NCBI GenBank assembly: GCA_963742735.1
Contig: CAVUMN010000003.1
Location: 512,001 to 576,000 of the forward strand
Length of the DNA: 64,000 nucleotides
Source: an uncultured Actinomycetes bacterium
GTDB lineage: Bacteria > Actinomycetota > UBA4738 > JBBDTT01
Direction of reading: 5' to 3'
This document shows positions 1 to 64,000 of this stretch, piece by piece (the stretch's first letter is position 1; every line of letters starts with the position of its first letter). Both the position numbers and the translations under genes were made by a program. Under the pieces are notes generated by a model. It did not search any database. It saw nothing but the letters and a program-made list of their open reading frames with translations, and was not told the DNA's origin.

Positions 1-2
1 TG

Positions 3-1544
3 GAGCTGCTCCGTCAGGACTTCGAGGTCGACGTCCGCACCGAGCTGGCCTTTGACGGCCTGCCCGCCGAGGTCGGCGCCTACGACGCGCTGATCGTCCG
101 CTCGCAGACCCAGGTCACCGCCGAGGTCGTCGAGCGCGCGGAGAACCTGAAGGTCATCGCCCGCGCCGGCATCGGGCTCGACAACGTGGACGTCGAGGCC
201 GCGACCCGCCGCGGGATCATGGTGGTGAACGCGCCGCAGTCGAACATCGTGTCCGCGGCCGAGCACACCATCGCCCTGATGCTCGCGCAGGCCCGGAACA
301 TCCCCCAGGCGAATGCCGCCCTGAAGGCCGGGACCTGGGCCCGCGACCGGTTCCAGGGGATGGAGCTCGCGGGCAAGACCCTGGGGATCGTCGGGCTCGG
401 ACGCGTGGGGGCGATGGTCGCGCAACGTGCGCTGGCGTTCGGGATGCGCCTCATCGCGTTCGATCCCTACATCTCCAAGGACCGGGCGCGGCAGATGGGC
501 GTGGAGCTCATGCCGAACCTGGAGGCGATGCTGGTGCAGTCCGACGTCGTGACGATCCACCTGCCGAAGAACCCGGAGACGACGGCCCTGATCGGCGAGC
601 CGCAGCTCGCGCTCATGAAGGAGGGCGCGCGGATCATCAACACCGCGCGCGGAGGGATCGTCGACGAGGATGCCCTGGCGAAGTCGATCAAGGACGGTCA
701 CCTCGGCGGCGCGGCCCTCGACGTGTTCGTCACCGAGCCGACCACCGAACATGCGCTGTTCGACTTCGACAGCGTGGTCGTGACCCCGCACCTGGGCGCC
801 TCGACCGCCGAGGCGCAGGACAAGGCGGGGACGGCGATCGCGGAGATGGTGGCCCTGGCGCTGAAGGGCGAGTTCGTCCCGTACGCGGTCAACGTCTCGG
901 CGGCGGCGGAGGTTCCCGAGCAGGTCCGCCCGTTCATGGGCCTGGCCGAGCGCCTCGGCGCGATCCTCACCGGGCTGGCAGAGGGGCCGATGCGTTCGTT
1001 CGAGGCGGAGTACCTGGGGCGGATCGCCGAGCACGACACCCGGGTCTTGACCCTGGCCGCGCTGAAGGGATCGCTGGCCGGCGTGGTCCACGAGCCGGTG
1101 AGCTTCGTCAACGCCCCGGTCATCGCGCGCGAACGGGGGCTCGCGGTGAGCGAGAAGAAGTCGGCCGTGAGTCGCGACTACGTGAACCTGGTGACGCTGC
1201 GCGCCGACACCGAGGCCGGCGAGGTCACGGTGGCGGGGACCCTGGTCGGCAAGCGCGACGCGGAGCGGCTCACGATGGTGCACGGCTTCGACGTCGACAT
1301 GGCGCCGGCCACGTACATGGCGTTCTTCCTCTACGAGGACCGGCCCGGCGTGATCGGGACGGTCGGTTCCTTGCTCGGCGACGCCGGCGTGAACATCGCC
1401 AGCATGGAGGTCTCCCGCAAGGAGCAGGGCGGACGGGCGCTGATGGGCCTCACCGTCGACAGCCCGATCCCCGACGACATCCTGGGTCGCATCGTGGACC
1501 AGGTCGGCATGGACGGCGCCCGTCCGATCGTCCTGCCCGGCTAG
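3..1544 (+). CDS. serA: D-3-phosphoglycerate dehydrogenase (5' end outside window)
   Basis: Frame open from base 3 (ELLRQDFEVD...IARAGIGLDNVD); GLGRVG Rossmann motif, INTARG, TPHLGAST, C-terminal ASB and ACT domains (DRPGVIG). Confidence 0.95.
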   Translation, partial: ELLRQDFEVDVRTELAFDGLPAEVGAYDALIVRSQTQVTAEVVERAENLKVIARAGIGLDNVDVEAATRRGIMVVNAPQSNIVSAAEHTIALMLAQARNIPQANAALKAGTWARDRFQGMELAGKTLGIVGLGRVGAMVAQRALAFGMRLIAFDPYISKDRARQMGVELMPNLEAMLVQSDVVTIHLPKNPETTALIGEPQLALMKEGARIINTARGGIVDEDALAKSIKDGHLGGAALDVFVTEPTTEHALFDFDSVVVTPHLGASTAEAQDKAGTAIAEMVALALKGEFVPYAVNVSAAAEVPEQVRPFMGLAERLGAILTGLAEGPMRSFEAEYLGRIAEHDTRVLTLAALKGSLAGVVHEPVSFVNAPVIARERGLAVSEKKSAVSRDYVNLVTLRADTEAGEVTVAGTLVGKRDAERLTMVHGFDVDMAPATYMAFFLYEDRPGVIGTVGSLLGDAGVNIASMEVSRKEQGGRALMGLTVDSPIPDDILGRIVDQVGMDGARPIVLPG

Positions 1545-1555
1545 GGGAGCCGGGC

Positions 1556-2041
1556 TCAGCGCACCGCCTTCTTCACGAGCGCGGCGATGGCCGTCTCGTC
1601 GGCTGCGGTCAGCTTCGTCAGCGCGAAGCTGGTCGGCCACATTGAGCCCTGGTCGAGCTTCGCCGCGTCGTTGAAGCCGAACGTCGCATACCGCGCGTTG
1701 AACTTCGTCGCGCTCTGGAAGAAACAGACGACCTGGCCGTCCCTGGCGTAGGCGGGCATCCCGTACCAGGTCTTCGGCATGAGGTCCGGCGCGGTGGCCG
1801 TGACGATCTCGTGGATCCGCGTGCCCATGGATCGATCCGGCTGCGGCATCTCGGCGATCTTCTCGAGCAGGTCCTTCTCCCCGGCCGCCCGGTCCGCGCC
1901 GCGGCGCTCTTCCGCCTTCATCTCTCGGGCGCGCTCCTTCATCGCGGCGCGTTCCTCGGCCGTGAACCCCTTGGCGGACGTCTCGCGGCCCGCCAGCTTC
2001 GTCGCCGTGGGCTTCTTCGTGGCCGCCTTCTTTGCGCTCAT
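1556..2041 (-). CDS. DUF1801/YdhG-like protein
   Basis: MSAKK...[14 protein letters not shown]...[11 protein letters not shown]...CFFQ; GAAGGAGG SD before ATG at 2041. Confidence 0.8.
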
Positions 2042-2069
2042 CGTTCCCTCCTTCGGTGTCGTCACGGTC

Positions 2070-2117
2070 ATGCTAGGCGGCGGCTCGGCGCCGGCGCTTC
2101 TCGATTCCTGATCGGTC
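2070..2117 (-). promoter_or_regulatory. Operator-like 28-bp repeat, copy 1, plus -10 box TAGCAT upstream of the DUF1801 gene
   Basis: 2090-2117 is identical to 3785-3812; TAGCAT at 2070-2075 on the minus strand. Confidence 0.65.
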
Positions 2118-3347
2118 TGGTCCGCCGTTCCTGCGCCGGGCCAGCAGCAGGACGCACGCGGCGGCGCCGAGCGCCACGGTGGCGAGTCCCGAGCCGGCCA
2201 GCGTCCCTCGCGGGCCAAGCGCGGTGGTGAGCGGTCCGCCGAGCGCGGTGCCGAGCGGCGAGGCGGTGAGCAGCACCGCGCTGCGGGCCGCGAGCATCGA
2301 GGCCAGGTGCCGCGGAGGCGACGTCGTCTGCATGAGCGTCACCGAGAGCGCCACGAACGGTCCGTAGATCGCCCCGCCGAGGGTGAAGCACGCCACGGTC
2401 ACGGCCGTCGGCGCGTCGAACCCGAACGGCAGCAGGGCGAGCCCCCAGGCGACGACGATGCCGACCGTCACCGGCCAGAGCGGCAGCCGCCGCAGCGCGC
2501 CGACCGCGAGCCCGCCGAGCACCGCGCCGACTCCGAACAGCGTCCAGTAGAGGCCGAGCAGCGTGCCCGGCGCGCGCAGGTCGTCCGTCACGTGAAGGGG
2601 CAGGGCGACCTCGACCGGGCCGTAGAGGAAGTTGAAGAACCAGGTGAGCGCCAGCAGCCCGAGCAGCTCGGGATGGGTCCGCATCAACGCGAGCCCGCCG
2701 CGTGCGGCGGCCTGGTCGACCGGGTCGACGTGCCCCGATTCCGGCAGCCGGGTGCGCGCGACGAGCACGGCGAGGAACACGTAGGTGAGCGCGTCCACGC
2801 CGAGCACCAGCGCGGAGCTGACGAACGTAACCAGGACGCCGGCGATCGCGGGCCCGGCGATCATGGCGGCGTAGCCGAGCGAGCTGACGATGGTGTTCGC
2901 GGCGAGCCGCTGCTCGTCGGGCAGGAGCTCGGCCAGCAGGGTGTACTTGCCCGCGGTGCCCCACGCGTGCAGGAGCGACGAGATCCCCAGCAGCACGACG
3001 TACAGCGGCAGCGTCAGGAATCCCGCGAGCCAGGCGAGGGGCACGGCGCCGAGAACCAGGCCGCGCAGGACGTTGTCGGCGAGCAGGAGCCGCCGAGCCG
3101 GCACCCGGCGCAGACGCCGGCCGAACACCAGCGCGCCGGCGACGCCCGGCAGCGTGTACGCGGCCACCGCGCCGCCGACCCACAGCCCCACGGTGGCCGG
3201 CGGCGCGAGCTCGATGGCGAGCCACGCCACGGCGACGAAGCTCATCCCGTCGCCGAGATACGAGACCCCGAAGCCGAGGATCAGCCGCCGGAACACCCGG
3301 TTGGACAGGACCGGCCGGTAGGCGGAGGGAACGAGGCGCCGGAGCAG
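2073..3347 (-). CDS. MFS transporter (start uncertain: CTG 3347 or GTG 3296)
   Basis: About 12 hydrophobic segments; [18 protein letters not shown]-terminal MFS pattern; frame open up to the stop of the VOC gene. Confidence 0.85.
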
Positions 3348-3758
<411 letters not shown>

Positions 3759-3768
3759 GCCGTCAACC

Positions 3769-4212
<444 letters not shown>

Positions 4213-4245
4213 CTGCGGGATCGTGCCACGTCCCGCCGGAGGTGC

Positions 4246-4452
4246 CTAGGCAACCAGTCGACGAAGCTCGCTGCCCTCATCGGGACGGCTGACGTCCTGC
4301 AGGCCGACGAGTCCGAGGGCACTGAGGGCCTGGAGCCAGGCTCGCGTGGCCCCGTCGGCGACGATCACGTCAGCGAGCGGAACGGCCCGGCCGGAGGCGT
4401 GCAACTCCTCGGCGGCACGGCGGGCCTGTCGTAGCCATCGCTGAGTTTCCAT
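4246..4452 (-). CDS. Small hypothetical protein (possible PIN-domain-like fragment)
   Basis: 68-aa ORF filling an intergenic gap, AGGA before ATG; GRAVPLADVIVA weakly resembles a VapC helix. Confidence 0.3.
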   Translation of the reverse strand: METQRWLRQARRAAEELHASGRAVPLADVIVADGATRAWLQALSALGLVGLQDVSRPDEGSELRRLVA

Positions 4453-4503
4453 GGATGAGTCCTGCCCGCTGGGGGGCGCGCGGAAACGCCGGTGCCGAAA
4501 GGA

Positions 4504-5466
4504 TCAACAGGGCGGTCGCTGCGAGCCCGCCGCCGTTGCCTGCATCGCCATTGGCTCCTGCTCGGGTTCGGCGGGCCCGCGCTTGCGCCGGTGCCCGCTG
4601 AGCGCGCCCACGTAGGTCCCCGCGAGCACCAGGAAGGCGCTGATCCCGAACCGGATCGTGACGCGCTCGTCCAACAGCGCCGCGGAGAGCGTCACCGCGA
4701 CGATCGGCATGAGCACGAACAAGTAGGACATCCCACTGGCCGTCCACCGGTTCAGCGCGAAGACGTACAGGATGAACAGACCCACTGTCCCGAGCGTCGC
4801 GAGATAGATCATCGACGTCCATGTGGCGGTCTTCGAGGGGAGGGCGAAGGACTCGCCGGCGATCACGGAGAGCGCCACGAGCAGCACCGCGCCGATCCCG
4901 ATGGCGACCGCATTCGTCGTCACCGGGTGCGTCCCGGGGAACCGCTTGAGAACGATCCCGGCTTCCGCGCCGCACGCCGTTCCCGCGAGCAGCGCGAACA
5001 CCGACGGAAGGTGGATCGAGCCGTCCCCCGCGCCGCCGGCCAGGATGGCGATCCCCGCGACGGCGATCACGGCGCCGATCAGTCCACGCCAACGGAAGGG
5101 TTCCAGCCGTTGCACCACGGCGAAGAAGAACGTCAGCAGGGGGACCGTCGCCCCGAGGATCGCGGCGATCCCCGCCGGGAGCCGCTGGATCGCGTAGTAG
5201 GTGAGGGCGTAGAACGCGGTGAAGGACAGGACGCCGTACAGCGCGGCCCCGATCAGCGCACGGCCGCGAGGCAGGGGGAGCCGGCGCACGGCGACGATGA
5301 CGAACAGGAGCAGCGCCGCGACCAGAAACCGGCTGCCGGCGCCCCAGAACGGGTCGAGGTCCTTGACGGTGAACTTGGCCGCCACGAAGTTCGTGCCGCC
5401 CATCAATGCGACCGTCCCGAAGGCGATGAGGGTCAGGCGATCCGGGAGCGGAGCCTCGTCGGCCAT
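4504..5466 (-). CDS. EamA/DMT family transporter
   Basis: Ten TM segments in two EamA-like repeats (GTNFVAAK...; LLDERVT). Confidence 0.88.
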   Translation of the reverse strand: MADEAPLPDRLTLIAFGTVALMGGTNFVAAKFTVKDLDPFWGAGSRFLVAALLLFVIVAVRRLPLPRGRALIGAALYGVLSFTAFYALTYYAIQRLPAGIAAILGATVPLLTFFFAVVQRLEPFRWRGLIGAVIAVAGIAILAGGAGDGSIHLPSVFALLAGTACGAEAGIVLKRFPGTHPVTTNAVAIGIGAVLLVALSVIAGESFALPSKTATWTSMIYLATLGTVGLFILYVFALNRWTASGMSYLFVLMPIVAVTLSAALLDERVTIRFGISAFLVLAGTYVGALSGHRRKRGPAEPEQEPMAMQATAAGSQRPPC

Positions 5467-5549
5467 GGTCGGCACGATACCGTTTCGCCAACCGGGAGGG
5501 GACAGGCCGTCCTGTATCCTTCTGCCACCACGCGCCAGGAGGTGACGGC

Positions 5550-6473
5550 ATGCCGGTCGAGCCGGTCGACAAGGTCTGGATGGACGGGAAGCTCGTCGAC
5601 TGGGACCAGGCGCGGGTACACGTTCTGACCCACAGCCTCCACTACGGCTCCGGGGCCTTCGAGGGCATCCGCTGCTACGAGACCAAGAAGGGGCCGGCCG
5701 TCTTCCGCGGGCGCGACCACGTCGGGCGCCTGTTCCGCTCGGCGCAGATTCTGATGATCGACGTCCCGTTCACGCCCGACGAGGTGTGGGAGGGGATCCG
5801 TGAGGTCATCAAGGCGAACGGGCTGAGCTCCTGCTACATCCGCCCCCTGCTGTACCTCGGCTACGGCGAGATGGGGCTGAACCCGTTGACGGCTCCGGTC
5901 AACTTGGCGATCGCGGTCTGGAAGTGGGGCGCGTACCTGGGTGAGGAGGCGCTGGCGAGCGGTTGCCGCGTGAAGATCTCGTCGTGGAAGCGGCACGACC
6001 CGAACATCATCCCGGCTTCGGCGAAGGGCATCGGCCAGTACATCAACTCGAGCCTGGCCAAGGTCGAGGCGGTCAAGGCCGGCTACGACGAGGCGATCAT
6101 GCTCAGCCACCACGGGTTCGTGGCCGAGGGCAGCGGCGAGAACGTGTTCGTCGTGAAGGACGGAGTCATCCTCACGCCGCCGCTGGAGTCCGGCATCCTC
6201 GAGGGCTTCACCCGCGACAGCGCGATCCAGATCGCGCGCGACCGCGGGTACGAGGTGATCGAGCGGAACCTGCTCCGCTCGGATCTGTACACCTGCGACG
6301 AGGCGTTCTTCACCGGGACCGCGGCGGAGATCACCCCCATCCGCGAGGTGGACGACCGCGCGGTGGGCGCCGCCGGGCGGGGGCCGATCACGAAGGACAT
6401 CCAGGAGACGTTCTTCGGCGCGGTGCGCGGGGAGATCCACGAGTACGAGCGCTGGCTCGACCTGGTCGGCTAG
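5550..6473 (+). CDS. ilvE: Branched-chain amino acid aminotransferase
   Basis: LHYGSGAFEGIR, YIRP, AEGSGENVF, ILEGFTRDS, GTAAEITP; AGGAGG SD. Confidence 0.95.
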   Translation: MPVEPVDKVWMDGKLVDWDQARVHVLTHSLHYGSGAFEGIRCYETKKGPAVFRGRDHVGRLFRSAQILMIDVPFTPDEVWEGIREVIKANGLSSCYIRPLLYLGYGEMGLNPLTAPVNLAIAVWKWGAYLGEEALASGCRVKISSWKRHDPNIIPASAKGIGQYINSSLAKVEAVKAGYDEAIMLSHHGFVAEGSGENVFVVKDGVILTPPLESGILEGFTRDSAIQIARDRGYEVIERNLLRSDLYTCDEAFFTGTAAEITPIREVDDRAVGAAGRGPITKDIQETFFGAVRGEIHEYERWLDLVG

Positions 6474-6490
6474 CGCGCCCCGGCGTTCAC

Positions 6491-8686
6491 CTAGTAGTGC
6501 CGGACGCAGTCCGTCTCGCTCGTCTGGTCGCAGATCGCCGGCTCGACCTCCATGTGGATGACGGCGGCGTTGCGCCAGGCGTGCCACTCCTCGCACGCCG
6601 CCCCGCCCTCGGGTGAGGTGGCCGGGTCCAGGCCGAGCATCTCCCACACGGTGCAGGCGTAGGCCGGCGCGAGCATCGACCCGGCCGAGTTCGTCTCCTG
6701 GTAGTGGGAGCGGAAGTGGGCCTCGGGGAACGCGAGGTCGGGCGGGAGCTCCGAACAGGGATCGATCGCCTCGTCCAGGCCGATGACCCCATGGAGCGCG
6801 CCCAGTCCCACGCCGTGCGCCGGCGGCGCCGCAAACCAGGAGAAGTCGTAGCCCGGGACGATGTAGCCGAGCAGGTCCGGCGTGTAGCCGAGCAAGAAGA
6901 CGCGCGGCGTCTTGAACTTCCGCGCCGCGGCCAGGCGTACCCCGGGCTCGAACGGGCGGCCCGTATGCGCGCCCGGCTCGCCCTCGTACGAGAACGGCCG
7001 GCGGGCACAGGCGAGCGCCGCCGGGTTCGGTCGTGCGTAGTCGAAGTGGTTCTTGCGTCCGGTGGCCAGCCCGCGGTGGTGGTCGCGCAGGCCCCAGAAC
7101 AGCTCGGGGGCGAGCTCGCCCGGCGCGGTGACGAACGAGGCGCGTCCCAGCCGCCACGCGAAGAGCTCCGTCCGGGCGTCGACGCCGCCCAGGCCGCCGC
7201 GGAAGATGCCGGCGGCGGCCAGAGCCTCCTGCGCCACGTTCATCCCCGCGATGTAGGCCGGCTTGTCGATGACGCCGGCGAGCGAGAGCGCCGTCAGGCC
7301 CTGGTTGTTCACCGGGACGAAGAGCACCCGGTGGGTGAAGTCCGCGATCGAGGTCGCCGAGCGGTCGACGGGAACGCCTCGGAGGGCGGCGACGGCCGCG
7401 TTGCCGAACACCCGGCCGATCGCGTAGGTGCGCCGCCGCGGGCCGAGTGGGTCCGCCTCCATCCGCTGGAACACGAGGGGCTCTCCGCCCTCGTCGACGG
7501 GAAAGCGCTGGCCGTCGAACCGATCCCGCTGCCAGCGCCGCAGGCACGAGTCGCCGATGATCTCCACCACGCCCTGGGCGCCGTTCATGAACAGGGCGAT
7601 CCCTCCGAACGCCGCCTCCACGGTCAGCCGGGTGCTGTTCGCGTAGTCGGAGGAGACGTAGTAGTTGTCGTCCTCGAGGGACTCCACGTGGGTCCCCCAG
7701 TTGACGATGGTGGCGATGGTCCGTCCCCGTGTGTCCCGGAACTGGGCGGTCCGCATCTCGTCGTCGAAGATCCACGGCGTCCGGCAGCTGTTGCGGGTCT
7801 GCATGCCGGCGAGGTCCTCCAGGTTGCCGGCGAGCGTCCGGAACTTCTTGCCCGGCAGGATCGAGCCGTGGCGGAACGTGGCCGGCCGCGCCACGCGGGC
7901 CGCGTCGACCAGGGCCAGTGCGATCTTGACCTCGACGTACCGCTCGTACTTCGGGTACGTCCCATCGATGGGGGTGTCCGGACCCCACAGCCCGACCATG
8001 TCCGGCGCCTCGTGGTTGTGCGTGTGCGAGACGATCAGGTGGTCGAGCTCCAGGCCGGGGTCCATGGCGCGGGCCAGACCCAGGATGCGCTCGTTCCAGT
8101 CGCTGAAGTAGCCGATGAAGTCGATCGTCACGTGGGCGTAGGCGAAGCCCGAGGCCCGGTCGCGGACGTACAGCGCCCGCGCCCACAGCGGATCGAACGC
8201 CCCGATCGCCGCCCTCCCCGAGCCGAACCCGGCGAGATAGACCCCGTCCCATTTCCCGGCGGAGTCCGGGTCGATCCGCGTGTTGACCGGGTCGTCGACG
8301 TGCGGCTCGCCCAGGTCGTACCGGCCGTTCCCGTTCTGGTCCGTGAACGCCTCGCCCCACACGCCGGTTGGAAGGATCTGACCGGAGCTCGAGAACCCCA
8401 GCTCCGGCTCGACGGTGTCCCACAGGCCGCCGGGCTCGCCGTCGGGGTTCGAAGCGCCGCGGCCGGACAGGGGGCTCACCGCGTCGGTGACGCCGGGGAT
8501 CACCGAGAACGGCGTGATGTTGTGCTTCGCGGCTCCGGCCACCAGGCCTCGGGTCTGGGCCCGGACGACCGGCGGGCTGGCCAGGCCGGCGTCCGGAAGC
8601 AGCGCCGCCACCAGGGTTGCCAGCGCGGCCAGCGTCAGGGCGCGACGACGTGTCACATGCTGGGACTTCGGCCGCGGGGCCCTCAT
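6491..8686 (-). CDS. Secreted neutral/alkaline-ceramidase-like metallo-hydrolase
   Basis: ATG at 8686 overlaps the upstream stop; RRR plus hydrophobic signal peptide; DPLWARAL, SHTHNHEAPD, NWGTHVE, PGELAPE, HYQETNS motifs; DQNGNGRYD Ca-binding-like insert. Confidence 0.6.
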   Translation of the reverse strand: MRAPRPKSQHVTRRRALTLAALATLVAALLPDAGLASPPVVRAQTRGLVAGAAKHNITPFSVIPGVTDAVSPLSGRGASNPDGEPGGLWDTVEPELGFSSSGQILPTGVWGEAFTDQNGNGRYDLGEPHVDDPVNTRIDPDSAGKWDGVYLAGFGSGRAAIGAFDPLWARALYVRDRASGFAYAHVTIDFIGYFSDWNERILGLARAMDPGLELDHLIVSHTHNHEAPDMVGLWGPDTPIDGTYPKYERYVEVKIALALVDAARVARPATFRHGSILPGKKFRTLAGNLEDLAGMQTRNSCRTPWIFDDEMRTAQFRDTRGRTIATIVNWGTHVESLEDDNYYVSSDYANSTRLTVEAAFGGIALFMNGAQGVVEIIGDSCLRRWQRDRFDGQRFPVDEGGEPLVFQRMEADPLGPRRRTYAIGRVFGNAAVAALRGVPVDRSATSIADFTHRVLFVPVNNQGLTALSLAGVIDKPAYIAGMNVAQEALAAAGIFRGGLGGVDARTELFAWRLGRASFVTAPGELAPELFWGLRDHHRGLATGRKNHFDYARPNPAALACARRPFSYEGEPGAHTGRPFEPGVRLAAARKFKTPRVFLLGYTPDLLGYIVPGYDFSWFAAPPAHGVGLGALHGVIGLDEAIDPCSELPPDLAFPEAHFRSHYQETNSAGSMLAPAYACTVWEMLGLDPATSPEGGAACEEWHAWRNAAVIHMEVEPAICDQTSETDCVRHY

Positions 8687-9570
8687 TCCCTGCCGAGCAC
8701 GCGCTCCAGGACCTCGCCCGCCACCCGTTCGGGCGCCTCCAGGGTGGGCCAGTGCCCGACGTCGGGCCAGGTGAGGACCTCGGTGGCCGGGCGGAGCTCC
8801 CCGAGGCGCCGGGTCATGGCCACCACGGCGATGGGGTCCTGTTCGCCCCACAGGAGCGTCATCGGCCCGGGGTACTCGACGAGCCCGGCGGTCCACCGCT
8901 CCTGGTTCGCCCGACGCTCCTCGATGTAGCGGATGAGCCGGGGGAGGAGGCGGGCGCCGTCGGAGCGGCGGACCATCTCGACGATCCCGTCCAGGTCCTC
9001 CTCCGACGCCGGGAAGTCGGCGCCGAAGGTAGCGGCGAGTCCGGGCCGGAACATCTCCATCGGGGGCTCCTCGGGAAGGATCTCGTCGGGCATCGAGAGC
9101 AGGGCGAGCTGGCCGGGTGACAGTTGGGCGAGGTCGATGAAGATCGAGCCGTTGAGCAGGATGGCGCGTTCGGGCTCGAACCGCAGCCCGCCCTCCACCG
9201 ATCGCATGAGCAGCTCCGCGCACACGGTGTCGCCCATGTCGTGGGCCACGAGCGTGCACCGCTCGATGCCGAGCGTCGCGATCAGGCCTTCGGCCACGTC
9301 GGCCTGCTCGAACAGGGAGTACCGCGCGTCCGGCGGTTTGCCGGAGAGTCCGTAGCCGGGGAAGTCGAAGGCCACCACCCGGGCGTGCTCGGCGAGTGCC
9401 GGCACGACCGAGCGCCAGTCGAACGACGACGAGGGGAACCCGTGGAGGAACACGATCGCCGGCCCGCCGGACTCCCGTCCGGCCTCGACGACGAAGAGGC
9501 GTTGCCCGCCGGCCTCGGCGAGGCGACCCCTCCGCTCCCAGTCGGTGATGGCCTCGTCGGCAGCGCTCAC
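8683..9570 (-). CDS. Alpha/beta hydrolase (epoxide hydrolase/MEST-like)
   Basis: LHGFPSSSFDW, AHDMG nucleophile elbow, WGEQDP, VGHWP; leaderless TACGAT-N6-GTG. Confidence 0.9.
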   Translation of the reverse strand: MSAADEAITDWERRGRLAEAGGQRLFVVEAGRESGGPAIVFLHGFPSSSFDWRSVVPALAEHARVVAFDFPGYGLSGKPPDARYSLFEQADVAEGLIATLGIERCTLVAHDMGDTVCAELLMRSVEGGLRFEPERAILLNGSIFIDLAQLSPGQLALLSMPDEILPEEPPMEMFRPGLAATFGADFPASEEDLDGIVEMVRRSDGARLLPRLIRYIEERRANQERWTAGLVEYPGPMTLLWGEQDPIAVVAMTRRLGELRPATEVLTWPDVGHWPTLEAPERVAGEVLERVLGRE

Positions 9571-9603
9571 GGGCGAATCGTAGCCGCCCGGTATCCTCGA
9601 ACG

Positions 9604-10368
9604 ATGCGGCTGGTGCGGTTCCGGCACGGGGACACGATCGCGAACGGGTTCGCGGAGGACGAGCACGTCCATCCGCTCCGGGGAACCTTCTTCGAGGACC
9701 CCTTGCCGACCGGCGAGCAGATCCCGCTCGACGAGGTGCGCCTGCTCGCGCCGGTGCTGCCCTCCAAGGTGCTCGCGGTCGGCAAGAACTACGCCGAGCA
9801 CGCCGAGGAGTTCGGCGGCGACGTACCCGAGGAGCCGTTGCTGTTCATGAAGCCCTCAACGGCCGTGATCGGTCACCGCGACCCCATCCCGCTTCCGCCG
9901 CTGTCCGAGCGCGTGGACCACGAGGGGGAGCTCGCCGTGGTCATCGGGCGGTTCGCGCGCCACGTGACGATCGAGGAGGCGCGCAAGTACGTGCTCGGCT
10001 ACACGTGCGCGAACGACGTGACCGCCCGCGACCTGCAGGCGCGCGACGGCCAGTGGACTCGGGCCAAGGGATTCGACGGGTTCTGCCCGCTGGGGCCGTG
10101 GATCGAGACCGAGACCGACCCGATGGACCTGGCGATCGAGTGCCGCGTCAACGGCGACGTTCGGCAGAACGCGCGGACGTCCCAGCTCGCGTTCGGACCC
10201 GCCGAGCTCATCGCCTACATCACGGCGGTGATGACGCTGCTCCCGGGCGACGTGATCCTGACCGGCACGCCGGCCGGCGTGGGACCGCTGGCGCCGGGCG
10301 ACGTCGTCGAGGTCGAGATCGAGACGATCGGGACCCTCGAGAACACCGCGGTGGCGGCCGATGGCTGA
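9604..10368 (+). CDS. Fumarylacetoacetate hydrolase family protein
   Basis: GKNYAEHA, DHEGELAVVIG, NDVTARD, TGTPAGVG; usual position before gltX. Confidence 0.92.
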   Translation: MRLVRFRHGDTIANGFAEDEHVHPLRGTFFEDPLPTGEQIPLDEVRLLAPVLPSKVLAVGKNYAEHAEEFGGDVPEEPLLFMKPSTAVIGHRDPIPLPPLSERVDHEGELAVVIGRFARHVTIEEARKYVLGYTCANDVTARDLQARDGQWTRAKGFDGFCPLGPWIETETDPMDLAIECRVNGDVRQNARTSQLAFGPAELIAYITAVMTLLPGDVILTGTPAGVGPLAPGDVVEVEIETIGTLENTAVAADG

Positions 10369-11791
10369 CGTGCGGTGCCGGATCGCTCCGGCGCCGACGG
10401 GCTCGCTGCACGTCGGGAACGCCCGCACGGCGCTATTCAACTATCTGTTCGCCCGCCACAACGGCGGGTCGTTCGTCCTTCGCATCGAGGACACCGATCG
10501 GGCCCGCAGCACCGACGAGGCGATCCAGGTGGTCTTCGACTCGCTGCACTGGCTGGGGATCCAGTGGGACGAGGGCCCTGACGTGGGCGGTCCGTACGGG
10601 CCGTATCGCCAGTCCGAGAAGCTCGCGCGCTACACGGAGGTCACCGAGCGCTTCCTGGCCGAGGGCCACGCCTACCGCTGCTACGACACGCCCGAGGAGC
10701 TCGACGAGCGACGCAAGGCCGCTCTGGCGGCGGGCGGCTCGCCCGGCTACGACGGGCGGTGCCGCTCGCTCACGGACGCGGAGCGCGCCGCGTTCGAGGC
10801 CGAGGGGCGGACGCCGGCGATCCGCTTCGCGATGCCGGGGGAGGAGCAGGTCGTGCACGATCTGATCCGGGGCGAGGCCCGCTTCCCCGCGAAGGACCTC
10901 AGGGACTTCGTCATCGTTCGCAGCGACGGCTCGCCCACGTACATGCTCGCCGCCGCGGTCGACGACGCGGACATGGCGATGACCCACGTGATCCGCGGCG
11001 AGGACCTCCTCCCGTCCACTCCCCGCCAGCTGGCGATCTTCAAGGTCCTGGGCGTCGAGCCGCCCGCGTACGCGCACCTTCCCCTGATCGTGGGGGCCGA
11101 CCGCCAGCCGCTGTCGAAGCGTCACGGCTCGGTGGCGGTGGAGACGTTCCGCCAGGAGGGGTTTCTCCCCGATGCCATGGTGAACTACCTGGCCCTCCTC
11201 GGCTGGTCCTACGACGAGGACACCACGTTCTTCACCCGCGACGAGCTCGTCGAGCGCTTCGACCTGCCCCGGGTCTCCCACAACCCCGCCGCGTTCGACC
11301 GGGAGAAGCTCCTGTGGCTGAACGGGCACTACATCCGCGAGACGCCCGACGACGCCCTGTCGGCGATGTTCGTCGAGTGGCTGCGCACGGCCGGGGTGGA
11401 TGCCGACCAGGCGACCGTCCGGGCGGCGGTGCCGTTGGTGAAGGAGCGGATCAAGACCCTGGCCGAGGTTCCGGAGATGCTGGCCTTCCTGTTCACCGAC
11501 GTGGAGCCGGACGAGAAGGCGCGCGGGTTCCTGGGTCAGGAGCGGGTCGAGCACTTGCGCGAGGTCGCCTCGCGACTGGAGGCCGTCGAGGAGTGGAACC
11601 ACGACGAGCTCAAACGGATCCTGGATGAGCTGCGGGAGGAGCGTGGCCTCAACGCGAAGCAGGGTCTGCACCCCATCCGGGCCGCGATCACCGGCCGGCT
11701 CGTGTCGCCCCCGCTGTACGAGTCGATGGAGCTCCTGGGCCGTGAACGGTCCCTCGAACGGCTCCGTCGCGCGGCCGGCGTGAGCCCGTAG
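10361..11791 (+). CDS. gltX: Glutamate-tRNA ligase
   Basis: APAPTGSLHVGN (HIGH), RIEDTD, THVIRGED, LSKR. Confidence 0.96.
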   Translation: MADVRCRIAPAPTGSLHVGNARTALFNYLFARHNGGSFVLRIEDTDRARSTDEAIQVVFDSLHWLGIQWDEGPDVGGPYGPYRQSEKLARYTEVTERFLAEGHAYRCYDTPEELDERRKAALAAGGSPGYDGRCRSLTDAERAAFEAEGRTPAIRFAMPGEEQVVHDLIRGEARFPAKDLRDFVIVRSDGSPTYMLAAAVDDADMAMTHVIRGEDLLPSTPRQLAIFKVLGVEPPAYAHLPLIVGADRQPLSKRHGSVAVETFRQEGFLPDAMVNYLALLGWSYDEDTTFFTRDELVERFDLPRVSHNPAAFDREKLLWLNGHYIRETPDDALSAMFVEWLRTAGVDADQATVRAAVPLVKERIKTLAEVPEMLAFLFTDVEPDEKARGFLGQERVEHLREVASRLEAVEEWNHDELKRILDELREERGLNAKQGLHPIRAAITGRLVSPPLYESMELLGRERSLERLRRAAGVSP

Positions 11792-11816
11792 GACGCGTGG
11801 TAGGTTCCTGAGCCCG

Positions 11817-12467
11817 ATGGCCAAGAAGACCAAGAAGCGGGGACAGACGCCGGCACGCACGGTTCGGCTCGAGGCACGTGGACGCGCCGGACAGATCAGG
11901 CCGACCAACGAGCGCGCGAAGAAGAAGCGGCGCGCGAACCGCATCACCGCCGGCATCATCACCGTGCTGCTGGCCGGGGCCGGAACGGCGATCACGCTGC
12001 AGATCGTCGGCTCGAGCCGGCCGGAGGGTCCTCCCAGCGGCGTGCGGACGTTCGAGGTCACCGGCCGCGACCACGTGGAGGGGCTCGTCGATTACCCCCA
12101 GACCCCTCCGGTCGGCGGCAACCACAACTCGGTGTGGCAGAACTGCGGGTTCTACGGGGGCTCGATTGCCTCGGAGAACGCCGTGCACTCCTTGGAGCAC
12201 GGCGCGGTGTGGATCACGTTCGCGCCCGACCTTCCGTCCGGCCAGGTCTCCGAGCTGCGGGACCTGGCCGGGAACCGGACCTACGTGCTGGTCAGCCAGT
12301 TCGACGACCTTCCCTCGCCGGTGGTCGCCTCCGCGTGGGGCGTTCAGCTCCGCCTCGAGTCGGTGGACGACCCGAGGCTGGAGCAGTTCGTCGACTACTA
12401 CCGCCAGGGACCCCAGACTCCCGAGCCGGGCGCGACCTGCTCCGGCGGGACCGGAACGCCCAGCTGA
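11817..12467 (+). CDS. DUF3105-type membrane-anchored protein
   Basis: One TM segment; PPVGGNH...WQNCGFY...VHSLEHGAVWI...TPEPGATC. Confidence 0.85.
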   Translation: MAKKTKKRGQTPARTVRLEARGRAGQIRPTNERAKKKRRANRITAGIITVLLAGAGTAITLQIVGSSRPEGPPSGVRTFEVTGRDHVEGLVDYPQTPPVGGNHNSVWQNCGFYGGSIASENAVHSLEHGAVWITFAPDLPSGQVSELRDLAGNRTYVLVSQFDDLPSPVVASAWGVQLRLESVDDPRLEQFVDYYRQGPQTPEPGATCSGGTGTPS

Positions 12468-12471
12468 CGTC

Positions 12472-13332
12472 ATGGACCCGCCCGGTCGGTGGGCTGCGCG
12501 ACCGGGCACCGTTGCGTCCGGCCGTTGGCGCCACCTCCCGGCCATCCTGGTGGCGGCCGCGTTCGTGTTCCCCCTGTGGTTCATGCTGTCCGGCTCGGTG
12601 CGCCCGGCGGGCCTGCCGCCGCCACGCGTCCCCGAGCTCCTCCCGTGGCCGCTCGCGTTCGGCAACTACGGGCGCGCCGTCGAGCTGGTCGACCTTCCAC
12701 GGTACGCGCTGAACTCGCTGATCGTGGTCGGCCTGGCCGTGCCCCTGACCGCGCTGTTCGCGTCCTGGGCCGGCTTCGCGCTGTCGCAGCTCCCGCGCAG
12801 GACCGCGGGAGTGATGGTCGGGCTCTCCCTGGTCGCGCTGATGGTCCCGGTCACCGCCCTGCTCGTCAGCCGGTTCGCGTTGTTCCGCATCCTCAACCTG
12901 ACCGACACGTTCGTCCCGCTGGTGGCGCCGTCGCTCATGGGGACCTCGCCGTTCTACGTGCTGCTGTTCTACTGGTCGTTCAGGCGGGTCCCGAACGAGC
13001 TGTTCGAGGCGTCACGGCTCGCCGGCCTCGGCCCGTTCCGCACGTGGTGGCAGGTGGCGATGCCCCTGGTGCGTCCGGTGACCGTCGCGGTGGCCGTCCT
13101 GGCCTTCGTCTTCACGTGGAGCAACTTCATCGACCCGCTCATCTACCTGTTCGACGCGCGGAAGTTCACGCTCCCCCTCGGCCTTCGCTCGCTCGCCCAG
13201 CTGGACGCCCAGAACTTCCCCCTCGTGCTGGCGGGCTCGGTCATGGCGACGGCGCCCGTGGTGGCCGCGTTCGTGTTCGTCCAGCGGTACTTCCTGCAGC
13301 GGCACCGGGACGCGGGATGGCTGGGCCGATGA
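12472..13332 (+). CDS. Carbohydrate ABC transporter permease (MalG-like)
   Basis: EAA loop (ELFEASRLAG); FTWSNFIDPL. Confidence 0.88.
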   Translation: MDPPGRWAARPGTVASGRWRHLPAILVAAAFVFPLWFMLSGSVRPAGLPPPRVPELLPWPLAFGNYGRAVELVDLPRYALNSLIVVGLAVPLTALFASWAGFALSQLPRRTAGVMVGLSLVALMVPVTALLVSRFALFRILNLTDTFVPLVAPSLMGTSPFYVLLFYWSFRRVPNELFEASRLAGLGPFRTWWQVAMPLVRPVTVAVAVLAFVFTWSNFIDPLIYLFDARKFTLPLGLRSLAQLDAQNFPLVLAGSVMATAPVVAAFVFVQRYFLQRHRDAGWLGR

Positions 13333-14387
13333 GCGGGCTGATCCTGGACCGGGTCTCCAAGTCGTTCGGGGACGTGGTCGCCCTGCGCGGGCTGGAGCTC
13401 GCGGCGGAGGAGGGGGAGCTGCTCGTCGTCGTGGGGCCCTCCGGGTGCGGGAAGACGACGGCCCTCCGCGTGGCCGCCGGGCTGGAGCGGCCGGACGCCG
13501 GCCGCGTGGTGATGGGCGAGCGGGACGTGACGAACCTGGCGCCGGCGAAGCGAAACGCCGCGATGGTGTTCCAGAGCTACGCGCTGTTCCCGCACCTGAC
13601 CGCGGGCGAGAACATCGGCTTCGGACTTCGGGCGCGGCGGATGCGGCGGGAGGAGGTCCAGCTGCGCGTGCGCGAGGCGGCGGCCCTCGTTCGGTGCGAG
13701 GAGGTCCTGGACCGCCACCCCTACGAGCTGTCCGGGGGGGAGCGGCAGCGGGTGGCGCTGGCCCGGGCGCTGGCCCGCCACCCGGACGTGTTCCTGCTCG
13801 ACGAGCCGCTGTCGAACCTCGACGCGCAGCTCCGCGTGGAGACGCGCGCGGAGATCGAGGCCCTCCATCGCCGGCTGGAGGCGACGATGCTCTACGTCAC
13901 CCACGACCAGGTCGAGGCGCTGACGATGGGGGACCGGGTCGCGGTCATGCGCGACGGCGCCGTGGAGCAGGTCGGCACCCCCGAGGACGTCTACGCGCAG
14001 CCGGTGAACAGGTTCGTCGCGAGCTTCATCGGCAGTCCGCGGATCAACGTCCTGCCGCTCACCCACCGGGCCGGCCGGTTCCACGCCGGGCCGTTCACCT
14101 TCGCGATGCGCGGGGCCGACGAGCGGCACGCGAAGCGCCCCCTGGAGCTGGGCATCCGACCCGAGCACTTCCAGATCTCGACCACCGACGGTCCGGCCGT
14201 GGCGACGGTGGCGCTCGTGGAGGTTGCCGGCCCCGAGACGTTCATCCATGTCGACGCCGGCGAGCATCGGCTGATCGTCCGGGCGTCCGGCCTCATGCGG
14301 CCGAAGCTCGGAAGCGAGCTGCGTCTGAGCGTCCGCCGGGCCAACACGCTGCTGTTCGACGCCGAGTCGGGCGAGACGCTGACGTGA
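13329..14387 (+). CDS. Sugar ABC transporter ATP-binding protein
   Basis: GPSGCGKT, LSGGERQR, LLDEPLSNLD, VTHDQ, C-terminal TOBE-like region. Confidence 0.92.
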   Translation: MSGLILDRVSKSFGDVVALRGLELAAEEGELLVVVGPSGCGKTTALRVAAGLERPDAGRVVMGERDVTNLAPAKRNAAMVFQSYALFPHLTAGENIGFGLRARRMRREEVQLRVREAAALVRCEEVLDRHPYELSGGERQRVALARALARHPDVFLLDEPLSNLDAQLRVETRAEIEALHRRLEATMLYVTHDQVEALTMGDRVAVMRDGAVEQVGTPEDVYAQPVNRFVASFIGSPRINVLPLTHRAGRFHAGPFTFAMRGADERHAKRPLELGIRPEHFQISTTDGPAVATVALVEVAGPETFIHVDAGEHRLIVRASGLMRPKLGSELRLSVRRANTLLFDAESGETLT

Positions 14388-15256
14388 GCGGACGCCGAGG
14401 GCTCGTGGTGATGCTCGCGCCGTACCTGCTCGGCCTGGCCGCGCTCGTCGTCGTTCCCGCGGTGATCACGTTCGGCCTGGCGTTCACGGAGTACGACCTG
14501 ATCCGGCCGCCGGACTTCGCCGGGATCTCGAACTTCACGTCGCTGTTCCGCGACGACGTGTTCCTGATCTCGCTGCGGAACTCGCTGACGTTCGCTGCCG
14601 TGGCCGTGCCCCTGCGGCTGCTCGGGGCGCTCGGGCTCGCGCTGCTGTTGCACCGGCGGTTCCGGGGTGTGGGGGCGTACCGGACGGCGGTGTACCTGCC
14701 GACGGTGGTCCCCGACATGGCCTACGCGCTGCTGTGGCTGTGGATCTTCAACCCGCTGTTCGGGCCGCTCAACCTGTTCCTCGGGTTGTTCGGGGACTTC
14801 TCGCCGAGGTGGCTCACCGACCCCACCTCCGCCCAGGCGGCCGTGATCATCATGAGCCTGTTCCAGATCGGGGAGGGGTTCCTGGTGGCCATGGTCACCC
14901 GCCAGGAGATCCCCGGAGAGCTGTACGAGCTCGCCACCACGGAGGGAGCCCGGCCCTGGCACGTGTTTCGGCGGGTGACGCTGCCGATGATGGCGCCGAC
15001 GCTCCTGCTGCTGCTGTTCCGGGACACCATCTTCTCGTTCCAGGCGAACTTCGTGCCGGCCCTGATCGTCACCGGCGGCGGCCCGCCGCCCTACGCGACT
15101 ACCTACCTCCCGCTCTTCGTGTACCGCAACGCCTTCGAGTACCTCCGCTACGGCTACGCGGCCGCCGCGACGCTGGCGATGTTCGTCGTGACGGGCGTCG
15201 TGGTCTACCTGCAGTGGCGCGTCGTCCGCCGCTGGCGTCGCAGCTTCGTGGTCTGA
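14384..15256 (+). CDS. Carbohydrate ABC transporter permease (MalF-like)
   Basis: TM segments; IPGELYELATTEGA EAA loop; YGYAAA. Confidence 0.88.
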   Translation: MSGRRGLVVMLAPYLLGLAALVVVPAVITFGLAFTEYDLIRPPDFAGISNFTSLFRDDVFLISLRNSLTFAAVAVPLRLLGALGLALLLHRRFRGVGAYRTAVYLPTVVPDMAYALLWLWIFNPLFGPLNLFLGLFGDFSPRWLTDPTSAQAAVIIMSLFQIGEGFLVAMVTRQEIPGELYELATTEGARPWHVFRRVTLPMMAPTLLLLLFRDTIFSFQANFVPALIVTGGGPPPYATTYLPLFVYRNAFEYLRYGYAAAATLAMFVVTGVVVYLQWRVVRRWRRSFVV

Positions 15257-15261
15257 GCGCG

Positions 15262-15804
15262 ATGGGGGAGCCCGGCGAGCCCGAGCTCATCGGAGGCGAG
15301 GAGCGGGTGGGCATCACGATCGTGCCCTACGACCCCCGATGGCCGATCCGCTTCACGAGCGAGGCACGGCGGATCCGGGAGGCCCTCGGCGGCCGCGTCG
15401 CTCGCGTCGAACACATCGGGTCGACCTCCGTTCCGGGTCTGGCCGCGAAGCCGATCGTGGATATCCAGCTGGCCGTCGAGAACGCCGACGATGCGTCTGC
15501 ATACCTGCCGGAACTCGAGTCGGCGGGGTACGTGCTGCGGGTCCGCGAGCCCGGTCATCGAATGCTCCGGACGCCGGCGCGCGACGTGCACCTGCATGTG
15601 TGCTCCATCGGCAGCGACTGGGAACGACGACACCTCGTGTTCCGAGACTGGCTGCGTCACGACGAGGCCGATCGGACGCGCTACGAACGGGAGAAGGTGC
15701 GCCTCGCGGGGCAGGACTGGCCGACGATGAACGACTACGCCGATGCGAAGAGCGCGCTGATCGAGGAGATCATGTCCCGAGCGGAACGGTGGGCCTCCAG
15801 GTAG
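15262..15804 (+). CDS. GrpB family protein
   Basis: YDPRWP...EHIGSTSVPGLAAKPIVDI...FRDWLR. Confidence 0.9.
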   Translation: MGEPGEPELIGGEERVGITIVPYDPRWPIRFTSEARRIREALGGRVARVEHIGSTSVPGLAAKPIVDIQLAVENADDASAYLPELESAGYVLRVREPGHRMLRTPARDVHLHVCSIGSDWERRHLVFRDWLRHDEADRTRYEREKVRLAGQDWPTMNDYADAKSALIEEIMSRAERWASR

Positions 15805-15815
15805 TCGGGCCGGTG

Positions 15816-17000
15816 TCAGCCGGGTCCCGGGAGCAGGTCGGCGACGGTCAGCTGTTCGGTGAGCAGCCGTCGGAAGTTGCCGGGGGCCGCGTCGATGAAG
15901 GACCGACAGAGACGCCTGCCGTCCGTATAGGCCGTGGTGTATGCACGCGAACCGGCGTCCGTCAGGAACCCCACGGTCTTCGCGGCGCGCTCGGCGGACT
16001 CCAGGGACCATTCCTGGAGGTACGCCTCGGCTTCCGCCGTGCTGATGCCGTCCTCGTGCAGCATGCGGGCGGCGTTCGTCGCGGCCTCGAACAGGCGCGC
16101 TTCCTCGGCGTCGACGACCTCCGCGACCTCGGGATCGATGCGGACCCCCAGGTCGCCGGCCTCCTCGAGCAGGGCGCGGAGCCCGCCGTCGGCCGTGGCC
16201 ATCTCCAGCGCGTTGGTCGCGATCCCTTCGGCGATCATCGCCTCGGGGGCCGAGACGATGGCCACCGAGGTCTCCAGACGTGATCCGTCCCGGTACAGCT
16301 GGGCCTCCTTGCACGCTCGCTCGGTGTGATGGCCCGGGTAGGCCTCGTGGGCGACGGTGGCGATGAGCGAGAGCAGGGAGATCGGCAGGTCCTCGTTGAC
16401 CTGCACCAAGCTGCGCAGGTCCCCGCGATAGTCGTTGAACGCCCGCCACGGACGGTCGGTGACGGCCTCGAAGTCGACCCGCTCGCCCGGTGGGAGCGCG
16501 ACGATGTCGGTCGTTCGGCGCCGGAGCGCGCCCCGGAGCGCCTCGATCGATTGCGGCATCGTCTCCCGAGGCAGGTTCCCGGCGTCGAGCCAGGCGTTGT
16601 AGCGCGAACGCAGGTCGCCGTTCCCGGGGAGAACCTCGTCGAGCGCTCGGTGGCTCGCCCGGAAGGCCTCCTCGTCCACGTGCCGCGGCCGGATCCCGAA
16701 GCACCGCTCGACCTCGTCGGACCAGGCGATCTCGTCGCCGGCCAGGCGAGACGCGACGCACTCGACCCCGCGAAGCTGGCCGGTCAGCCACCGAACCCGG
16801 TCGGGCTCGACGTCGGAGGTCGGGAGGCCCTCCAGGAGCGCGACGGCCTCCTCGCGCAGGATCTCGGGATCCACGGGCCCCTCCGCCTGGATCCGTCTCC
16901 GAAGCTCGGGCGGCCCGACGTAGGCATCGACGAACCCGTCGACGTGCGCATCCATCCGCAGGCAGAGTGCGACATACCGCTCGATCACGGGCCCGCTCAC
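15816..17000 (-). CDS. DUF885-like putative metallopeptidase
   Basis: HEAYPGHH motif and downstream EG; leaderless TACACT-N6-GTG. Confidence 0.65.
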   Translation of the reverse strand: MSGPVIERYVALCLRMDAHVDGFVDAYVGPPELRRRIQAEGPVDPEILREEAVALLEGLPTSDVEPDRVRWLTGQLRGVECVASRLAGDEIAWSDEVERCFGIRPRHVDEEAFRASHRALDEVLPGNGDLRSRYNAWLDAGNLPRETMPQSIEALRGALRRRTTDIVALPPGERVDFEAVTDRPWRAFNDYRGDLRSLVQVNEDLPISLLSLIATVAHEAYPGHHTERACKEAQLYRDGSRLETSVAIVSAPEAMIAEGIATNALEMATADGGLRALLEEAGDLGVRIDPEVAEVVDAEEARLFEAATNAARMLHEDGISTAEAEAYLQEWSLESAERAAKTVGFLTDAGSRAYTTAYTDGRRLCRSFIDAAPGNFRRLLTEQLTVADLLPGPG

Positions 17001-17050
17001 GGGCGAAGTGTAGGGACCCGCGGTGTAGGGGGCCGGACGTGTCTCCGCAG

Positions 17051-18037
17051 CTACCGGGTCCTGGTGAATCGCCGGAACCCGATCGTTGCCGCGGCTGCGA
17101 GGACGGCGGCCACCAGGGGGCGAGAGATCGGCGGCCCGATCAAGCTTCGATCATGGGCCCGGGCGTCGAACCGCCCGCGCGCTTCGACGTCGGCATGCAC
17201 CGGCTCCCAGAGATTCGCCGGCGCCGACGGATCGGCGGGCTCATCCGCCTGCTGGGAGCGGTACCCCGTCCGGCCGAGATATCGATCCAGCAACCCCGGG
17301 GCGACTCGGTTCGCGAGGATGGTGGCGGCCGTCGGGGCCCCGACCCACACCTCCTTTCGGGGATGCTCGGCGGCCCAGACGATCGCCCGGGCCGCGACCT
17401 CCGGTTGGTAGATCGGCGGGACCGGCCGAGACCGCTTCGGCAACCGCGAGAGGACCCAGTCGAACTGGGGCGTGTTCACGGCGGGAAGGTGCACCTGAAC
17501 GATCCGGATCCCGCTGTGATCGTGGATCAGCTCGGTGCGTACCGAGTCGGTGAACCCTCGAACCGCGTGCTTCGCGCCGCAGTAGGCGGACTGCAGCGGG
17601 ATGGCCCGGTACGCCAGCGCCGAACCGACCTGGACGATGACGCCCCGGTCTCGCGGGCGCATGCGGCGCAGGGCCGACATCGTCCCGTGGACGACGCCCA
17701 GGTAGGTGACGTGGGTCACCCGCTCGAACTCCTCGGGCTCGACCTCCACGAACGGCGCGAACACCGACGTCATCGCGTTGTTGATCCAGACGTCGATCGG
17801 CCCCAGCTCGGCCTCCACCCGGTCCGCCGCCGCCTCGACCTGGTCGAACTCGGCGACGTCGGTCGGAACCGCGAGCGAACGAACGCCGGAAGCCTCGAGC
17901 TCCTTCGCGGTCGCATGAAGACGTTCGCTGTCCCGCGCCAGGATCGCCACGTCGGCGCCTCGTTCGGCGCAGCGGCGGGCGACGCCTCGTCCGACGCCGG
18001 CGGATCCCCCGGCCACGAGCACGACGCGTCGTTCCAT
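17051..18037 (-). CDS. Short-chain dehydrogenase/reductase
   Basis: GGSAGVG, NNA, YCGAK; PVPPIYQPE subfamily tail. Confidence 0.92.
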   Translation of the reverse strand: MERRVVLVAGGSAGVGRGVARRCAERGADVAILARDSERLHATAKELEASGVRSLAVPTDVAEFDQVEAAADRVEAELGPIDVWINNAMTSVFAPFVEVEPEEFERVTHVTYLGVVHGTMSALRRMRPRDRGVIVQVGSALAYRAIPLQSAYCGAKHAVRGFTDSVRTELIHDHSGIRIVQVHLPAVNTPQFDWVLSRLPKRSRPVPPIYQPEVAARAIVWAAEHPRKEVWVGAPTAATILANRVAPGLLDRYLGRTGYRSQQADEPADPSAPANLWEPVHADVEARGRFDARAHDRSLIGPPISRPLVAAVLAAAATIGFRRFTRTR

Positions 18038-18077
18038 CCCCGCGTTTCTACCCAGGTTCGCGGGTAGTACCTCTCAC
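18038..18077. promoter_or_regulatory. Overlapping divergent SigB/SigF-like promoters
   Basis: GTTT-N14-GGGTA on + (18044-18066); CTACCC/GGGTAG inverted pair gives a GGGTA on each strand 11 nt before each start codon. Confidence 0.55.
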
Positions 18078-19922
18078 GTGGAGCAAGCAATACAGCCACC
18101 GATCGGCGACTACGCGCTCATCGGGGACACCCGCGCGGCCGCCCTGTCGTCCACGAGCGGATCCATCGACTGGCTGTGCCTGCCACGGATGGACTCCGAC
18201 GCGGTCTTCGGCCGCCTGGTGGGGGGTCCCGACACCGGGCACTTCTCGATCACGCCAACGGGTGTGCGGGAAGTTCGCCGTCGGTACCGCGAGGACTCGG
18301 CGATCCTCGAGACGACCTGGACGACGGAGTCCGGCGAGGTCGTCCTGACCGAGGGCATGGTGCTCGACGTCAGCTCGTCGCTGATGCCTCAGATGGCGTT
18401 GGTTCGCCGGCTCGAGTTTCGGGGCGGACCCGCTCGCGTCCGGATCGAGTTCTCGCCGCGCTTCGGTCTCCCCGGCCCACGGCCCCGGGTTCGTCTCGCC
18501 GGGAGCTCCGTCGTGTGCACGCGAGGCGGGGTCGCGCTGTCGATGCAGACGTCGACGGGGAAGACGGTGGAACCGGAGGTCACGCACGAGTGGACGCTCG
18601 GTCCCGAACCGGCCGTGTTCGTTCTCGGCATGACCGATCGCCAGCCGCTCGTCTTCGTGGATCCATCCAGGGCGTGGCGCGAGCTCGAAGCGTGCGACGG
18701 GTGGTGGCGCGAGTGGTGCCGTGACATCGACTACGACGGCCCGTTTCGCGAGTTGGTGATGCGCAGCCTCGTCACGATGAGACTCCTGACCTACTCACCC
18801 TCCGGCGCGCCGGTGGCCGCGCCCACCACCTCCCTGCCCGAGGTGATCGGGGGCGATCGCAACTGGGACTATCGCCTGTCGTGGCCGAGGGATGCCGGGA
18901 TCGGGATCTCCGCGTTCCTCCAAGCCGGTCTGCGGGAGGAGGCGGACGCCTACCTGCACTGGCTCGCGCATGCGTCCCGTCTGAGCCGTCCGCGGCTGGA
19001 GGTGCTCTATTCGCTCCTCGGCCGGCCGGGACCGGACGAACGCGAGGTCCCCGACGTCACCGGCTATCGGGGAAGCCTGCCGGTACGGATCGGGAACGCC
19101 GCCTCCTCACAGCAGCAGCTCGACGTGTATGGATGGGTGCTCGACGCGGTCCGCGCCATGTCGGAGCATCCGCAGGGTCTCGATCCCGCGATCTGGAGAT
19201 CGATGGCGCCCTTCGCCGATTACGTCACCAGGCACTGGGGGGACGAGGACTCGGGGATCTGGGAACGACGAGACCGGCCCGCCCACTTCGTCCACTCGAA
19301 GGCGTGGGCCTGGCTCGCCCTCGATCGCGCGCTCGCGATCGCGTCGCGACATCCGGTTCGGGCATCGCGTGCCCGCCGATGGGCGCGCGCCCTCGACGCG
19401 ATCGCCGCCGACGTCCGTGCTCGCGGGTTCGACACGGAGCGGAACACGTACGTGCGCGAGTACGGCCGCCCCGAGGTGGACGCCGCCCTGCTGCTCCTGG
19501 CGGGAAGCGGCTTCGAGCCCGATGCGGCGCGCCTGGCGGGGACGGTCGCGGCGGTCCGTCGCGAGCTGGGGGCGGGTGGATCCCTGCTGTTCCGACACCT
19601 TCCGGACTCGGGAGACCCGGTCCCGCGCGAGGGAGCGTTCGTCGCGTGCTCTTTCTGGCTGGCGCAGGCCCTGGCGCATCTCGGCCGGCTCGACGAGGCG
19701 GCCGAGGTCATGGAGGACGTCGGTGGCAGGGCGAACGAGGTCGGCCTCTTCGCCGAACAGCTCGAACCGTCGACGGGCGAGCACCTCGGCAACTTCCCAC
19801 AGGTGCTGAGTCATTCCGCGCTCGTGCAGGCCGCCGTCACGCTCGGAGCGGAACGAGGGGAGGCTCCTACCGCGGCTGGAGGAACCCGCCGAGGATCGCC
19901 CCGTAGAGGACGTGGGCGATGA
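18078..19922 (+). CDS. Glycoside hydrolase family 15 (trehalase/glucoamylase-like)
   Basis: IGDYALIGD, PTTSLPE...RNWDYR, GIWE, GLFAEQ, GNFPQ. Confidence 0.92.
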   Translation: MEQAIQPPIGDYALIGDTRAAALSSTSGSIDWLCLPRMDSDAVFGRLVGGPDTGHFSITPTGVREVRRRYREDSAILETTWTTESGEVVLTEGMVLDVSSSLMPQMALVRRLEFRGGPARVRIEFSPRFGLPGPRPRVRLAGSSVVCTRGGVALSMQTSTGKTVEPEVTHEWTLGPEPAVFVLGMTDRQPLVFVDPSRAWRELEACDGWWREWCRDIDYDGPFRELVMRSLVTMRLLTYSPSGAPVAAPTTSLPEVIGGDRNWDYRLSWPRDAGIGISAFLQAGLREEADAYLHWLAHASRLSRPRLEVLYSLLGRPGPDEREVPDVTGYRGSLPVRIGNAASSQQQLDVYGWVLDAVRAMSEHPQGLDPAIWRSMAPFADYVTRHWGDEDSGIWERRDRPAHFVHSKAWAWLALDRALAIASRHPVRASRARRWARALDAIAADVRARGFDTERNTYVREYGRPEVDAALLLLAGSGFEPDAARLAGTVAAVRRELGAGGSLLFRHLPDSGDPVPREGAFVACSFWLAQALAHLGRLDEAAEVMEDVGGRANEVGLFAEQLEPSTGEHLGNFPQVLSHSALVQAAVTLGAERGEAPTAAGGTRRGSPRRGRGR

Positions 19923-20343
19923 AGGCGACCGCCGGAGTCTGCAACCCGTAGTTCAGCCCCAGCAGGCCGGGTGGCTCCAGCACGGCTCCGAGCCCGGGAC
20001 CGGCCCGCTCGGTGGCCATCCGGGGATGGACCCCCCCCACGAGCGGGACGATCACGGTGAGCGCCACCAGGCCGTGTACGGCGCCGAAGGCCGCGCCCAG
20101 CATCCAGGTCGCGCTGCCGATCAGCGAGAACGCCGCCGCGTAGACGAGGGCGAAGGTCTGGCCGGCGCCCAGATGGAGGAAGAAGCCGACCACTCGTGCG
20201 CGATCGATCGGCGCGACGAAGGCCGAGCCGAGCATGAGGGGGATATCGAGCCGGGACCAGCCGGCCAGCTGGGCGCCGACCATCACCGCGGTCAGGACGA
20301 CCGTGGCGATGAACCCGAAGGTGGCCCAGCCCGCCCAGTCCAT
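19867..20343 (-). CDS. Hypothetical membrane protein
   Basis: Four hydrophobic helices; HPRM...EPPG...HVLYG. Confidence 0.7.
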   Translation of the reverse strand: MDWAGWATFGFIATVVLTAVMVGAQLAGWSRLDIPLMLGSAFVAPIDRARVVGFFLHLGAGQTFALVYAAAFSLIGSATWMLGAAFGAVHGLVALTVIVPLVGGVHPRMATERAGPGLGAVLEPPGLLGLNYGLQTPAVAFIAHVLYGAILGGFLQPR

Positions 20344-20420
20344 GGCCCCGCGTAGATACCCAGCAGCCCCGGGCTGTACGCTCGGGGAGCGGGGCCATCG
20401 CTCGACGAAAGGGAGGTTCG

Positions 20421-21230
20421 ATGCCCCTGTACATGGATCGCCACGAGCTGCCGGGCGCGACGGCCGAGGAGGTCGCGGCGGCGCACATCCGCGACCTCGA
20501 GGTCCAGCCGAAGTACGGGGTCCGGTACATCTCCTACTGGTACGACGACGGGGCGGGATCCGTGTTCTGCCTGGCGGAGGGGCCCAGCATGGAGGCCATC
20601 AGCGCGGTCCACGCCGAGGCCCACGGGCTCGTCGCGAACAAGATCATCGAGGTGGACCACCGCGCGGTCGCCCAGTTCCTCGGGAGGATCCACGAGCCCG
20701 CCCCGGGAGAGCCGTACGCCGAGACCGCCTTCCGCACGATCCTGTTCACCGACATCGAGGGTTCCACCAGCCTCACGCAGCGACTGGGTGACGCGGGCGC
20801 CATGCGGGTCCTGCACGCCCACGACACGGCCGTGCGCGAGTCGCTGCGGGCGCGCGACGGGCACGAGGTCAAGCACACCGGCGACGGCATCATGGCCGCC
20901 TTTCACTCGGTCGCTCGTGGCATCGAGTGCGCTATCGACGTCCAGCGCCGGCTCGCCGAGCACAACGACACCGACGAGATTCCCATCGGGGTTCGGATCG
21001 GCGTGTCGGCCGGCGAGCCGGTGACCGAGTACGACGACCTGTTCGGCGCCGTCGTGCAGCTCGCGGCCCGTCTCTGCGCCAGCGCCGGGACCGGGGGCAT
21101 CTACGTATCGAACGCCGTGCGCGAGCTGGCCCTCGGCAAGGGGTTCACGTTCGAGGACCGCGGCCGGGTCGAGCTCAAGGGCTTCGACGAGCCCGTCCAG
21201 CTCCACGAGGTGCTCTGGCAGACGGCCTAA
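20421..21230 (+). CDS. DUF4242 (SCO4226-like) plus class III adenylate/guanylate cyclase
   Basis: MPLYMDRH...AHIRDL...VFCL...HAEAHG N-domain; FTDIEGST, KHTGDG, LFGAVVQLAARL, ELKGF. Confidence 0.88.
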   Translation: MPLYMDRHELPGATAEEVAAAHIRDLEVQPKYGVRYISYWYDDGAGSVFCLAEGPSMEAISAVHAEAHGLVANKIIEVDHRAVAQFLGRIHEPAPGEPYAETAFRTILFTDIEGSTSLTQRLGDAGAMRVLHAHDTAVRESLRARDGHEVKHTGDGIMAAFHSVARGIECAIDVQRRLAEHNDTDEIPIGVRIGVSAGEPVTEYDDLFGAVVQLAARLCASAGTGGIYVSNAVRELALGKGFTFEDRGRVELKGFDEPVQLHEVLWQTA

Positions 21231-21236
21231 CGCTCG

Positions 21237-21569
21237 TCAGGCTTCGGCGGCGGGCCAGTTCGCCACGGTGGGGTGGTCCTTGTCGACCGGACCGATCTGC
21301 GCTGCCCCCCCGGGTGAGCCGATGCCACTGATCTCTTCGTTGAAGAACTCGGCGTTGATCGGCGTGAACTCTTTCCAGTCCTTGGGGACGTCGTCCTCGG
21401 CGAAGATCGCGGTCACCGGGCACACGGGCTCGCACGCGGCGCAGTCGATGCACTCGTCGGGGTGGATGTAGAGCATCCGCCCGCCCTCGTAGATGCAGTC
21501 GACGGGACACTCGTCGACGCACGCCAGGTCCTTCACGTCGATACAGGGTTCGCAGATCGTGTAGGTCAT
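21237..21569 (-). CDS. fdxA: 7Fe ferredoxin (FdxA type)
   Basis: MTYTICEPCIDVKDLACVDECPVDCIYEG...CIDCAACEPVCPV; GGAGG SD. Confidence 0.9.
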   Translation of the reverse strand: MTYTICEPCIDVKDLACVDECPVDCIYEGGRMLYIHPDECIDCAACEPVCPVTAIFAEDDVPKDWKEFTPINAEFFNEEISGIGSPGGAAQIGPVDKDHPTVANWPAAEA

Positions 21570-21660
21570 CGCCATCCCTCCGAGCAGGGTCCGCACATGA
21601 TCACTACCCCGGGATCGGCGAAACGAACACCGACACGAGGTAACTGCCCGTGGCGGACCG

Positions 21661-22568
21661 TTACGACGTGGCGAGGGTGTCGAGGATCTGCTCGAGCGCG
21701 TCGATGACCGCTTGCGGCCGAACCACCTGGATCTCGTGTCCGGCGCCGGGGACCGTTTTGCGCAAGCCCGCAGCCGACTTGTCGGCGAGCTCCTGCTGCG
21801 CGGCGGCCCAGAGCTCGTCGATCGTCGTCGCGAGGTCGGGTGGCAATCCCAACCGGCGTTCCCCAGAGGTCCCGGCGGTCAGCACCACCAGCGGCCGGTT
21901 CCCGAAGAGCGGTCCGGGCGTGTCGAGCGCGGCGGCCGCCAGCTCGAGGCTGGTGCGGATATGGAGGTGTTCGGGGTTCTGGGATGGGTCGATCTCGAAG
22001 GTCTCGAAGCTCTCGCGGAGGTCCGTGAGGCTGGCAGGTTCGTCCTCGGCCGGCGGCGGTAGTGCGTCGCGCAGCCTCTCGGAGAAGTGGGGACTCTCCG
22101 GGTCGACGAAGAGCAGGCCGACGACGTCGCCCGGGTACGCCTGCGTGAACAGGATCGCGACCGACGCGCCATACGAGTGTGCTGCGATCACGAAGGGCCC
22201 GCTGATGCCGGCCGCATCGAGCAGCGCGCGAAGGTCGGCGACCTGGTCCGAGGCGGTGCGCGAAGCCTCCGCGGGCGGCTCGCTCTGCCCCAGACCGGCG
22301 CGGTCGTAGGCGCACAGCCGATGGGTCGACTGCATCTCGGGCAAGATCTCGGCCCACGTGAGGTAGTCCCCCCCGCCCCCCGGCCTCGAGCAGGATCGTC
22401 GGTTCGCCCGTGTCGGTCGGGCCGACGCACACCAGATGCATGGTCCGACCGCCGACGTCGACGTCGGCTTCGATCTCGGTCGAAGTGCTCGCACTGGGCG
22501 AGGGCGCGGTCGAGGGGGGCGGCAACGACCACGGACAACAAGACCAAGCCGAATGGACGGGGACGCAT
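21661..22568 (-). pseudogene. Secreted alpha/beta hydrolase with two frameshifts (pseudogene or homopolymer errors)
   Basis: Signal peptide, DVGGRTMHLVC...LLEAG and YDRAGLG...AHSYG...GAGHEI lie in three frames joined at G/C runs 22514-22519 and 22368-22381. Confidence 0.75.
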
Positions 22569-22597
22569 GCGGGCGAAGTGTAACCGGGGTCCAACCG

Positions 22598-22629
22598 AGT
22601 AGCCCTAACCCGAGCCTATTCGAACCGTG
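22598..22629 (-). repeat. Degenerate copy of the tRNA-Glu 3' end (possible att remnant)
   Basis: agtagccctaac...attcgaaccgtg resembles agtagtcccaac...gttcgaacccgtg at 23633-23660. Confidence 0.45.
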
Positions 22630-22957
22630 ACGTTCAGGACCGAATCGCGCGGCTATCCCGGCTCGCGTCACCCGGTGGTGCTGGGAATGTGAAGATTACC
22701 GACAGGAGTGGGACATCCCGCGGGCTCCAACGCTAGCGTTCGGGCTAGTGGCATCTTCTTCGCGGCGAGACCGGACAACCTTCTACATTTGGGCTGCGGG
22801 TTCGGTTGCCTGGGAAGCCTTGGCCGTGTGGCTCCTGGCGCCTTCTACGACGACGAGGCACCGGACTGCGATCATTACGTCTCGAACGAACACACGACGT
22901 CAACATTCCGGACTTTTGATGACCGGAATTCCAATGCTTAAGCCGGGGGCGTTTCTG

Positions 22958-23485
22958 ATGCGAAGGATCATCCTCGCGACGGCCGCGCTCACGATGTTGG
23001 CCTCTTCATGCGGTGGCCTCGGTACCGAGGTGGAAACCAATGCCGAGTCAAGCCCATCGCCAGAGGCAAGCCCCCTCCAGCCAACGCCGCTTACGTCGAC
23101 GGTTTATCTCGATCCGCTGAACCGCCTGACTTTCTCCCCTCCCGAGGAGGATGCCGTGGCGAAGCTCAGCCCAAGTGAAGCGGTAGCAGAATTCAAGGCA
23201 CAGAACTCGGAGTTCGCGGGCGTCCCCGACGACGGGAAGGCGTATTTGGGCCGTTACACGGCCTGGACTGGCGGAAAGGAATTTCGGTATGACCACCATC
23301 TCGCATGGGGAATAACGTGGCGGAACTGCGCTAGGGGCGGGGCGCTGTTCCCTGATTCCAAGTCGACGTCTCCCGCGACTGCCACGCCTTCTCCGTCCAG
23401 CTCTCCGCCATGCACCTTCTGGCTGTTCCTCGATGCGAACACTGGCGAGATGCTCGAAGCGACCTGGCAGACAAATACCGACTAG
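22958..23485 (+). CDS. Hypothetical lipoprotein with atypical, lower-GC codon usage
   Basis: MRRIILATAALTMLASSC lipobox; PepSY-like C-terminus WLFLDANTGE. Confidence 0.65.
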   Translation: MRRIILATAALTMLASSCGGLGTEVETNAESSPSPEASPLQPTPLTSTVYLDPLNRLTFSPPEEDAVAKLSPSEAVAEFKAQNSEFAGVPDDGKAYLGRYTAWTGGKEFRYDHHLAWGITWRNCARGGALFPDSKSTSPATATPSPSSSPPCTFWLFLDANTGEMLEATWQTNTD

Positions 23486-23601
23486 TCGTTGGCTAGGCAT
23501 CGAGTCGATAGGCCGGAACATGCGCCGACATGTGCGACGCTTAGCGGTGGTCCCTTAGCCAAAGGTTGAACGCTCGATCGAACACGATCGAAACCCGCGA
23601 A

Positions 23602-23630
23602 GTTGGCTTCGGCAAGCCAAGCAAGCCAAC
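23602..23630 (-). terminator. Hairpin downstream of tRNA-Glu
   Basis: GTTGGCTT...AAGCCAAC inverted repeat next to the tRNA 3' end. Confidence 0.4.
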
Positions 23631-23634
23631 CCAG

Positions 23635-23707
23635 TAGTCCCAACGGGGTTCGAACCCGTGTCTCCACCTTGAGAGGGTGGTGTCCTAGGCCTCTAGACGA
23701 TGGGACC
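23635..23707 (-). tRNA. tRNA-Glu(CTC)
   Basis: GGTCCCATCGTCTAGAGGCCTAGGACACCACC-CT-CTC-AA-GGTGGAGACACGGGTTCGAACCCCGTTGGGACTA; CCA not encoded. Confidence 0.96.
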
Positions 23708-23810
23708 GAAGGGTGCGCCGAGGGCGCGAGCAGAGAGTGTAGCGGCTGCCCTCGCGCTCCGACCAAGCGCCCGAATGGCCTGCCGCCGGACGGGTATGCA
23801 TCGATGGGCG

Positions 23811-24119
23811 ATGCTCGAGTATCAGGTGGAACGCAAGGACGGGGGCGACGTGGAGGTCGCCCTTCGCGGCGCGCTCGCCGACGAGGACTGGACGGATCGA
23901 CTGGAGGCCTACCTCCAGGAGCACTACATCAACGACGGCGTGACCCGGATCATCCTGAACCTGGCCGGCGTCGAGTGGGTGGATCTGGAGGGCGTGGCCA
24001 CCCTCGTCCGGCTCGCCCATCACGCCCGTGACCGAGGCAAGCGCCTGCTGGTCACCGAGGCGAGTGACCTGGTCCGGGGGAAGCTCGAGCGCACCGGCGT
24101 GCTGGAGTACCTGAGCTGA
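23811..24119 (+). CDS. STAS-domain protein (anti-sigma-factor antagonist-like)
   Basis: VALRGAL...IILNLAGVEWVDLEGVATLV...KLERTGV. Confidence 0.75.
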   Translation: MLEYQVERKDGGDVEVALRGALADEDWTDRLEAYLQEHYINDGVTRIILNLAGVEWVDLEGVATLVRLAHHARDRGKRLLVTEASDLVRGKLERTGVLEYLS

Positions 24120-24195
24120 GATCGTTGTCGCGGCCGGATCTCGCGCGTAGGGTTCGCCTCCCCTGAACCGATCAGAACGAAACGGAGCGCCCCTC

Positions 24196-25059
24196 GTGGC
24201 CCATCGCCGGATCCTCGCCCTCCTGCTCGGCGTGGCGCTGCTCACCTCCTCGTGCGGGCTGGTCCGCATCCGTGGGAGTGCGCCGTCGGCGTCGGCCGAG
24301 GCGTCCGGGCCAATCCCCGACCGGCCCGAGTGCGCGCCGAAGCCCGTGCGGCTCGTCTTCAAGTTCGACCCGGGCACCATCCAGGCCGACCGGGATCTCA
24401 TCCGCGACGCCATCACCAAGGCTCGCGGCTACTTCCCGCTCGAGTACCCGCGCGACGCTCGCTGGTCCTACCTGGATCAGCACTACGTGTGCTACCCGAA
24501 GCAGTACTGGGAGCCGGTGGTCACGACGTTCACCCCGGCCGACGACCGCCGGACCGCCGAGTACCGCCCTCGCCGCGGCATCCGGATCTATCTGGGAAGC
24601 GACGGCTGGCGGAACTCGCCGCCGGTCTACCGGACCGTGATCGCTTTCCACGAGGCGTATCACTGGTTCCAGGACCTCGCGTCGAAGAACCCCCATTCCA
24701 TCTCGGCCGGCCACGAACAACCCCTGTGGATGGTCGAGGGGTCGGCCGAGTGGGCGGGCTGGGACGCCGCCGTGCACTTCGGCTCCTTCCCGAGCATGGA
24801 CGAGGCCCGCAGGCTGGAGCACGGGGCGCTCAACACCGACCGCGACGATCTACCGACGTACGAGTTCCCGGACGGGGACATCTTCGGCGCCTACCCGCTG
24901 TTCTTCACGGCGGTGGACGAGCTGATGGCCGACCACGGCGGGCGCACGGCCATGCGCACCTTCTGGGAGTTCGACACCAGTGAGAGCTGGCGAGTGTTCT
25001 TCCAGGAAGCCTTCGGCCTCAGCGTGAAGAAGTTCTACGCGGCGTTCGCTGCGGGTTAG
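24196..25059 (+). CDS. Lipoprotein, putative zinc metallopeptidase
   Basis: LLTSSC lipobox; FHEAYHWFQ...PLWMVEGSAEW gluzincin-like motif. Confidence 0.72.
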   Translation: MAHRRILALLLGVALLTSSCGLVRIRGSAPSASAEASGPIPDRPECAPKPVRLVFKFDPGTIQADRDLIRDAITKARGYFPLEYPRDARWSYLDQHYVCYPKQYWEPVVTTFTPADDRRTAEYRPRRGIRIYLGSDGWRNSPPVYRTVIAFHEAYHWFQDLASKNPHSISAGHEQPLWMVEGSAEWAGWDAAVHFGSFPSMDEARRLEHGALNTDRDDLPTYEFPDGDIFGAYPLFFTAVDELMADHGGRTAMRTFWEFDTSESWRVFFQEAFGLSVKKFYAAFAAG

Positions 25060-25061
25060 CC

Positions 25062-26128
25062 GTGCGGATCCTGATCAGCTATCGGCGCGAGGACTCCGCC
25101 GGCCATGCCGGCCGGCTCTACGACGACCTGACGGAGCACTTCGGCCCGGGGCACGTCTTCATCGACATCGACACCATCCAGCCCGGCGCGGACTTCACCA
25201 AAGCCGTCGCCCAGGAGATGCAGAGGTCCGAGGTCGTCCTGGTGGTCGTCGGACCGCGGTGGCTCTCGGTCACGGACGAGAGCGGCCGGCGCCGGCTCGA
25301 CGACCCCGGCGACTACGTCCGGCTGGAGGTGGAAGGCGCCCTTGCTCGGGAGGACGTTCGGCTGATCCCGCTGCTCGTCCAGGGCGCTCCGATGCCCGCG
25401 GTCCGCGATCTCCCGGAGCCCCTGCATCCCTTCGCGTACCGGAACGCGCTCTCCATCTCCGAGGACCGATGGAGGTACGACGTGGGCCGGCTCGTCCAGG
25501 CGCTCGATCCCAAGACGGCCGTACCGGAGGATCGCTCGGCGCGGACGTCCCGGGGCCGGGGTCGCGCGCTGACGGCCGCCATCGTCGCCGGCGTGGTCCT
25601 GATCGGCGGGGCGGTCTACGCGCTCACGCGCGGCGACTCGCCCGGGACCCCACCGTCGTCGCAGAGTCCGGGGACCACGGCGCCCGGTACGGTCCGCCCG
25701 CCGACCGGCTTCTCGCCCTGATCCCCGAGCACATCCGGGGGTCCTGCCAGGAGGTGACCGAGCCGAACAATCGGCCGAGCGGCGCGCTGGCCACCTTCGA
25801 CTGCGGGAGCGGCGGAGCGTACGCGTCCTACAGCCTGTTCCCGACGTCCGCCGCCGTGGACGATCTCTATCTGGAGCGGGTGGTGAATTCGGGGGTCGCG
25901 AAGAACTCGGGGGCCTGCCTCGGCGACGACTGGCCTGGGGAGGAGGGCATCGAGGGCCACGATTCGGAGCAGGCCCGGCTGCTGTGTACGCAGGAAGCGG
26001 GGGAGGATCCGAACCTCACCTGGAAGCGCTCGGACCTGATGGTCTACGCCACCGCGGGGAGCGGCGGCACGCGGGAGGACCTGCTCGAGTTCTGGGAGCG
26101 CGCCGGACCGGTCGGGCCCGGCGAGTGA
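25062..26128 (+). CDS. TIR-domain transmembrane protein with 4-Cys extracellular domain; frameshift near 25695
   Basis: ILISYRREDS...DYVRLEVEGAL TIR, then TM and Pro/Ser/Thr linker; frame stops at 25721 but coding continues in the -1 frame (ADRLLALIP...LLEFWERAGP) to 26128. Confidence 0.75.
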
Positions 26129-26133
26129 GCGTC

Positions 26134-26178
26134 TGGCTGGGACGCCAGGATTCGAACCTGGACGAACCAGGACCAAGG
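26134..26178 (-). pseudogene. 3' half of a tRNA-Gln, from anticodon to CCA, inverted relative to the intact copy
   Basis: Minus strand reads TTG-GT-CCTGG-TTCGT-CCAGG-TTCGAAT-CCTGG-CGTCCCA-GCCA; no matching 5' half found. Confidence 0.85.
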
Positions 26179-26206
26179 ATGCCGCTGCTATTCTGGAGAG
26201 GTTCCT

Positions 26207-26281
26207 TGGGACGTGGGGTAATTGGTAGCCCGACGGATTCTGGCTCCGTTAGTTCAGGTTCGAGTCCTGACGTCCCAGCCA
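26207..26281 (+). tRNA. tRNA-Gln(CTG)
   Basis: TGGGACGTGGGGTAATTGGTAGCCCG-ACGGA-TT-CTG-GC-TCCGT-TAGT-TCAGGTTCGAGTCCTGA-CGTCCCA-GCCA; TGCTATTCT extended -10 at 26186-26194. Confidence 0.96.
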
Positions 26282-26692
26282 TCTCTTCGCCCAGGTCCTG
26301 ATGCGGTGACAGTTCGCGCACACGACGTCGCATTGTGCGACTTCGGCCCTGATCTCCCGTAATGGCCGGCTCCCCTGAGCTTTGCTGATGTTGAATCTTT
26401 TTGTCTCCGGGTTCACATGATCGAAGTCCATGACGTAGGCGGGGTAGCGTCGTCCGCAGTCCGCGCACGGACGATCCTTCGCGCCCTCGAGGAATCGCCG
26501 GGCCGTCGCGCGAGACTGCCGATTTCGGGACAGGGCAGCTGATCGATACCGTTCCGCGTTCCGCGCATAGTGTTGTTTCGCGTAGGCGCTCTGACACTCC
26601 ACGCAATACGACTGCATTCCATCGGCGCGGCGACGGTTTCGGTTGAAGGACACGGGCGGCTTGGTCAGGCCGCATCCGGGACAACGCTTCAT
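26249..26692 (-). CDS. Zn-finger plus HNH endonuclease, 3' end antisense to tRNA-Gln
   Basis: N-terminal CPGC...CVEC; PCADCG...VMDFDH...CDVVCANCHRIRT. Confidence 0.85.
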   Translation of the reverse strand: MKRCPGCGLTKPPVSFNRNRRRADGMQSYCVECQSAYAKQHYARNAERYRSAALSRNRQSRATARRFLEGAKDRPCADCGRRYPAYVMDFDHVNPETKRFNISKAQGSRPLREIRAEVAQCDVVCANCHRIRTWAKRWLGRQDSNLN

Positions 26693-26698
26693 CCGCGA

Positions 26699-26720
26699 AT
26701 CGTAGCGAGCGGGTGTGACA
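26699..26720 (-). promoter_or_regulatory. PafBC/RecA-NDp-like leaderless promoter of the HNH gene
   Basis: TGTCAC-N10-TACGAT-N6-ATG. Confidence 0.65.
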
Positions 26721-26817
26721 CGATCGGGCTGCGCAGGCTGTGACGCCCGATCGCACCATCTACTAAGGTTCGCGGCTGTTGCCCGGCAGGCCGATCCTCT
26801 GGGGAAGGAGAAAAACC

Positions 26818-27150
26818 GTGAACAAGGACGAGCTCGTGGCCGAGGTGGCCAAGCAGGCCGACGTCGCCAAGTCCGTTGCCGCGGCGGTGCTCGAGGCGCT
26901 CACCGACACGGTGAAGACCTCGGTCGCCAAGGGTCAGAAGGTGGCGCTGGTCGGTTTCGGAACGTTCGAGAAGCGCGTGCGCAACGCACGCACCGCGCGC
27001 AACCCGCGCACCGGGGAGACCATCAAGGTCGCGAAGACCAACGTGCCCGCGTTCAAGCCCGGCGCCGCGTTCAAGGAGAGCGTGGCCGGCTCGAAGAAGG
27101 CGGGAGCGAAGAAGCCCGCTGCCAAGAAGACCGCCGCCCGCAAGCGATAG
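26818..27150 (+). CDS. hup: HU DNA-binding protein with short Lys/Ala tail
   Basis: MNKDELV...GFGTFE...ARTARNPRTGETIKV...PAFKPG; AAGGAG SD. Confidence 0.95.
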   Translation: MNKDELVAEVAKQADVAKSVAAAVLEALTDTVKTSVAKGQKVALVGFGTFEKRVRNARTARNPRTGETIKVAKTNVPAFKPGAAFKESVAGSKKAGAKKPAAKKTAARKR

Positions 27151-27160
27151 ATCGCTCGAC

Positions 27161-27200
27161 CGAGGGCCCCGCCGCCGGCGACCGGCGCGCGGGGCCTTCG
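27161..27200. terminator. GC-rich hairpin between convergent genes
   Basis: CGAGGGCCCCGC...GCGGGGCCTTCG. Confidence 0.6.
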
Positions 27201-27207
27201 TGCGTAG

Positions 27208-28119
27208 TCAGGCCAGGCCGTAGACGGCCGTCGCGGTGCCGCCGAGGATCGCGTCGACCTCCTCGGGGGTGAACGAGCCCTCGGGGGCGTCGGCGAAGAC
27301 CTTCACGAAGTCGTCGTCGGCGAGCGCCGCCCGGTAGTGGGGGGCGTCGGTGCCCCACATCACCCGGTGCGGGCCCACCACCTCGAGCACCTCGCGGACG
27401 TTGTCCCGGAACCGCTCGGGCGTGCGCTGGGCCCGAATCTGCCAGCCCGAGAGCTCGCAGACGACGTTCGGCTTCAGCGCGGCGACCGCGAGCACGTCCC
27501 GCCACTGGAGGTTGCCGGTGTGCCCGGCGATGATCGTGAGGTCGGGGAAGTCGGCCGCGACCGTGTCGAGCAGTCGGGGATCCGAGAAGTGCGAGTGCGC
27601 CGGGGTCGGGCTCGGGCCGGTGTGGAACAGCACCGGAACCCCCACCGCCCCGGCCGCCTCCAGGAACGGGTACACCACGGGGTCGTCCAGCCGGAACCCG
27701 CTCGAGGGATGGAGCTTGACCATCACCGCCCCCTCGTTCGTGAGCGCCTCCACACAGGCGTCGAGGGCGCCCGGGTGGCGAGGATCGGCCCCGAACCCCC
27801 ATCGGATGCGGTCGGGGTTCGCCGCCGCGAAGTCTCGATACCAGGCGTTCTGCTCACGCCACCCGACCGTCGGGGGCCCGAGGCGCTCCCACCCGCTCCA
27901 GTCGAACGGGAACGCCACGGCGACGTCGACGCCGGAGACGTCCATCGCGCCGAGCTGCATGGAGCCGTCGGTATCGAAGAACGAGGGGATCACCGTGTCC
28001 AGCAGCATCGACGCGTCGATCCCGGGAAGGGTGGCCGCGCCGACCCGCGCGACGCCCTCCCAGTATCCCGGGCCGAGCCATCCCTCCTGGACGACGTGGC
28101 AGTGGGCGTCGACGCGCAC
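27208..28119 (-). CDS. Amidohydrolase_2 family metal-dependent hydrolase
   Basis: DAHCH, KLHP, LFHTG, AGHTG, WGTDAP. Confidence 0.88.
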   Translation of the reverse strand: MRVDAHCHVVQEGWLGPGYWEGVARVGAATLPGIDASMLLDTVIPSFFDTDGSMQLGAMDVSGVDVAVAFPFDWSGWERLGPPTVGWREQNAWYRDFAAANPDRIRWGFGADPRHPGALDACVEALTNEGAVMVKLHPSSGFRLDDPVVYPFLEAAGAVGVPVLFHTGPSPTPAHSHFSDPRLLDTVAADFPDLTIIAGHTGNLQWRDVLAVAALKPNVVCELSGWQIRAQRTPERFRDNVREVLEVVGPHRVMWGTDAPHYRAALADDDFVKVFADAPEGSFTPEEVDAILGGTATAVYGLA

Positions 28120-28326
28120 TCAGAAGGTGACGATCGTCAGGCCGCGGGCGACCTTGGCGCCACCCTCTTCGGCGAGGTCGAATCGAACCCGCTGGCCGAT
28201 CCGAAGGCCCCGCAGTCCCGAGCGTTCGACCGAGATGGGGTCGATGCGCACCTCGGTGCGGTCGTCGAGGAGCAACGAGCCCTCGCGCGTCGCGTCGTCG
28301 AAGTGCTTGATCGTTCCCTGGGCCAT
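28120..28326 (-). CDS. Cold-shock/OB-fold-like small protein
   Basis: MAQGTIKHFD...GSLLLDD...LRIGQRVRF; typical neighbour of cofC. Confidence 0.7.
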   Translation of the reverse strand: MAQGTIKHFDDATREGSLLLDDRTEVRIDPISVERSGLRGLRIGQRVRFDLAEEGGAKVARGLTIVTF

Positions 28327-28351
28327 GTCCTCGTCCTCCGGCCGTCCCCGG

Positions 28352-29005
28352 TCAGCGGGCGGCCACCCGTAGTCTCGCCGCCAGGTCGAGCTCCCGGCAA
28401 GCCGAGGCGGTCCGGCCGTGGACGCCAGAGTCCATCAGGGCGAGCACGTCCTGTGGCCGGTCGAGGTCGAACGCCAGCGCGGGCTCCCGGACGACGGCCA
28501 CGGGCAGCCCGGCCTCCTCGGCCTCGCGAACGTGGCGATCGAACGACCGGGTCCCGAATCGCGCGCGGATCGCGTCCGGCGGACGCCGGAGGAGGACGTT
28601 GGTGCCCCCGTCGGAGTGCGAGGGCGCCGCGACGACCGGGCCCAGGGTCCGCAGCGCGCTCGCCAGCGCCTCCGGCGTGAGCAGCGGGAGGTCGGCGAGC
28701 ACCACGGCGAGCGCGCCGACGCCCTCGCCCAGGGCGCGCTCCTCCGCCTGGGCCACGGCGCCGGTGAGGGTCGGCTCGGGGGCCTCCTCGAGCATGGGCT
28801 CCGCGCCCCGCCGGGCGGCCACCTCCAGCGCCGCCTCGTCGGCGGAGATCACCCAGGTCGACCACCCCGGCGCCCGCAGCGCCGCGTCGAGTACGTCCTC
28901 GAGCATCGCCAGGCTGAGGACCCCGCGCTCGATCGGGGACAGGTCGTTCGCCAGGCGGGTCTTGGCGGCGTCGAACGGCTTCACCGGCACGGCGATCACG
29001 CGCAC
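28352..29005 (-). CDS. cofC: Phosphoenolpyruvate/2-phospho-L-lactate guanylyltransferase (F420 biosynthesis)
   Basis: VPVKPFDAAKTRLA, MLEDVL, ADLPLL, DGGTN, FDLDRPQD. Confidence 0.9.
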   Translation of the reverse strand: MRVIAVPVKPFDAAKTRLANDLSPIERGVLSLAMLEDVLDAALRAPGWSTWVISADEAALEVAARRGAEPMLEEAPEPTLTGAVAQAEERALGEGVGALAVVLADLPLLTPEALASALRTLGPVVAAPSHSDGGTNVLLRRPPDAIRARFGTRSFDRHVREAEEAGLPVAVVREPALAFDLDRPQDVLALMDSGVHGRTASACRELDLAARLRVAAR

Positions 29006-29062
29006 GTGGCCAGTATCCCGCGGGTCGCCCGGTCGCGGCGTCCGCCGCCGGTGTGGGAGGCT

Positions 29063-29767
29063 ATGGCCTCCCGAGATTCCAAGGAGAAGACGCTGGCCGA
29101 GCCGTGGTACCGGGCGGCCATCACGGTGCTCCGGCCCTCGATGGCGTTCTGGTTCAACTGGCACGCCGAGGGGGTCGAGCACGTCCCGCCGACGGGGCCG
29201 CTCCTCATCGCGTGCAACCACATCTCGGAGCTGGACCCCCTGTGCCAGGGCCTGTTCCTGGTCCGGGCAGGGCGCCGCCCGCGGTTCCTGGCGAAGTCCG
29301 ACCTCCTGAAGAAGTGGCTCCTGCGCAAGGTCCTCCTGGGGGCCAAGCAGATTCCCGTGTACCGGGGCACCGGGGATCGAGGACCCGTCGACGCGGCGGT
29401 GAAGGCGCTGCGCGAGGGGGAGTGCGTGGTCATCTACCCGGAAGCGACACTGACCAAGAACCCCGACTACAGCCCGATGCAGGGGAAGCACGGGATCGCC
29501 CGGATCGCGTTCGAGGCGGGCCTCCCCGTCCTGCCGCTGGCGGTGTGGGGCTCGCACAAGTTCATGCCTCGCCGCGGCGAGAAGAAGGACCGGACGTTCG
29601 GCCGCCCGATCATGGTCAAGGCGTCGTCACCGATCGACCTGTCCGAGTTCGCGGCCCGCGGACACGACGACCCTGAGGCCCTCCGCCAGGCGACGGACCG
29701 CGTCATGGACGAGCTGTCGCGGCTGGTCGCCGACCTCCGGGCCCGGTATCCGAAACGGTGGGCGTGA
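29063..29767 (+). CDS. plsC: Lysophospholipid acyltransferase
   Basis: NHISELD, FLAK, IYPEAT. Confidence 0.85.
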   Translation: MASRDSKEKTLAEPWYRAAITVLRPSMAFWFNWHAEGVEHVPPTGPLLIACNHISELDPLCQGLFLVRAGRRPRFLAKSDLLKKWLLRKVLLGAKQIPVYRGTGDRGPVDAAVKALREGECVVIYPEATLTKNPDYSPMQGKHGIARIAFEAGLPVLPLAVWGSHKFMPRRGEKKDRTFGRPIMVKASSPIDLSEFAARGHDDPEALRQATDRVMDELSRLVADLRARYPKRWA

Positions 29768-30795
29768 GCGAGCGAGTCGCCGTCGTCGGAGCGGGATCCT
29801 GGGGCACCGCCTTCGCGATGATCCCTGCCGAGAAGGGGATCGAGACCGTGATCTGGGCGCGGCGTGAGGCCGTGGCCAAGGAGATCACCGAGCAGCACAC
29901 GAACGCCGGCTACCTGGCCGGGTTCGACCTTCCTCCGTCCCTGCGCGGGACCCACGACCTGGAGGAGGCCATCACGGGCGCGACGGTCGTGGTCATGGCC
30001 ATCCCGTCCCACGCCTTCCGCGAGAACTTCCGCGACGTCGCCGGGTTCCTGGGTCCGGGCGTCCCCGTCGTCTCCCTGACCAAGGGGATCGAGCAGGACA
30101 CGCTCAAGCGCATGACCGAGGTGATGGCCGAGGAGGCCGCCGTGGATCCGCGCCACCTGGCCGTCGTCTCGGGCCCGAACCTCGCGAAGGAGGTGGCGTC
30201 GCGGATGCCCTCGGCCACGGTGGTGGGATGCGCGGACGCCGACGTGGCCGCCCGCCTCCAGACCGTGTTCATGGCGCCCTTCTTCCGCGTCTACACGAAC
30301 CCCGACGTGGTCGGCTGCGAGCTGTGCGGCGCCATGAAGAACGTGATCGCCATCGCCGCGGGGATCGCCGACGGGATGAACTTCGGCGACAACACGCGGG
30401 CGTCGCTCATCACCCGCGGGCTGGCGGAGCTGGCTCGGCTCGGATCGACGCTGGGGGGGAACCCGCTGACGTTCGCCGGCCTGGCGGGGATGGGGGACCT
30501 GGTCGCGACCTGCATCAGCAAGCTGTCCCGCAACCGCCACGTCGGTGAGGAGCTGGGGAAGGGTCGCTCGCTGGACGACATCACCAACGAGATGAACATG
30601 GTGGCCGAGGGGGTCAAGACGAGCCGCGCGGTGGTGGCCCTCGCCGAGCGTCAGGGGGTCGAGGTCCCGATCTCCGAGCACGTGGTCAAGGTGCTCTACG
30701 AGGGCGTGAGCCCCAGCGACATGGTGCTGTCCCTCATGCTCCGGTCGGCGAAGGCCGAGCTGCACGGCATCGAGTCGCCCCCGGGCGCGGGGTAG
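29764..30795 (+). CDS. gpsA: NAD(P)H-dependent glycerol-3-phosphate dehydrogenase
   Basis: GAGSWGTA, SGPNLA, GAMKNVIA, GDLVATC, SRN. Confidence 0.95.
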   Translation: MSERVAVVGAGSWGTAFAMIPAEKGIETVIWARREAVAKEITEQHTNAGYLAGFDLPPSLRGTHDLEEAITGATVVVMAIPSHAFRENFRDVAGFLGPGVPVVSLTKGIEQDTLKRMTEVMAEEAAVDPRHLAVVSGPNLAKEVASRMPSATVVGCADADVAARLQTVFMAPFFRVYTNPDVVGCELCGAMKNVIAIAAGIADGMNFGDNTRASLITRGLAELARLGSTLGGNPLTFAGLAGMGDLVATCISKLSRNRHVGEELGKGRSLDDITNEMNMVAEGVKTSRAVVALAERQGVEVPISEHVVKVLYEGVSPSDMVLSLMLRSAKAELHGIESPPGAG

Positions 30796-30805
30796 GGTTA
30801 GCCGG

Positions 30806-31846
30806 GTGGCCCGAGCCTCGACGAGGAGGCCGCAGACCGTGGAAGCCGAACGCATCTCCGCGGACGAACCGGCTCCGCGAGAGCCGGCCTTCGTCGACGT
30901 GCTGGCCGGACGGCGGGTGATCGAGCCCTACCTCGGGCGAACGCCCTTCTACGAGTCGCTGTCGCTCGGCAAGATGCTCGGCCTCAACCTGTACATCAAG
31001 TACGAGAACCATCAGCCGGTCGGCGCCTTCAAGGTCCGAGGGACGCTGAACAAGGTGCTCTCGCTCAGCCCGGAGGAGCGCCGCCGCGGCGTGGTCACGG
31101 CCTCGATGGGCAACCACGGCCAGGGCGTGTGCTACGCGGCGCGCCTCATGGACGCGAAGGCCGTCGTCGTCATGCCGGAGAAGGCCAACCCCGACAAGGT
31201 CGAGGCCATGCGCAACCTGGGCGGGGAGGTCCTGTTCGTCGGCGAGGACCTGGAGGCCGCGAACGACGAGGCGCGGCGCCTGGAGCGCGAGAAGGGCTAC
31301 GTGTACTTCCACGCCGCGAACGACCCCTGGATCATCGCCGGCCACGGGACCATCGGCCTGGAGATGCTCGAGGACGTGCCCGACCTGGACACGATCGTCG
31401 TCCCGATCGGCGCGGGAGGCCTGATCAGCGGGGTCGCTCTGGCGGCGAAGACGCTCAACCCGGGGATCGAGGTCATCGGGGTCCAGGCCAAGGAGGTCGC
31501 GCCCTACTACGACAGCCGCCAGGCCGGGCATCTGGTCGACGCGCTCAGCGCCAAGACCTTCGCCGAGGGACTCGCGGCGCGATTCCCGACCGTGCTTCCG
31601 TTCCAGATGATCGACCGCTACGTCGACGAGATCATCGTGGCCAGCGAGGAGGAGATGCGCCGGGGCATCGTGCTGCTCCTGGAGAAGACCCACAACCTGG
31701 CCGAGGGCGCCGGCGCCGCGGGCGTGGCGGGCGTCGTGCGCCTGCACGAGCGCCTGGCCGGCCGCAAGGTCGGGACGATCCTCACCGGCGGCAACCTGAA
31801 CCGGCACGTGCTGGAGCGAGCCCTTACGGACCCGCATACCTGGTAG
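30806..31846 (+). CDS. PLP-dependent threonine/serine dehydratase
   Basis: KYENHQPVGAFKVRG, SMGNHGQG, GAGGLISG, TGGN. Confidence 0.88.
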   Translation: MARASTRRPQTVEAERISADEPAPREPAFVDVLAGRRVIEPYLGRTPFYESLSLGKMLGLNLYIKYENHQPVGAFKVRGTLNKVLSLSPEERRRGVVTASMGNHGQGVCYAARLMDAKAVVVMPEKANPDKVEAMRNLGGEVLFVGEDLEAANDEARRLEREKGYVYFHAANDPWIIAGHGTIGLEMLEDVPDLDTIVVPIGAGGLISGVALAAKTLNPGIEVIGVQAKEVAPYYDSRQAGHLVDALSAKTFAEGLAARFPTVLPFQMIDRYVDEIIVASEEEMRRGIVLLLEKTHNLAEGAGAAGVAGVVRLHERLAGRKVGTILTGGNLNRHVLERALTDPHTW

Positions 31847-31867
31847 CCGAGGGCGCCGGCCCGGCCG

Positions 31868-32257
31868 CTAGGCCCAGAACTCGTCGGTCGTGTATTGGTC
31901 CTGTTCGTGGACCCAGACCTCGGTCACGCGCCCGTCTGTGAAGTGGATGACGTGCACGATGTTGCCCTCCCACGACGCGTCGCCCCGCTTCGCGGTCGCG
32001 TGGATGAGCCCGGTGCCGTGCTCGTCGTTCGCCAGCACGTCGTGGACCGAGAGGACGAAGCTGCCCTCGGACAACTCCACGACCTTGCCGAAGAACGCCA
32101 TCACCGCGTCGCGGCCGTCGAAGTCGCCCGAGATCGCGCTGCGGCCGGGGGAGTGCCACACGATGCTCTCGTCGAACGCCGCCATCACCGGTTCCATGTC
32201 GCCGGTCGCGAACCCCTCGTAGGCCTTGAGAAGGAGCTCCTCGTTTGGATGTGCCAT
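31868..32257 (-). CDS. SnoaL/NTF2-like protein
   Basis: MAHPNEELL...VWHSPGRSAISG...DEFWA. Confidence 0.82.
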   Translation of the reverse strand: MAHPNEELLLKAYEGFATGDMEPVMAAFDESIVWHSPGRSAISGDFDGRDAVMAFFGKVVELSEGSFVLSVHDVLANDEHGTGLIHATAKRGDASWEGNIVHVIHFTDGRVTEVWVHEQDQYTTDEFWA

Positions 32258-32346
32258 CTCCTGCCCTCCCTAGGGTCGTTGCTTCGACTCTAGCCCCGAG
32301 GCGCGGACCGGGAAAGCGGACGAGGTTCCGGTAGGCTGGCGCGGCC

Positions 32347-33522
32347 ATGGACGACCTGGGGTTCACCACTCGGGCCATGCGCGGCGAAACCGATCCGGGG
32401 GACGCCCGGCCCGTCTCGACACCGATCTACCAATCCGCGACGTTCTCGTTCGAGGATCCGGAAGTCCTCGCCGACCTCATCGCTCGGGGGAAGGACACGG
32501 GGTTCGTCTACTCGCGCTGGCACAACCCCACGCGGGACGCCCTGGAGCGGGTGGTGGCCGACCTCGAGGGCGCGGAGCGGGGGCTCTCGTTCGCCTCGGG
32601 GATGGCGGCCATCACCACCGTCCTCTCCACGCTGGTGCAGGCCGGCGACCAGGTCGTGGCCAGCCCCGACCTGTACGGGGGGGCCCACGCCCTGCTGACG
32701 AAGATCCTGCCGCGGTGGGGCGTCGAGGTGCGCCTGGCGGCCTCCTATCGCGCGGAGGACATCCTGGAGGCCGCGGGTCCGGGCACCCGCCTGGTGTACG
32801 CCGAGACGATCGGCAACCCGCGCATCTCGGTGCCCGACCTCGAGGCGCTCGGACGAGGATGCGCGGAGCGCGGCGTGGCCCTGGTGGTCGACAACACCTT
32901 CGCCAGCCCGTTCCTGTGCAACCCCATCAAGTTCGGGGCCGGCGTGGTGATCCACTCGGCGACGAAGTACCTGGGCGGGCACGGGGACCTCACCGCCGGC
33001 GTGGCCGTGGGCGATGCCGAGACGATGCGAATGGTCCGGGAGACGCTGGTCGAGCTCGGAGGCGTCGCGTCGCCGCTCGACGCGTGGCTGACCCTGCGGG
33101 GGATCCAGACCCTCGAGCTGCGCATGCGGAGGCACTGTTCGAACGCGACGGAGCTGGCGGGGATGCTCGAGGGCCACTCGAAGGTCACCCGGGTCTGGTA
33201 TCCGGCCCTGACGTCGCACGAGGATCACGAGGTTGCCCGCCGGATCCTCACCGGCCCCTCGGGCATGCTCTCCTTCGAGGTCGACGGAGGCCTGGAGGCG
33301 GGCCGCCGGTTTCAGCGGGCGCTCGAGGTCGCCGTGGTCGCGCCGAGCCTGGGTGCCACCCGCACCCTGGTCAGTCACGCGGCGAGCGTCACCCACACGC
33401 AGCTCACCCGCGCCGAGCGGGAGGCGGCCGGGATCACCGACGGATTCGTCCGCGTCTCGGTCGGGATCGAGGACCCCAAGGACCTCCTCGAGGACTTCGA
33501 GCGGGCCCTGGAGAAGGCGTGA
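32347..33522 (+). CDS. Cys/Met metabolism PLP enzyme (cystathionine gamma-synthase/methionine gamma-lyase family)
   Basis: PIYQSATF, YSRWHNPT, ASGMAA, VDNTF, HSATKYLGGH, SVGIE. Confidence 0.9.
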   Translation: MDDLGFTTRAMRGETDPGDARPVSTPIYQSATFSFEDPEVLADLIARGKDTGFVYSRWHNPTRDALERVVADLEGAERGLSFASGMAAITTVLSTLVQAGDQVVASPDLYGGAHALLTKILPRWGVEVRLAASYRAEDILEAAGPGTRLVYAETIGNPRISVPDLEALGRGCAERGVALVVDNTFASPFLCNPIKFGAGVVIHSATKYLGGHGDLTAGVAVGDAETMRMVRETLVELGGVASPLDAWLTLRGIQTLELRMRRHCSNATELAGMLEGHSKVTRVWYPALTSHEDHEVARRILTGPSGMLSFEVDGGLEAGRRFQRALEVAVVAPSLGATRTLVSHAASVTHTQLTRAEREAAGITDGFVRVSVGIEDPKDLLEDFERALEKA

Positions 33523-34640
33523 GGCGCCGGGTCGCCGTCATCTTCGGGGGACGCTCGGCGGAGCACGAGGTCTCGGTCGTCTCCGCGCGATCGGTGATCG
33601 ACGCGCTCGACCCAGACCGATACGAGGTGGTCCCGATCGGGATCGACAAAGACGGCCGTTGGCATCTCCTGGAGGGACCGCCCCGGCTCGAGGAGGGGTC
33701 GAAGCAGCTCCCGGCGGTTGCGGGCGACGCCGGCGTCGAGGTGGCGCTGTCCCGCGAGCCCGGAGAGCGTGCGCTGGTCTCCGACGCCGGCGAGCGCTCG
33801 GCGTTCGACGTGGCGTTCCCGGTTCTGCACGGGCCGTTCGGCGAGGACGGAACCATCCAGGGGCTCCTCGAGCTCGCGGGGATCCCCTACGTCGGCGCGG
33901 GGGTCCTGGCCTCGGCGGTGGGGATGGACAAGGCCGTGCAGAAGACGCTGTTCCGGGCGGCGGGGCTGCCCGTCGTCCCGCACCTGGTGGTGACGGAGAA
34001 GGACTGGGACGAGGACCCCGACCAGGTCGAGGCGGGGGCCGAGAGCCTCGGGTACCCCGTGTTCGTCAAGCCGGTGTCCCTCGGCTCCTCGGTGGGCATC
34101 GCGAAGGTCAAGCAGCCCGACCAGCTCGCGGAGGCCGTCGCCGGGGCGTTCGCCCACGGGCGCAAGATCCTGGTCGAGAAGGGCATGGAGGGGTTCCGCG
34201 AGATCGAGTGTGCCCTGCTCGGCAACGACGACCCCGTGGCGAGCGTGCCCGGAGAGGTCATCGCCGCAGGGGAGTTCTACGACTACCGCGCGAAGTACCT
34301 CGACGGCAACACGGTGATCGACGTTCCCGCCACCCTGCGCCCCGAGACGGTGGAGACCGTCCAGCGGATGGCGGTGGCCGCGTTCACGGCGATCGACTGC
34401 GAGGGGATGGCGCGGGTCGACTTCTTCGTCCGGGAGCCTGACGACGTGTACGTGAACGAGATCAACACGATCCCCGGCTTCACCAGCATCTCGATGTACC
34501 CGATGATGTGGGAGGCATCCGGCCTGACCTACGCGGAGCTGGTCGACCGGCTCGTGGAGCTCGCGCTGGAGCGTCACGACCGGGAGGCCGCCCGCGCGAC
34601 GCGAGGCGCCGACGCCGCGGAGAGGCCCGCATTCACATGA
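33519..34640 (+). CDS. ddl: D-alanine-D-alanine ligase
   Basis: FGGRSAEHEVS, LHGPFGEDG, GSSVG, FYDYRAKY, NEINTIPG. Confidence 0.95.
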   Translation: MRRRVAVIFGGRSAEHEVSVVSARSVIDALDPDRYEVVPIGIDKDGRWHLLEGPPRLEEGSKQLPAVAGDAGVEVALSREPGERALVSDAGERSAFDVAFPVLHGPFGEDGTIQGLLELAGIPYVGAGVLASAVGMDKAVQKTLFRAAGLPVVPHLVVTEKDWDEDPDQVEAGAESLGYPVFVKPVSLGSSVGIAKVKQPDQLAEAVAGAFAHGRKILVEKGMEGFREIECALLGNDDPVASVPGEVIAAGEFYDYRAKYLDGNTVIDVPATLRPETVETVQRMAVAAFTAIDCEGMARVDFFVREPDDVYVNEINTIPGFTSISMYPMMWEASGLTYAELVDRLVELALERHDREAARATRGADAAERPAFT

Positions 34641-35776
34641 AGATCCTGATCAGCTACCGGCGCGAGGACACGTCCGGCTATGCCGGCCGGCTCTACGACG
34701 ACCTGAGCGAGGTCTACGGCAAGGGCCAGGTGTTCATCGACATCGACGCCATCGAGCCCGGCGTCGACTTCACCGAGGTCATCGCCCGGGAGGTCGGCTC
34801 CTCGGACGTGGTGCTCGTCCTCATCGGCCCTCGATGGCTCACCCTCGCGGACGGTGAGGGGAACCGGCGCCTGGACAATCCCGAGGACTACCACCGCCTG
34901 GAGATCGAGGCGGCGCTCCAGCGGGACATCCGGGTGATCCCCCTGTTGTTCCAGGGCGCGGCGATGCCTAACCGCGACCAGCTCCCGGAGCCGATCCGGA
35001 AGCTCGCGGTGCGCAACGCCCTCGAGATCACCGATCAGCGCTGGGCGTTCGACCTCGGCCGCCTCACCGAGGCCCTGACGCGGGTCCTGGAGGGCTCGGG
35101 CGACGCCGCCACGGCCCGCCCTCGGCACGGGCGGCCTTCACCCCAAGCCGCCCGCCGGCCTTCGGAACGAGCCGCTTCTCCCGCTCGCAGTACCCAGACG
35201 ATCCCCACGGCCCGGAGCCGTCGTTTGGTGATCGGGTCCGTGGCCCTGGTCGTGCTCCTCGTCGCCGGCGTGCTCGGGTGGCAGCTCTTCCGCTCGGAAA
35301 AGGCGCCGGGTTCGCCCGGCGGCGGGGCCTCCCCCTCCGCATCGGGGGCCGCCGTCCCGGTCGGGGACTCGGTGCTCGTTCAGCTGGCGTGGCACGGCCC
35401 GCCCGACGACCTCGACATGTGGATCGCCACGCCCGGAGGCGTCTCCGGCGGCGTGTACGAGGCGGGAGACGCCGAGCACAGCGGCGACAGCAAGGGCCCC
35501 GACGCCCAGGAGACCGTGGTGATCGATCTCTCCGCCCCGTCCCCGATGTGGGCGGGCGAGTACGAGATCCACGTCGACAACTTCACCTGCGAGAAGGAGA
35601 TCTCCGATTCCGACGCGGTCATCACCATCCGGTCGGGCGATCGGGAGGTCGCGGAGATCGGGGTCCCGACCGCCGACGGCAAGCGGTGGACCGTCGGCAC
35701 CCTGACCCTGAGCGCGGATCGGGATGCTTCGTTCGTCGCGGACGGGTCGGTCGAGGAGATCTGCGCGTCCGGCTGA
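34637..35776 (+). CDS. TIR-domain transmembrane protein with YfaP/DUF2135-like extracellular domain
   Basis: ILISYRREDT...DYHRLEIEAAL; TM; LAWHGPPDDLDMWI...GPDAQE...YEIHVDNF; ATGA overlap with ddl. Confidence 0.78.
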   Translation: MKILISYRREDTSGYAGRLYDDLSEVYGKGQVFIDIDAIEPGVDFTEVIAREVGSSDVVLVLIGPRWLTLADGEGNRRLDNPEDYHRLEIEAALQRDIRVIPLLFQGAAMPNRDQLPEPIRKLAVRNALEITDQRWAFDLGRLTEALTRVLEGSGDAATARPRHGRPSPQAARRPSERAASPARSTQTIPTARSRRLVIGSVALVVLLVAGVLGWQLFRSEKAPGSPGGGASPSASGAAVPVGDSVLVQLAWHGPPDDLDMWIATPGGVSGGVYEAGDAEHSGDSKGPDAQETVVIDLSAPSPMWAGEYEIHVDNFTCEKEISDSDAVITIRSGDREVAEIGVPTADGKRWTVGTLTLSADRDASFVADGSVEEICASG

Positions 35777-35778
35777 CG

Positions 35779-36321
35779 TCAGTGTGCCGCGGCAAGCAGC
35801 CGGTCGAACACCTCGTCGGGCGCCCCCACCCCGTTCACGCGCACCAGCCGGTCGCCGTAGTGGTCTCGGAGCGGGCCGATCTCGCCGCGGTACACCTCGA
35901 AGCGGTTGGCGATCGTCTCGGGGGTGTCGTCGGTCCGGTTGTGCTTCATCGCCCGGGCCAGGAGACGAGGGAGGAGCACCTCCTCGGGCACCACGAGCTC
36001 CAGGACCCGGTCGGGGGTCTCGGGCGCGAGCGCCCGGTCGAGGGCCGCCGCCTGGTTGGCGCTGCGCGGGTAGCCGTCGAGCACGAACCCCGGGGGAAGC
36101 GTGTCGAGGAGGACCCGCGCGAGGATCGCGTCCGGCACCAGGGCGCCGCCGGCCATGATCTCACCGACCCGGTGTGGGTCGCCGGCCGCGATCGAGGCGC
36201 GGAGCAGGTCTCCCGAGGAGACGTGGTCGACGCCCAGCGCGTGCGCCAGCCGTTCGCCCTGCGTGCCCTTCCCGCTTCCCGGGGGGCCGAGCAGGACGAT
36301 GCGCGGCGCGGTGCGGGTCAG
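35779..36321 (-). CDS. adk: Adenylate kinase, short-LID type (probable CTG start)
   Basis: IVLLGPPGSGKGTQ...SSGDLLR upstream and in frame with GFVLDGYPR...RTDD; no ATG/GTG before the P-loop. Confidence 0.85.
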   Translation of the reverse strand: MTRTAPRIVLLGPPGSGKGTQGERLAHALGVDHVSSGDLLRASIAAGDPHRVGEIMAGGALVPDAILARVLLDTLPPGFVLDGYPRSANQAAALDRALAPETPDRVLELVVPEEVLLPRLLARAMKHNRTDDTPETIANRFEVYRGEIGPLRDHYGDRLVRVNGVGAPDEVFDRLLAAAH

Positions 36322-36551
36322 AGGTGGACGACCGGGCAGGTCAGCGTTCGGGTGATCCCGTCCACCGCCTGGATCTTGGCCACCACCAGCTTCCCGAGCT
36401 CATCCACGTTGCGGGCCTCGGCCCGGACGATCACGTCGTACGGCCCCGTCACGTCCTCGGCGGCCGCCACGCCCTTGATCTGGGCCACTTCCTTCGCTAC
36501 CTGCGCCGCCTTCCCCACCTCGGTCTGGATGAGGATGTAGGCGTTGACCAT
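36318..36551 (-). CDS. Lrp/AsnC ligand-binding-domain protein, copy A
   Basis: AYILIQTEVGKA...VTGPYDVIV...TRTLTCPV; GGAGGTGA SD. Confidence 0.9.
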   Translation of the reverse strand: MVNAYILIQTEVGKAAQVAKEVAQIKGVAAAEDVTGPYDVIVRAEARNVDELGKLVVAKIQAVDGITRTLTCPVVHL

Positions 36552-36636
36552 TCGTCACCTCCGTGACCGGCGAGGGCACATCGTAGTCAGGGGTTCACGA
36601 AGCCGACAACCGGTGCATACATCCCGGCGCCCGGGC

Positions 36637-36870
36637 TCAGATGTGGATGACCGGGCAGGTCAGGGTCCGGGTGATTCCCTCGACCGACTGGATCTGGGCG
36701 ACCACGAGCTTTCCGAGCTCGTCGACGTTTCGGGCTTCCGCCCGGACGATCACGTCGTAGGGACCGGTGACGTCGTCAGCCGCCGTCACGCCCTTGATCT
36801 CGGCCACGTCCTTGGCTACCTGCGCCGCTTTCCCCACCTCTGTCTGGATGAGGATGTAGGCGTTCACCAT
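36637..36870 (-). CDS. Lrp/AsnC ligand-binding-domain protein, copy B
   Basis: 68/77 aa identical to copy A; same SD. Confidence 0.9.
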   Translation of the reverse strand: MVNAYILIQTEVGKAAQVAKDVAEIKGVTAADDVTGPYDVIVRAEARNVDELGKLVVAQIQSVEGITRTLTCPVIHI

Positions 36871-36961
36871 GCATCACCTCCGAGCCGAGCGAGCGCCCAT
36901 CGTAGGCGTGCACGCGCGAGCGCGACAAACCGGAGGGCATCCCGGTGGGCATAATCGAGGG

Positions 36962-37123
36962 GTGAGACCGAAGCGCCGCAAGCGGCCGTCCGACGATCCA
37001 CTCGAGGCCTATCGACGCGTGCGCAAGGCCGTCCCGCCCCCCGAACGCGTGATCCCCGACCGCCGGGACAAGCTCGCCGAGCGTGCCGAACGCCGCGAAC
37101 GCAAGGCCGAGGAGAACGGGTGA
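36962..37123 (+). CDS. Small basic hypothetical protein (53 aa)
   Basis: CATAAT-N6-GTG leaderless start; GTGA overlap with the next gene. Confidence 0.6.
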   Translation: MRPKRRKRPSDDPLEAYRRVRKAVPPPERVIPDRRDKLAERAERRERKAEENG

Positions 37124-37752
37124 GGTTCGCCGACCGGACCGAGGCGGGCCGGATCCTGGCGGAGCGCCTGGAGCACCTGCGGGGCCAGGACGTGGTCGTG
37201 CTGGGCATCCCCCGGGGAGGCGTGCCGGTGGCCGCGGAGATCGCGCGAGCCCTGAACGCCCCCCTGGACGTGGTGGTGCCCCGCAAGGTCGGCGCCCCGC
37301 GGAACCCTGAGCTCGCCATCGGCGCGGTGGCACCGGGGGTGCGGGTCTTCGACGAGCGGCTCGTCCGCATGCTGCGCGTCCCCGAGTCGTACCTGGAGTC
37401 CGAGTCCGCGGCGCAGGAGCGGGAGGTGCTGCGCCGGACCGAGGCCTACCGGCGCGGCCGGCCTCCGCTCGAGCTGCGGGACAAGGTCGGGGTCATCGTC
37501 GACGACGGGGTGGCCACCGGGAGCACGGTGGTGGCCGCGGCACGGTGGGTCCGCAGCCAGGCGCCGGCCAGAACGGTCATCGCCATCCCGGTGGGTCCTC
37601 CCGAGGCGCGGCTGCGTCTGGCGCCGGAGGCGGACGAGGCCGTGTTCGTGGCCACCCCCGAGCCGTTCTACGCGGTGGGGCAGTGGTACGAGCGCTTCGA
37701 CCAGCTCACGGACGACGAGGTGATCGGGATCCTCGAGGGCGCGCGGACGTGA
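37120..37752 (+). CDS. Phosphoribosyltransferase family protein
   Basis: FADRTEAG...GIPRGGVPVA...IVDDGVATGST...AVGQWY. Confidence 0.9.
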   Translation: MRFADRTEAGRILAERLEHLRGQDVVVLGIPRGGVPVAAEIARALNAPLDVVVPRKVGAPRNPELAIGAVAPGVRVFDERLVRMLRVPESYLESESAAQEREVLRRTEAYRRGRPPLELRDKVGVIVDDGVATGSTVVAAARWVRSQAPARTVIAIPVGPPEARLRLAPEADEAVFVATPEPFYAVGQWYERFDQLTDDEVIGILEGART

Positions 37753-38120
37753 CCCCCAGCTTCTCGCCGCCCCCGCCTCTGGGAGGGCTCTCGGGTGGAG
37801 AGATCGCCGAGGTCGTGCTGGGATGTCTTCTGGTCGTGTTCGGGCTCGTCGCCGGGATCCGGACGATGGCGAGGGTGGAGCCCGGCGACTCCGGCAAGCT
37901 CCGCACGCTGATCTCGCTCCACGCCCTGGCCCGGGCGGGCTTCTGGATCGGGCTGGGAGCGATCTTCTTCGCCTACGCGTTCCGCGGGTGGTGGGCGGGG
38001 TCGCCGGAGGGACTGTTCCCCATCCCGTTGGTGATGGCCGGCCTGCGCCTGATCACCGCCCAGGCCCTCGGCCGAAACCTCCCGCCCGAGGACGATCCGG
38101 CGGCTAGCCGGCGGCCTTGA
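37749..38120 (+). CDS. Hypothetical membrane protein
   Basis: Three TM segments; GTGA overlap with the PRTase gene. Confidence 0.6.
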   Translation: MTPSFSPPPPLGGLSGGEIAEVVLGCLLVVFGLVAGIRTMARVEPGDSGKLRTLISLHALARAGFWIGLGAIFFAYAFRGWWAGSPEGLFPIPLVMAGLRLITAQALGRNLPPEDDPAASRRP

Positions 38121-39624
38121 TGATCTCCTCTTCGAGGCCCTCGTAGCCGCGGAGGTACTCCTGGCGCTCGGCCTTGAACCGGTCGACCATCTGCGCGTAC
38201 TCGTCGGCGCGGTCCTGGCGCTCGTAGAGCTTCAGCGGCTGCAGGAGCTCGGGGTCGTCGATACCGGGGACGGCGGTGGCGATCTCGTAGCCGAAGTCGG
38301 GATCGTCGGTCCAGGTGATCGAGCCCTCGGCGATCGCCTTCACGACCGCCGACGAGTGCGGGATCTTCACCTTCTTCGACCGCTCGTCGTCGGCCTTGCC
38401 CCCCACGCGTCCGGTGTTCATCAGGAACACCTCCATCGGATGGGAGTCCAGGAGCTCCAGGAACCGGTTGCCCTGCTGCTCGTGGCGCAGGGGGAAGAAC
38501 GGGTTCGTTCCCGGGACGCGGAGGAACTTGCCCGCCTCGGAGGCTCCGCCCGCGGAGGTCCCGGTGGTCTCGCCGAGCATGAAGTACGCCGCCGCCTGGG
38601 TTCGCGAGAGGCGCGCCACGGCGGGCAGGATGTTCTCGTTCCAGTTGAGGATGAGCAGGTAGTCGACCCGTTCCAGCTCCTGGGCGTCCATCGAGCGGGC
38701 GAGGTCCTCCATGCGGAACACGGCCCGTCCGTTCTGCGTGTAGGACTCCTCGAAGAAGTTCACCTTCCCGTGCTCGTCCTGGTACACGTTCTCCAGGTAG
38801 GCGTTCGGCTTGACGATCGCGTTGTAGATGTTCGGCTCGAAGTCGGGGTCCAGGGAGAACGTCTTCGCGAAGCAGCCGTTCTCGGTGGCGTAGACCTTGC
38901 CGCCCGGCATGAGCGCGATGAAGTCGTCCTGCACCGGCAGCGAGTCGTTCTGGGTGGTGAACGTGGTGGTCGTCTTGCCGGTGCCCGACAGGCCGATGAT
39001 CAGGAAGACTCTCTGGTCGCCCTCGACCGGGATCATCTTGCACCCGGCGTGCAGGGCCAGCCCGCCCCGGTCGTGGACGATCTTGTTCCACATCCGCAGG
39101 CCACCCTTCTTCGACTCCCCGAAGTAGTCGGCGTGCAGGACGCGCGTGACGCCGTGGTCGAGGTCGACGGCGATCAGGCGGTCGTCCGGGTAGCCCTCGG
39201 CCTTCAGGTTGGGCGTGTAGATGACCTGAACCTCCGGCTCCGCCCCGTCGGTGCGCGGGTAGTAGAGCTTCTGCTGCATCCCCGCGATGTTCGCGTTGGC
39301 CTTCTCGATCGTCAGGCGAGCCCGCGTCTGGAAGTCGGGGGCGTTCCCGATGTAGCCGTCGACGACGACCATCTCCTGCTCGGCGATGTAGTCGTCCTGG
39401 AGCTTGGAGATCCGCGCGAACTCCTCGCGGGTGATGGTCTTGCCGCTGGTGACGCCGGGGTCGTCGCTCACGATGAAGGTGCTGCCCGCGCTTCGCGAGG
39501 TCACCCGCGTCTGGACGTTCACGTTGTCGAACTCGCTGATCCGGCACTGGGGCATCTGCTCGGTGAACGCCCGGAGCTCCTCGGGCGTGGGGTTGTCGTG
39601 GGTCACTTTGGGCTGGACGGTCAT
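38104..39624 (-). CDS. pckA: Phosphoenolpyruvate carboxykinase (ATP)
   Basis: YFGESKKG, LHAGCK, GLSGTGKTT, QDD, ENGCFAKT, TQNGR, MNTG. Confidence 0.85.
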   Translation of the reverse strand: MTVQPKVTHDNPTPEELRAFTEQMPQCRISEFDNVNVQTRVTSRSAGSTFIVSDDPGVTSGKTITREEFARISKLQDDYIAEQEMVVVDGYIGNAPDFQTRARLTIEKANANIAGMQQKLYYPRTDGAEPEVQVIYTPNLKAEGYPDDRLIAVDLDHGVTRVLHADYFGESKKGGLRMWNKIVHDRGGLALHAGCKMIPVEGDQRVFLIIGLSGTGKTTTTFTTQNDSLPVQDDFIALMPGGKVYATENGCFAKTFSLDPDFEPNIYNAIVKPNAYLENVYQDEHGKVNFFEESYTQNGRAVFRMEDLARSMDAQELERVDYLLILNWNENILPAVARLSRTQAAAYFMLGETTGTSAGGASEAGKFLRVPGTNPFFPLRHEQQGNRFLELLDSHPMEVFLMNTGRVGGKADDERSKKVKIPHSSAVVKAIAEGSITWTDDPDFGYEIATAVPGIDDPELLQPLKLYERQDRADEYAQMVDRFKAERQEYLRGYEGLEEEIIKAAG

Positions 39625-39677
39625 CAACGCTCCTGCGATCGAGGGGTGGGTTGGGGACGCGAAAAGTGGGGCCAATC

Positions 39678-40025
39678 CTACCGGACGTACAGCTCGCCGC
39701 TGCGCTCCTCGACCGTGCCCCGGCGCAGGGGCAGGACGTGGGTGAGGCCCTTGAAGAACGCGCCCAGCCCCGGGACCTTCGCGTACCACCCGCGGGGGCC
39801 GGTCACCATCCGCCCGCTCTTGACGTCGTAGCGGGAGCCGTGGCGGGGGCAGACCAGGCAACCCTCCCGGTCGATCGCCCCGCCGGCCAGGTCGGCGAGC
39901 TGGTGGCGGCATCGCCGGCTCACCGCGAACCGGTCGCCCTTCGCGTTGCCCACCGCCCAGGGGCCCGCCCCCGTGACCTTCCGAGGAGGAAGCTCCGAGG
40001 CCGGCCCGACGTGGATCTCGCCCAT
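39678..40025 (-). CDS. Rieske [2Fe-2S] ferredoxin
   Basis: CRH...CPRHGSRY. Confidence 0.85.
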   Translation of the reverse strand: MGEIHVGPASELPPRKVTGAGPWAVGNAKGDRFAVSRRCRHQLADLAGGAIDREGCLVCPRHGSRYDVKSGRMVTGPRGWYAKVPGLGAFFKGLTHVLPLRRGTVEERSGELYVR

Positions 40026-40036
40026 GCGCGAGGCCC

Positions 40037-40246
40037 CTAGCGGGAGCCCTCGACCTCGAAGAACAGCCTGACCTGGGTGCGATACTCGACGATCGCGTTG
40101 TCCTTCACGCCCGTCGAGGTCCCCAGGATCTCCATCTTGTTGATGTGGCGGATCGTCTTCGAGGCTTCCTTCAGGGCCTCCCGGGCGGCCTCGCCCCAGG
40201 ACTCCTCGGAGACGCCCTCCAGCTCCAGCGTGTTGATGACCGGCAT
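40037..40246 (-). CDS. Dodecin family protein
   Basis: [13 protein letters not shown]...ASKTIRHI...IVEYR; GAGGAGG SD. Confidence 0.85.
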
Positions 40247-40288
40247 CGCCCTGCAGACCTCCTCGCGACGTGAGTATGGTTGATCATC

Positions 40289-41320
40289 GTGAACCGGAGG
40301 CTCCCAGGGCAAGCCCGCCTCTCCGAGGACGACCTGATCGCGGCCCTGCGCCGCCTGCTGTCGGCCGACGCTCCCGGCGTGCAGGTGGGGGTCGGAGACG
40401 ACGCCGCGATCGTCGAGCTGGGCCGTCATCCCGCCGTCGTGACCACCGATCTCCTCGTCGAGGGCGTCCACTTTCGCCGGAGCGCCACCTCCTCGCACGA
40501 CCTCGGCTACAAGGCCATCGCCGTCAACGTCTCCGACGTCGCCGCCATGGGAGGGAGCCCTCGGTACGCCACGGTCGGGCTGGGGCTGCGCGGCGGCGGC
40601 GAGGCGCCCTTCGTCATGGAGCTGTACGGGGGGATGCTGGAGGCCGCCGGCGAGTATGGCCTGTCGATCGTGGGCGGCGACCTCAGCCGCGCCGACCGCG
40701 TGGTGATCTCCGTGACCGTCGTGGGGGAGGTGGCCCAGGGCCATGCCGTGACGCGCTCGGGGGCGCGCCCCGGCGATCGGATCGTGGTGACCGGCGCGTT
40801 GGGGGCTGCCGCCGGAGGCCTCCGCCTGGCGCAGTCCGACCCCTCCCGGATCACCGAGTCCCTCGGGACCGACTGGGCCCGGGACCTCGCCATCGCCCTG
40901 GACCGCCCCGTGGCGCGGGTGGGAGAGGGCCTCACGCTCGCCCAGGCCGGGGCGACGGCGATGATGGACCTGTCCGACGGCCTGTCCACGGACCTGCCTC
41001 GCCTGTGCGCGGCGAGCGGGGTCGGAGCACGTGTCCGGCGCGCGGCGCTGCCGGTGGCCCCCGCGCTGCACGACCTCCAGAAGGTCCTGGGAACCGATCC
41101 GGTCGACCTGGCGGTCCACGGCGGCGAGGACTACGAGCTCCTGGCCGCGCTGCCCGCCGACGCCGTGGAGCCGGCCCTCCGCAAGCTCGGCGAGCGGTAT
41201 GGGACCTCGCTCGCCGAGATCGGGGAGATCACGGACGCCGCCGGCTCGGTCGTGCTGATGGATGACGACGGCGGTGAGCGCGCGCTGGAGCCCGGCGGCT
41301 GGGACCACTTCGGTGTCTGA
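40289..41320 (+). CDS. thiL: Thiamine-monophosphate kinase
   Basis: [42 protein letters not shown]. Confidence 0.95.
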
Positions 41321-42137
41321 GGTTCCCCGGGCGCTGTCCATCGCGGGCTCGGACTCGGGAGGCGGCGCCGGGATCCAGGCCGACCTGAAGACGTTCCAGG
41401 CCCTCGGGGTATTCGGCATGACGGCGATCACCGCGGTGACCGTCCAGAACACCAAGGGGGTGACGGGCTACGAGGAGCTGTCGCCTCAGCTCGTCGGCGA
41501 CCAGATCCGCGCGGTGGTCGGCGACATCGGCGCCGATGCCGCGAAGACGGGCATGCTGGCCTCGGCTCCGATCATCGAGTCCGTCGCGGAGGCCGTGCGC
41601 GAGACGGGGATCACGAACCTCGTCGTCGACCCGGTGTTCGTCTCGAAGCACGGGCATCCGCTGCTGGCCGAGGACGCCGTGGGGGCCCTCCGCGAGCGGA
41701 TCGTCCCCCTGGCCATCCTGGTCACGCCGAACCTGCACGAGGCCGCGGGCCTGGCCGGCTTCCGCGTCGAGTCCCGCCCGGACATGGAGCGCGCGGCCGG
41801 GGCGATCCTGGCCCTCGGGCCTCGCGCGGTCCTGGTGAAGGGGGGTCACCTCGAAGGTTCGGCGGCGGATCTGTTCGCCGATGGCGACCGGACGGAATGG
41901 CTCGAGTCCGAACGGATCGACACGCCCCACACCCACGGGACCGGGTGTGTGCTGTCGGCCTCGATCACGGCCCACCTCGCGCTGGGCGACGACCTCGTCT
42001 CCTCCGTCCGCGCGGGAAAGGCCTTCGTGACCGAGGCCATCCGCCACGGGCTGGCCATCGGGCAGGGGATCGGCCCCGCCAACCCGGCGTGGCGCATATC
42101 GCCCGGCCGGGACGAATCGCGCATGGGCGACACTTGA
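41313..42137 (+). CDS. thiD: HMP/HMP-P kinase
   Basis: [36 protein letters not shown]. Confidence 0.95.
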
Positions 42138-42163
42138 CCCTCACGCCGGACGCCGCCTAGTCT
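42134..42163 (+). promoter_or_regulatory. SigA-type promoter
   Basis: TTGACC-N18-TAGTCT upstream of the 42191 gene. Confidence 0.55.
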
Positions 42164-42190
42164 GGGGGACCCCCGAGCCTGGAGTCGGCA

Positions 42191-44038
42191 ATGTCGAGGC
42201 GTCCGCACCCCAAGTCCTCCAACTGGCCGCGCGTCATGCTCGCCACGGTGCTCGTCGCCGTGGTCTTCGCGCAGGCCGCGCCGAGCGGCGCCGAGACCCC
42301 GCAGCCGCCGGTGTACGGCCTGGGGTCCCTCACGATCCAACCCGCCGTCGTCGACTCTGCGTGCCCGAAGACCAGCCTCGGCTACGTGGACGACTGGACG
42401 TGCACGCACTTCTCCGTCACCCCCGACACCTGCCCCATGGCGCCCGAGTCCGGGCCCGGGTACTTCGCCGCGTCGCCCGACCCGACCGGCGGAACGAAGG
42501 GCATCGTCGTCATGTTCAACGCCGGCGAAGGGGGGAGGTACTGGAGCTACGGGACCACCAACACCGGCATCACCACCGTCGAGCGGATGTACCAGGACGG
42601 CGGGCTGAAGGTGTTCCAGGTCCGGTGGCCGGTTCGAGGCTGGGGTCGCTCGGCTCTCGGCGTGAAGGCCGGCCCGGCGCGGCTGGCGTGCCGGATCGCC
42701 ACGATCACCAAGTACCTTCACGACCAGTACTGGTTGCCGCTGGAGGCCAGCCTGGTCACCCCGGCCGGACAGTGCGGCTTCTGCGCGGTGGGCGCTTCCG
42801 GGTCCTCCGGCGGGATCAGCTACATGCTCTCGCACTACGGGATGGACCAGTACCTGGACGCGCTCGTCCCCCACGGGGGTCCCACCCATGTCGCGATCGA
42901 CCGAGGGTGCGGTCCTCGCCGGCAGGACATCGGATACCGCTACCCGTCTCCCGATGAGTTCGACAAGGCCTACGGCTGGATGAGCTCAGATCCCGCCAGT
43001 CCCTGGTACACACCGAAGGGCCCGTGCGCCACGCAGAACGCCACGTCCACCTGGCTCACGACCTGGGTGAACGACAACGTCAACGCCCCGGGCGCCGACA
43101 ACTACTACCCGGGCACGCGTGTGCACGTCGTGGTGGGCGAGACCGACGGCCTCCAGCGCCAGCGAGCGAACGTCGAGTACGCCAACTGGCTCAACGACGG
43201 GTACGCCAACCGGACGGATCCGCTCCCGACCGATCCGCTGCCCCGGCTGAACGTTCGGATCGTCACGGGACAGGCCCACAACCTGAACGCGGCCGGGTAC
43301 GACGCGGTCTACGCGGCGCTCACGTGGACCGGCGGGGCGCAGGGGTGCAGCAACGGGTTCGACGACGACTGGGACGGCGTGGTCGACCTCGCCGACGGCG
43401 GCTGCACGGGGGCGTCCGACCTGCTGGAGCGCCAGGCGGGAGGCGCGACTCCGTGCGACGACGGGCTCGACAACGACGGGGACGGCGCCGCGGACTTCGC
43501 GACCTCACTCCCGTCGGATCAGGGCTGCTCGGGTGTCGCCGATTCGTCCGAGCGGACGCCGCAGTACCCGTGCGACGACGGCGCCGACAACGACGGCGAT
43601 GGGCTCGTCGACTTCCCCGCCGACCCCGGGTGCCCCACCGCCATCGGCGCGGAGGGCTCGGGCGGTGGCGGGCCGCAGACCATCTCGTTCGTCGCGACGT
43701 CGGTGAGCGTGACCGAGCGCGACCCGGGTCAGACCCAGCCGAAGTGTGTCGTGAAGATCAAGCTGTCCGGCGTTCCCTCCACCGACACGTTCGTGAACTA
43801 CGCGACGGCGAATGGCACGGCGATCGCCGGTTCCGACTACACGGCGAAGAGCGGAAAGATCAAGTGGGCGGTCGGGACGTCCACCCTCACCAAGAGCGTG
43901 GGCATCCTGCTGACCAACGACGCGTCCAACGAGAACAACGAGACGTTCAAGGTGAACCTGTCCGGAGCCACGCCGGCCGGCACCACGATCTCGACTCCCA
44001 GCGCGACGTGCACGATCGTGGACGACGCGGGCGGGTGA
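42191..44038 (+). CDS. Secreted protein: alpha/beta-hydrolase-like domain, three Cys/Asp repeats, Calx-beta domain
   Basis: Signal peptide; GASGS elbow; C-x-(N/D)G-x-D(N/D)D-x-DG...GC x3; VNYATANGTAIAGSDY...ETFKVNLS...TIVDD. Confidence 0.7.
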   Translation: MSRRPHPKSSNWPRVMLATVLVAVVFAQAAPSGAETPQPPVYGLGSLTIQPAVVDSACPKTSLGYVDDWTCTHFSVTPDTCPMAPESGPGYFAASPDPTGGTKGIVVMFNAGEGGRYWSYGTTNTGITTVERMYQDGGLKVFQVRWPVRGWGRSALGVKAGPARLACRIATITKYLHDQYWLPLEASLVTPAGQCGFCAVGASGSSGGISYMLSHYGMDQYLDALVPHGGPTHVAIDRGCGPRRQDIGYRYPSPDEFDKAYGWMSSDPASPWYTPKGPCATQNATSTWLTTWVNDNVNAPGADNYYPGTRVHVVVGETDGLQRQRANVEYANWLNDGYANRTDPLPTDPLPRLNVRIVTGQAHNLNAAGYDAVYAALTWTGGAQGCSNGFDDDWDGVVDLADGGCTGASDLLERQAGGATPCDDGLDNDGDGAADFATSLPSDQGCSGVADSSERTPQYPCDDGADNDGDGLVDFPADPGCPTAIGAEGSGGGGPQTISFVATSVSVTERDPGQTQPKCVVKIKLSGVPSTDTFVNYATANGTAIAGSDYTAKSGKIKWAVGTSTLTKSVGILLTNDASNENNETFKVNLSGATPAGTTISTPSATCTIVDDAGG

Positions 44039-44053
44039 GCTGAAGCTTCGGGC

Positions 44054-44245
44054 CTAGACGGCCCGGGTGATCTTGCCGGCCTTCAGGCACTTCGTGCAGA
44101 CATTGACCCGCTTCGGGGTTCCGTCGACGAGCGCGCGGACGCGCTGCACGTTCGGGTTCCACCGGCGCTTGGATCGCCGGTGCGAGTGGGAGATGTTCAT
44201 CCCGAACCCGGGGGTCTTTCCGCAGACGTCGCAGACCGCAGCCAT
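44054..44245 (-). CDS. rpmB: 50S ribosomal protein L28 (Zn-binding type)
   Basis: [15 protein letters not shown]...[14 protein letters not shown]...[10 protein letters not shown]. Confidence 0.96.
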
Positions 44246-44276
44246 GAGCGCTCGATGGTAGCAGACGGCCGCGTGG

Positions 44277-45962
44277 CTACCCCGGCGAACCGCCGCGGCG
44301 ACGAACGGCGACCAGCGAGGCAAGCACGAGCACGAGAACGATCGCGCCGAGGACCAGGGCGAGGCCGAGCGGAGACTCGCCGGCGGGGGCCGGAGGCAGG
44401 GCCAGCCCGTCCGTCGGGCTCGGGCCGGGTTTCGGCGCGTCCGACTCCACGGACGTGAGCCGTTTTGCCCGAAGCACGAGGGTGTCGATCCCATCGGAGA
44501 CCGTCGCCGTCACCCGATAGTCGCCGCTCGGCAGGCCCGCCGGCACGATGAAGGTGCGGGTGAACGTTCCCCGTTTGTGGGGCTTGACGGCCGGCAGCGA
44601 GTGCGCGGTGCCGTCCCCGTCGACCAGCGCGACCGACACGTTCACGTTGGCGCTCGACTCGATCCCCACGCCCGAGCGCCGGCCCGCCTCGGCCTGCATC
44701 GGAGGCCCGAACAACCGGGCCTCGAGCACCGGCGCCGGGAGCTTCGCCGCGGTCACGCGCAGCGGCCGGGCGGGGACGATCCGCCACGGCCCCGATCCGC
44801 GCAGGCGTTTCCCCCGTGCCGACGGTGCGTCGGCCGCCACGGTCACGCTGGTGAGCCCCGTGGCCACGCCCACGCGGATCGTCGGCGGAACATTTGCGTC
44901 GCGCGGCGTCAGTCCTCCGTAGTAGTGGGCGAGGATCTCGCCCGCGTTCACCCCGCGCCGGGCCTTCCCGTAGGCGCCCCACTGGACCATCCCGGTCCCG
45001 TGGCCCCAGCCCCGGCCGTCCACCACCAGGTCGCGCCCGTCGGTTCTCGCGTCGAACCACTTGGAGGGGATCGTCTGGGGCAGGCCGGGGTGGTCCTCCT
45101 GCTCGAGGTCCTCCCCGGGATAGGAGGCGGGGTCCAGGCACACGGAGCGGTCGTTGATCGCGATCCGAAACGAGACCTTCGACATCGTGACCCGTCGCCC
45201 GCCGCCGCGGATCACCAGGTTCTCGCCCTCCTGGGAGACCGCCGCCATGTCGCCTCCGGGCCAGTCGCCGGACGCGGCCAGGAACCGGGCCACGTCGGCG
45301 AGCGGGAGACGGGCGGTCCATCGGGAGACCGGCGACGCGCCGTCGTCGGACTCGCCGACGCCGCGCAGGTACGGGAGCGGGGTCCCGCCCTCGAACACCT
45401 CCTCGTTGTCGTACGTCCGGCCGTTCGAGGTCGAGAAGTAGAACGTCTCGGCCGGGTGCCCGTCGTGGAGCAGGGCCGTGCCGGCGGTTCGGGCGACGGC
45501 GTCGCGCCACCGGGAGCCCCACGCCCCGTGGGAGACGCCCAGCCCTCGATAGACCTGGCAGGCGTCGGTGGCGCACAGGTCGTAGCCCAGGACGTCGCCG
45601 GTGCTGTCCCCGCGTTCGAGCCGGGACAGGGCGTAGGTCCGTGCCGCCACGACCTGGGCGTCGAGCGCCGCGGCCGGCCAATCCCGGGGGACCTCGGCGA
45701 TGCCCTCCAGGTAGGTCTCGAACGGGAGCTCGTTGATCACGAAGAGCGTGCCGTCGGAGGCCTTGCCGACCTCGACGCGCCCCGTGAGACGAAGGTGCAG
45801 CGGGGCGCGCTCGTCGCGGGCGCATTCCGTCTCCAGCGGGGGATACGTGCCGTGTACCAGGACGGAGTCGGCCTCGACGAACGTTCGGGGAGGCGCGGCG
45901 GCGGCCGCGGGCCCCGCGGCGACGGCCGGCCCCACGATCGACAGCGCGAGGAGCGCGACCAC
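44277..45962 (-). CDS. SpoIID/LytB-domain membrane-anchored peptidoglycan hydrolase
   Basis: [17 protein letters not shown]...[10 protein letters not shown]...CQVY...[13 protein letters not shown]...ILAHYY; C-terminal TM. Confidence 0.85.
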
Positions 45963-45991
45963 TCCGGCGGGCGCCGCGCGGGACGGCCGGC

Positions 45992-46549
45992 TCAGACGAC
46001 CTTCCGAAGCTCGGTTCGCAGGAGGTCCAGGTCGACCTCGCCGTGATGGACGAAGACCCGCTCACCCGAGGCGTCGAAGAGGAGCGTGACCGGCTGGCCG
46101 ACGAACCCCCAGTCGTCGCGGATCGTCCCGTTCAGGTCGAAGACGCTGGGGTAGCGCCACGCGAAATCGCGCATGAAGGCTCGGGCGGACTCGCGGTCGT
46201 CGAGGATGTCGATCCCCAGGAACTGCACGCGCTCGCCGAACTCCTCGCTGGCCGCGCTGAGGGACGGCGCCTCCCGCTCGCACGGCGGGCACCACGATCC
46301 CCACACGTTGACCAGCACCGGCGTCCCCTCGAGCTGGCCGAGCAGGTCGGCGAACGCCTCGGGGCCGAACTCCGGGAGCTCGAACGCGTCGGTGGGCAGC
46401 AGCGCGGCGGTCGTGGCGTTGAGCGCGCCCCCGGTGGGCGTCGTCGTGGTACCGCCGGAGGCCGTGGGCGAGGGGTCCGGCTCGGGCGACGTGCAGGCCG
46501 AGACGAACAGCGTCGCCGCCAGGAGGAGAGCCGAGATCGTTCGCCGCAT
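45992..46549 (-). CDS. TlpA/ResA-like thioredoxin lipoprotein
   Basis: FVSAC lipobox; NVWGSWCPPC; GQPVT. Confidence 0.88.
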   Translation of the reverse strand: MRRTISALLLAATLFVSACTSPEPDPSPTASGGTTTTPTGGALNATTAALLPTDAFELPEFGPEAFADLLGQLEGTPVLVNVWGSWCPPCEREAPSLSAASEEFGERVQFLGIDILDDRESARAFMRDFAWRYPSVFDLNGTIRDDWGFVGQPVTLLFDASGERVFVHHGEVDLDLLRTELRKVV

Positions 46550-46604
46550 CTGCCCGATGCTAGCGTGCGGTTCCGTGATTGGCGGGTGCTATCGTTCGCG
46601 AGCG

Positions 46605-48227
46605 ATGGCGTCGCCGAACCCCCCGGTCCTCGACGCGCGGGCCCTCGTGGACGTCATGGGGCGCTTCGCCGATGCCCTCCGCGCCCATCGAGACGAGCTG
46701 AACTCCCTGAACGTCTTCCCGGTGCCCGACGGCGACACCGGCACCAACATGCTCCTCACCCAGGAGGCGGTCACCCGCGCGCTGGCGGCGAACGGCCACA
46801 CCGGGCTGCCCGAGGTCGGCGACGCGATCGCCCGCGCCTCGCTTATGGGCGCCCGCGGGAACTCGGGCGTGATCCTGTCCCAGGTCCTGCGAGGGCTCGT
46901 CTCCGTGCTGTGCGCCGGTGACCCGCCCGGCCCCGCGGCCCTGGCGGAGGCTCTCGAGGAGGCGACGCGCGAGGCCTACCGGGCGGTGGCCCGTCCCCGC
47001 GAGGGCACCGTGCTGACCGTCCTCGAGGCCGCGGCCGCGGCCGCGCGAGCGGCGTGCGACGCGGGGGGTGGGCTGCCCGAGGTGGCGGAGGCGGCGCTCC
47101 GCGCGGGTGCCGAGGCCCTCGAACGGACGCCCGAGCTCCTGCCCGAGCTCGCCCGCGCCGGCGTGGTCGACGCCGGCGGCCGCGGAGCCCTCCTGCTGTT
47201 CGACGCGCTCGCCTCGGTCCTGACCGGTGAGCCGATGTCGGTCGGCGTCGGCCCCCTCGGCCCCGTCGGGCGGGAGGAGACGGCTCGCCAGCCGGCGCCG
47301 CTCACGTTCTCGCACGAGGTGATGTACCTCCTGGAGGCGGCCGACGATTCGATCGCCGGCCTTGGGGAGGTCCTGGGAACGCTGGGCGACTCCCTGGTCA
47401 TCGTCGGAGGGCGCGGGCTCTACAACGTCCACGTCCACACCAACGAGGCCGACGCGGCGGTGGAGGCCGGACGCGGGGCCGGGCGGCCACGTGAGGTGCG
47501 GATCACCGACCTTCGCGAGGCGGTGGAGGAGCGGTGCCTCGCGGGCCAGGCCCGGGCGGTCCGGGTCGCCGAGCAGCGCGTCGCGATGGTGGCGGTGGCC
47601 GAGGGCGGCGGGCTCTCGGACCTGTTCAGGTCCCTGGGCGCGGTCGTGGTCACCGGCGGCCCGGGGCACAACCCCTCGGTGGAGGAGATCCACGCCGCGA
47701 TCCTGGTGACGGACGCCGATGCGGTGGTGGTCCTGCCGAATCACCGGAACGTGGTCCCCGCCGCCGAGCGAGCCGCGGAAGCGGCGGGGCCCGGGGCGCA
47801 GGTCCTGCCCACGCGGTCGGTTCCCGAGGGCCTGGCCGCAGCGGCCGTCTTCAATGCCCTCGGCGAGCCCGAGTCGGTCCGGGCGGAGATGGCCCGGGCC
47901 GCCGGCGGATGCGCGGCCGGCGAGCTGGCCGTGGCCGGGCGGGAGGCCGAGACCTCCGCCGGCCCGGTCCGTCCCGGCCAGTGGGTGGGGCTCGTCGACG
48001 GGACCATCGAGGTCCTCGGAGGGGATCCGGCCGCCGTCGCGGCCGAGCTGGTGGGGCGCCTGCTCCGCCCCGGTCACGAGGTCCTCACCCTGGTGACCGG
48101 TGAGGGCGCCTCGCCCGAGCAGGCCGAAGCGGTTCGCCTGGCCGTCGCGGCCGCCGCCCCGGACGTGGAGATCGAGGTGCACCGCGGGGACCAGCCCCGG
48201 TATCCGTATCTGATCGGCATCGAATGA
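46605..48227 (+). CDS. DAK2-domain protein (fatty acid kinase A-like)
   Basis: LNVFPVPDGDTGTNM, GARGNSG, GVVDAGG, HVHT, HRGDQP. Confidence 0.92.
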   Translation: MASPNPPVLDARALVDVMGRFADALRAHRDELNSLNVFPVPDGDTGTNMLLTQEAVTRALAANGHTGLPEVGDAIARASLMGARGNSGVILSQVLRGLVSVLCAGDPPGPAALAEALEEATREAYRAVARPREGTVLTVLEAAAAAARAACDAGGGLPEVAEAALRAGAEALERTPELLPELARAGVVDAGGRGALLLFDALASVLTGEPMSVGVGPLGPVGREETARQPAPLTFSHEVMYLLEAADDSIAGLGEVLGTLGDSLVIVGGRGLYNVHVHTNEADAAVEAGRGAGRPREVRITDLREAVEERCLAGQARAVRVAEQRVAMVAVAEGGGLSDLFRSLGAVVVTGGPGHNPSVEEIHAAILVTDADAVVVLPNHRNVVPAAERAAEAAGPGAQVLPTRSVPEGLAAAAVFNALGEPESVRAEMARAAGGCAAGELAVAGREAETSAGPVRPGQWVGLVDGTIEVLGGDPAAVAAELVGRLLRPGHEVLTLVTGEGASPEQAEAVRLAVAAAAPDVEIEVHRGDQPRYPYLIGIE

Positions 48228-50410
48228 AGGCCCTCGGCGTGGACGCGCCCGTCAAGGATCTGGGCGGGGTGGCCTCGATGCCCACTCGCGGCGGCCGGGG
48301 GCGGGGCGGCCCGCCGGTGCACGAGGTGCTCTCCGAGAGCCTCGGCGTCCACACGGTCGACGACCTGCTCCATCACTATCCGCGTCGCTACGTCGATCGC
48401 TCCGCGATGGTCCCGATGCGGGACCTGAGGATCGGTCAGGAGGCCACCGTCATCGGGACGGTTCGCAAGGTCAACCGGGCCATGACCCGCCGGCGCCAGA
48501 CCATGGTGACGATCACCATCGGAGACGGCACCGGCTTCCTGGACCTGTTCTGGTTCAACCAGGCCTGGCCGGCCCAGCGGTTCAAGGAGGGCCAGGAGGT
48601 GATGGCCTCGGGGAAGCTCGGCGCGTACCGGGGCCGCCTGCGCGTGCCGAACCCCACGGTCGACATCATCAGGGGCGACGCCTCCGAGGCCGTCCACACC
48701 GGTCGCATCATCCCCATCCACCCCTCGACGGAAGGATTGTCCCCGGGGATGATCCGCCGGCTGGTGTTCGACGCGCTCAAGCGCGTGACGAGGCTGCCGG
48801 ACCCCATCCCGGACGCGCTCCGTCGGGCGGAGGACCTGGTGGCCCTCCCGGTGGCGATGCGCGGGATCCACTTCCCCGAGGACGAGACGCAGCTCCGCGC
48901 CGCGCGCGACCGCCTGAAGTTCGACGAGCTGTTCACCCTGGAGCTGGGGGTCGCGTTCCGGAAGCGCCGCGTGGCCGCCGAGACCCGCGGCGTCGAACAC
49001 GATCTGGCGGGCGCGCTGGCGAAGCGATACCTGGAAGCGCTCCCGTTCGAGCCCACCGAGGGCCAGCGGCGGGCGATCGCAGAGATCGAGGGGGACCTGG
49101 AGAGCTCCGCGCCCATGCATCGGCTCCTCCAGGGCGACGTGGGATCGGGCAAGACCGCCGTCGCCCTGCACGCCGCGATGGTGGCCATCCAGTCCGGACA
49201 CCAGGCCGCCCTCATGGCTCCCACGGAGGTGCTCGCCGCCCAGCACCTGCTGAAGGTCCGGGAGTTCCTCCGTCCCCTCGGTGCCTACGAGGTTGGGGAG
49301 GACGGTCCCGAGGGTCAGCTCGCGCTGGGGGAGGAGCGGCCCGACCGAGAGCTGACCTACGCGCTGCTGACGGCGTCGGTGACGGGGAAGGCTCGCCGGC
49401 GGGTCCTGGACGGTATCGCCTCGGGCGAGGTCGACCTGGTCGTCGGCACCCACGCGCTCGTCCAGGAGGGGGTGGCCTTCCGGGACCTCTCGCTGGCGGT
49501 GATCGACGAGCAGCATCGGTTCGGGGTCCACCAGCGCATCACGCTGAAGGAGAAGGGGGCATCCCCCGACATCCTGATCATGACGGCGACGCCGATCCCC
49601 CGGACGCTCGCGCTGACGTACTACGGCGACCTGGACGTCTCGGTCCTCGACGAGCTCCCCGCGGGCCGGCAGCCGATCGAGACGCGGGTCGTCCGTGGCG
49701 AGGCCCAGCGGGAAGCGGCCTATCGCCTGGTCCGGGAGGAGGTCGCGGCGGGCCGCCAGGCGTTCGTGGTCTGCGCGGCGATCGACGAGGGCAACCGGCT
49801 GGAGGTCAAGGCGGCCGAGGCCGAGGCGGACCGCCTGGCCACCGAGGTGTTCCCCGACCTGCGCGTCGCGCTCCTGCACGGCCGGATGCGCCCGGTCGAG
49901 AAGCAGGACCGCATGGAGGCCTTCCGAGGCGGAAACACCGACGTCCTGATCTCGACGACGGTGATCGAGGTCGGCGTGGACGTTCCGAACGCCACGGTGA
50001 TGCTGGTCGAGAACGCGGAGCGGTTCGGTCTGGCCCAGCTCCATCAGCTCCGGGGCCGTATCGGCCGCGGCGAGCACGCCAGCCACGCGGTGCTGTTCGA
50101 CGAGAGCGAGCCCGACAACGAGGTGGCTCGGGCCCGGCTCGAGGCCATGGTCCGGACCCAGGACGGGTTCGAGCTGGCCGACGTGGACCTGGACCTCCGC
50201 GGAGAGGGGACGCTGTTCGACGTCAAGCAGTCGGGGATGCCGGATCTGAAGCTGGCTCGTCTGTCACGGGACGCGGAGCTGGTGAAGCGAGCCCGCGCGC
50301 GGGCCTTCGCGCTCATCGATGAGGATCCCGAGCTGCAGGCTCACCCCGAGCTCAAGCGAGAGCTGGAGGCGCGTTTCGCGGATGCGATCGAGTGGCTGTT
50401 CCACTCGTAG
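48224..50410 (+). CDS. recG: ATP-dependent DNA helicase RecG
   Basis: QGDVGSGKT, DEQHRFG, TATPIPRTL, QLHQLRGRIGR. Confidence 0.96.
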   Translation: MKALGVDAPVKDLGGVASMPTRGGRGRGGPPVHEVLSESLGVHTVDDLLHHYPRRYVDRSAMVPMRDLRIGQEATVIGTVRKVNRAMTRRRQTMVTITIGDGTGFLDLFWFNQAWPAQRFKEGQEVMASGKLGAYRGRLRVPNPTVDIIRGDASEAVHTGRIIPIHPSTEGLSPGMIRRLVFDALKRVTRLPDPIPDALRRAEDLVALPVAMRGIHFPEDETQLRAARDRLKFDELFTLELGVAFRKRRVAAETRGVEHDLAGALAKRYLEALPFEPTEGQRRAIAEIEGDLESSAPMHRLLQGDVGSGKTAVALHAAMVAIQSGHQAALMAPTEVLAAQHLLKVREFLRPLGAYEVGEDGPEGQLALGEERPDRELTYALLTASVTGKARRRVLDGIASGEVDLVVGTHALVQEGVAFRDLSLAVIDEQHRFGVHQRITLKEKGASPDILIMTATPIPRTLALTYYGDLDVSVLDELPAGRQPIETRVVRGEAQREAAYRLVREEVAAGRQAFVVCAAIDEGNRLEVKAAEAEADRLATEVFPDLRVALLHGRMRPVEKQDRMEAFRGGNTDVLISTTVIEVGVDVPNATVMLVENAERFGLAQLHQLRGRIGRGEHASHAVLFDESEPDNEVARARLEAMVRTQDGFELADVDLDLRGEGTLFDVKQSGMPDLKLARLSRDAELVKRARARAFALIDEDPELQAHPELKRELEARFADAIEWLFHS

Positions 50411-50427
50411 GGCCGCCGGGGTTTGGT

Positions 50428-50604
50428 TCAGGCGGCGCCGCGGCCGCGCGTCGCCGTCCGGCGCTTGACCTGACGGATCCGGGCGAAGGTCGAAGGGTGG
50501 ACCGAGATCGCGGCCTCGCGCTCCAGCTCGCAGACCAGGCAGAGTCTCGAAACGCGGGGGGTGAGTTTGCCGCAGGACTCACATCCTGTGAACCAGGCCT
50601 TCAT
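50428..50604 (-). CDS. Small putative Zn-finger protein (58 aa)
   Basis: MKAWFTGCESC-x10-CLVC...VHPST; GGGAGGGAG SD before ATG at 50604. Confidence 0.55.
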   Translation of the reverse strand: MKAWFTGCESCGKLTPRVSRLCLVCELEREAAISVHPSTFARIRQVKRRTATRGRGAA

Positions 50605-50646
50605 CGGGCTCCCTCCCGAAGCGATTATCGCTCCGCTCTCCTCCGG

Positions 50647-50673
50647 TATCGGCACATTTCGCCCCTTCTTGAG
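50647..50673 (-). promoter_or_regulatory. Sigma28 (FliA/WhiG)-like promoter
   Basis: CTCAAG-N14-GCCGATA. Confidence 0.6.
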
Positions 50674-50746
50674 GTGTGTGTCCCGATATCGGTTAGAGCG
50701 CCGAACCGCGGCCGGGGATACGCGCTGGCGACCGGAAGTCGCGCGG

Positions 50747-51013
50747 TCAGGCACGGGGACGATCCGGAGGGGGCGGGGCGGAGCCCCCACTCCAGACCGA
50801 CCACGGGGCTTGTCCCGTGGCCGGTCTGAGGGGGCGCATCACCGATCGTCGTACCGGTAACGCCTTCGCTCCCGGGCGACTACGCGGCGCGCTGCAGACG
50901 CGTTCGCCTGCCCTGCGGAGCGAGAGGTCTTGCAGTCGTCGCACGTCCCCGAAACGCTCGTGGTCCGAGCGCCGCAGATACCGCATCCGGTGAACCACAT
51001 CCTCATGTGCCAC
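50747..51013 (-). CDS. Small basic hypothetical protein
   Basis: GAGGTAG before GTG at 51013; downstream of a sigma28-like motif. Confidence 0.35.
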   Translation of the reverse strand: MAHEDVVHRMRYLRRSDHERFGDVRRLQDLSLRRAGERVCSAPRSRPGAKALPVRRSVMRPLRPATGQAPWSVWSGGSAPPPPDRPRA

Positions 51014-51040
51014 CTACCTCGTGCGACTAGTTGACTAGTT

Positions 51041-51068
51041 CGTCGGTACGTTGCCCTTCCCTCTTGAG
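51041..51068 (-). promoter_or_regulatory. Weaker sigma28-like promoter
   Basis: CTCAAG-N15-ACCGACG. Confidence 0.4.
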
Positions 51069-51113
51069 GGTGATCAAGCGGATATTTGGGACGACGTCAG
51101 AATTGGTCACGAG

Positions 51114-51716
51114 ATGAAGAGGCATCCGGTGTTCGCGAGGTTCTACCGGCTCCTGGAGCGTGTCGTGGCCGACGTGGAGCGGCCGTACCGGGAGGAGACG
51201 GCGGGCGGCGCGCGGGGTCGCGTGCTGGAGGTGGGCGCCGGCACGGGGGCCAACCTCGCGCTCTACGCGGACGGGACGGACGTCGTCGCCCTCGAGCCCG
51301 ACCCGCACATGCTGCGAGAGCTGCGAACGCGCGCGGCCGGCCGCCCCGTTCGGATCCTGCGAGGCTCGGCGCAGGCCCTGCCGTTCGGCGACGGGTCGTT
51401 CGACACCGTGGTCATCTCGCTGGTGCTGTGCTCGGTTGCCGATCCAGACGGCGCCGTGCGGGAGCTCCGGCGGGTGCTGGGCCCCGGGGGCCGCCTGCGG
51501 TTCTACGAGCACGTGCGGTCCGAGGATCCCCGGCTGGCCCGGCGGCAGGACCGATGGGAGCGGGCGTGGGGATGGTTCAGCGGCGGGTGCCATCCCAACC
51601 GGGACACCCTCGCAACCCTGCGCGCCGGCGGCTTCGAGGTCACGGCTCGCGGATGGAGCATGCCCCGGGCCTGGATCGCCGCCCCCCACATCGTGGGGGA
51701 GGCCCTCTCGGGGTGA
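51114..51716 (+). CDS. Class I SAM-dependent methyltransferase
   Basis: VLEVGAGTG, LVLCSV, EHVRS, GGCHPNRD. Confidence 0.9.
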   Translation: MKRHPVFARFYRLLERVVADVERPYREETAGGARGRVLEVGAGTGANLALYADGTDVVALEPDPHMLRELRTRAAGRPVRILRGSAQALPFGDGSFDTVVISLVLCSVADPDGAVRELRRVLGPGGRLRFYEHVRSEDPRLARRQDRWERAWGWFSGGCHPNRDTLATLRAGGFEVTARGWSMPRAWIAAPHIVGEALSG

Positions 51717-52303
51717 GGGTCATCGCCGGCACGGCTCGAGGCGTGCGGCTCGCACCGGTCCCGGCCGGGACCCGGCCCGTATCCGACCGCGCCAGAGAGG
51801 GCATCTTCTCGAGCCTGGGGGATCTGGTGGTGGCCGCGAGCGTGCTCGACCTGTTCGCGGGCACGGGGGCGATGGGGATCGAGGCCCTCTCGCGGGGGGC
51901 GGATGGCGCGGTCTTCGTGGACCACGGGAACGTCGCGGTCCGCACGATCCGCGAGAACCTGGCGAGGGCCCATCTGGGCGAGGCACGGGTCCTGCGGGCG
52001 GATGTCCGCGCGGCGCTTCGCCGGGCCGATCTGGCGCCCTCGAGCGTGACGGGCTTCGATCTGGCCTTCGTGGATCCGCCCTACGCGATCGATCCGGGGG
52101 TCCTCACGGAGGTCCTGAGGTCGCTCGATGTCCATCTCGCGAAGAACGCGACGATCGTCCTGACCCGTCCCCGGAAGTCTTCCATCGATGTGATTCCGGT
52201 AGACTTTCGGGTCGCCAAAACCCTCGGGTACGGCGACACGCTCGCCCACCTGATCAGGAAGGACCGTCGTGCGCGGAAGCGCTCTGTGCCCGGGAACGTT
52301 TGA
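51713..52303 (+). CDS. rsmD: 16S rRNA m2G966 methyltransferase
   Basis: RVIAGTARG...TRPVSDRARE...LDLFAGTG...DPPY. Confidence 0.92.
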   Translation: MRVIAGTARGVRLAPVPAGTRPVSDRAREGIFSSLGDLVVAASVLDLFAGTGAMGIEALSRGADGAVFVDHGNVAVRTIRENLARAHLGEARVLRADVRAALRRADLAPSSVTGFDLAFVDPPYAIDPGVLTEVLRSLDVHLAKNATIVLTRPRKSSIDVIPVDFRVAKTLGYGDTLAHLIRKDRRARKRSVPGNV

Positions 52304-52745
52304 TCCGGTCACCAATGGACATCTGGACATCATCGAGCGCGCCAGCCGTGTCTTCGACACGCTGGTCGTCGTGGTCTCCGACAACCCCCGCAAGGACCCG
52401 TTGTTCAGCGTGGACGAGCGGCTCGCGATCCTGAAGGAGGCCGTCGCGGAGCACGCGAACGTCGAGATCGACACGTTCCAGGGGCTGCTGGTGGAGTACG
52501 CGGCGAGCCGGAACATCGGGGTCATCGTCAAGGGCCTGCGCGCGGTCTCGGACTTCGACTACGAGCTGCAGATGGCCCAGATGAACGAGCGCTTGACGGG
52601 CGTGGAGACGTTCTTCATGCACACCAACCCCAAGTGGTCCTACCTCTCCTCCTCGCTGATCAAGGAGGTCGTGCGCTACGGAGGCGACGTCTCCGGCCTC
52701 GTCCCCGATTTCGTCCGCGATCGCCTGCTGGAGAAGCTCGGCTGA
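52269..52745 (+). CDS. coaD: Pantetheine-phosphate adenylyltransferase
   Basis: CPGTFDPVTNGHLDII, KGLRAVSDFDYE, LSSS. Confidence 0.96.
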   Translation: MRGSALCPGTFDPVTNGHLDIIERASRVFDTLVVVVSDNPRKDPLFSVDERLAILKEAVAEHANVEIDTFQGLLVEYAASRNIGVIVKGLRAVSDFDYELQMAQMNERLTGVETFFMHTNPKWSYLSSSLIKEVVRYGGDVSGLVPDFVRDRLLEKLG

Positions 52746-53257
52746 TGGATCTGTCCGCGCGCATCCAGCAGCTCGAGGAGCTCGTCCGCGAGGCGAAGTC
52801 GATGCCGCTGTCCTCCTCGGCCCTGGTGAACCGCGAGGAGGTCCTCGAGCTCATCCAGGGCCTGCGTCAGACCCTCCCGGAGGAGATCAAGCAGGCCCGG
52901 TGGGTGGTCAAGGACCGCGAGGAGCTCCTGGTCAAGGCCCGGCGCGACGCGGAGTCCCTCGTCGAGCGGGCTCGCCACGAGCAATCCCGGCTGCTGGCCC
53001 ACGAGGACATCGTGATCCGGGCCGCCGAGGAGGCCGAGCGCCTCCTGGCAGACGCCCGGGAGCAGGCCCGTCAGATCCGCCTGGAGGCGGAGGACTACGT
53101 CGACGCCAAGCTCGCCCAGTTCGAGATCGCGCTCGCCAAGACCCAGGAGGACGTCGCCCGCACGCTGGCGCAGGTGGAGAAGGGCCGGGAGAAGCTCCGG
53201 GGGATGAGCGTGGCCGAGGAGGGCCTGGGCGAGGGCCAGCAGGAGGGCGCCCGATGA
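52745..53257 (+). CDS. Coiled-coil SepIVA/DivIVA-like protein
   Basis: [16 protein letters not shown]...[10 protein letters not shown]; conserved position between coaD and yceD. Confidence 0.8.
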
Positions 53258-53823
53258 TCCGCCACGTCGACGTCCACGACCTGGTCGGCCGCCCGGGGAC
53301 GTTCCGGGAGGTGCGCCTGGCCGAGCCCATCGAGGGCCTGGCCATGCCCCTCGCGGAGATCCCCGCCGACGCGCCCGTGGACGTCGAGCTGCTCCTCGAG
53401 AGCGTGGTCGAGGGGATCCTGGTCTCCGGGCGGGTCGCCGGCCCGCTGAAGCTCCGCTGCGCCCGGTGCCTGACGGAGTTCGGCGGCGATCTGGGAGTCG
53501 AGGTGCGCGAGCTGTTCGCCGCCCAGCCCGACGCCGAGGCCGAGGAATACCCGCTCGAGGGCGATCACGTGAACCTCGAGCCGCTGGTTCGCGACGCGGT
53601 GGTTCCCGAGCTTCCGTTCTCGCCGCTGTGCAAGCCGGACTGTCTCGGCCTGTGCGAGCGATGCGGCGGCGATCGCAACAAGGCGGAGTGCTCCTGTCCG
53701 CCGGTGACGGACCCTCGATGGGCCGGGCTCGAGGCGCTGCTCACGAGCGACGCGTTCGGCGAGCTGGGGACCCTGGTGGGCAACGACCTGGACGACGACG
53801 AAGCCGGCCCGAACGGGCCCTGA
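53254..53823 (+). CDS. YceD/DUF177 protein
   Basis: CARCL...[11 protein letters not shown]...DPRW. Confidence 0.9.
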
Positions 53824-53836
53824 AGGAGGCAAGGAA

Positions 53837-54019
53837 GTGCCGGTACCGAAGCGAAAGCAGTCCCGCTCCAACACGCGGGCGCGGAAGGCGAACTGGAAGT
53901 CCGCGATCTCCGCGCCCACGTACGCGGAGTGCCCGCAGTGCCATCAGCCGAAGCGACCCCACGCCGTCTGCCAGAACTGTGGCTACTACGACGGCCGCGA
54001 GGTCCTCGAGGTCGAGTAG
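53837..54019 (+). CDS. rpmF: 50S ribosomal protein L32
   Basis: [14 protein letters not shown]...CPQC...[10 protein letters not shown]. Confidence 0.96.
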
Positions 54020-54038
54020 TCCGATCGGGAGCGAGGCG

Positions 54039-54767
54039 ATCGGAACCAACGGCGCGTCGGACACCGGCAGCTCTCTGGCCGGCCGGCTCGGGGTGGAGTT
54101 CAACGACCCCGGCCTGCTCGAGCTCGCCCTGACGCACCGTTCCTACGCGTTCGAGACGGGCGGGCTGCCCACCAACGAGCGGCTCGAGTTCCTCGGCGAT
54201 TCCGTGCTCGGGCTGGTGATCACCGATCTCACCTACCGCCGGTTCTCCGACCTCCACGAGGGCGAGCTCGCCAAGCTGCGAGCGGCGACGGTGAACATGA
54301 CGGCCCTGGCCGAGGTGGCCCGCGAGCTGGGCCTGGGGAGCCACATCCGGCTCGGGAAGGGCGAGGAGCTCTCCGGCGGCCGGGACAAGGCCAGCATCCT
54401 CGCCGACGGCCTCGAGGCCGTCCTGGGCGCGGTGTACCTGGATCGAGGCCTGGAGGTGACCACCGAGCTCATCGTCCGGCTGTTCGAGCCACGGATCGAC
54501 GCCTACGCGATGGGGGAGGGCGAGCGGGACTTCAAGACCACGCTCCAGGAGCTCGCCGCCGCCGGTGCCGGGGAGAGCCCCCGCTACGAGATCACGGAGC
54601 GAGGCCCCGACCACGCGAAGGAGTTCACCGCGGTGGTGTTCCTGGGCGCCAAGCCCTACGGACGGGGCGAGGGGCGCTCGAAGAAGGAGGCCGAGCAGCG
54701 CGCGGCCCGCGAGGCCCACGACGCCCTCACCGGAGCCGAGCGCGAGACGCTCGCCAAGGAGGGCTAG
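54039..54767 (+). CDS. rnc: Ribonuclease III (start uncertain: ATC 54039 or GTG 54093)
   Basis: [19 protein letters not shown]-terminal dsRBD (GPDHAKEF...SKKEAEQ). Confidence 0.93.
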
Positions 54768-55610
54768 GTGGAGCTCCCCGAGGTCGAGGTGATGCGGCGG
54801 GACCTCGAGAAGGACGTCGTGGGCCGCCGGATCAAGACCGTCGACGTGAAGACGCACCGCAACGCGATGCGGGCCATCCGCCGGCACACCAAGCGCAAGG
54901 ACTTCGTCGACCGCCTGACCGGCAAGAAGATCACCAAGATCGACCGCAAGGGCAAGTACATCCTGCTGCACCTGGAGGGTGGCGACGTCCTGGTGGTGCA
55001 CTTCGGGATGAGCGGCCAGTTCATCCGGGGGACCAAGCGCCAGGCGACCCCTCAGCACACCCACGTGGTCATGGACTTCCAGCAGGGCGGGGATCTCCGG
55101 TTCATCGACCCTCGCACGTTCGGGGAGCTGTTCGTCTCGAGCGCGGACGACCTGGGCAAGGTGAAGGAGCTCGCCCACATCGCCATCGATCCCCTGGAGG
55201 ACACGTTCACGTGGCCGCAGTTCTCCGAGGTCCTCGCGGCGAAGAAGGCGAAGCTCAAGGCCCTGCTCATGGACCAGAAGTTCATCGCCGGGCTCGGCAA
55301 CATCTACTCCGACGAGGTCCTGTGGGCCGCCGGCCTCCGTTTCGACCGCATGAGCGACACGCTGTCGTCCCAGGAGGTCCGGCGCCTGTACCGCGGCCTC
55401 CAGGAGGTCCTTCAGGACTCGATCCGTTACCGCGGAACCACCCTGGGCGACGAGGCGTACGTGGACCTGTTCGGCAAGCCGGGGGAGTTCCAGCACGAGC
55501 TCAAGGTGTACGGCCGCCGGGGCCTGCCCTGCCCCCGGTGCCGTACCCCCATCGAGGCCGTCAGCCTGTCCGGCCGCAATACCTACTACTGCCCGCAGTG
55601 CCAGAGCTGA
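54768..55610 (+). CDS. mutM: Formamidopyrimidine-DNA glycosylase with atypical N-terminus MELPEV
   Basis: RKGKY, HFGMSG, DPRTFG, GLGNIYSDE, CPRC...CPQCQ zinc finger; follows rnc. Confidence 0.9.
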   Translation: MELPEVEVMRRDLEKDVVGRRIKTVDVKTHRNAMRAIRRHTKRKDFVDRLTGKKITKIDRKGKYILLHLEGGDVLVVHFGMSGQFIRGTKRQATPQHTHVVMDFQQGGDLRFIDPRTFGELFVSSADDLGKVKELAHIAIDPLEDTFTWPQFSEVLAAKKAKLKALLMDQKFIAGLGNIYSDEVLWAAGLRFDRMSDTLSSQEVRRLYRGLQEVLQDSIRYRGTTLGDEAYVDLFGKPGEFQHELKVYGRRGLPCPRCRTPIEAVSLSGRNTYYCPQCQS

Positions 55611-55660
55611 CCCGCCGCCGGCCATCGGCGGGCCGTTCGACCCGTACGTGACCCCAACGT

Positions 55661-55690
55661 GAAAGCGGGGCCCTTTCGGGCCCCGCTTTC
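55661..55690. terminator. Perfect 13-bp hairpin between convergent genes
   Basis: GAAAGCGGGGCCC-TTTC-GGGCCCCGCTTTC. Confidence 0.8.
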
Positions 55691-55713
55691 GGGGTTCAGC
55701 CGTTCGGTTCGGG

Positions 55714-57630
55714 TTAGACCTGCGTGATCGCCAGGTCACCCAGACCAACCGTCGTCGCGTCCTCCCAGACGTAGACGACGTTGCCGTTGTTGTCGAAGAA
55801 CATCACCCGGTACCCGTCGGGGTTCGGCGGGTTGGTCCCGTTGTCCCTGATGAACATCCGGAACCGGGCGAACACCGGGTCGCTGGCCGCCTTGGTGAAG
55901 CAGCGGCCCACGACCCCGTCGAGCTGGACGACCACCTCAGGCCGGTTCAGACGACGCATCGTCTCCACCTGGAAGCGCTCGCAGCGGAACGGGAACCGAA
56001 CCGCGCCGGGCGGGTTCGGCCGCAGGTCCCAGTAGCCGAGCCGACCGGTGGGCGGCGTGGCGTCGGACACGTTGTCGAACATGTTCGCGCCGATGTGCAC
56101 GTCACCCTTGTCGTTCTTGGTCACGTGGACCTTGCCGTCACCGTCGTAGTCGGTGTGGGCGTGGCCCTGGACTCGCAGCTCGTCGCCCTCTCCCGGTCCG
56201 CCACCATCCTCTTCCCAGATGATGACGACCGAGTCCTCGCAGACGCCCGGGGGCACCGCGACCGAGCACTTCGTGGTCGTGGTGCTGACCGACGCGGTGA
56301 CGGTCTGGGTTCCCGGTGTGGTGGAGGTGAGGACGGCGTCAGCCTGGCCGTTCTCGTCGGTGGTCGCCTCCTGCGAGACGAAGTCACCCTCGCCGGTCTC
56401 GGACCAGGTGATGGGGACCCCGACGACCGGGCGGCCGGCCTCGTCGGTCACGGTCGCGGTCGTGGTGGCCTGAGTCCCAACGTCGGCGTTCTGGGTCTCG
56501 GGCTCCAGGTCGATCGCGAACGCGTGCTGCTTGCACGTGATGTCGCTCCGGGCGTGGCCCAGGATGATGTCGATCGCCGCGCCGCTGATCGGGTCCGGCA
56601 GGATCTGGATGTGCACCGCGTTCACGGTGCCCTCGGCGTGCCGGTTCTGCTTCTCACCCGGGAGCTCGGGTCCGACCTCTCCACCCTCCTGAGGAAGCTG
56701 CTCGTTCAGGACGATGTCGATGAGCGGGCTGAGCGGGATCTGGGTGTTCGGCGGCGCGATACCCGAGAAGACGATCTCGTCGTCGGTCGGGTCGTCCGGC
56801 GTGCCGTTGGTCATGGTGATGACCACCTGGCCACCGTCGAGCTCCTGGGTCGCCACGCCGTTGGCGGAGCAGCGGCTGGTGGCACGGGATCCGGCGACCT
56901 CGACGCCCAGCGTCCCACCGATCTCAACGCCCGCCACGCGCGAGGTGGACTCACTGTGGGTGGACGTGAACTCGGTCCGCGCATCCGCCAGGCCGACGAA
57001 GACCGCCGGGCTCGCGGGAACGTCCAGAACCGTTTCGCGACGGACGTCCGGGTCGCTCGGGGTGCCCTCCTCGGGGCAGGGCTCCTCGACGTACGGAACC
57101 TCGGCGATGGGGCCGATGATCGGGCTGGCCAGCGCGCCGAACGCGCCGCCGGAGCACTCAAGGGCCGGCTGGTCCTTGTTCTGCTTCGGCACCCAGACCA
57201 TCGAGACCGCGTCGCAACGAACGCCGGGTCCAGGTGGATCCGCGCACGTCGCGGGCGGGTCGAGGTACGCCGTCACGGTCGAGGGGACCGGGGGCGGACC
57301 CGTGGGGCTCGCGACGTTGGAGGTGAGGACCGCCACGGCCTGGCCGTTGGCGTCCGTCGCGTTGTCGGCCTCGACGATCTGGCCGGCACCGCTCTCGGTC
57401 CAGAAAACCGCGGCGTTGGCGATCGGCGCCCCGCCGGCGGTGCGAACCGTCGCGACGACCTCCGCTCCGGTGGTCACCACGTGTGTCTGTGTTTCGGGTA
57501 CCGCGTCGATCGTCGAACCCGCAGGCGCAGGCGTGGGGGGTGGCGGTGCCTGAGCCACCGCAACGCTCGCGCCGACGAGCACGCCGATCAGGACCACGAT
57601 TAGGCCCATCGCCGTGCGAGTCCCTCTCAT
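55714..57630 (-). CDS. Secreted protein with two Big-1 (invasin/intimin-type Ig) repeats flanking a choice-of-anchor-P-like domain
   Basis: AAGGAGG SD and signal peptide; PETQ...TD(A/E)NGQA.AVLTS x2; PPNTQI...IVLNEQ...VNAVHI...ILGHARSDITC. Confidence 0.65.
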   Translation of the reverse strand: MRGTRTAMGLIVVLIGVLVGASVAVAQAPPPPTPAPAGSTIDAVPETQTHVVTTGAEVVATVRTAGGAPIANAAVFWTESGAGQIVEADNATDANGQAVAVLTSNVASPTGPPPVPSTVTAYLDPPATCADPPGPGVRCDAVSMVWVPKQNKDQPALECSGGAFGALASPIIGPIAEVPYVEEPCPEEGTPSDPDVRRETVLDVPASPAVFVGLADARTEFTSTHSESTSRVAGVEIGGTLGVEVAGSRATSRCSANGVATQELDGGQVVITMTNGTPDDPTDDEIVFSGIAPPNTQIPLSPLIDIVLNEQLPQEGGEVGPELPGEKQNRHAEGTVNAVHIQILPDPISGAAIDIILGHARSDITCKQHAFAIDLEPETQNADVGTQATTTATVTDEAGRPVVGVPITWSETGEGDFVSQEATTDENGQADAVLTSTTPGTQTVTASVSTTTTKCSVAVPPGVCEDSVVIIWEEDGGGPGEGDELRVQGHAHTDYDGDGKVHVTKNDKGDVHIGANMFDNVSDATPPTGRLGYWDLRPNPPGAVRFPFRCERFQVETMRRLNRPEVVVQLDGVVGRCFTKAASDPVFARFRMFIRDNGTNPPNPDGYRVMFFDNNGNVVYVWEDATTVGLGDLAITQV

Positions 57631-57859
57631 GCCTGCCTCCTTCATATGGGCGCTTTAAGCCGCCGTAGTATGCACATCTTCCGTGTCGTTTACACGTATC
57701 CGCCCCGGGCAAAGGCGATCCGTGCGGTACCACTACACCAGATGAGTTCGGTCCATTTCAAACTGCTCCTGTGTTCCGAGCGGCACTTCCAGCAGAAAAT
57801 TCGTGCGAAACGGGCATCCCGGGCCTAATGGGGGGTGCCGGGGTCCGTATTCTGCGCCC

Positions 57860-58129
57860 GTGAAGCGGGCTCGGATTCTGGTGTCGGGAGAGGTCCAGGG
57901 AGTGGGTTTTCGTTGGATCTGCGCACAAGAGGCGAAGGCCCGCGGCGTCTCCGGATTCGTTCGCAACCTGCCCGACGGCCGGGTCGAGGCGGCGTTCGAG
58001 GGCCCGGACGAGGCCGTGGACGGAATGGTGCGGTGGGCACGGCAGGGGCCGAGCTGGGCACGGGTCAGCGGCGTCGACGTGGAGGACGAACCCGTCGCGG
58101 GCGATCCGGGCTTCGAGATCCGGCGATGA
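57860..58129 (+). CDS. acyP: Acylphosphatase
   Basis: SGEVQGVGFR...GFVRNLPDGRVE; leaderless TATTCT-N6-GTG. Confidence 0.92.
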   Translation: MKRARILVSGEVQGVGFRWICAQEAKARGVSGFVRNLPDGRVEAAFEGPDEAVDGMVRWARQGPSWARVSGVDVEDEPVAGDPGFEIRR

Positions 58130-58161
58130 ACGCACCCCCGGTCACTAGTTCTTCGGGGCCA

Positions 58162-58188
58162 CTCAAGCTCTCGCCGCCTGAGCCGATA
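58162..58188 (+). promoter_or_regulatory. Sigma28 (FliA/WhiG)-like promoter
   Basis: CTCAAG-N14-GCCGATA, same boxes and spacing as 50647-50673. Confidence 0.6.
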
Positions 58189-58261
58189 CGACTAGTGCGC
58201 CGCGAACACGCGGCGGACGGCAGGGCCGCCCGCGCCCCCTCGAGTGAAGGCGGTGCCCCCA

Positions 58262-60157
58262 ATGGGTCGGCGTGTTCCTGGTTCAGCGCCTCCTCGTCTC
58301 GTTCTTCTCTTGGCCCTCGCGGTTGGGCTCTCGGCCGGACTCCTGCCCGGCACGGCCAACGCCGCAAGCGGGGCGGACACGCCGCGGGCGGCGGGGCTCC
58401 CGGAGGATCACCCCGAGCGCGGCCTGGTCTACCGAGGCCTGCGCCCCGCGCGTGCGGACGGGCCGTGTCGCGGACACGGCTACGAGGTGGCCGACACGCG
58501 CGGCGAGACCAGCTGCACCCACGGCCCCGACGTCGCGCCGGCCGGGGTCGACGTTCGCGAGCGGCGCTCGACCGCGGAGATCGCCGCCGACGCGGCGGGC
58601 TCGGCGGCCGCCCAGGGAACCGCCCTCACCTGCATCGGCGACGGCGTGTCCGGCCCCCGGGTTCAGGCGGTGTACGCACGCGCGTCCAACGTGACGAGCC
58701 GCTACTCGAGCGTGCTCGCCTCGATCCGCAGCTACGCGGCCCAGATGGACGCCGACATCAACGCCTCGGCCGCGCAGACCGGCGGCACCCGCCATATCCG
58801 ATGGGTCACCGACGCGAGCTGTCAGCCGACGGTCCTGAACGTCACCCTCTCCACCGCGGGTGACGACGACGTCTACAAGACCCGCGACGAGCTCCGGGCC
58901 CAGGGCTACAACCGAACCGACCGGAAGTACGTCGTGTGGATGGACGCCAACGTCTACTGCGGGATCGGGTTCGTCGAGAACGACGACTCGGCGGGCTCCA
59001 CCAACCGCAACAACGGCATCGTCCAGGGGATGGTCGCCCGGGCCGACAACCAGTGCTGGGGCTCGGTCGAGAGCCACGAGCTGATGCACACCCTCGGGGG
59101 CGTGCAGCTCTCCGCGCCGCACACCACCGGTCTCTGGCACTGCTGGGACGAGTGGGACAAGATGTGTTACGCGGACGGCGGCTCGCACGGAATGATCTAC
59201 ACGTGCGGCTCCGACATGGGCCGGCTGTTCGACTGCGGACACGACGACTACTTCCACACGAACCCTCCGGCCGGCTCGTACCTGGCCACGCACTGGAACA
59301 CGGCGCGGAGCAGCTTCCTCGACGCAAGCGAGACGCCTCCGCCGCCTCCGCCCCCGTCAACCCAGACCCTCACGGTCTCACGCTCGGGCGCGGGGACCGG
59401 CACCATCACCAGCGTCCCGGCCGGGATCAACTGCGGCACGGACTGCACCCAGAGCTACACGTCCGGCACGGTGGTCACGCTGACGTCTCTTCCAAGCCCG
59501 GGCTCGGTCCTCTCCGGTTGGTCGGGGGCCTGCACGGGTCTCCCCGTGTGCGTGGTGACGATGTCCATCGCGAAGAGTGTGACGGCGACGTTCGGGCTCG
59601 GCACGCCGCCCCCGCCCCCTCCGCCGCCGCCGCCGACCGGCACCGTGGTCACCATGACCGACCTGGGCTACACACCGACCATCGTGAAACCCGCGCAGGG
59701 CACCGCCGTGACGTGGTCCTTCACCGGGCTGGGTACGCACGGGGTGATCGACAACAACGGGATGGCCCTCTACAGCTCGGGAGCGAAGCCCGCGGGGTCG
59801 ACCTTCGCTTTCACCTTCTCCGCGGCGGGGACCTACAACTACAAGGACCCCTACAACACCCTCCTGACGGGCCAGGTCAAGGTCCCGATGAAGGTGACGC
59901 CCGCCAGCGGAACCACCGCGACGCCCGTAACGGTCCGGTGGGCAAGCATGGCGACGTTCGCCCCCTGGGCGTTCGACGTACAGATCCGCCGGCCGGGTGG
60001 CCTGTGGGTGACGTTTCGGACGGCAGTGACCTACGCCTACGCGACGTTCACTCCGGATTCGGGAACCGGGACGTATTCGTTCCGCTCGCGTCTGCGCAAC
60101 ACCAGCACAGGCGCGGCTACGGGCTACTCGGCCGCGGGCTCTATCACGGTCTCCTAA
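58262..60157 (+). CDS. Secreted zinc metalloprotease-like protein with InlB-B-repeat-like, cupredoxin-like and FN3-like domains
   Basis: Signal peptide; HELMHTLGGVQLSAPH...DKMCY; GTGTITSVPAGINCG; AAGTYNY; poly-Pro linkers. Confidence 0.7.
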   Translation: MGRRVPGSAPPRLVLLLALAVGLSAGLLPGTANAASGADTPRAAGLPEDHPERGLVYRGLRPARADGPCRGHGYEVADTRGETSCTHGPDVAPAGVDVRERRSTAEIAADAAGSAAAQGTALTCIGDGVSGPRVQAVYARASNVTSRYSSVLASIRSYAAQMDADINASAAQTGGTRHIRWVTDASCQPTVLNVTLSTAGDDDVYKTRDELRAQGYNRTDRKYVVWMDANVYCGIGFVENDDSAGSTNRNNGIVQGMVARADNQCWGSVESHELMHTLGGVQLSAPHTTGLWHCWDEWDKMCYADGGSHGMIYTCGSDMGRLFDCGHDDYFHTNPPAGSYLATHWNTARSSFLDASETPPPPPPPSTQTLTVSRSGAGTGTITSVPAGINCGTDCTQSYTSGTVVTLTSLPSPGSVLSGWSGACTGLPVCVVTMSIAKSVTATFGLGTPPPPPPPPPPTGTVVTMTDLGYTPTIVKPAQGTAVTWSFTGLGTHGVIDNNGMALYSSGAKPAGSTFAFTFSAAGTYNYKDPYNTLLTGQVKVPMKVTPASGTTATPVTVRWASMATFAPWAFDVQIRRPGGLWVTFRTAVTYAYATFTPDSGTGTYSFRSRLRNTSTGAATGYSAAGSITVS

Positions 60158-60180
60158 CCGAGACCCCTCGGGCCTCATTC

Positions 60181-60223
60181 GGGGCCCCGGGAGCGAAAAC
60201 CCCCTCTTCGCTCCCGGGGCTCC
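60181..60223. terminator. GC-rich hairpin after the protease gene
   Basis: GCCCCGGGAGCGAA...TTCGCTCCCGGGGC. Confidence 0.55.
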
Positions 60224-60253
60224 GGGAGGCCGCTGCTAGGATCGCCCCCCAGA

Positions 60254-63200
60254 ATGTTCCTCCGGTCCCTCGACGTTCGCGGCTTCAAGTCGTTCGCGGA
60301 CCGCACCTCTCTCGAGTTCCAACCCGGCATCTCCGTCATCGTCGGGCCGAACGGTTCCGGCAAGTCGAACCTGGTCGACGCGATCACCTGGGTGCTCGGG
60401 GAGCAGGGACCTCGCGCGCTGCGCGGCGCCTCGATGGCCGACGTGATCTTCGCGGGATCGCCGGGCCGCCAGGGCCTGGGGATGGCGCAGGTCACGCTCG
60501 TCGTGGACAACAGCGCGGGGATCATCCCCGTCCCGCTCACCGAGATCGAGATCTCGCGCGCCGTCTATCGCTCGGGCGAGAGCCAGTACTTCGTCGGCGG
60601 CAGTCCCGCCCGTCTCCTGGACATCCAGGAGCTGCTCTCCGAGACCGGCATCGGCCGGGCCCTGCACACCGTGGTCGGCCAGAACCAGCTCGAGGACGTC
60701 CTCACCGCCCGGCCGGAGGAGCGCCGTCAATACATCGAGGAGGCCGCGGGCATCGCGAAGCACCGCCGGCGCCGGGAACGCGCCGAGCGCAAGCTCGCCT
60801 CGATCGAGCAGGACGTCCTCCGACTGCAGGACGTCCTCGCCGAGCTCCGCCGTCAGCTGAAGCCACTTCGCCAGCAAGCCGATATGGCGGCGCGGCACGA
60901 GTCGCTCACCACCGAGGCCGGGACGCTGGCCGTGCGCCTGGCCGCGGCCCGGCTCCGATCGCTCAACGAGGATCGAGAAGCTCGTCGGTCCGGGTGGGAG
61001 GAGGGCCAGGCCCGCCGTCGCGAGCGGGAGGAGGCCCTGGCCGCCCTCGACACCGCGCTCGCGGGCCTCGCCGAGCGGCGAGCGGCCGCGGACGAAGCGG
61101 TCGTCCGGGGGATCGCCGAGGCCGAGGCGGCGACGACCGCACGGTCCGAGGCCGAGTCGGTGCTGCGCGCCGCCGTCCGCGCCGAGGGCGAGGCTCGCGC
61201 GCGGCTCGCCGAGGCGGGGAACCGCTCGGGCCGCATCCTGTTGCTCTCGGCCGACCTCGAGCGAACCGAGGGCGCCATGGCAGAGGTCCGCGTAACGCTC
61301 GAGGCCCGCGCCGCGGAGCTGGAGGTCGCCGAGGCGGCCTACACCGCGGCCCGGGCCGAGCGCGAGGCCGCGGAGTCCTCCGCCCGGACGGCGCACGAGG
61401 AGTCCGCACGCCGCCGGGCCGAGGCGGACGCGCTGCAGCGAAGCCTGGACGGCTACGAGCGCGAGCGGGAGCGCCTGGACGCACAGATCGCCGACGTCGA
61501 CCGCCGGCTCACCGCCGGGGATGCGGAACGGGAGTCGCTCGACGCCGAGATCGAGCGGCTCGACGAGAAGGAGACGCCGCTCAGCAAGGAGCAGGCCCGC
61601 GTCGAGCGCGAGCGGGGAGCGCTCGTCGCCGAGGTGCGCGAGCTCGAGGAACGCGAGGCCAGGCTGGCCGCCCGCCTGGCGGGCGCCCGGGAGCGCATGG
61701 ATGCCCTGGCGGAGACGCCGGGACGCCGATACCTGCGGACGCGTCCGGGCCGGGCGGCGGGCACCCTGGCCGACTTGTTGAACGTCGAGGCCGGCTTCGA
61801 GCTCGCCGTGGAGGCCGCCCTCGGGCCGTTCGCGGACCTCGTCGTGCCGGACGCCGAGGCGTCGGCCCTGGAGGACCTGGACGCGGTCGCCGGCTCGGCG
61901 TTCGGGCTCGACCCGGTGGCCGACGCGTTGGTGCGCGACCCGGGCGACCGTCCGCTGCTCGAGGTGATCCGGCCGGATCCCCGGGCCGAGGCGATCGCGC
62001 GAGCCCTTCTCGGCTCGGCCTTCCTGGTGGATGACCTCGCCGCCGCCGCCGCGCGCCGGCGGCGGTACCCCGGCGCGACCTTCGTGACCCGGGACGGCCA
62101 CGCGGTCGGGCCCGTGGTGGCTCGCCGCGTCCAGGGGGCCGGGACGGGCGTTCGCGCCGCCGAGGAGGAGCGGGACGCCGTCGAGCAGGACCTGAAGAAC
62201 GTCCGCGAGGCCATGGCACGCCGTCGCGAGTCCCTCACGTCGATCGAGCGGGAGGCGTCACAGGTCGAGTCGAAGCTCGGCGAGGCGGACGCGCTGATCA
62301 CCGCGGCGGCCGACCGCATGGGCCGCATCTCGACCGACCTGGCAACCCTCGGCAGGGAGCGGGACGTTCTCGCCGAGCGGCTCACCGCCCTGGACGAGGC
62401 GGCCGCGTCGTGGCGCGACGCCCTGGCGGCCGTGCCTCCGCCGCCGCCCGAGCCCGCCGCGATGCCGCCGGCGCCGGAGGCGCCCATGGCCCTCCGTGTC
62501 GAGACCGAGTCCCTCCGCCGCGAGGGCGCCCGCCTGGAGACCTCCGCCGCCCGGGCCCGGGACGAGCTCGCGGTGCTGCGCGCCGAGGACCCCGCGAGCC
62601 TGCAGGCCGCGATGGAGCGGGCCATGGGCGAGCGGGCCGCCGCCGAGGCCGGGCTCGCCGCCGCCGCCGAACGGCTGGATGCCGCCGCGCGGGCTCGCGA
62701 TGCCGCCGCGGGGTCGGAGCGCGCGCTCCGCGAGGAGGAGGCCGAGGCCAACCGCCGGTGGCGGGAGGCCGCCGCCGACCTGGCCCGGCTTCGCGACGAG
62801 TACGAGGAGGCCGACCAGACGCGCCGTGACCTGGAGCGGCGCATCCAGGACGCCGAGCGGGTGCTGCGGGAGGGCCACGGCCGCGACCCGGCGGACGCGC
62901 TGGCCGAGCTCGCCGAGGAGGACACCGTCGAGAGCCTCGGGCGGCGGGCCGACCTGGTCGCCCGCAGGCTGGCGCTGCTCGGGCGGGTGAACCTGCTGGC
63001 CACCGACGAGTTCGGGGCCCTGCAAGAGCGCCACGACTTCATGACCCGCGAGCTCGACGACGTCCGCACCGCCCGCCGGGAGCTCCAGGAGGTCATCGCC
63101 GACATCGACCGGCGCATCGTGGAGAGCTTCGACCGCGCGTACCGCGACGTCGCCGAGAGCTTCGAGCAGCTGTTCGGACAGCTCTTCCCGGGCGGCGAGG

Positions 63201-63667
63201 GCCGGGTCGTCCTGACCGAGTCCGAGGACCTGCTGGCCACCGGGGTGGACATCGAGGCCCGCCCGGGCCGCAAGCGCGTCAAGCGTCTGTCGCTGCTGTC
63301 GGGCGGCGAGCGCGCCCTGACCGCCCTGTGCTTCCTCTTCTCGATCTTCCGGGCTCGGCCGAGCCCGTTCTACCTGCTGGACGAGGTCGAGGCCGCCCTC
63401 GACGACGTGAACCTCCACCGGTTCCTCGAGCTCATCCGGGGGTTCGCGCACGACTCCCAGGTCATCCTGGTCACCCACCAGAAGCGCACGATGGAGGTGG
63501 CCGACATCCTGTACGGCGTGTCCATGGGCAAGGACGGCTCCTCCCACGTGATCGCCCAGCGCATGGAGGCAACCTCGACGGCCGGCGTCCCGGAACCGGA
63601 GGGCCCGAGCGAAGCGAGGGCCTCGGCCGAGGAGGAACCCGCCAGGGACGCGGAGCCGATTCACTAG
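60254..63667 (+). CDS. smc: Chromosome segregation protein SMC
   Basis: GFKSF, GPNGSGKSN, hinge (AVEAALG), LSGGE, LDEVEAALD, VTH. Confidence 0.95.
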   Translation: MFLRSLDVRGFKSFADRTSLEFQPGISVIVGPNGSGKSNLVDAITWVLGEQGPRALRGASMADVIFAGSPGRQGLGMAQVTLVVDNSAGIIPVPLTEIEISRAVYRSGESQYFVGGSPARLLDIQELLSETGIGRALHTVVGQNQLEDVLTARPEERRQYIEEAAGIAKHRRRRERAERKLASIEQDVLRLQDVLAELRRQLKPLRQQADMAARHESLTTEAGTLAVRLAAARLRSLNEDREARRSGWEEGQARRREREEALAALDTALAGLAERRAAADEAVVRGIAEAEAATTARSEAESVLRAAVRAEGEARARLAEAGNRSGRILLLSADLERTEGAMAEVRVTLEARAAELEVAEAAYTAARAEREAAESSARTAHEESARRRAEADALQRSLDGYERERERLDAQIADVDRRLTAGDAERESLDAEIERLDEKETPLSKEQARVERERGALVAEVRELEEREARLAARLAGARERMDALAETPGRRYLRTRPGRAAGTLADLLNVEAGFELAVEAALGPFADLVVPDAEASALEDLDAVAGSAFGLDPVADALVRDPGDRPLLEVIRPDPRAEAIARALLGSAFLVDDLAAAAARRRRYPGATFVTRDGHAVGPVVARRVQGAGTGVRAAEEERDAVEQDLKNVREAMARRRESLTSIEREASQVESKLGEADALITAAADRMGRISTDLATLGRERDVLAERLTALDEAAASWRDALAAVPPPPPEPAAMPPAPEAPMALRVETESLRREGARLETSAARARDELAVLRAEDPASLQAAMERAMGERAAAEAGLAAAAERLDAAARARDAAAGSERALREEEAEANRRWREAAADLARLRDEYEEADQTRRDLERRIQDAERVLREGHGRDPADALAELAEEDTVESLGRRADLVARRLALLGRVNLLATDEFGALQERHDFMTRELDDVRTARRELQEVIADIDRRIVESFDRAYRDVAESFEQLFGQLFPGGEGRVVLTESEDLLATGVDIEARPGRKRVKRLSLLSGGERALTALCFLFSIFRARPSPFYLLDEVEAALDDVNLHRFLELIRGFAHDSQVILVTHQKRTMEVADILYGVSMGKDGSSHVIAQRMEATSTAGVPEPEGPSEARASAEEEPARDAEPIH

Positions 63668-63697
63668 GCTTCGGAGGTCGTGCCGAGTGGGGTGGCC

Positions 63698-64000
63698 GTG
63701 GAGATCCTGATCGTCGTCGGGCTCGTGGTGGTCCTCGCGGCCGCCGTGGTCCTGGTTCGGGTCCGGGGCAGGACCCCGGCGCCGAAGGCGCCCCGTCCAC
63801 CGAAGGCGCCGAAGCCCCCGGCCGCCCCGGCGCCCGTCCCCGTTCCCGAGGCGGTCCCCGAGGCTCGCGGCCTCGGGGGGCGGGTTCGCGCCCTCCTGGG
63901 CCGCGCCCCCGAGCCCGACGCCTGGCCGAAGCTCGAGGACCTGCTCGTGCGGGCCGACGTCGGGCCCGCGGCTGCCTCCCGTCTGGTCGAGCGAGTTCGA
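63698..64000 (+). CDS. ftsY: SRP receptor FtsY (5' part, runs off the window)
   Basis: N-terminal TM, Pro-rich linker, WPKLEDLLVRADVG; follows smc. Confidence 0.8.
   Translation, partial: MEILIVVGLVVVLAAAVVLVRVRGRTPAPKAPRPPKAPKPPAAPAPVPVPEAVPEARGLGGRVRALLGRAPEPDAWPKLEDLLVRADVGPAAASRLVERVR

Follow-up and report, generated by a model that had tools for sequence, protein, structure and literature searches.

How does a bacterial chromosome come to carry, side by side, an intact tRNA-Gln gene, an inverted 3' part of a different tRNA-Gln gene and a small gene for a putative HNH endonuclease? This arrangement was found in a 64,000-nucleotide stretch of DNA from an uncultured Actinomycetes bacterium (the window). 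The genome carrying the window is referred to as G000, and the genomes and loci compared with it carry G and L numbers. A first-pass annotation, made from the letters of the window, had interpreted the arrangement as the product of tRNA homing, and the comparisons described here support that interpretation. Positions 26170-26740 probably represent a selfish cassette of ~570 bp, composed of tRNA-Gln(CTG) and a convergent, overlapping gene for an HNH enzyme that targets tRNA genes. The features of the locus are listed in Table 1.

Table 1. Features of the tRNA-Gln locus in G000, with positions in the window.
Feature	Positions	Strand	Evidence
Remnant of resident tRNA-Gln	26134..26169	-	Inverted repeat and match to native tRNA-Gln of G001
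Cassette left end, upstream region of cassette tRNA	26170..26206	+	Without counterpart in G001
tRNA-Gln(CTG), intact, cassette-borne	26207..26281	+	ARAGORN and Rfam tRNA
HNH endonuclease gene, free-standing, 147 aa	26249..26692	-	ORF and PHROG 2255
Cassette right end, HNH upstream region with promoter-like motif	26693..26740	-	Motif recurrence across cassettes
Native flank, HU upstream region and HU gene (26818-27150)	26741..27150	+	Identity with G001; Pfam Bac_DNA_binding
tRNA-Glu(CTC), context, same orientation as remnant	23634..23707	-	ARAGORN and Rfam

The intact tRNA-Gln(CTG) recognised in the first pass was confirmed by both tRNA searches (Rfam tRNA, 62.2 bits, E = 3.5e-12), and Rfam at E ≤ 1 over positions 23000-28000 returned this gene and tRNA-Glu alone. 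Of the 52 tRNAs in the G000 assembly (88.9% complete, 3.08 Mb), it is the sole tRNA-Gln. Its 3' part (26248-26281) forms a 34-nt inverted repeat with 26134-26167, 88% complementary and 30/34 identical, with an E-value of 6e-8 within the locus and 8.7e-6 against the whole genome. The remnant runs from the CCA through the acceptor 3' strand, T arm and variable loop, with no more than 2 nt of the anticodon stem, and spans approximately tRNA positions 42/44 to 76. It had been drawn as 26134-26178 and as ending at the anticodon. Its nature as a minus-strand 3' part of tRNA-Gln holds, as does its shared orientation with tRNA-Glu, but the similarity ends at 26167-26169, at the edge of the variable loop and the anticodon stem. 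The TTG 'anticodon' assigned to the remnant was not upheld: it requires a shift of 1 nt, U33 is missing and the stem finds no partner on the 5' side, and 26170-26206 aligns loosely instead with what precedes the tRNA in other cassettes. The compensatory difference between the T stems is as described earlier, with CCAGG/CCTGG in the remnant and TCAGG/CCTGA in the intact gene. A simple inversion of a pre-existing block of HNH gene and tRNA was considered and rejected, as it leaves no second tRNA copy and the copies are different alleles.

The HNH reading frame overlaps the tRNA gene by 33 nt. As first noted, its final 11 codons, stop included, lie antisense to the tRNA; the segment concerned runs from the variable loop to CCA. 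The description of its product as a zinc-finger/HNH protein stands on the PHROG match and the conserved residues, but not on Pfam, which gave no family at E ≤ 0.01 and listed five families up to E = 10, none of them HNH. The protein matches PHROG 2255 'HNH endonuclease' over residues 1-137 (E = 3e-36) and PHROG 3106 (E = 2.1e-28). NCBIfam returned nothing meaningful and PADLOC gave no match. No GIY-YIG match was obtained in Pfam, NCBIfam or PHROGs, and the matches that were obtained belong to HNH or endonuclease VII families. A PDB sequence search yielded chance matches alone (E = 0.67, cytochrome c).

An N-terminal CxxC...CxxC zinc ribbon precedes the nuclease domain, and its four cysteines (C4, C7, C30, C33) are invariant or nearly so. 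In an alignment of 29 sequences, D91-H92, N127 and H129 fall in invariant columns that make up the catalytic HNH pattern, and two invariant CxxC pairs (C76/C79 and C125/C128), as expected for a structural zinc, bracket the motif. The G000 enzyme looks intact, since the residues of all 20 invariant columns are present (20/20). The AF2 model has a pLDDT of 93.6, with the tail (residues 145-147) below 50. Foldseek of this model against the PDB returned nothing at E ≤ 0.001. Residues 64-140 align structurally with the Gme HNH nuclease (Z 5.8, rmsd 2.8, 60 aligned) at a Z under the safe level of the tool, and T4 endonuclease VII matches at a Z of 4.6, also below that level; HNH domains dominate the list. 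The HNH assignment is made on PHROG 2255, the conserved residues and a weak fold match.

Promoter-like signals occur at both ends of the cassette. Upstream of the tRNA, a -10-like hexamer (TATTCT, 26189-26194, plus strand) is preceded by TG. The first-pass annotation had called it the -10 box of the tRNA, but consensus scanning for sigma-70 promoters and for terminators over 25900-27000 returned neither; a TGnTAnnnT pattern nonetheless lies at the equivalent place upstream of most tRNA-Gln genes in the order. On the minus strand, a few nucleotides before the ATG of the HNH gene, there are a -10-like hexamer (26699-26704) and a -35-like one (~26715-26720). The motif GTGTCA[GC]ACCC-N7-CTA.. stands directly upstream of the HNH start in four of the nine compared cassettes (G000, L003, L041 and L043) and is degenerate in L005 and L007.

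The history of the locus was examined by comparison with G001, a genome of the same genus (61% complete) in which no HNH gene was found. Its order is tRNA-Gln on the minus strand, then HU on the plus strand, then an amidohydrolase. The one tRNA-Gln of G001 has the same place and the same strand as the G000 remnant, and the half-plus-full arrangement, which the homing proposal would have HNH-free relatives lack, is absent there. The remnant with 8 nt of its 3' flank matches this native tRNA-Gln at 38/42 positions. Homology between the two genomes resumes at 26741, 77 nt before the HU start (Pfam Bac_DNA_binding, E = 2e-29), and the sequences are 81% identical over 420 nt. A single tRNA-Gln at the remnant position in G001 therefore shows an insert of ~573 bp in G000 that replaced ~115 bp, and both boundaries of the insertion can be read from the alignment. 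The earlier claim that a selfish unit replaced the resident tRNA-Gln agrees with this insert, but the break is not at the anticodon, where it had been placed.

Integration at tRNA genes classically leaves a second copy of the tRNA 3' end as its scar, and the locus could on that ground be read as a decayed integrase-type island or prophage at the tRNA-Gln 3' end, with an att-like repeat left behind. The repeat in G000 is inverted rather than direct, its two tRNA copies are different alleles, and the short insert relative to G001 holds the tRNA and the HNH gene alone. Pfam detected no integrase, transposase or recombinase domain in 15 neighbouring ORFs within ~8 kb, which bears out the first-pass statement that none is nearby. 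The G001 comparison largely refutes the island reading, and we regard it as very improbable.

Across the order, the neighbourhood of HU and tRNA-Gln is kept. In HNH-free genomes with HU nearby, the two genes mostly diverge, the one exception being L038, where they point the same way, and in G055 tRNA-Gln and tRNA-Glu are co-oriented with an orf287 homologue in between. The HNH gene was found in 8 of the 61 genomes of the order, G000 counted. The copy in G040, a member of family f5, is frameshifted, with residues 1-78 and 63-146 in different frames; relative to HNH-free f5 genomes its flanks are collinear and its tRNA is inverted (4/4), and the native 5' flank of the tRNA turns up past the HNH start. 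The copy in G029 is a C-terminal fragment (residues 110-146) with an in-frame TGA. The unit had been expected not to be easily lost; this fits the tRNA, the sole tRNA-Gln in the assembly, but not the HNH frame, given these two copies. Presence or absence at a collinear locus, a co-inherited flanking marker and degenerate copies are among the marks by which free-standing homing endonucleases are recognised, and at the sequence level these three were found here. A further mark is cutting of the nuclease-free allele at or near the insertion site with the nuclease's own allele spared, on which the clustering of tRNA break points described below bears indirectly. Elsewhere in G000, a 934-bp gap between tRNA-Gly(tcc) and tRNA-Pro(tgg) corresponds to the site of an HNH paralogue in relatives; the gap holds no second family member, only one ORF of ~300 aa without an HNH match.

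The tRNA alleles next to HNH genes differ from those of the host families. The cassette tRNA-Gln of G000 is identical to the native allele of G001 at 60/72 positions and to the cassette allele of G029 at 65/72, and the G029 and L044 alleles are the same (72/72). The G040 allele agrees with the native allele of its own family f5 at 61-63/71 positions and with the cassette allele of L042 at 69/71; the native f5 allele was itself identical (71/71) in the two genome pairs compared. The G033 allele matches those of four HNH-free f6 genomes at 61/71. All nine HNH-linked alleles (9/9) are unlike the near-invariant allele of HNH-free genomes. The adjacent tRNA allele thus follows the HNH gene and not the host family. 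Two observations on the alleles count against the homing interpretation. G030, which has no HNH gene, has a cassette-type allele in the native orientation, and the acceptor stem of the G000 cassette tRNA is the same as that of the genus-native allele. The cassette tRNA is therefore not simply foreign, and gene conversion or selection is needed. In the tRNA-Gln allele alignment, there is no one nucleotide difference by which the cassette alleles as a whole can be told from the susceptible ones: the flipped 4:69 pair, common to all cassette alleles, recurs in the native allele of G001.

Association with tRNA genes extends to the whole homologue family. In relatives, all homologue places have a tRNA gene in the locus (9/9). 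In 75 of 80 genome loci (the best 80 of 298 relatives) and 61 of 80 metagenome loci (the best 80 of 469), the HNH homologue has a tRNA no more than 150 bp away, with many isotypes represented; the counts include kin, which are not independent, and overstate how many separate events took place. By our own arithmetic, at a density of 52 tRNAs in 3.08 Mb, a random gene of the same size would have a ~1-2% chance of lying this close. Phage homologues at ~40% identity occur in 383 phage records, and the three that were inspected (ArcherS7, TunaTartare and Finemlucis) are all flanked by tRNAs. The expectation from the first pass that homologues would be tRNA-associated, possibly across isotypes, is borne out.

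Several of these loci also hold split tRNA genes. Two distant loci, L075 and L175, show a clean split. In L075, a 5' part and a 3' part of tRNA-Gln flank an insert of tRNA-Gln and HNH gene; the acceptor strands of the two parts pair with each other, and when the parts are joined in silico, a tRNA-Gln(ctg) is recognised. In L175, a resident tRNA-Lys(ttt) is likewise split around a tRNA and an HNH gene, and was called in 61 of 108 join offsets. The order in L145 is a 5' part ending near position 39, the HNH gene and a full tRNA-Arg(tct). In a clade associated with tRNA-Arg(acg), 5 of 21 loci have a 3' part, starting from position 38-48, right after the HNH stop, and these parts represent a different T-stem allele (z 5.4-14.7). 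Part-copies are thus present in several clades, and the break points cluster at positions 38-48 in several of them, G000 included. In a control of low power, no part-copies were detected in 26 HNH-free loci (75 kb; ~2 expected), compared with 10 in 85 HNH loci (398 kb).

These distributions bear on two further explanations. According to the first, the HNH gene is a vertically inherited host gene with a role at tRNA loci (repair, processing or regulation), and G000 has undergone a local duplication-inversion. In Solirubrobacterales (tRNA-Pro/Gly) and Acidobacteriota (tRNA-Arg), the HNH gene is intact and keeps the same locus across many species, which could reflect a host function instead of selfish spread, and the clades of a quick tree with SH-aLRT support follow host taxon. 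In cyanobacteria, an HNH gene lying upstream of tRNA arrays is also reported to be induced together with the array (PMC8421152). Against a resident gene in G000 stand the patchy occurrence in the order, with one frameshifted and one fragmentary copy, the presence and absence at a single locus within the genus (G000 vs. G001) and the tRNA alleles foreign to the host family. Moreover, the two tRNA copies of G000 are different alleles with a compensatory T-stem change, which argues against a recent local duplication. For this locus, the explanation is quite unlikely.

According to the second, a [tRNA + HNH] module of phage or plasmid origin was captured at a chance break, and the HNH played no causal part in the break or the spread. 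The phage homologues noted above, those inspected being located among phage tRNA genes, are compatible with such an origin, and the inversion and the loss of ~115 bp are compatible with end-joining. G000 is also the only Gln-convergent cassette that has kept a remnant. This explanation has to contend with recurrence in different families, phyla and isotypes, with the clustering of the breaks and with the same target, tRNA-Gln beside HU, having been struck in several families; chance capture also fails to give tRNA adjacency at the frequency seen in the chromosomal loci. We consider it unlikely.

Under the preferred homing interpretation, the cassette inserted into the resident tRNA-Gln, between the upstream ORF and the HU gene, with the insertion point at the edge of the anticodon stem and variable loop. 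The 5' part of the resident tRNA and ~75 bp of upstream spacer were lost, its 3' 34-36 nt remain as the remnant in the original orientation, and the cassette tRNA has taken over its job. The comparisons themselves show the insertion with its boundaries, the foreign tRNA allele and the association of the family with tRNA genes, split ones included. By analogy with the free-standing homing endonucleases of phage tRNA clusters, we infer that the HNH cuts HNH-free tRNA genes and that break repair copies the nuclease gene along with a replacement tRNA or tRNA part. That the HNH enzyme makes the cut, the site of the cut and the protection of the cassette allele belong to this proposed part of the account. 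Homologous gap repair in its simple form does not explain the inversion of the cassette, and an illegitimate join has to be assumed at the left junction.

A broader reading is offered tentatively, at somewhat less than an even chance. PHROG-2255-type HNHs may be widespread, minimal 'tRNA-swap' homing elements that break tRNA genes and carry replacements. The hosts concerned are chromosomes of several bacterial phyla, one archaeal contig and phages. Such elements would break tRNA genes at the junction of the anticodon arm and T arm, at about positions 38-48, and would carry a tRNA or tRNA half of a different, presumably uncut allele. The two halves of the target tRNA could then serve as portable homology arms, so homing into the same tRNA gene would be possible in any genome, whatever its neighbours. 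With a break position common to at least five isotypes, recognition may be partly structural (a DNA cloverleaf or cruciform, as for endonuclease VII) and not purely by sequence.

If the enzyme does cut tRNA genes, the cassette would be a compact selfish element that holds an essential gene hostage, since deleting it would cost the host its apparently only tRNA-Gln. Such elements would also account for odd tRNA orientations, foreign alleles and stray halves in integrase-free genomes and, if the broader reading is true, would be an unnoticed cause of turnover among tRNA alleles and of inversions and rearrangements in bacterial genomes. They would widen the story of SegB and the phage tRNA clusters to ordinary chromosomes across phyla. 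They would also supply a set of nucleases of ~140 aa with long, conserved and predictable natural targets, whose specificities might be deduced by comparing each 'resident' allele with its 'replacement', and a testable case of homing between genomes with only the target gene in common.

Several known systems resemble this locus in part. Integrase islands at tRNA 3' ends bring an element-borne copy that restores the target and leave a partial duplicate; here there is no integrase, the element is ~570 bp, the repeat is inverted and a whole tRNA gene is supplied. Group I introns with homing endonucleases target tRNA anticodon loops in cyanobacteria and plastids, whereas in G000 Rfam gave no intron RNA and the resident tRNA has been disrupted and substituted rather than spliced. 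Phage tRNA clusters are already known to harbour homing endonucleases, but in the literature searched (outside subscription journals, main texts without supplementary files) we found no description of this minimal chromosomal swap, in which an HNH cassette splits or replaces a tRNA gene that stands alone on the chromosome.

A close parallel is SegB of phage T4, a GIY-YIG homing endonuclease whose free-standing gene lies within the tRNA gene cluster. It recognises a 27-bp tRNA-gene site with a T-loop motif, cuts at the 3' ends of tRNA genes and drives the inheritance of its own gene along with neighbouring tRNA genes (PMC2330249); in phages, its homologues are found preferentially near tRNAs (PMC13096335). 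Both cases involve a free-standing nuclease gene among tRNA genes. The fold differs, GIY-YIG in SegB and HNH here, so the G000 enzyme may work alike but is not a member, and SegB is known from phage genomes and tRNA clusters whereas the target here is a single-copy chromosomal tRNA gene. In the available parts of these two sources, there is no mention of a resident tRNA that was split or replaced and left a remnant behind. Homing endonuclease ORFs also lie in a tRNA gene cluster of phage T5 (F-Tfl; PMC2330249, in part), a phage context likened to G000 by location only.

HNH genes recur beside tRNA genes in mycobacteriophages, in Mycobacterium plasmids and chromosomes and in cyanobacterial L-arrays, and have been proposed to spread or diversify tRNAs (available parts of PMC5966550, PMC6409571 and PMC8421152). 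The ArcherS7, TunaTartare and Finemlucis homologues are of this phage tRNA-array kind; all8564 and the array HNHs are likened to the G000 HNH by tRNA-gene context, not by sequence family. As far as these sources extend, the array HNHs belong to many-tRNA arrays on mobile replicons or islands and the evidence is one of association. In G000, by comparison, the cassette replaces a lone, apparently essential chromosomal tRNA gene, and the insertion boundaries, the inverted replacement copy and the remnant are all visible at one locus.

In the source genome (G000), the window covers 512001-576000 of contig C3. Its tRNA-Gln locus comprises an intact tRNA-Gln(CTG) gene, a convergent 147-aa ORF and the remnant of a second tRNA-Gln; coordinates are collected in the table. 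In the inverted repeat detected by the repeat finder, the tRNA stretch from the variable loop through the T arm and acceptor 3' strand to CCA recurs on the minus strand, 39 nt before the start of the intact gene. A chance match is ruled out by E values of 6e-8 within the locus and 8.7e-6 across the whole genome. The first-pass annotation had described a minus-strand 3' half reaching 26178 and reading TTG at the anticodon. The 3' part was confirmed, but similarity to any tRNA-Gln stops at 26167-26169, an edge corresponding to the variable loop plus the first two anticodon-stem bases. The TTG anticodon was not upheld: it requires a 1-nt shift and lacks both U33 and a pairing partner, and by sequence this stretch looks like the upstream region carried by other cassettes. 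The reported T-stem difference between the two copies was present, and the ORF overlaps the intact tRNA in antisense by 33 nt (11 codons including the stop).

Coordinates of features at the G000 locus and at homologue or comparison loci (L-numbered loci in local coordinates)
Locus	Feature	Position	Strand	Basis or remark
G000 window	tRNA-Glu(CTC)	23634-23707	-	ARAGORN, Rfam
G000 window	three ORFs, tRNA-Glu to tRNA-Gln remnant	24196-26128		287-aa ORF, TIR_2 protein, 130-aa ORF
G000 window	TIR_2-domain protein	25062-25721		Pfam E 4.4e-12; PADLOC ThsB-like E 6.7e-10
G000 window	tRNA-Gln remnant	26134-26169	-	
G000 window	inverted repeat	26134-26167 / 26248-26281		34 nt, 88% complementary
G000 window	tRNA-Gln(CTG), intact	26207-26281	+	ARAGORN, Rfam
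G000 window	HNH ORF, 147 aa	26249-26692	-	ORF call
G000 window	junction inverted repeat	26721-26753		16 nt, 81% complementary, arms 1 nt apart
G000, contig C4	tRNA-SeC	787839-787933		
L002 (G008)	HNH start region and 68-aa gene	1498-2216		
L075	tRNA-Gln 5' part	from 2287		through anticodon arm; then 27 nt
L075	intact tRNA-Gln, another allele	2353-2426		
L075	HNH	2486-2902		
L075	T arm and acceptor 3' strand	2899-2923		directly after HNH; pairs with acceptor strand of 5' part
L175	tRNA-Lys(ttt) 5' part	from 606		
L175	intact tRNA	726-799		
L175	HNH	897-1382		
L175	tRNA-Lys(ttt) 3' part	1420-1444		
L097	copy of tRNA-Pro(ggg) anticodon arm	3003-3025		perfect, 23 nt (tRNA positions 26-48)
L086; L163	tRNA-Arg(tct) 3' remnant and intact gene	1667-2333; 2132-2798		~570 nt apart
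L102	14 co-oriented tRNA genes with family member	285-4573		4.3 kb

The intact gene is the only tRNA-Gln among the 52 tRNA genes of the assembly, which is 88.9% complete. CAA codons would need a tRNA-Gln(UUG); none was found among these 52 genes (contigs C1-C5), and the 11% of the genome absent from the assembly may hold it. The assembly does contain a tRNA-SeC gene. Most tRNA-Gln genes are preceded by a TG-extended -10-like box, and a promoter-like motif, GTGTCA[GC]ACCC-N7-CTA.., is separated from the HNH start by a few bases in four of nine cassettes compared, including that of G000; an E. coli-type promoter scan around the cassette called none. Between tRNA-Glu and the remnant, the three ORFs, of which the 287-aa one (orf287) had no Pfam match, look like a small, possibly defence-related island in a tRNA-flanked hot spot. 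In family f8 of the order, the Gln-Glu tRNA spacing is only ~100-250 nt.

The HNH gene was found in 8 of the 61 genomes of the order, G000 counted. In G001, a 61% complete genome of the same genus in which it was not found, the gene order is orf287 homologue, tRNA-Gln(-), HU(+), amidohydrolase(-). BLASTN comparison of G000 25700-27200 with this locus matched the remnant plus 8 nt past the tRNA 3' end to the G001 tRNA in the same orientation (38/42 identical), whereas the intact G000 tRNA-Gln matched it only on the opposite strand. From 26741 the two genomes are homologous again, and 81% identity is kept through HU. This pattern indicates that 26170-26740 (~573 bp with junction bases) stands in place of ~115 bp of G001, the loss comprising 40 nt from the tRNA 5' end and ~75 nt of spacer. 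As the proposed replacement of a resident gene predicted, G001 has a single tRNA-Gln at the place and in the orientation of the remnant, not a half-plus-full arrangement. Where HU lies close to tRNA-Gln in HNH-free genomes of the order, the two genes mostly diverge, L038 being the one co-oriented case; the four HNH-bearing genomes with HU (G000, G049, G023 and G040) share the order HU, HNH, inverted tRNA. Unlike in these four, in G008 the HNH start region directly abuts a small 68-aa gene without HU between; this genome has a second family member beside tRNA-Pro(tgg)/tRNA-Gly(tcc) (L009). The right junction in G000 is straddled by an inverted repeat with the core CGATCGGGC / GCCCGATCG, its right arm common to G000 and G001 and its left arm part of the insert; this repeat may form a hairpin or may record fold-back repair at the junction.

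The same rearrangement was found in family f5. Compared with HNH-free f5 genomes, G040, with a frameshifted HNH, is collinear on both flanks and has the tRNA inverted (4/4), and the native 5'-flanking sequence of the tRNA turns up beyond the HNH start. Across HNH-free genomes of families f2-f7 tRNA-Gln is nearly invariant, and all nine HNH-linked alleles differ from this form. The G040 cassette allele matches the f5 native allele at 61-63/71 positions and the L042 cassette allele at 69/71, while f5 native alleles are identical (71/71, two pairs). Similarly, the G033 cassette allele is 61/71 identical to four HNH-free f6 genomes, and the G029 and L044 alleles agree at 72/72. The G000 cassette tRNA matches the G001 native allele at 60/72 and the G029 cassette allele at 65/72; it is a mosaic, its acceptor stem being that of the genus-native allele. 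No consistent difference that would protect the cassette allele was found in the tRNA-Gln comparison. The HNH-free unpublished genome G030 (L013) carries, in native orientation and ~40 nt from the HU start, a tRNA-Gln identical (71/71) to the G033 cassette allele; either it represents a source lineage of cassette alleles or conversion changed its allele but did not bring in the nuclease gene. Two further unpublished genomes contributed one HNH-bearing Gln locus and one row of the 29-sequence protein alignment (G049; L003/L014) and one f6 native allele (G006; L031). The main conclusions, drawn from G000 versus G001, G040 versus f5, L075, L175 and the locus counts, are independent of these three unpublished genomes.

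The 147-aa protein is accepted as a predicted HNH nuclease on combined motif, profile and fold evidence. Pfam, NCBIfam and PADLOC gave no usable match; PHROG 2255 ("HNH endonuclease") matched residues 1-137 (E 3e-36). All 20 invariant columns of the 29-homologue alignment are kept, including D91-H92, N127, H129 and the CxxC pairs. The AlphaFold model built on this alignment is confident (pLDDT 93.6), with disorder predicted only for the last residues, those coded antisense to the tRNA. Foldseek returned no match at E <= 0.001. A structural second look aligned residues 1-39 with a zinc ribbon and residues 64-140, at modest Z, with the small HNH nucleases Gme HNH (Z 5.8) and T4 endonuclease VII (Z 4.6).

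The suspected association of this family with tRNA genes was borne out. Among the best 80 of 298 genome relatives, loci that are related to one another and not independent events, a tRNA lies within 150 bp of the ORF in 75 and on both sides in 33; for a random gene of such size, the chance of a tRNA neighbour is ~1-2% by arithmetic from G000 tRNA density. The main partners are upstream tRNA-Arg(acg) in Acidobacteriota (21 loci), tRNA-Pro(ggg)/tRNA-Gly(tcc) in Solirubrobacterales, tRNA-Gly(tcc) ... tRNA-Thr(ggt) in Planctomycetota, and convergent tRNA-Lys(ctt) and tRNA-Gln(ctg), with others besides. Among the best 80 of at least 469 metagenome relatives, likewise interrelated, 61 are no more than 150 bp from a tRNA, in a tally of 33 distinct partner arrangements and more than 20 anticodons; many of the remaining 19 lie on short contigs. 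In a quick tree the proteins group by partner tRNA and host taxon, and all three phage homologues inspected lie between tRNA genes. On an archaeal contig (Nitrosotalea, L102), the run of tRNA genes around a family member points to an array, which may be viral or mobile.

Split tRNA genes recur at other loci. The cleanest case is L075 from Acidobacteria, where ARAGORN recognises the in silico fusion of the two parts as tRNA-Gln(ctg) and a (G)CTAT motif occurs at both junctions. For L175, 61 of the 108 offsets at which the halves were joined gave a tRNA-Lys call. At L145, a tRNA-Arg(tct) 5' part runs to about position 39 and is followed by the HNH and then by a complete tRNA that represents another allele. 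Five of the 21 loci in the tRNA-Arg(acg) clade have, immediately behind the HNH stop, a 3' part that begins at position 38-48; it carries a different T-stem allele and scores z 5.4-14.7 versus shuffles. Break points are thus concentrated between the anticodon and T stems, which is also where the G000 gene is broken. Part-copies numbered 10 in 85 HNH loci (398 kb) versus 0 in 26 HNH-free loci (75 kb), a weak control. The anticodon-arm copy at L097 lies just after tRNA-Gly, inverted relative to the intact tRNA-Pro across the HNH; close Solirubrobacterales relatives differ in how tRNA-Gly and tRNA-Pro are oriented on either side of the HNH, a hint that tRNA flips of the G000 kind have happened repeatedly. 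At L086 and L163 a gap lies between a tRNA-Arg(tct) remnant and the intact gene; at L086 it contains a non-HNH ORF of ~170 aa, and in related loci the Arg gene directly follows tRNA-His. A second type of insertion may have occurred in this tRNA cluster.

At the level of sequence comparison, the ~570-bp insertion, its contents and boundaries, its foreign tRNA allele, the decay of some copies and the recurrence at tRNA genes are established. As a mechanism, the nuclease would make a break close to the variable loop of HNH-free tRNA genes, and the cassette would then be copied in during repair. Homology arms might be provided by the target tRNA itself, whose halves flank the insert on both sides (L075, L175) or on one (Arg clades, L145). 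Because the G000 cassette is inverted and the 5' half of the resident gene has been lost with the spacer, an illegitimate join is required at the left junction; the right boundary may be a legacy of an earlier event.

A lone chromosomal tRNA split or replaced by a minimal tRNA-plus-HNH cassette was not described in the main texts of the freely accessible literature searched. HNH genes in tRNA arrays are recorded for mycobacteriophages, Mycobacterium plasmids and chromosomes, and cyanobacteria (PMC5966550, PMC6409571 and PMC8421152). T4 SegB, a homing endonuclease of the GIY-YIG type encoded within a tRNA cluster, recognises the T-loop motif and cuts at tRNA gene 3' ends (PMC2330249), and a 2026 paper reports SegB homologues enriched near phage tRNAs (PMC13096335). 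SegB and the G000 nuclease both sit at tRNA genes; the former is a GIY-YIG and the latter a predicted HNH enzyme.
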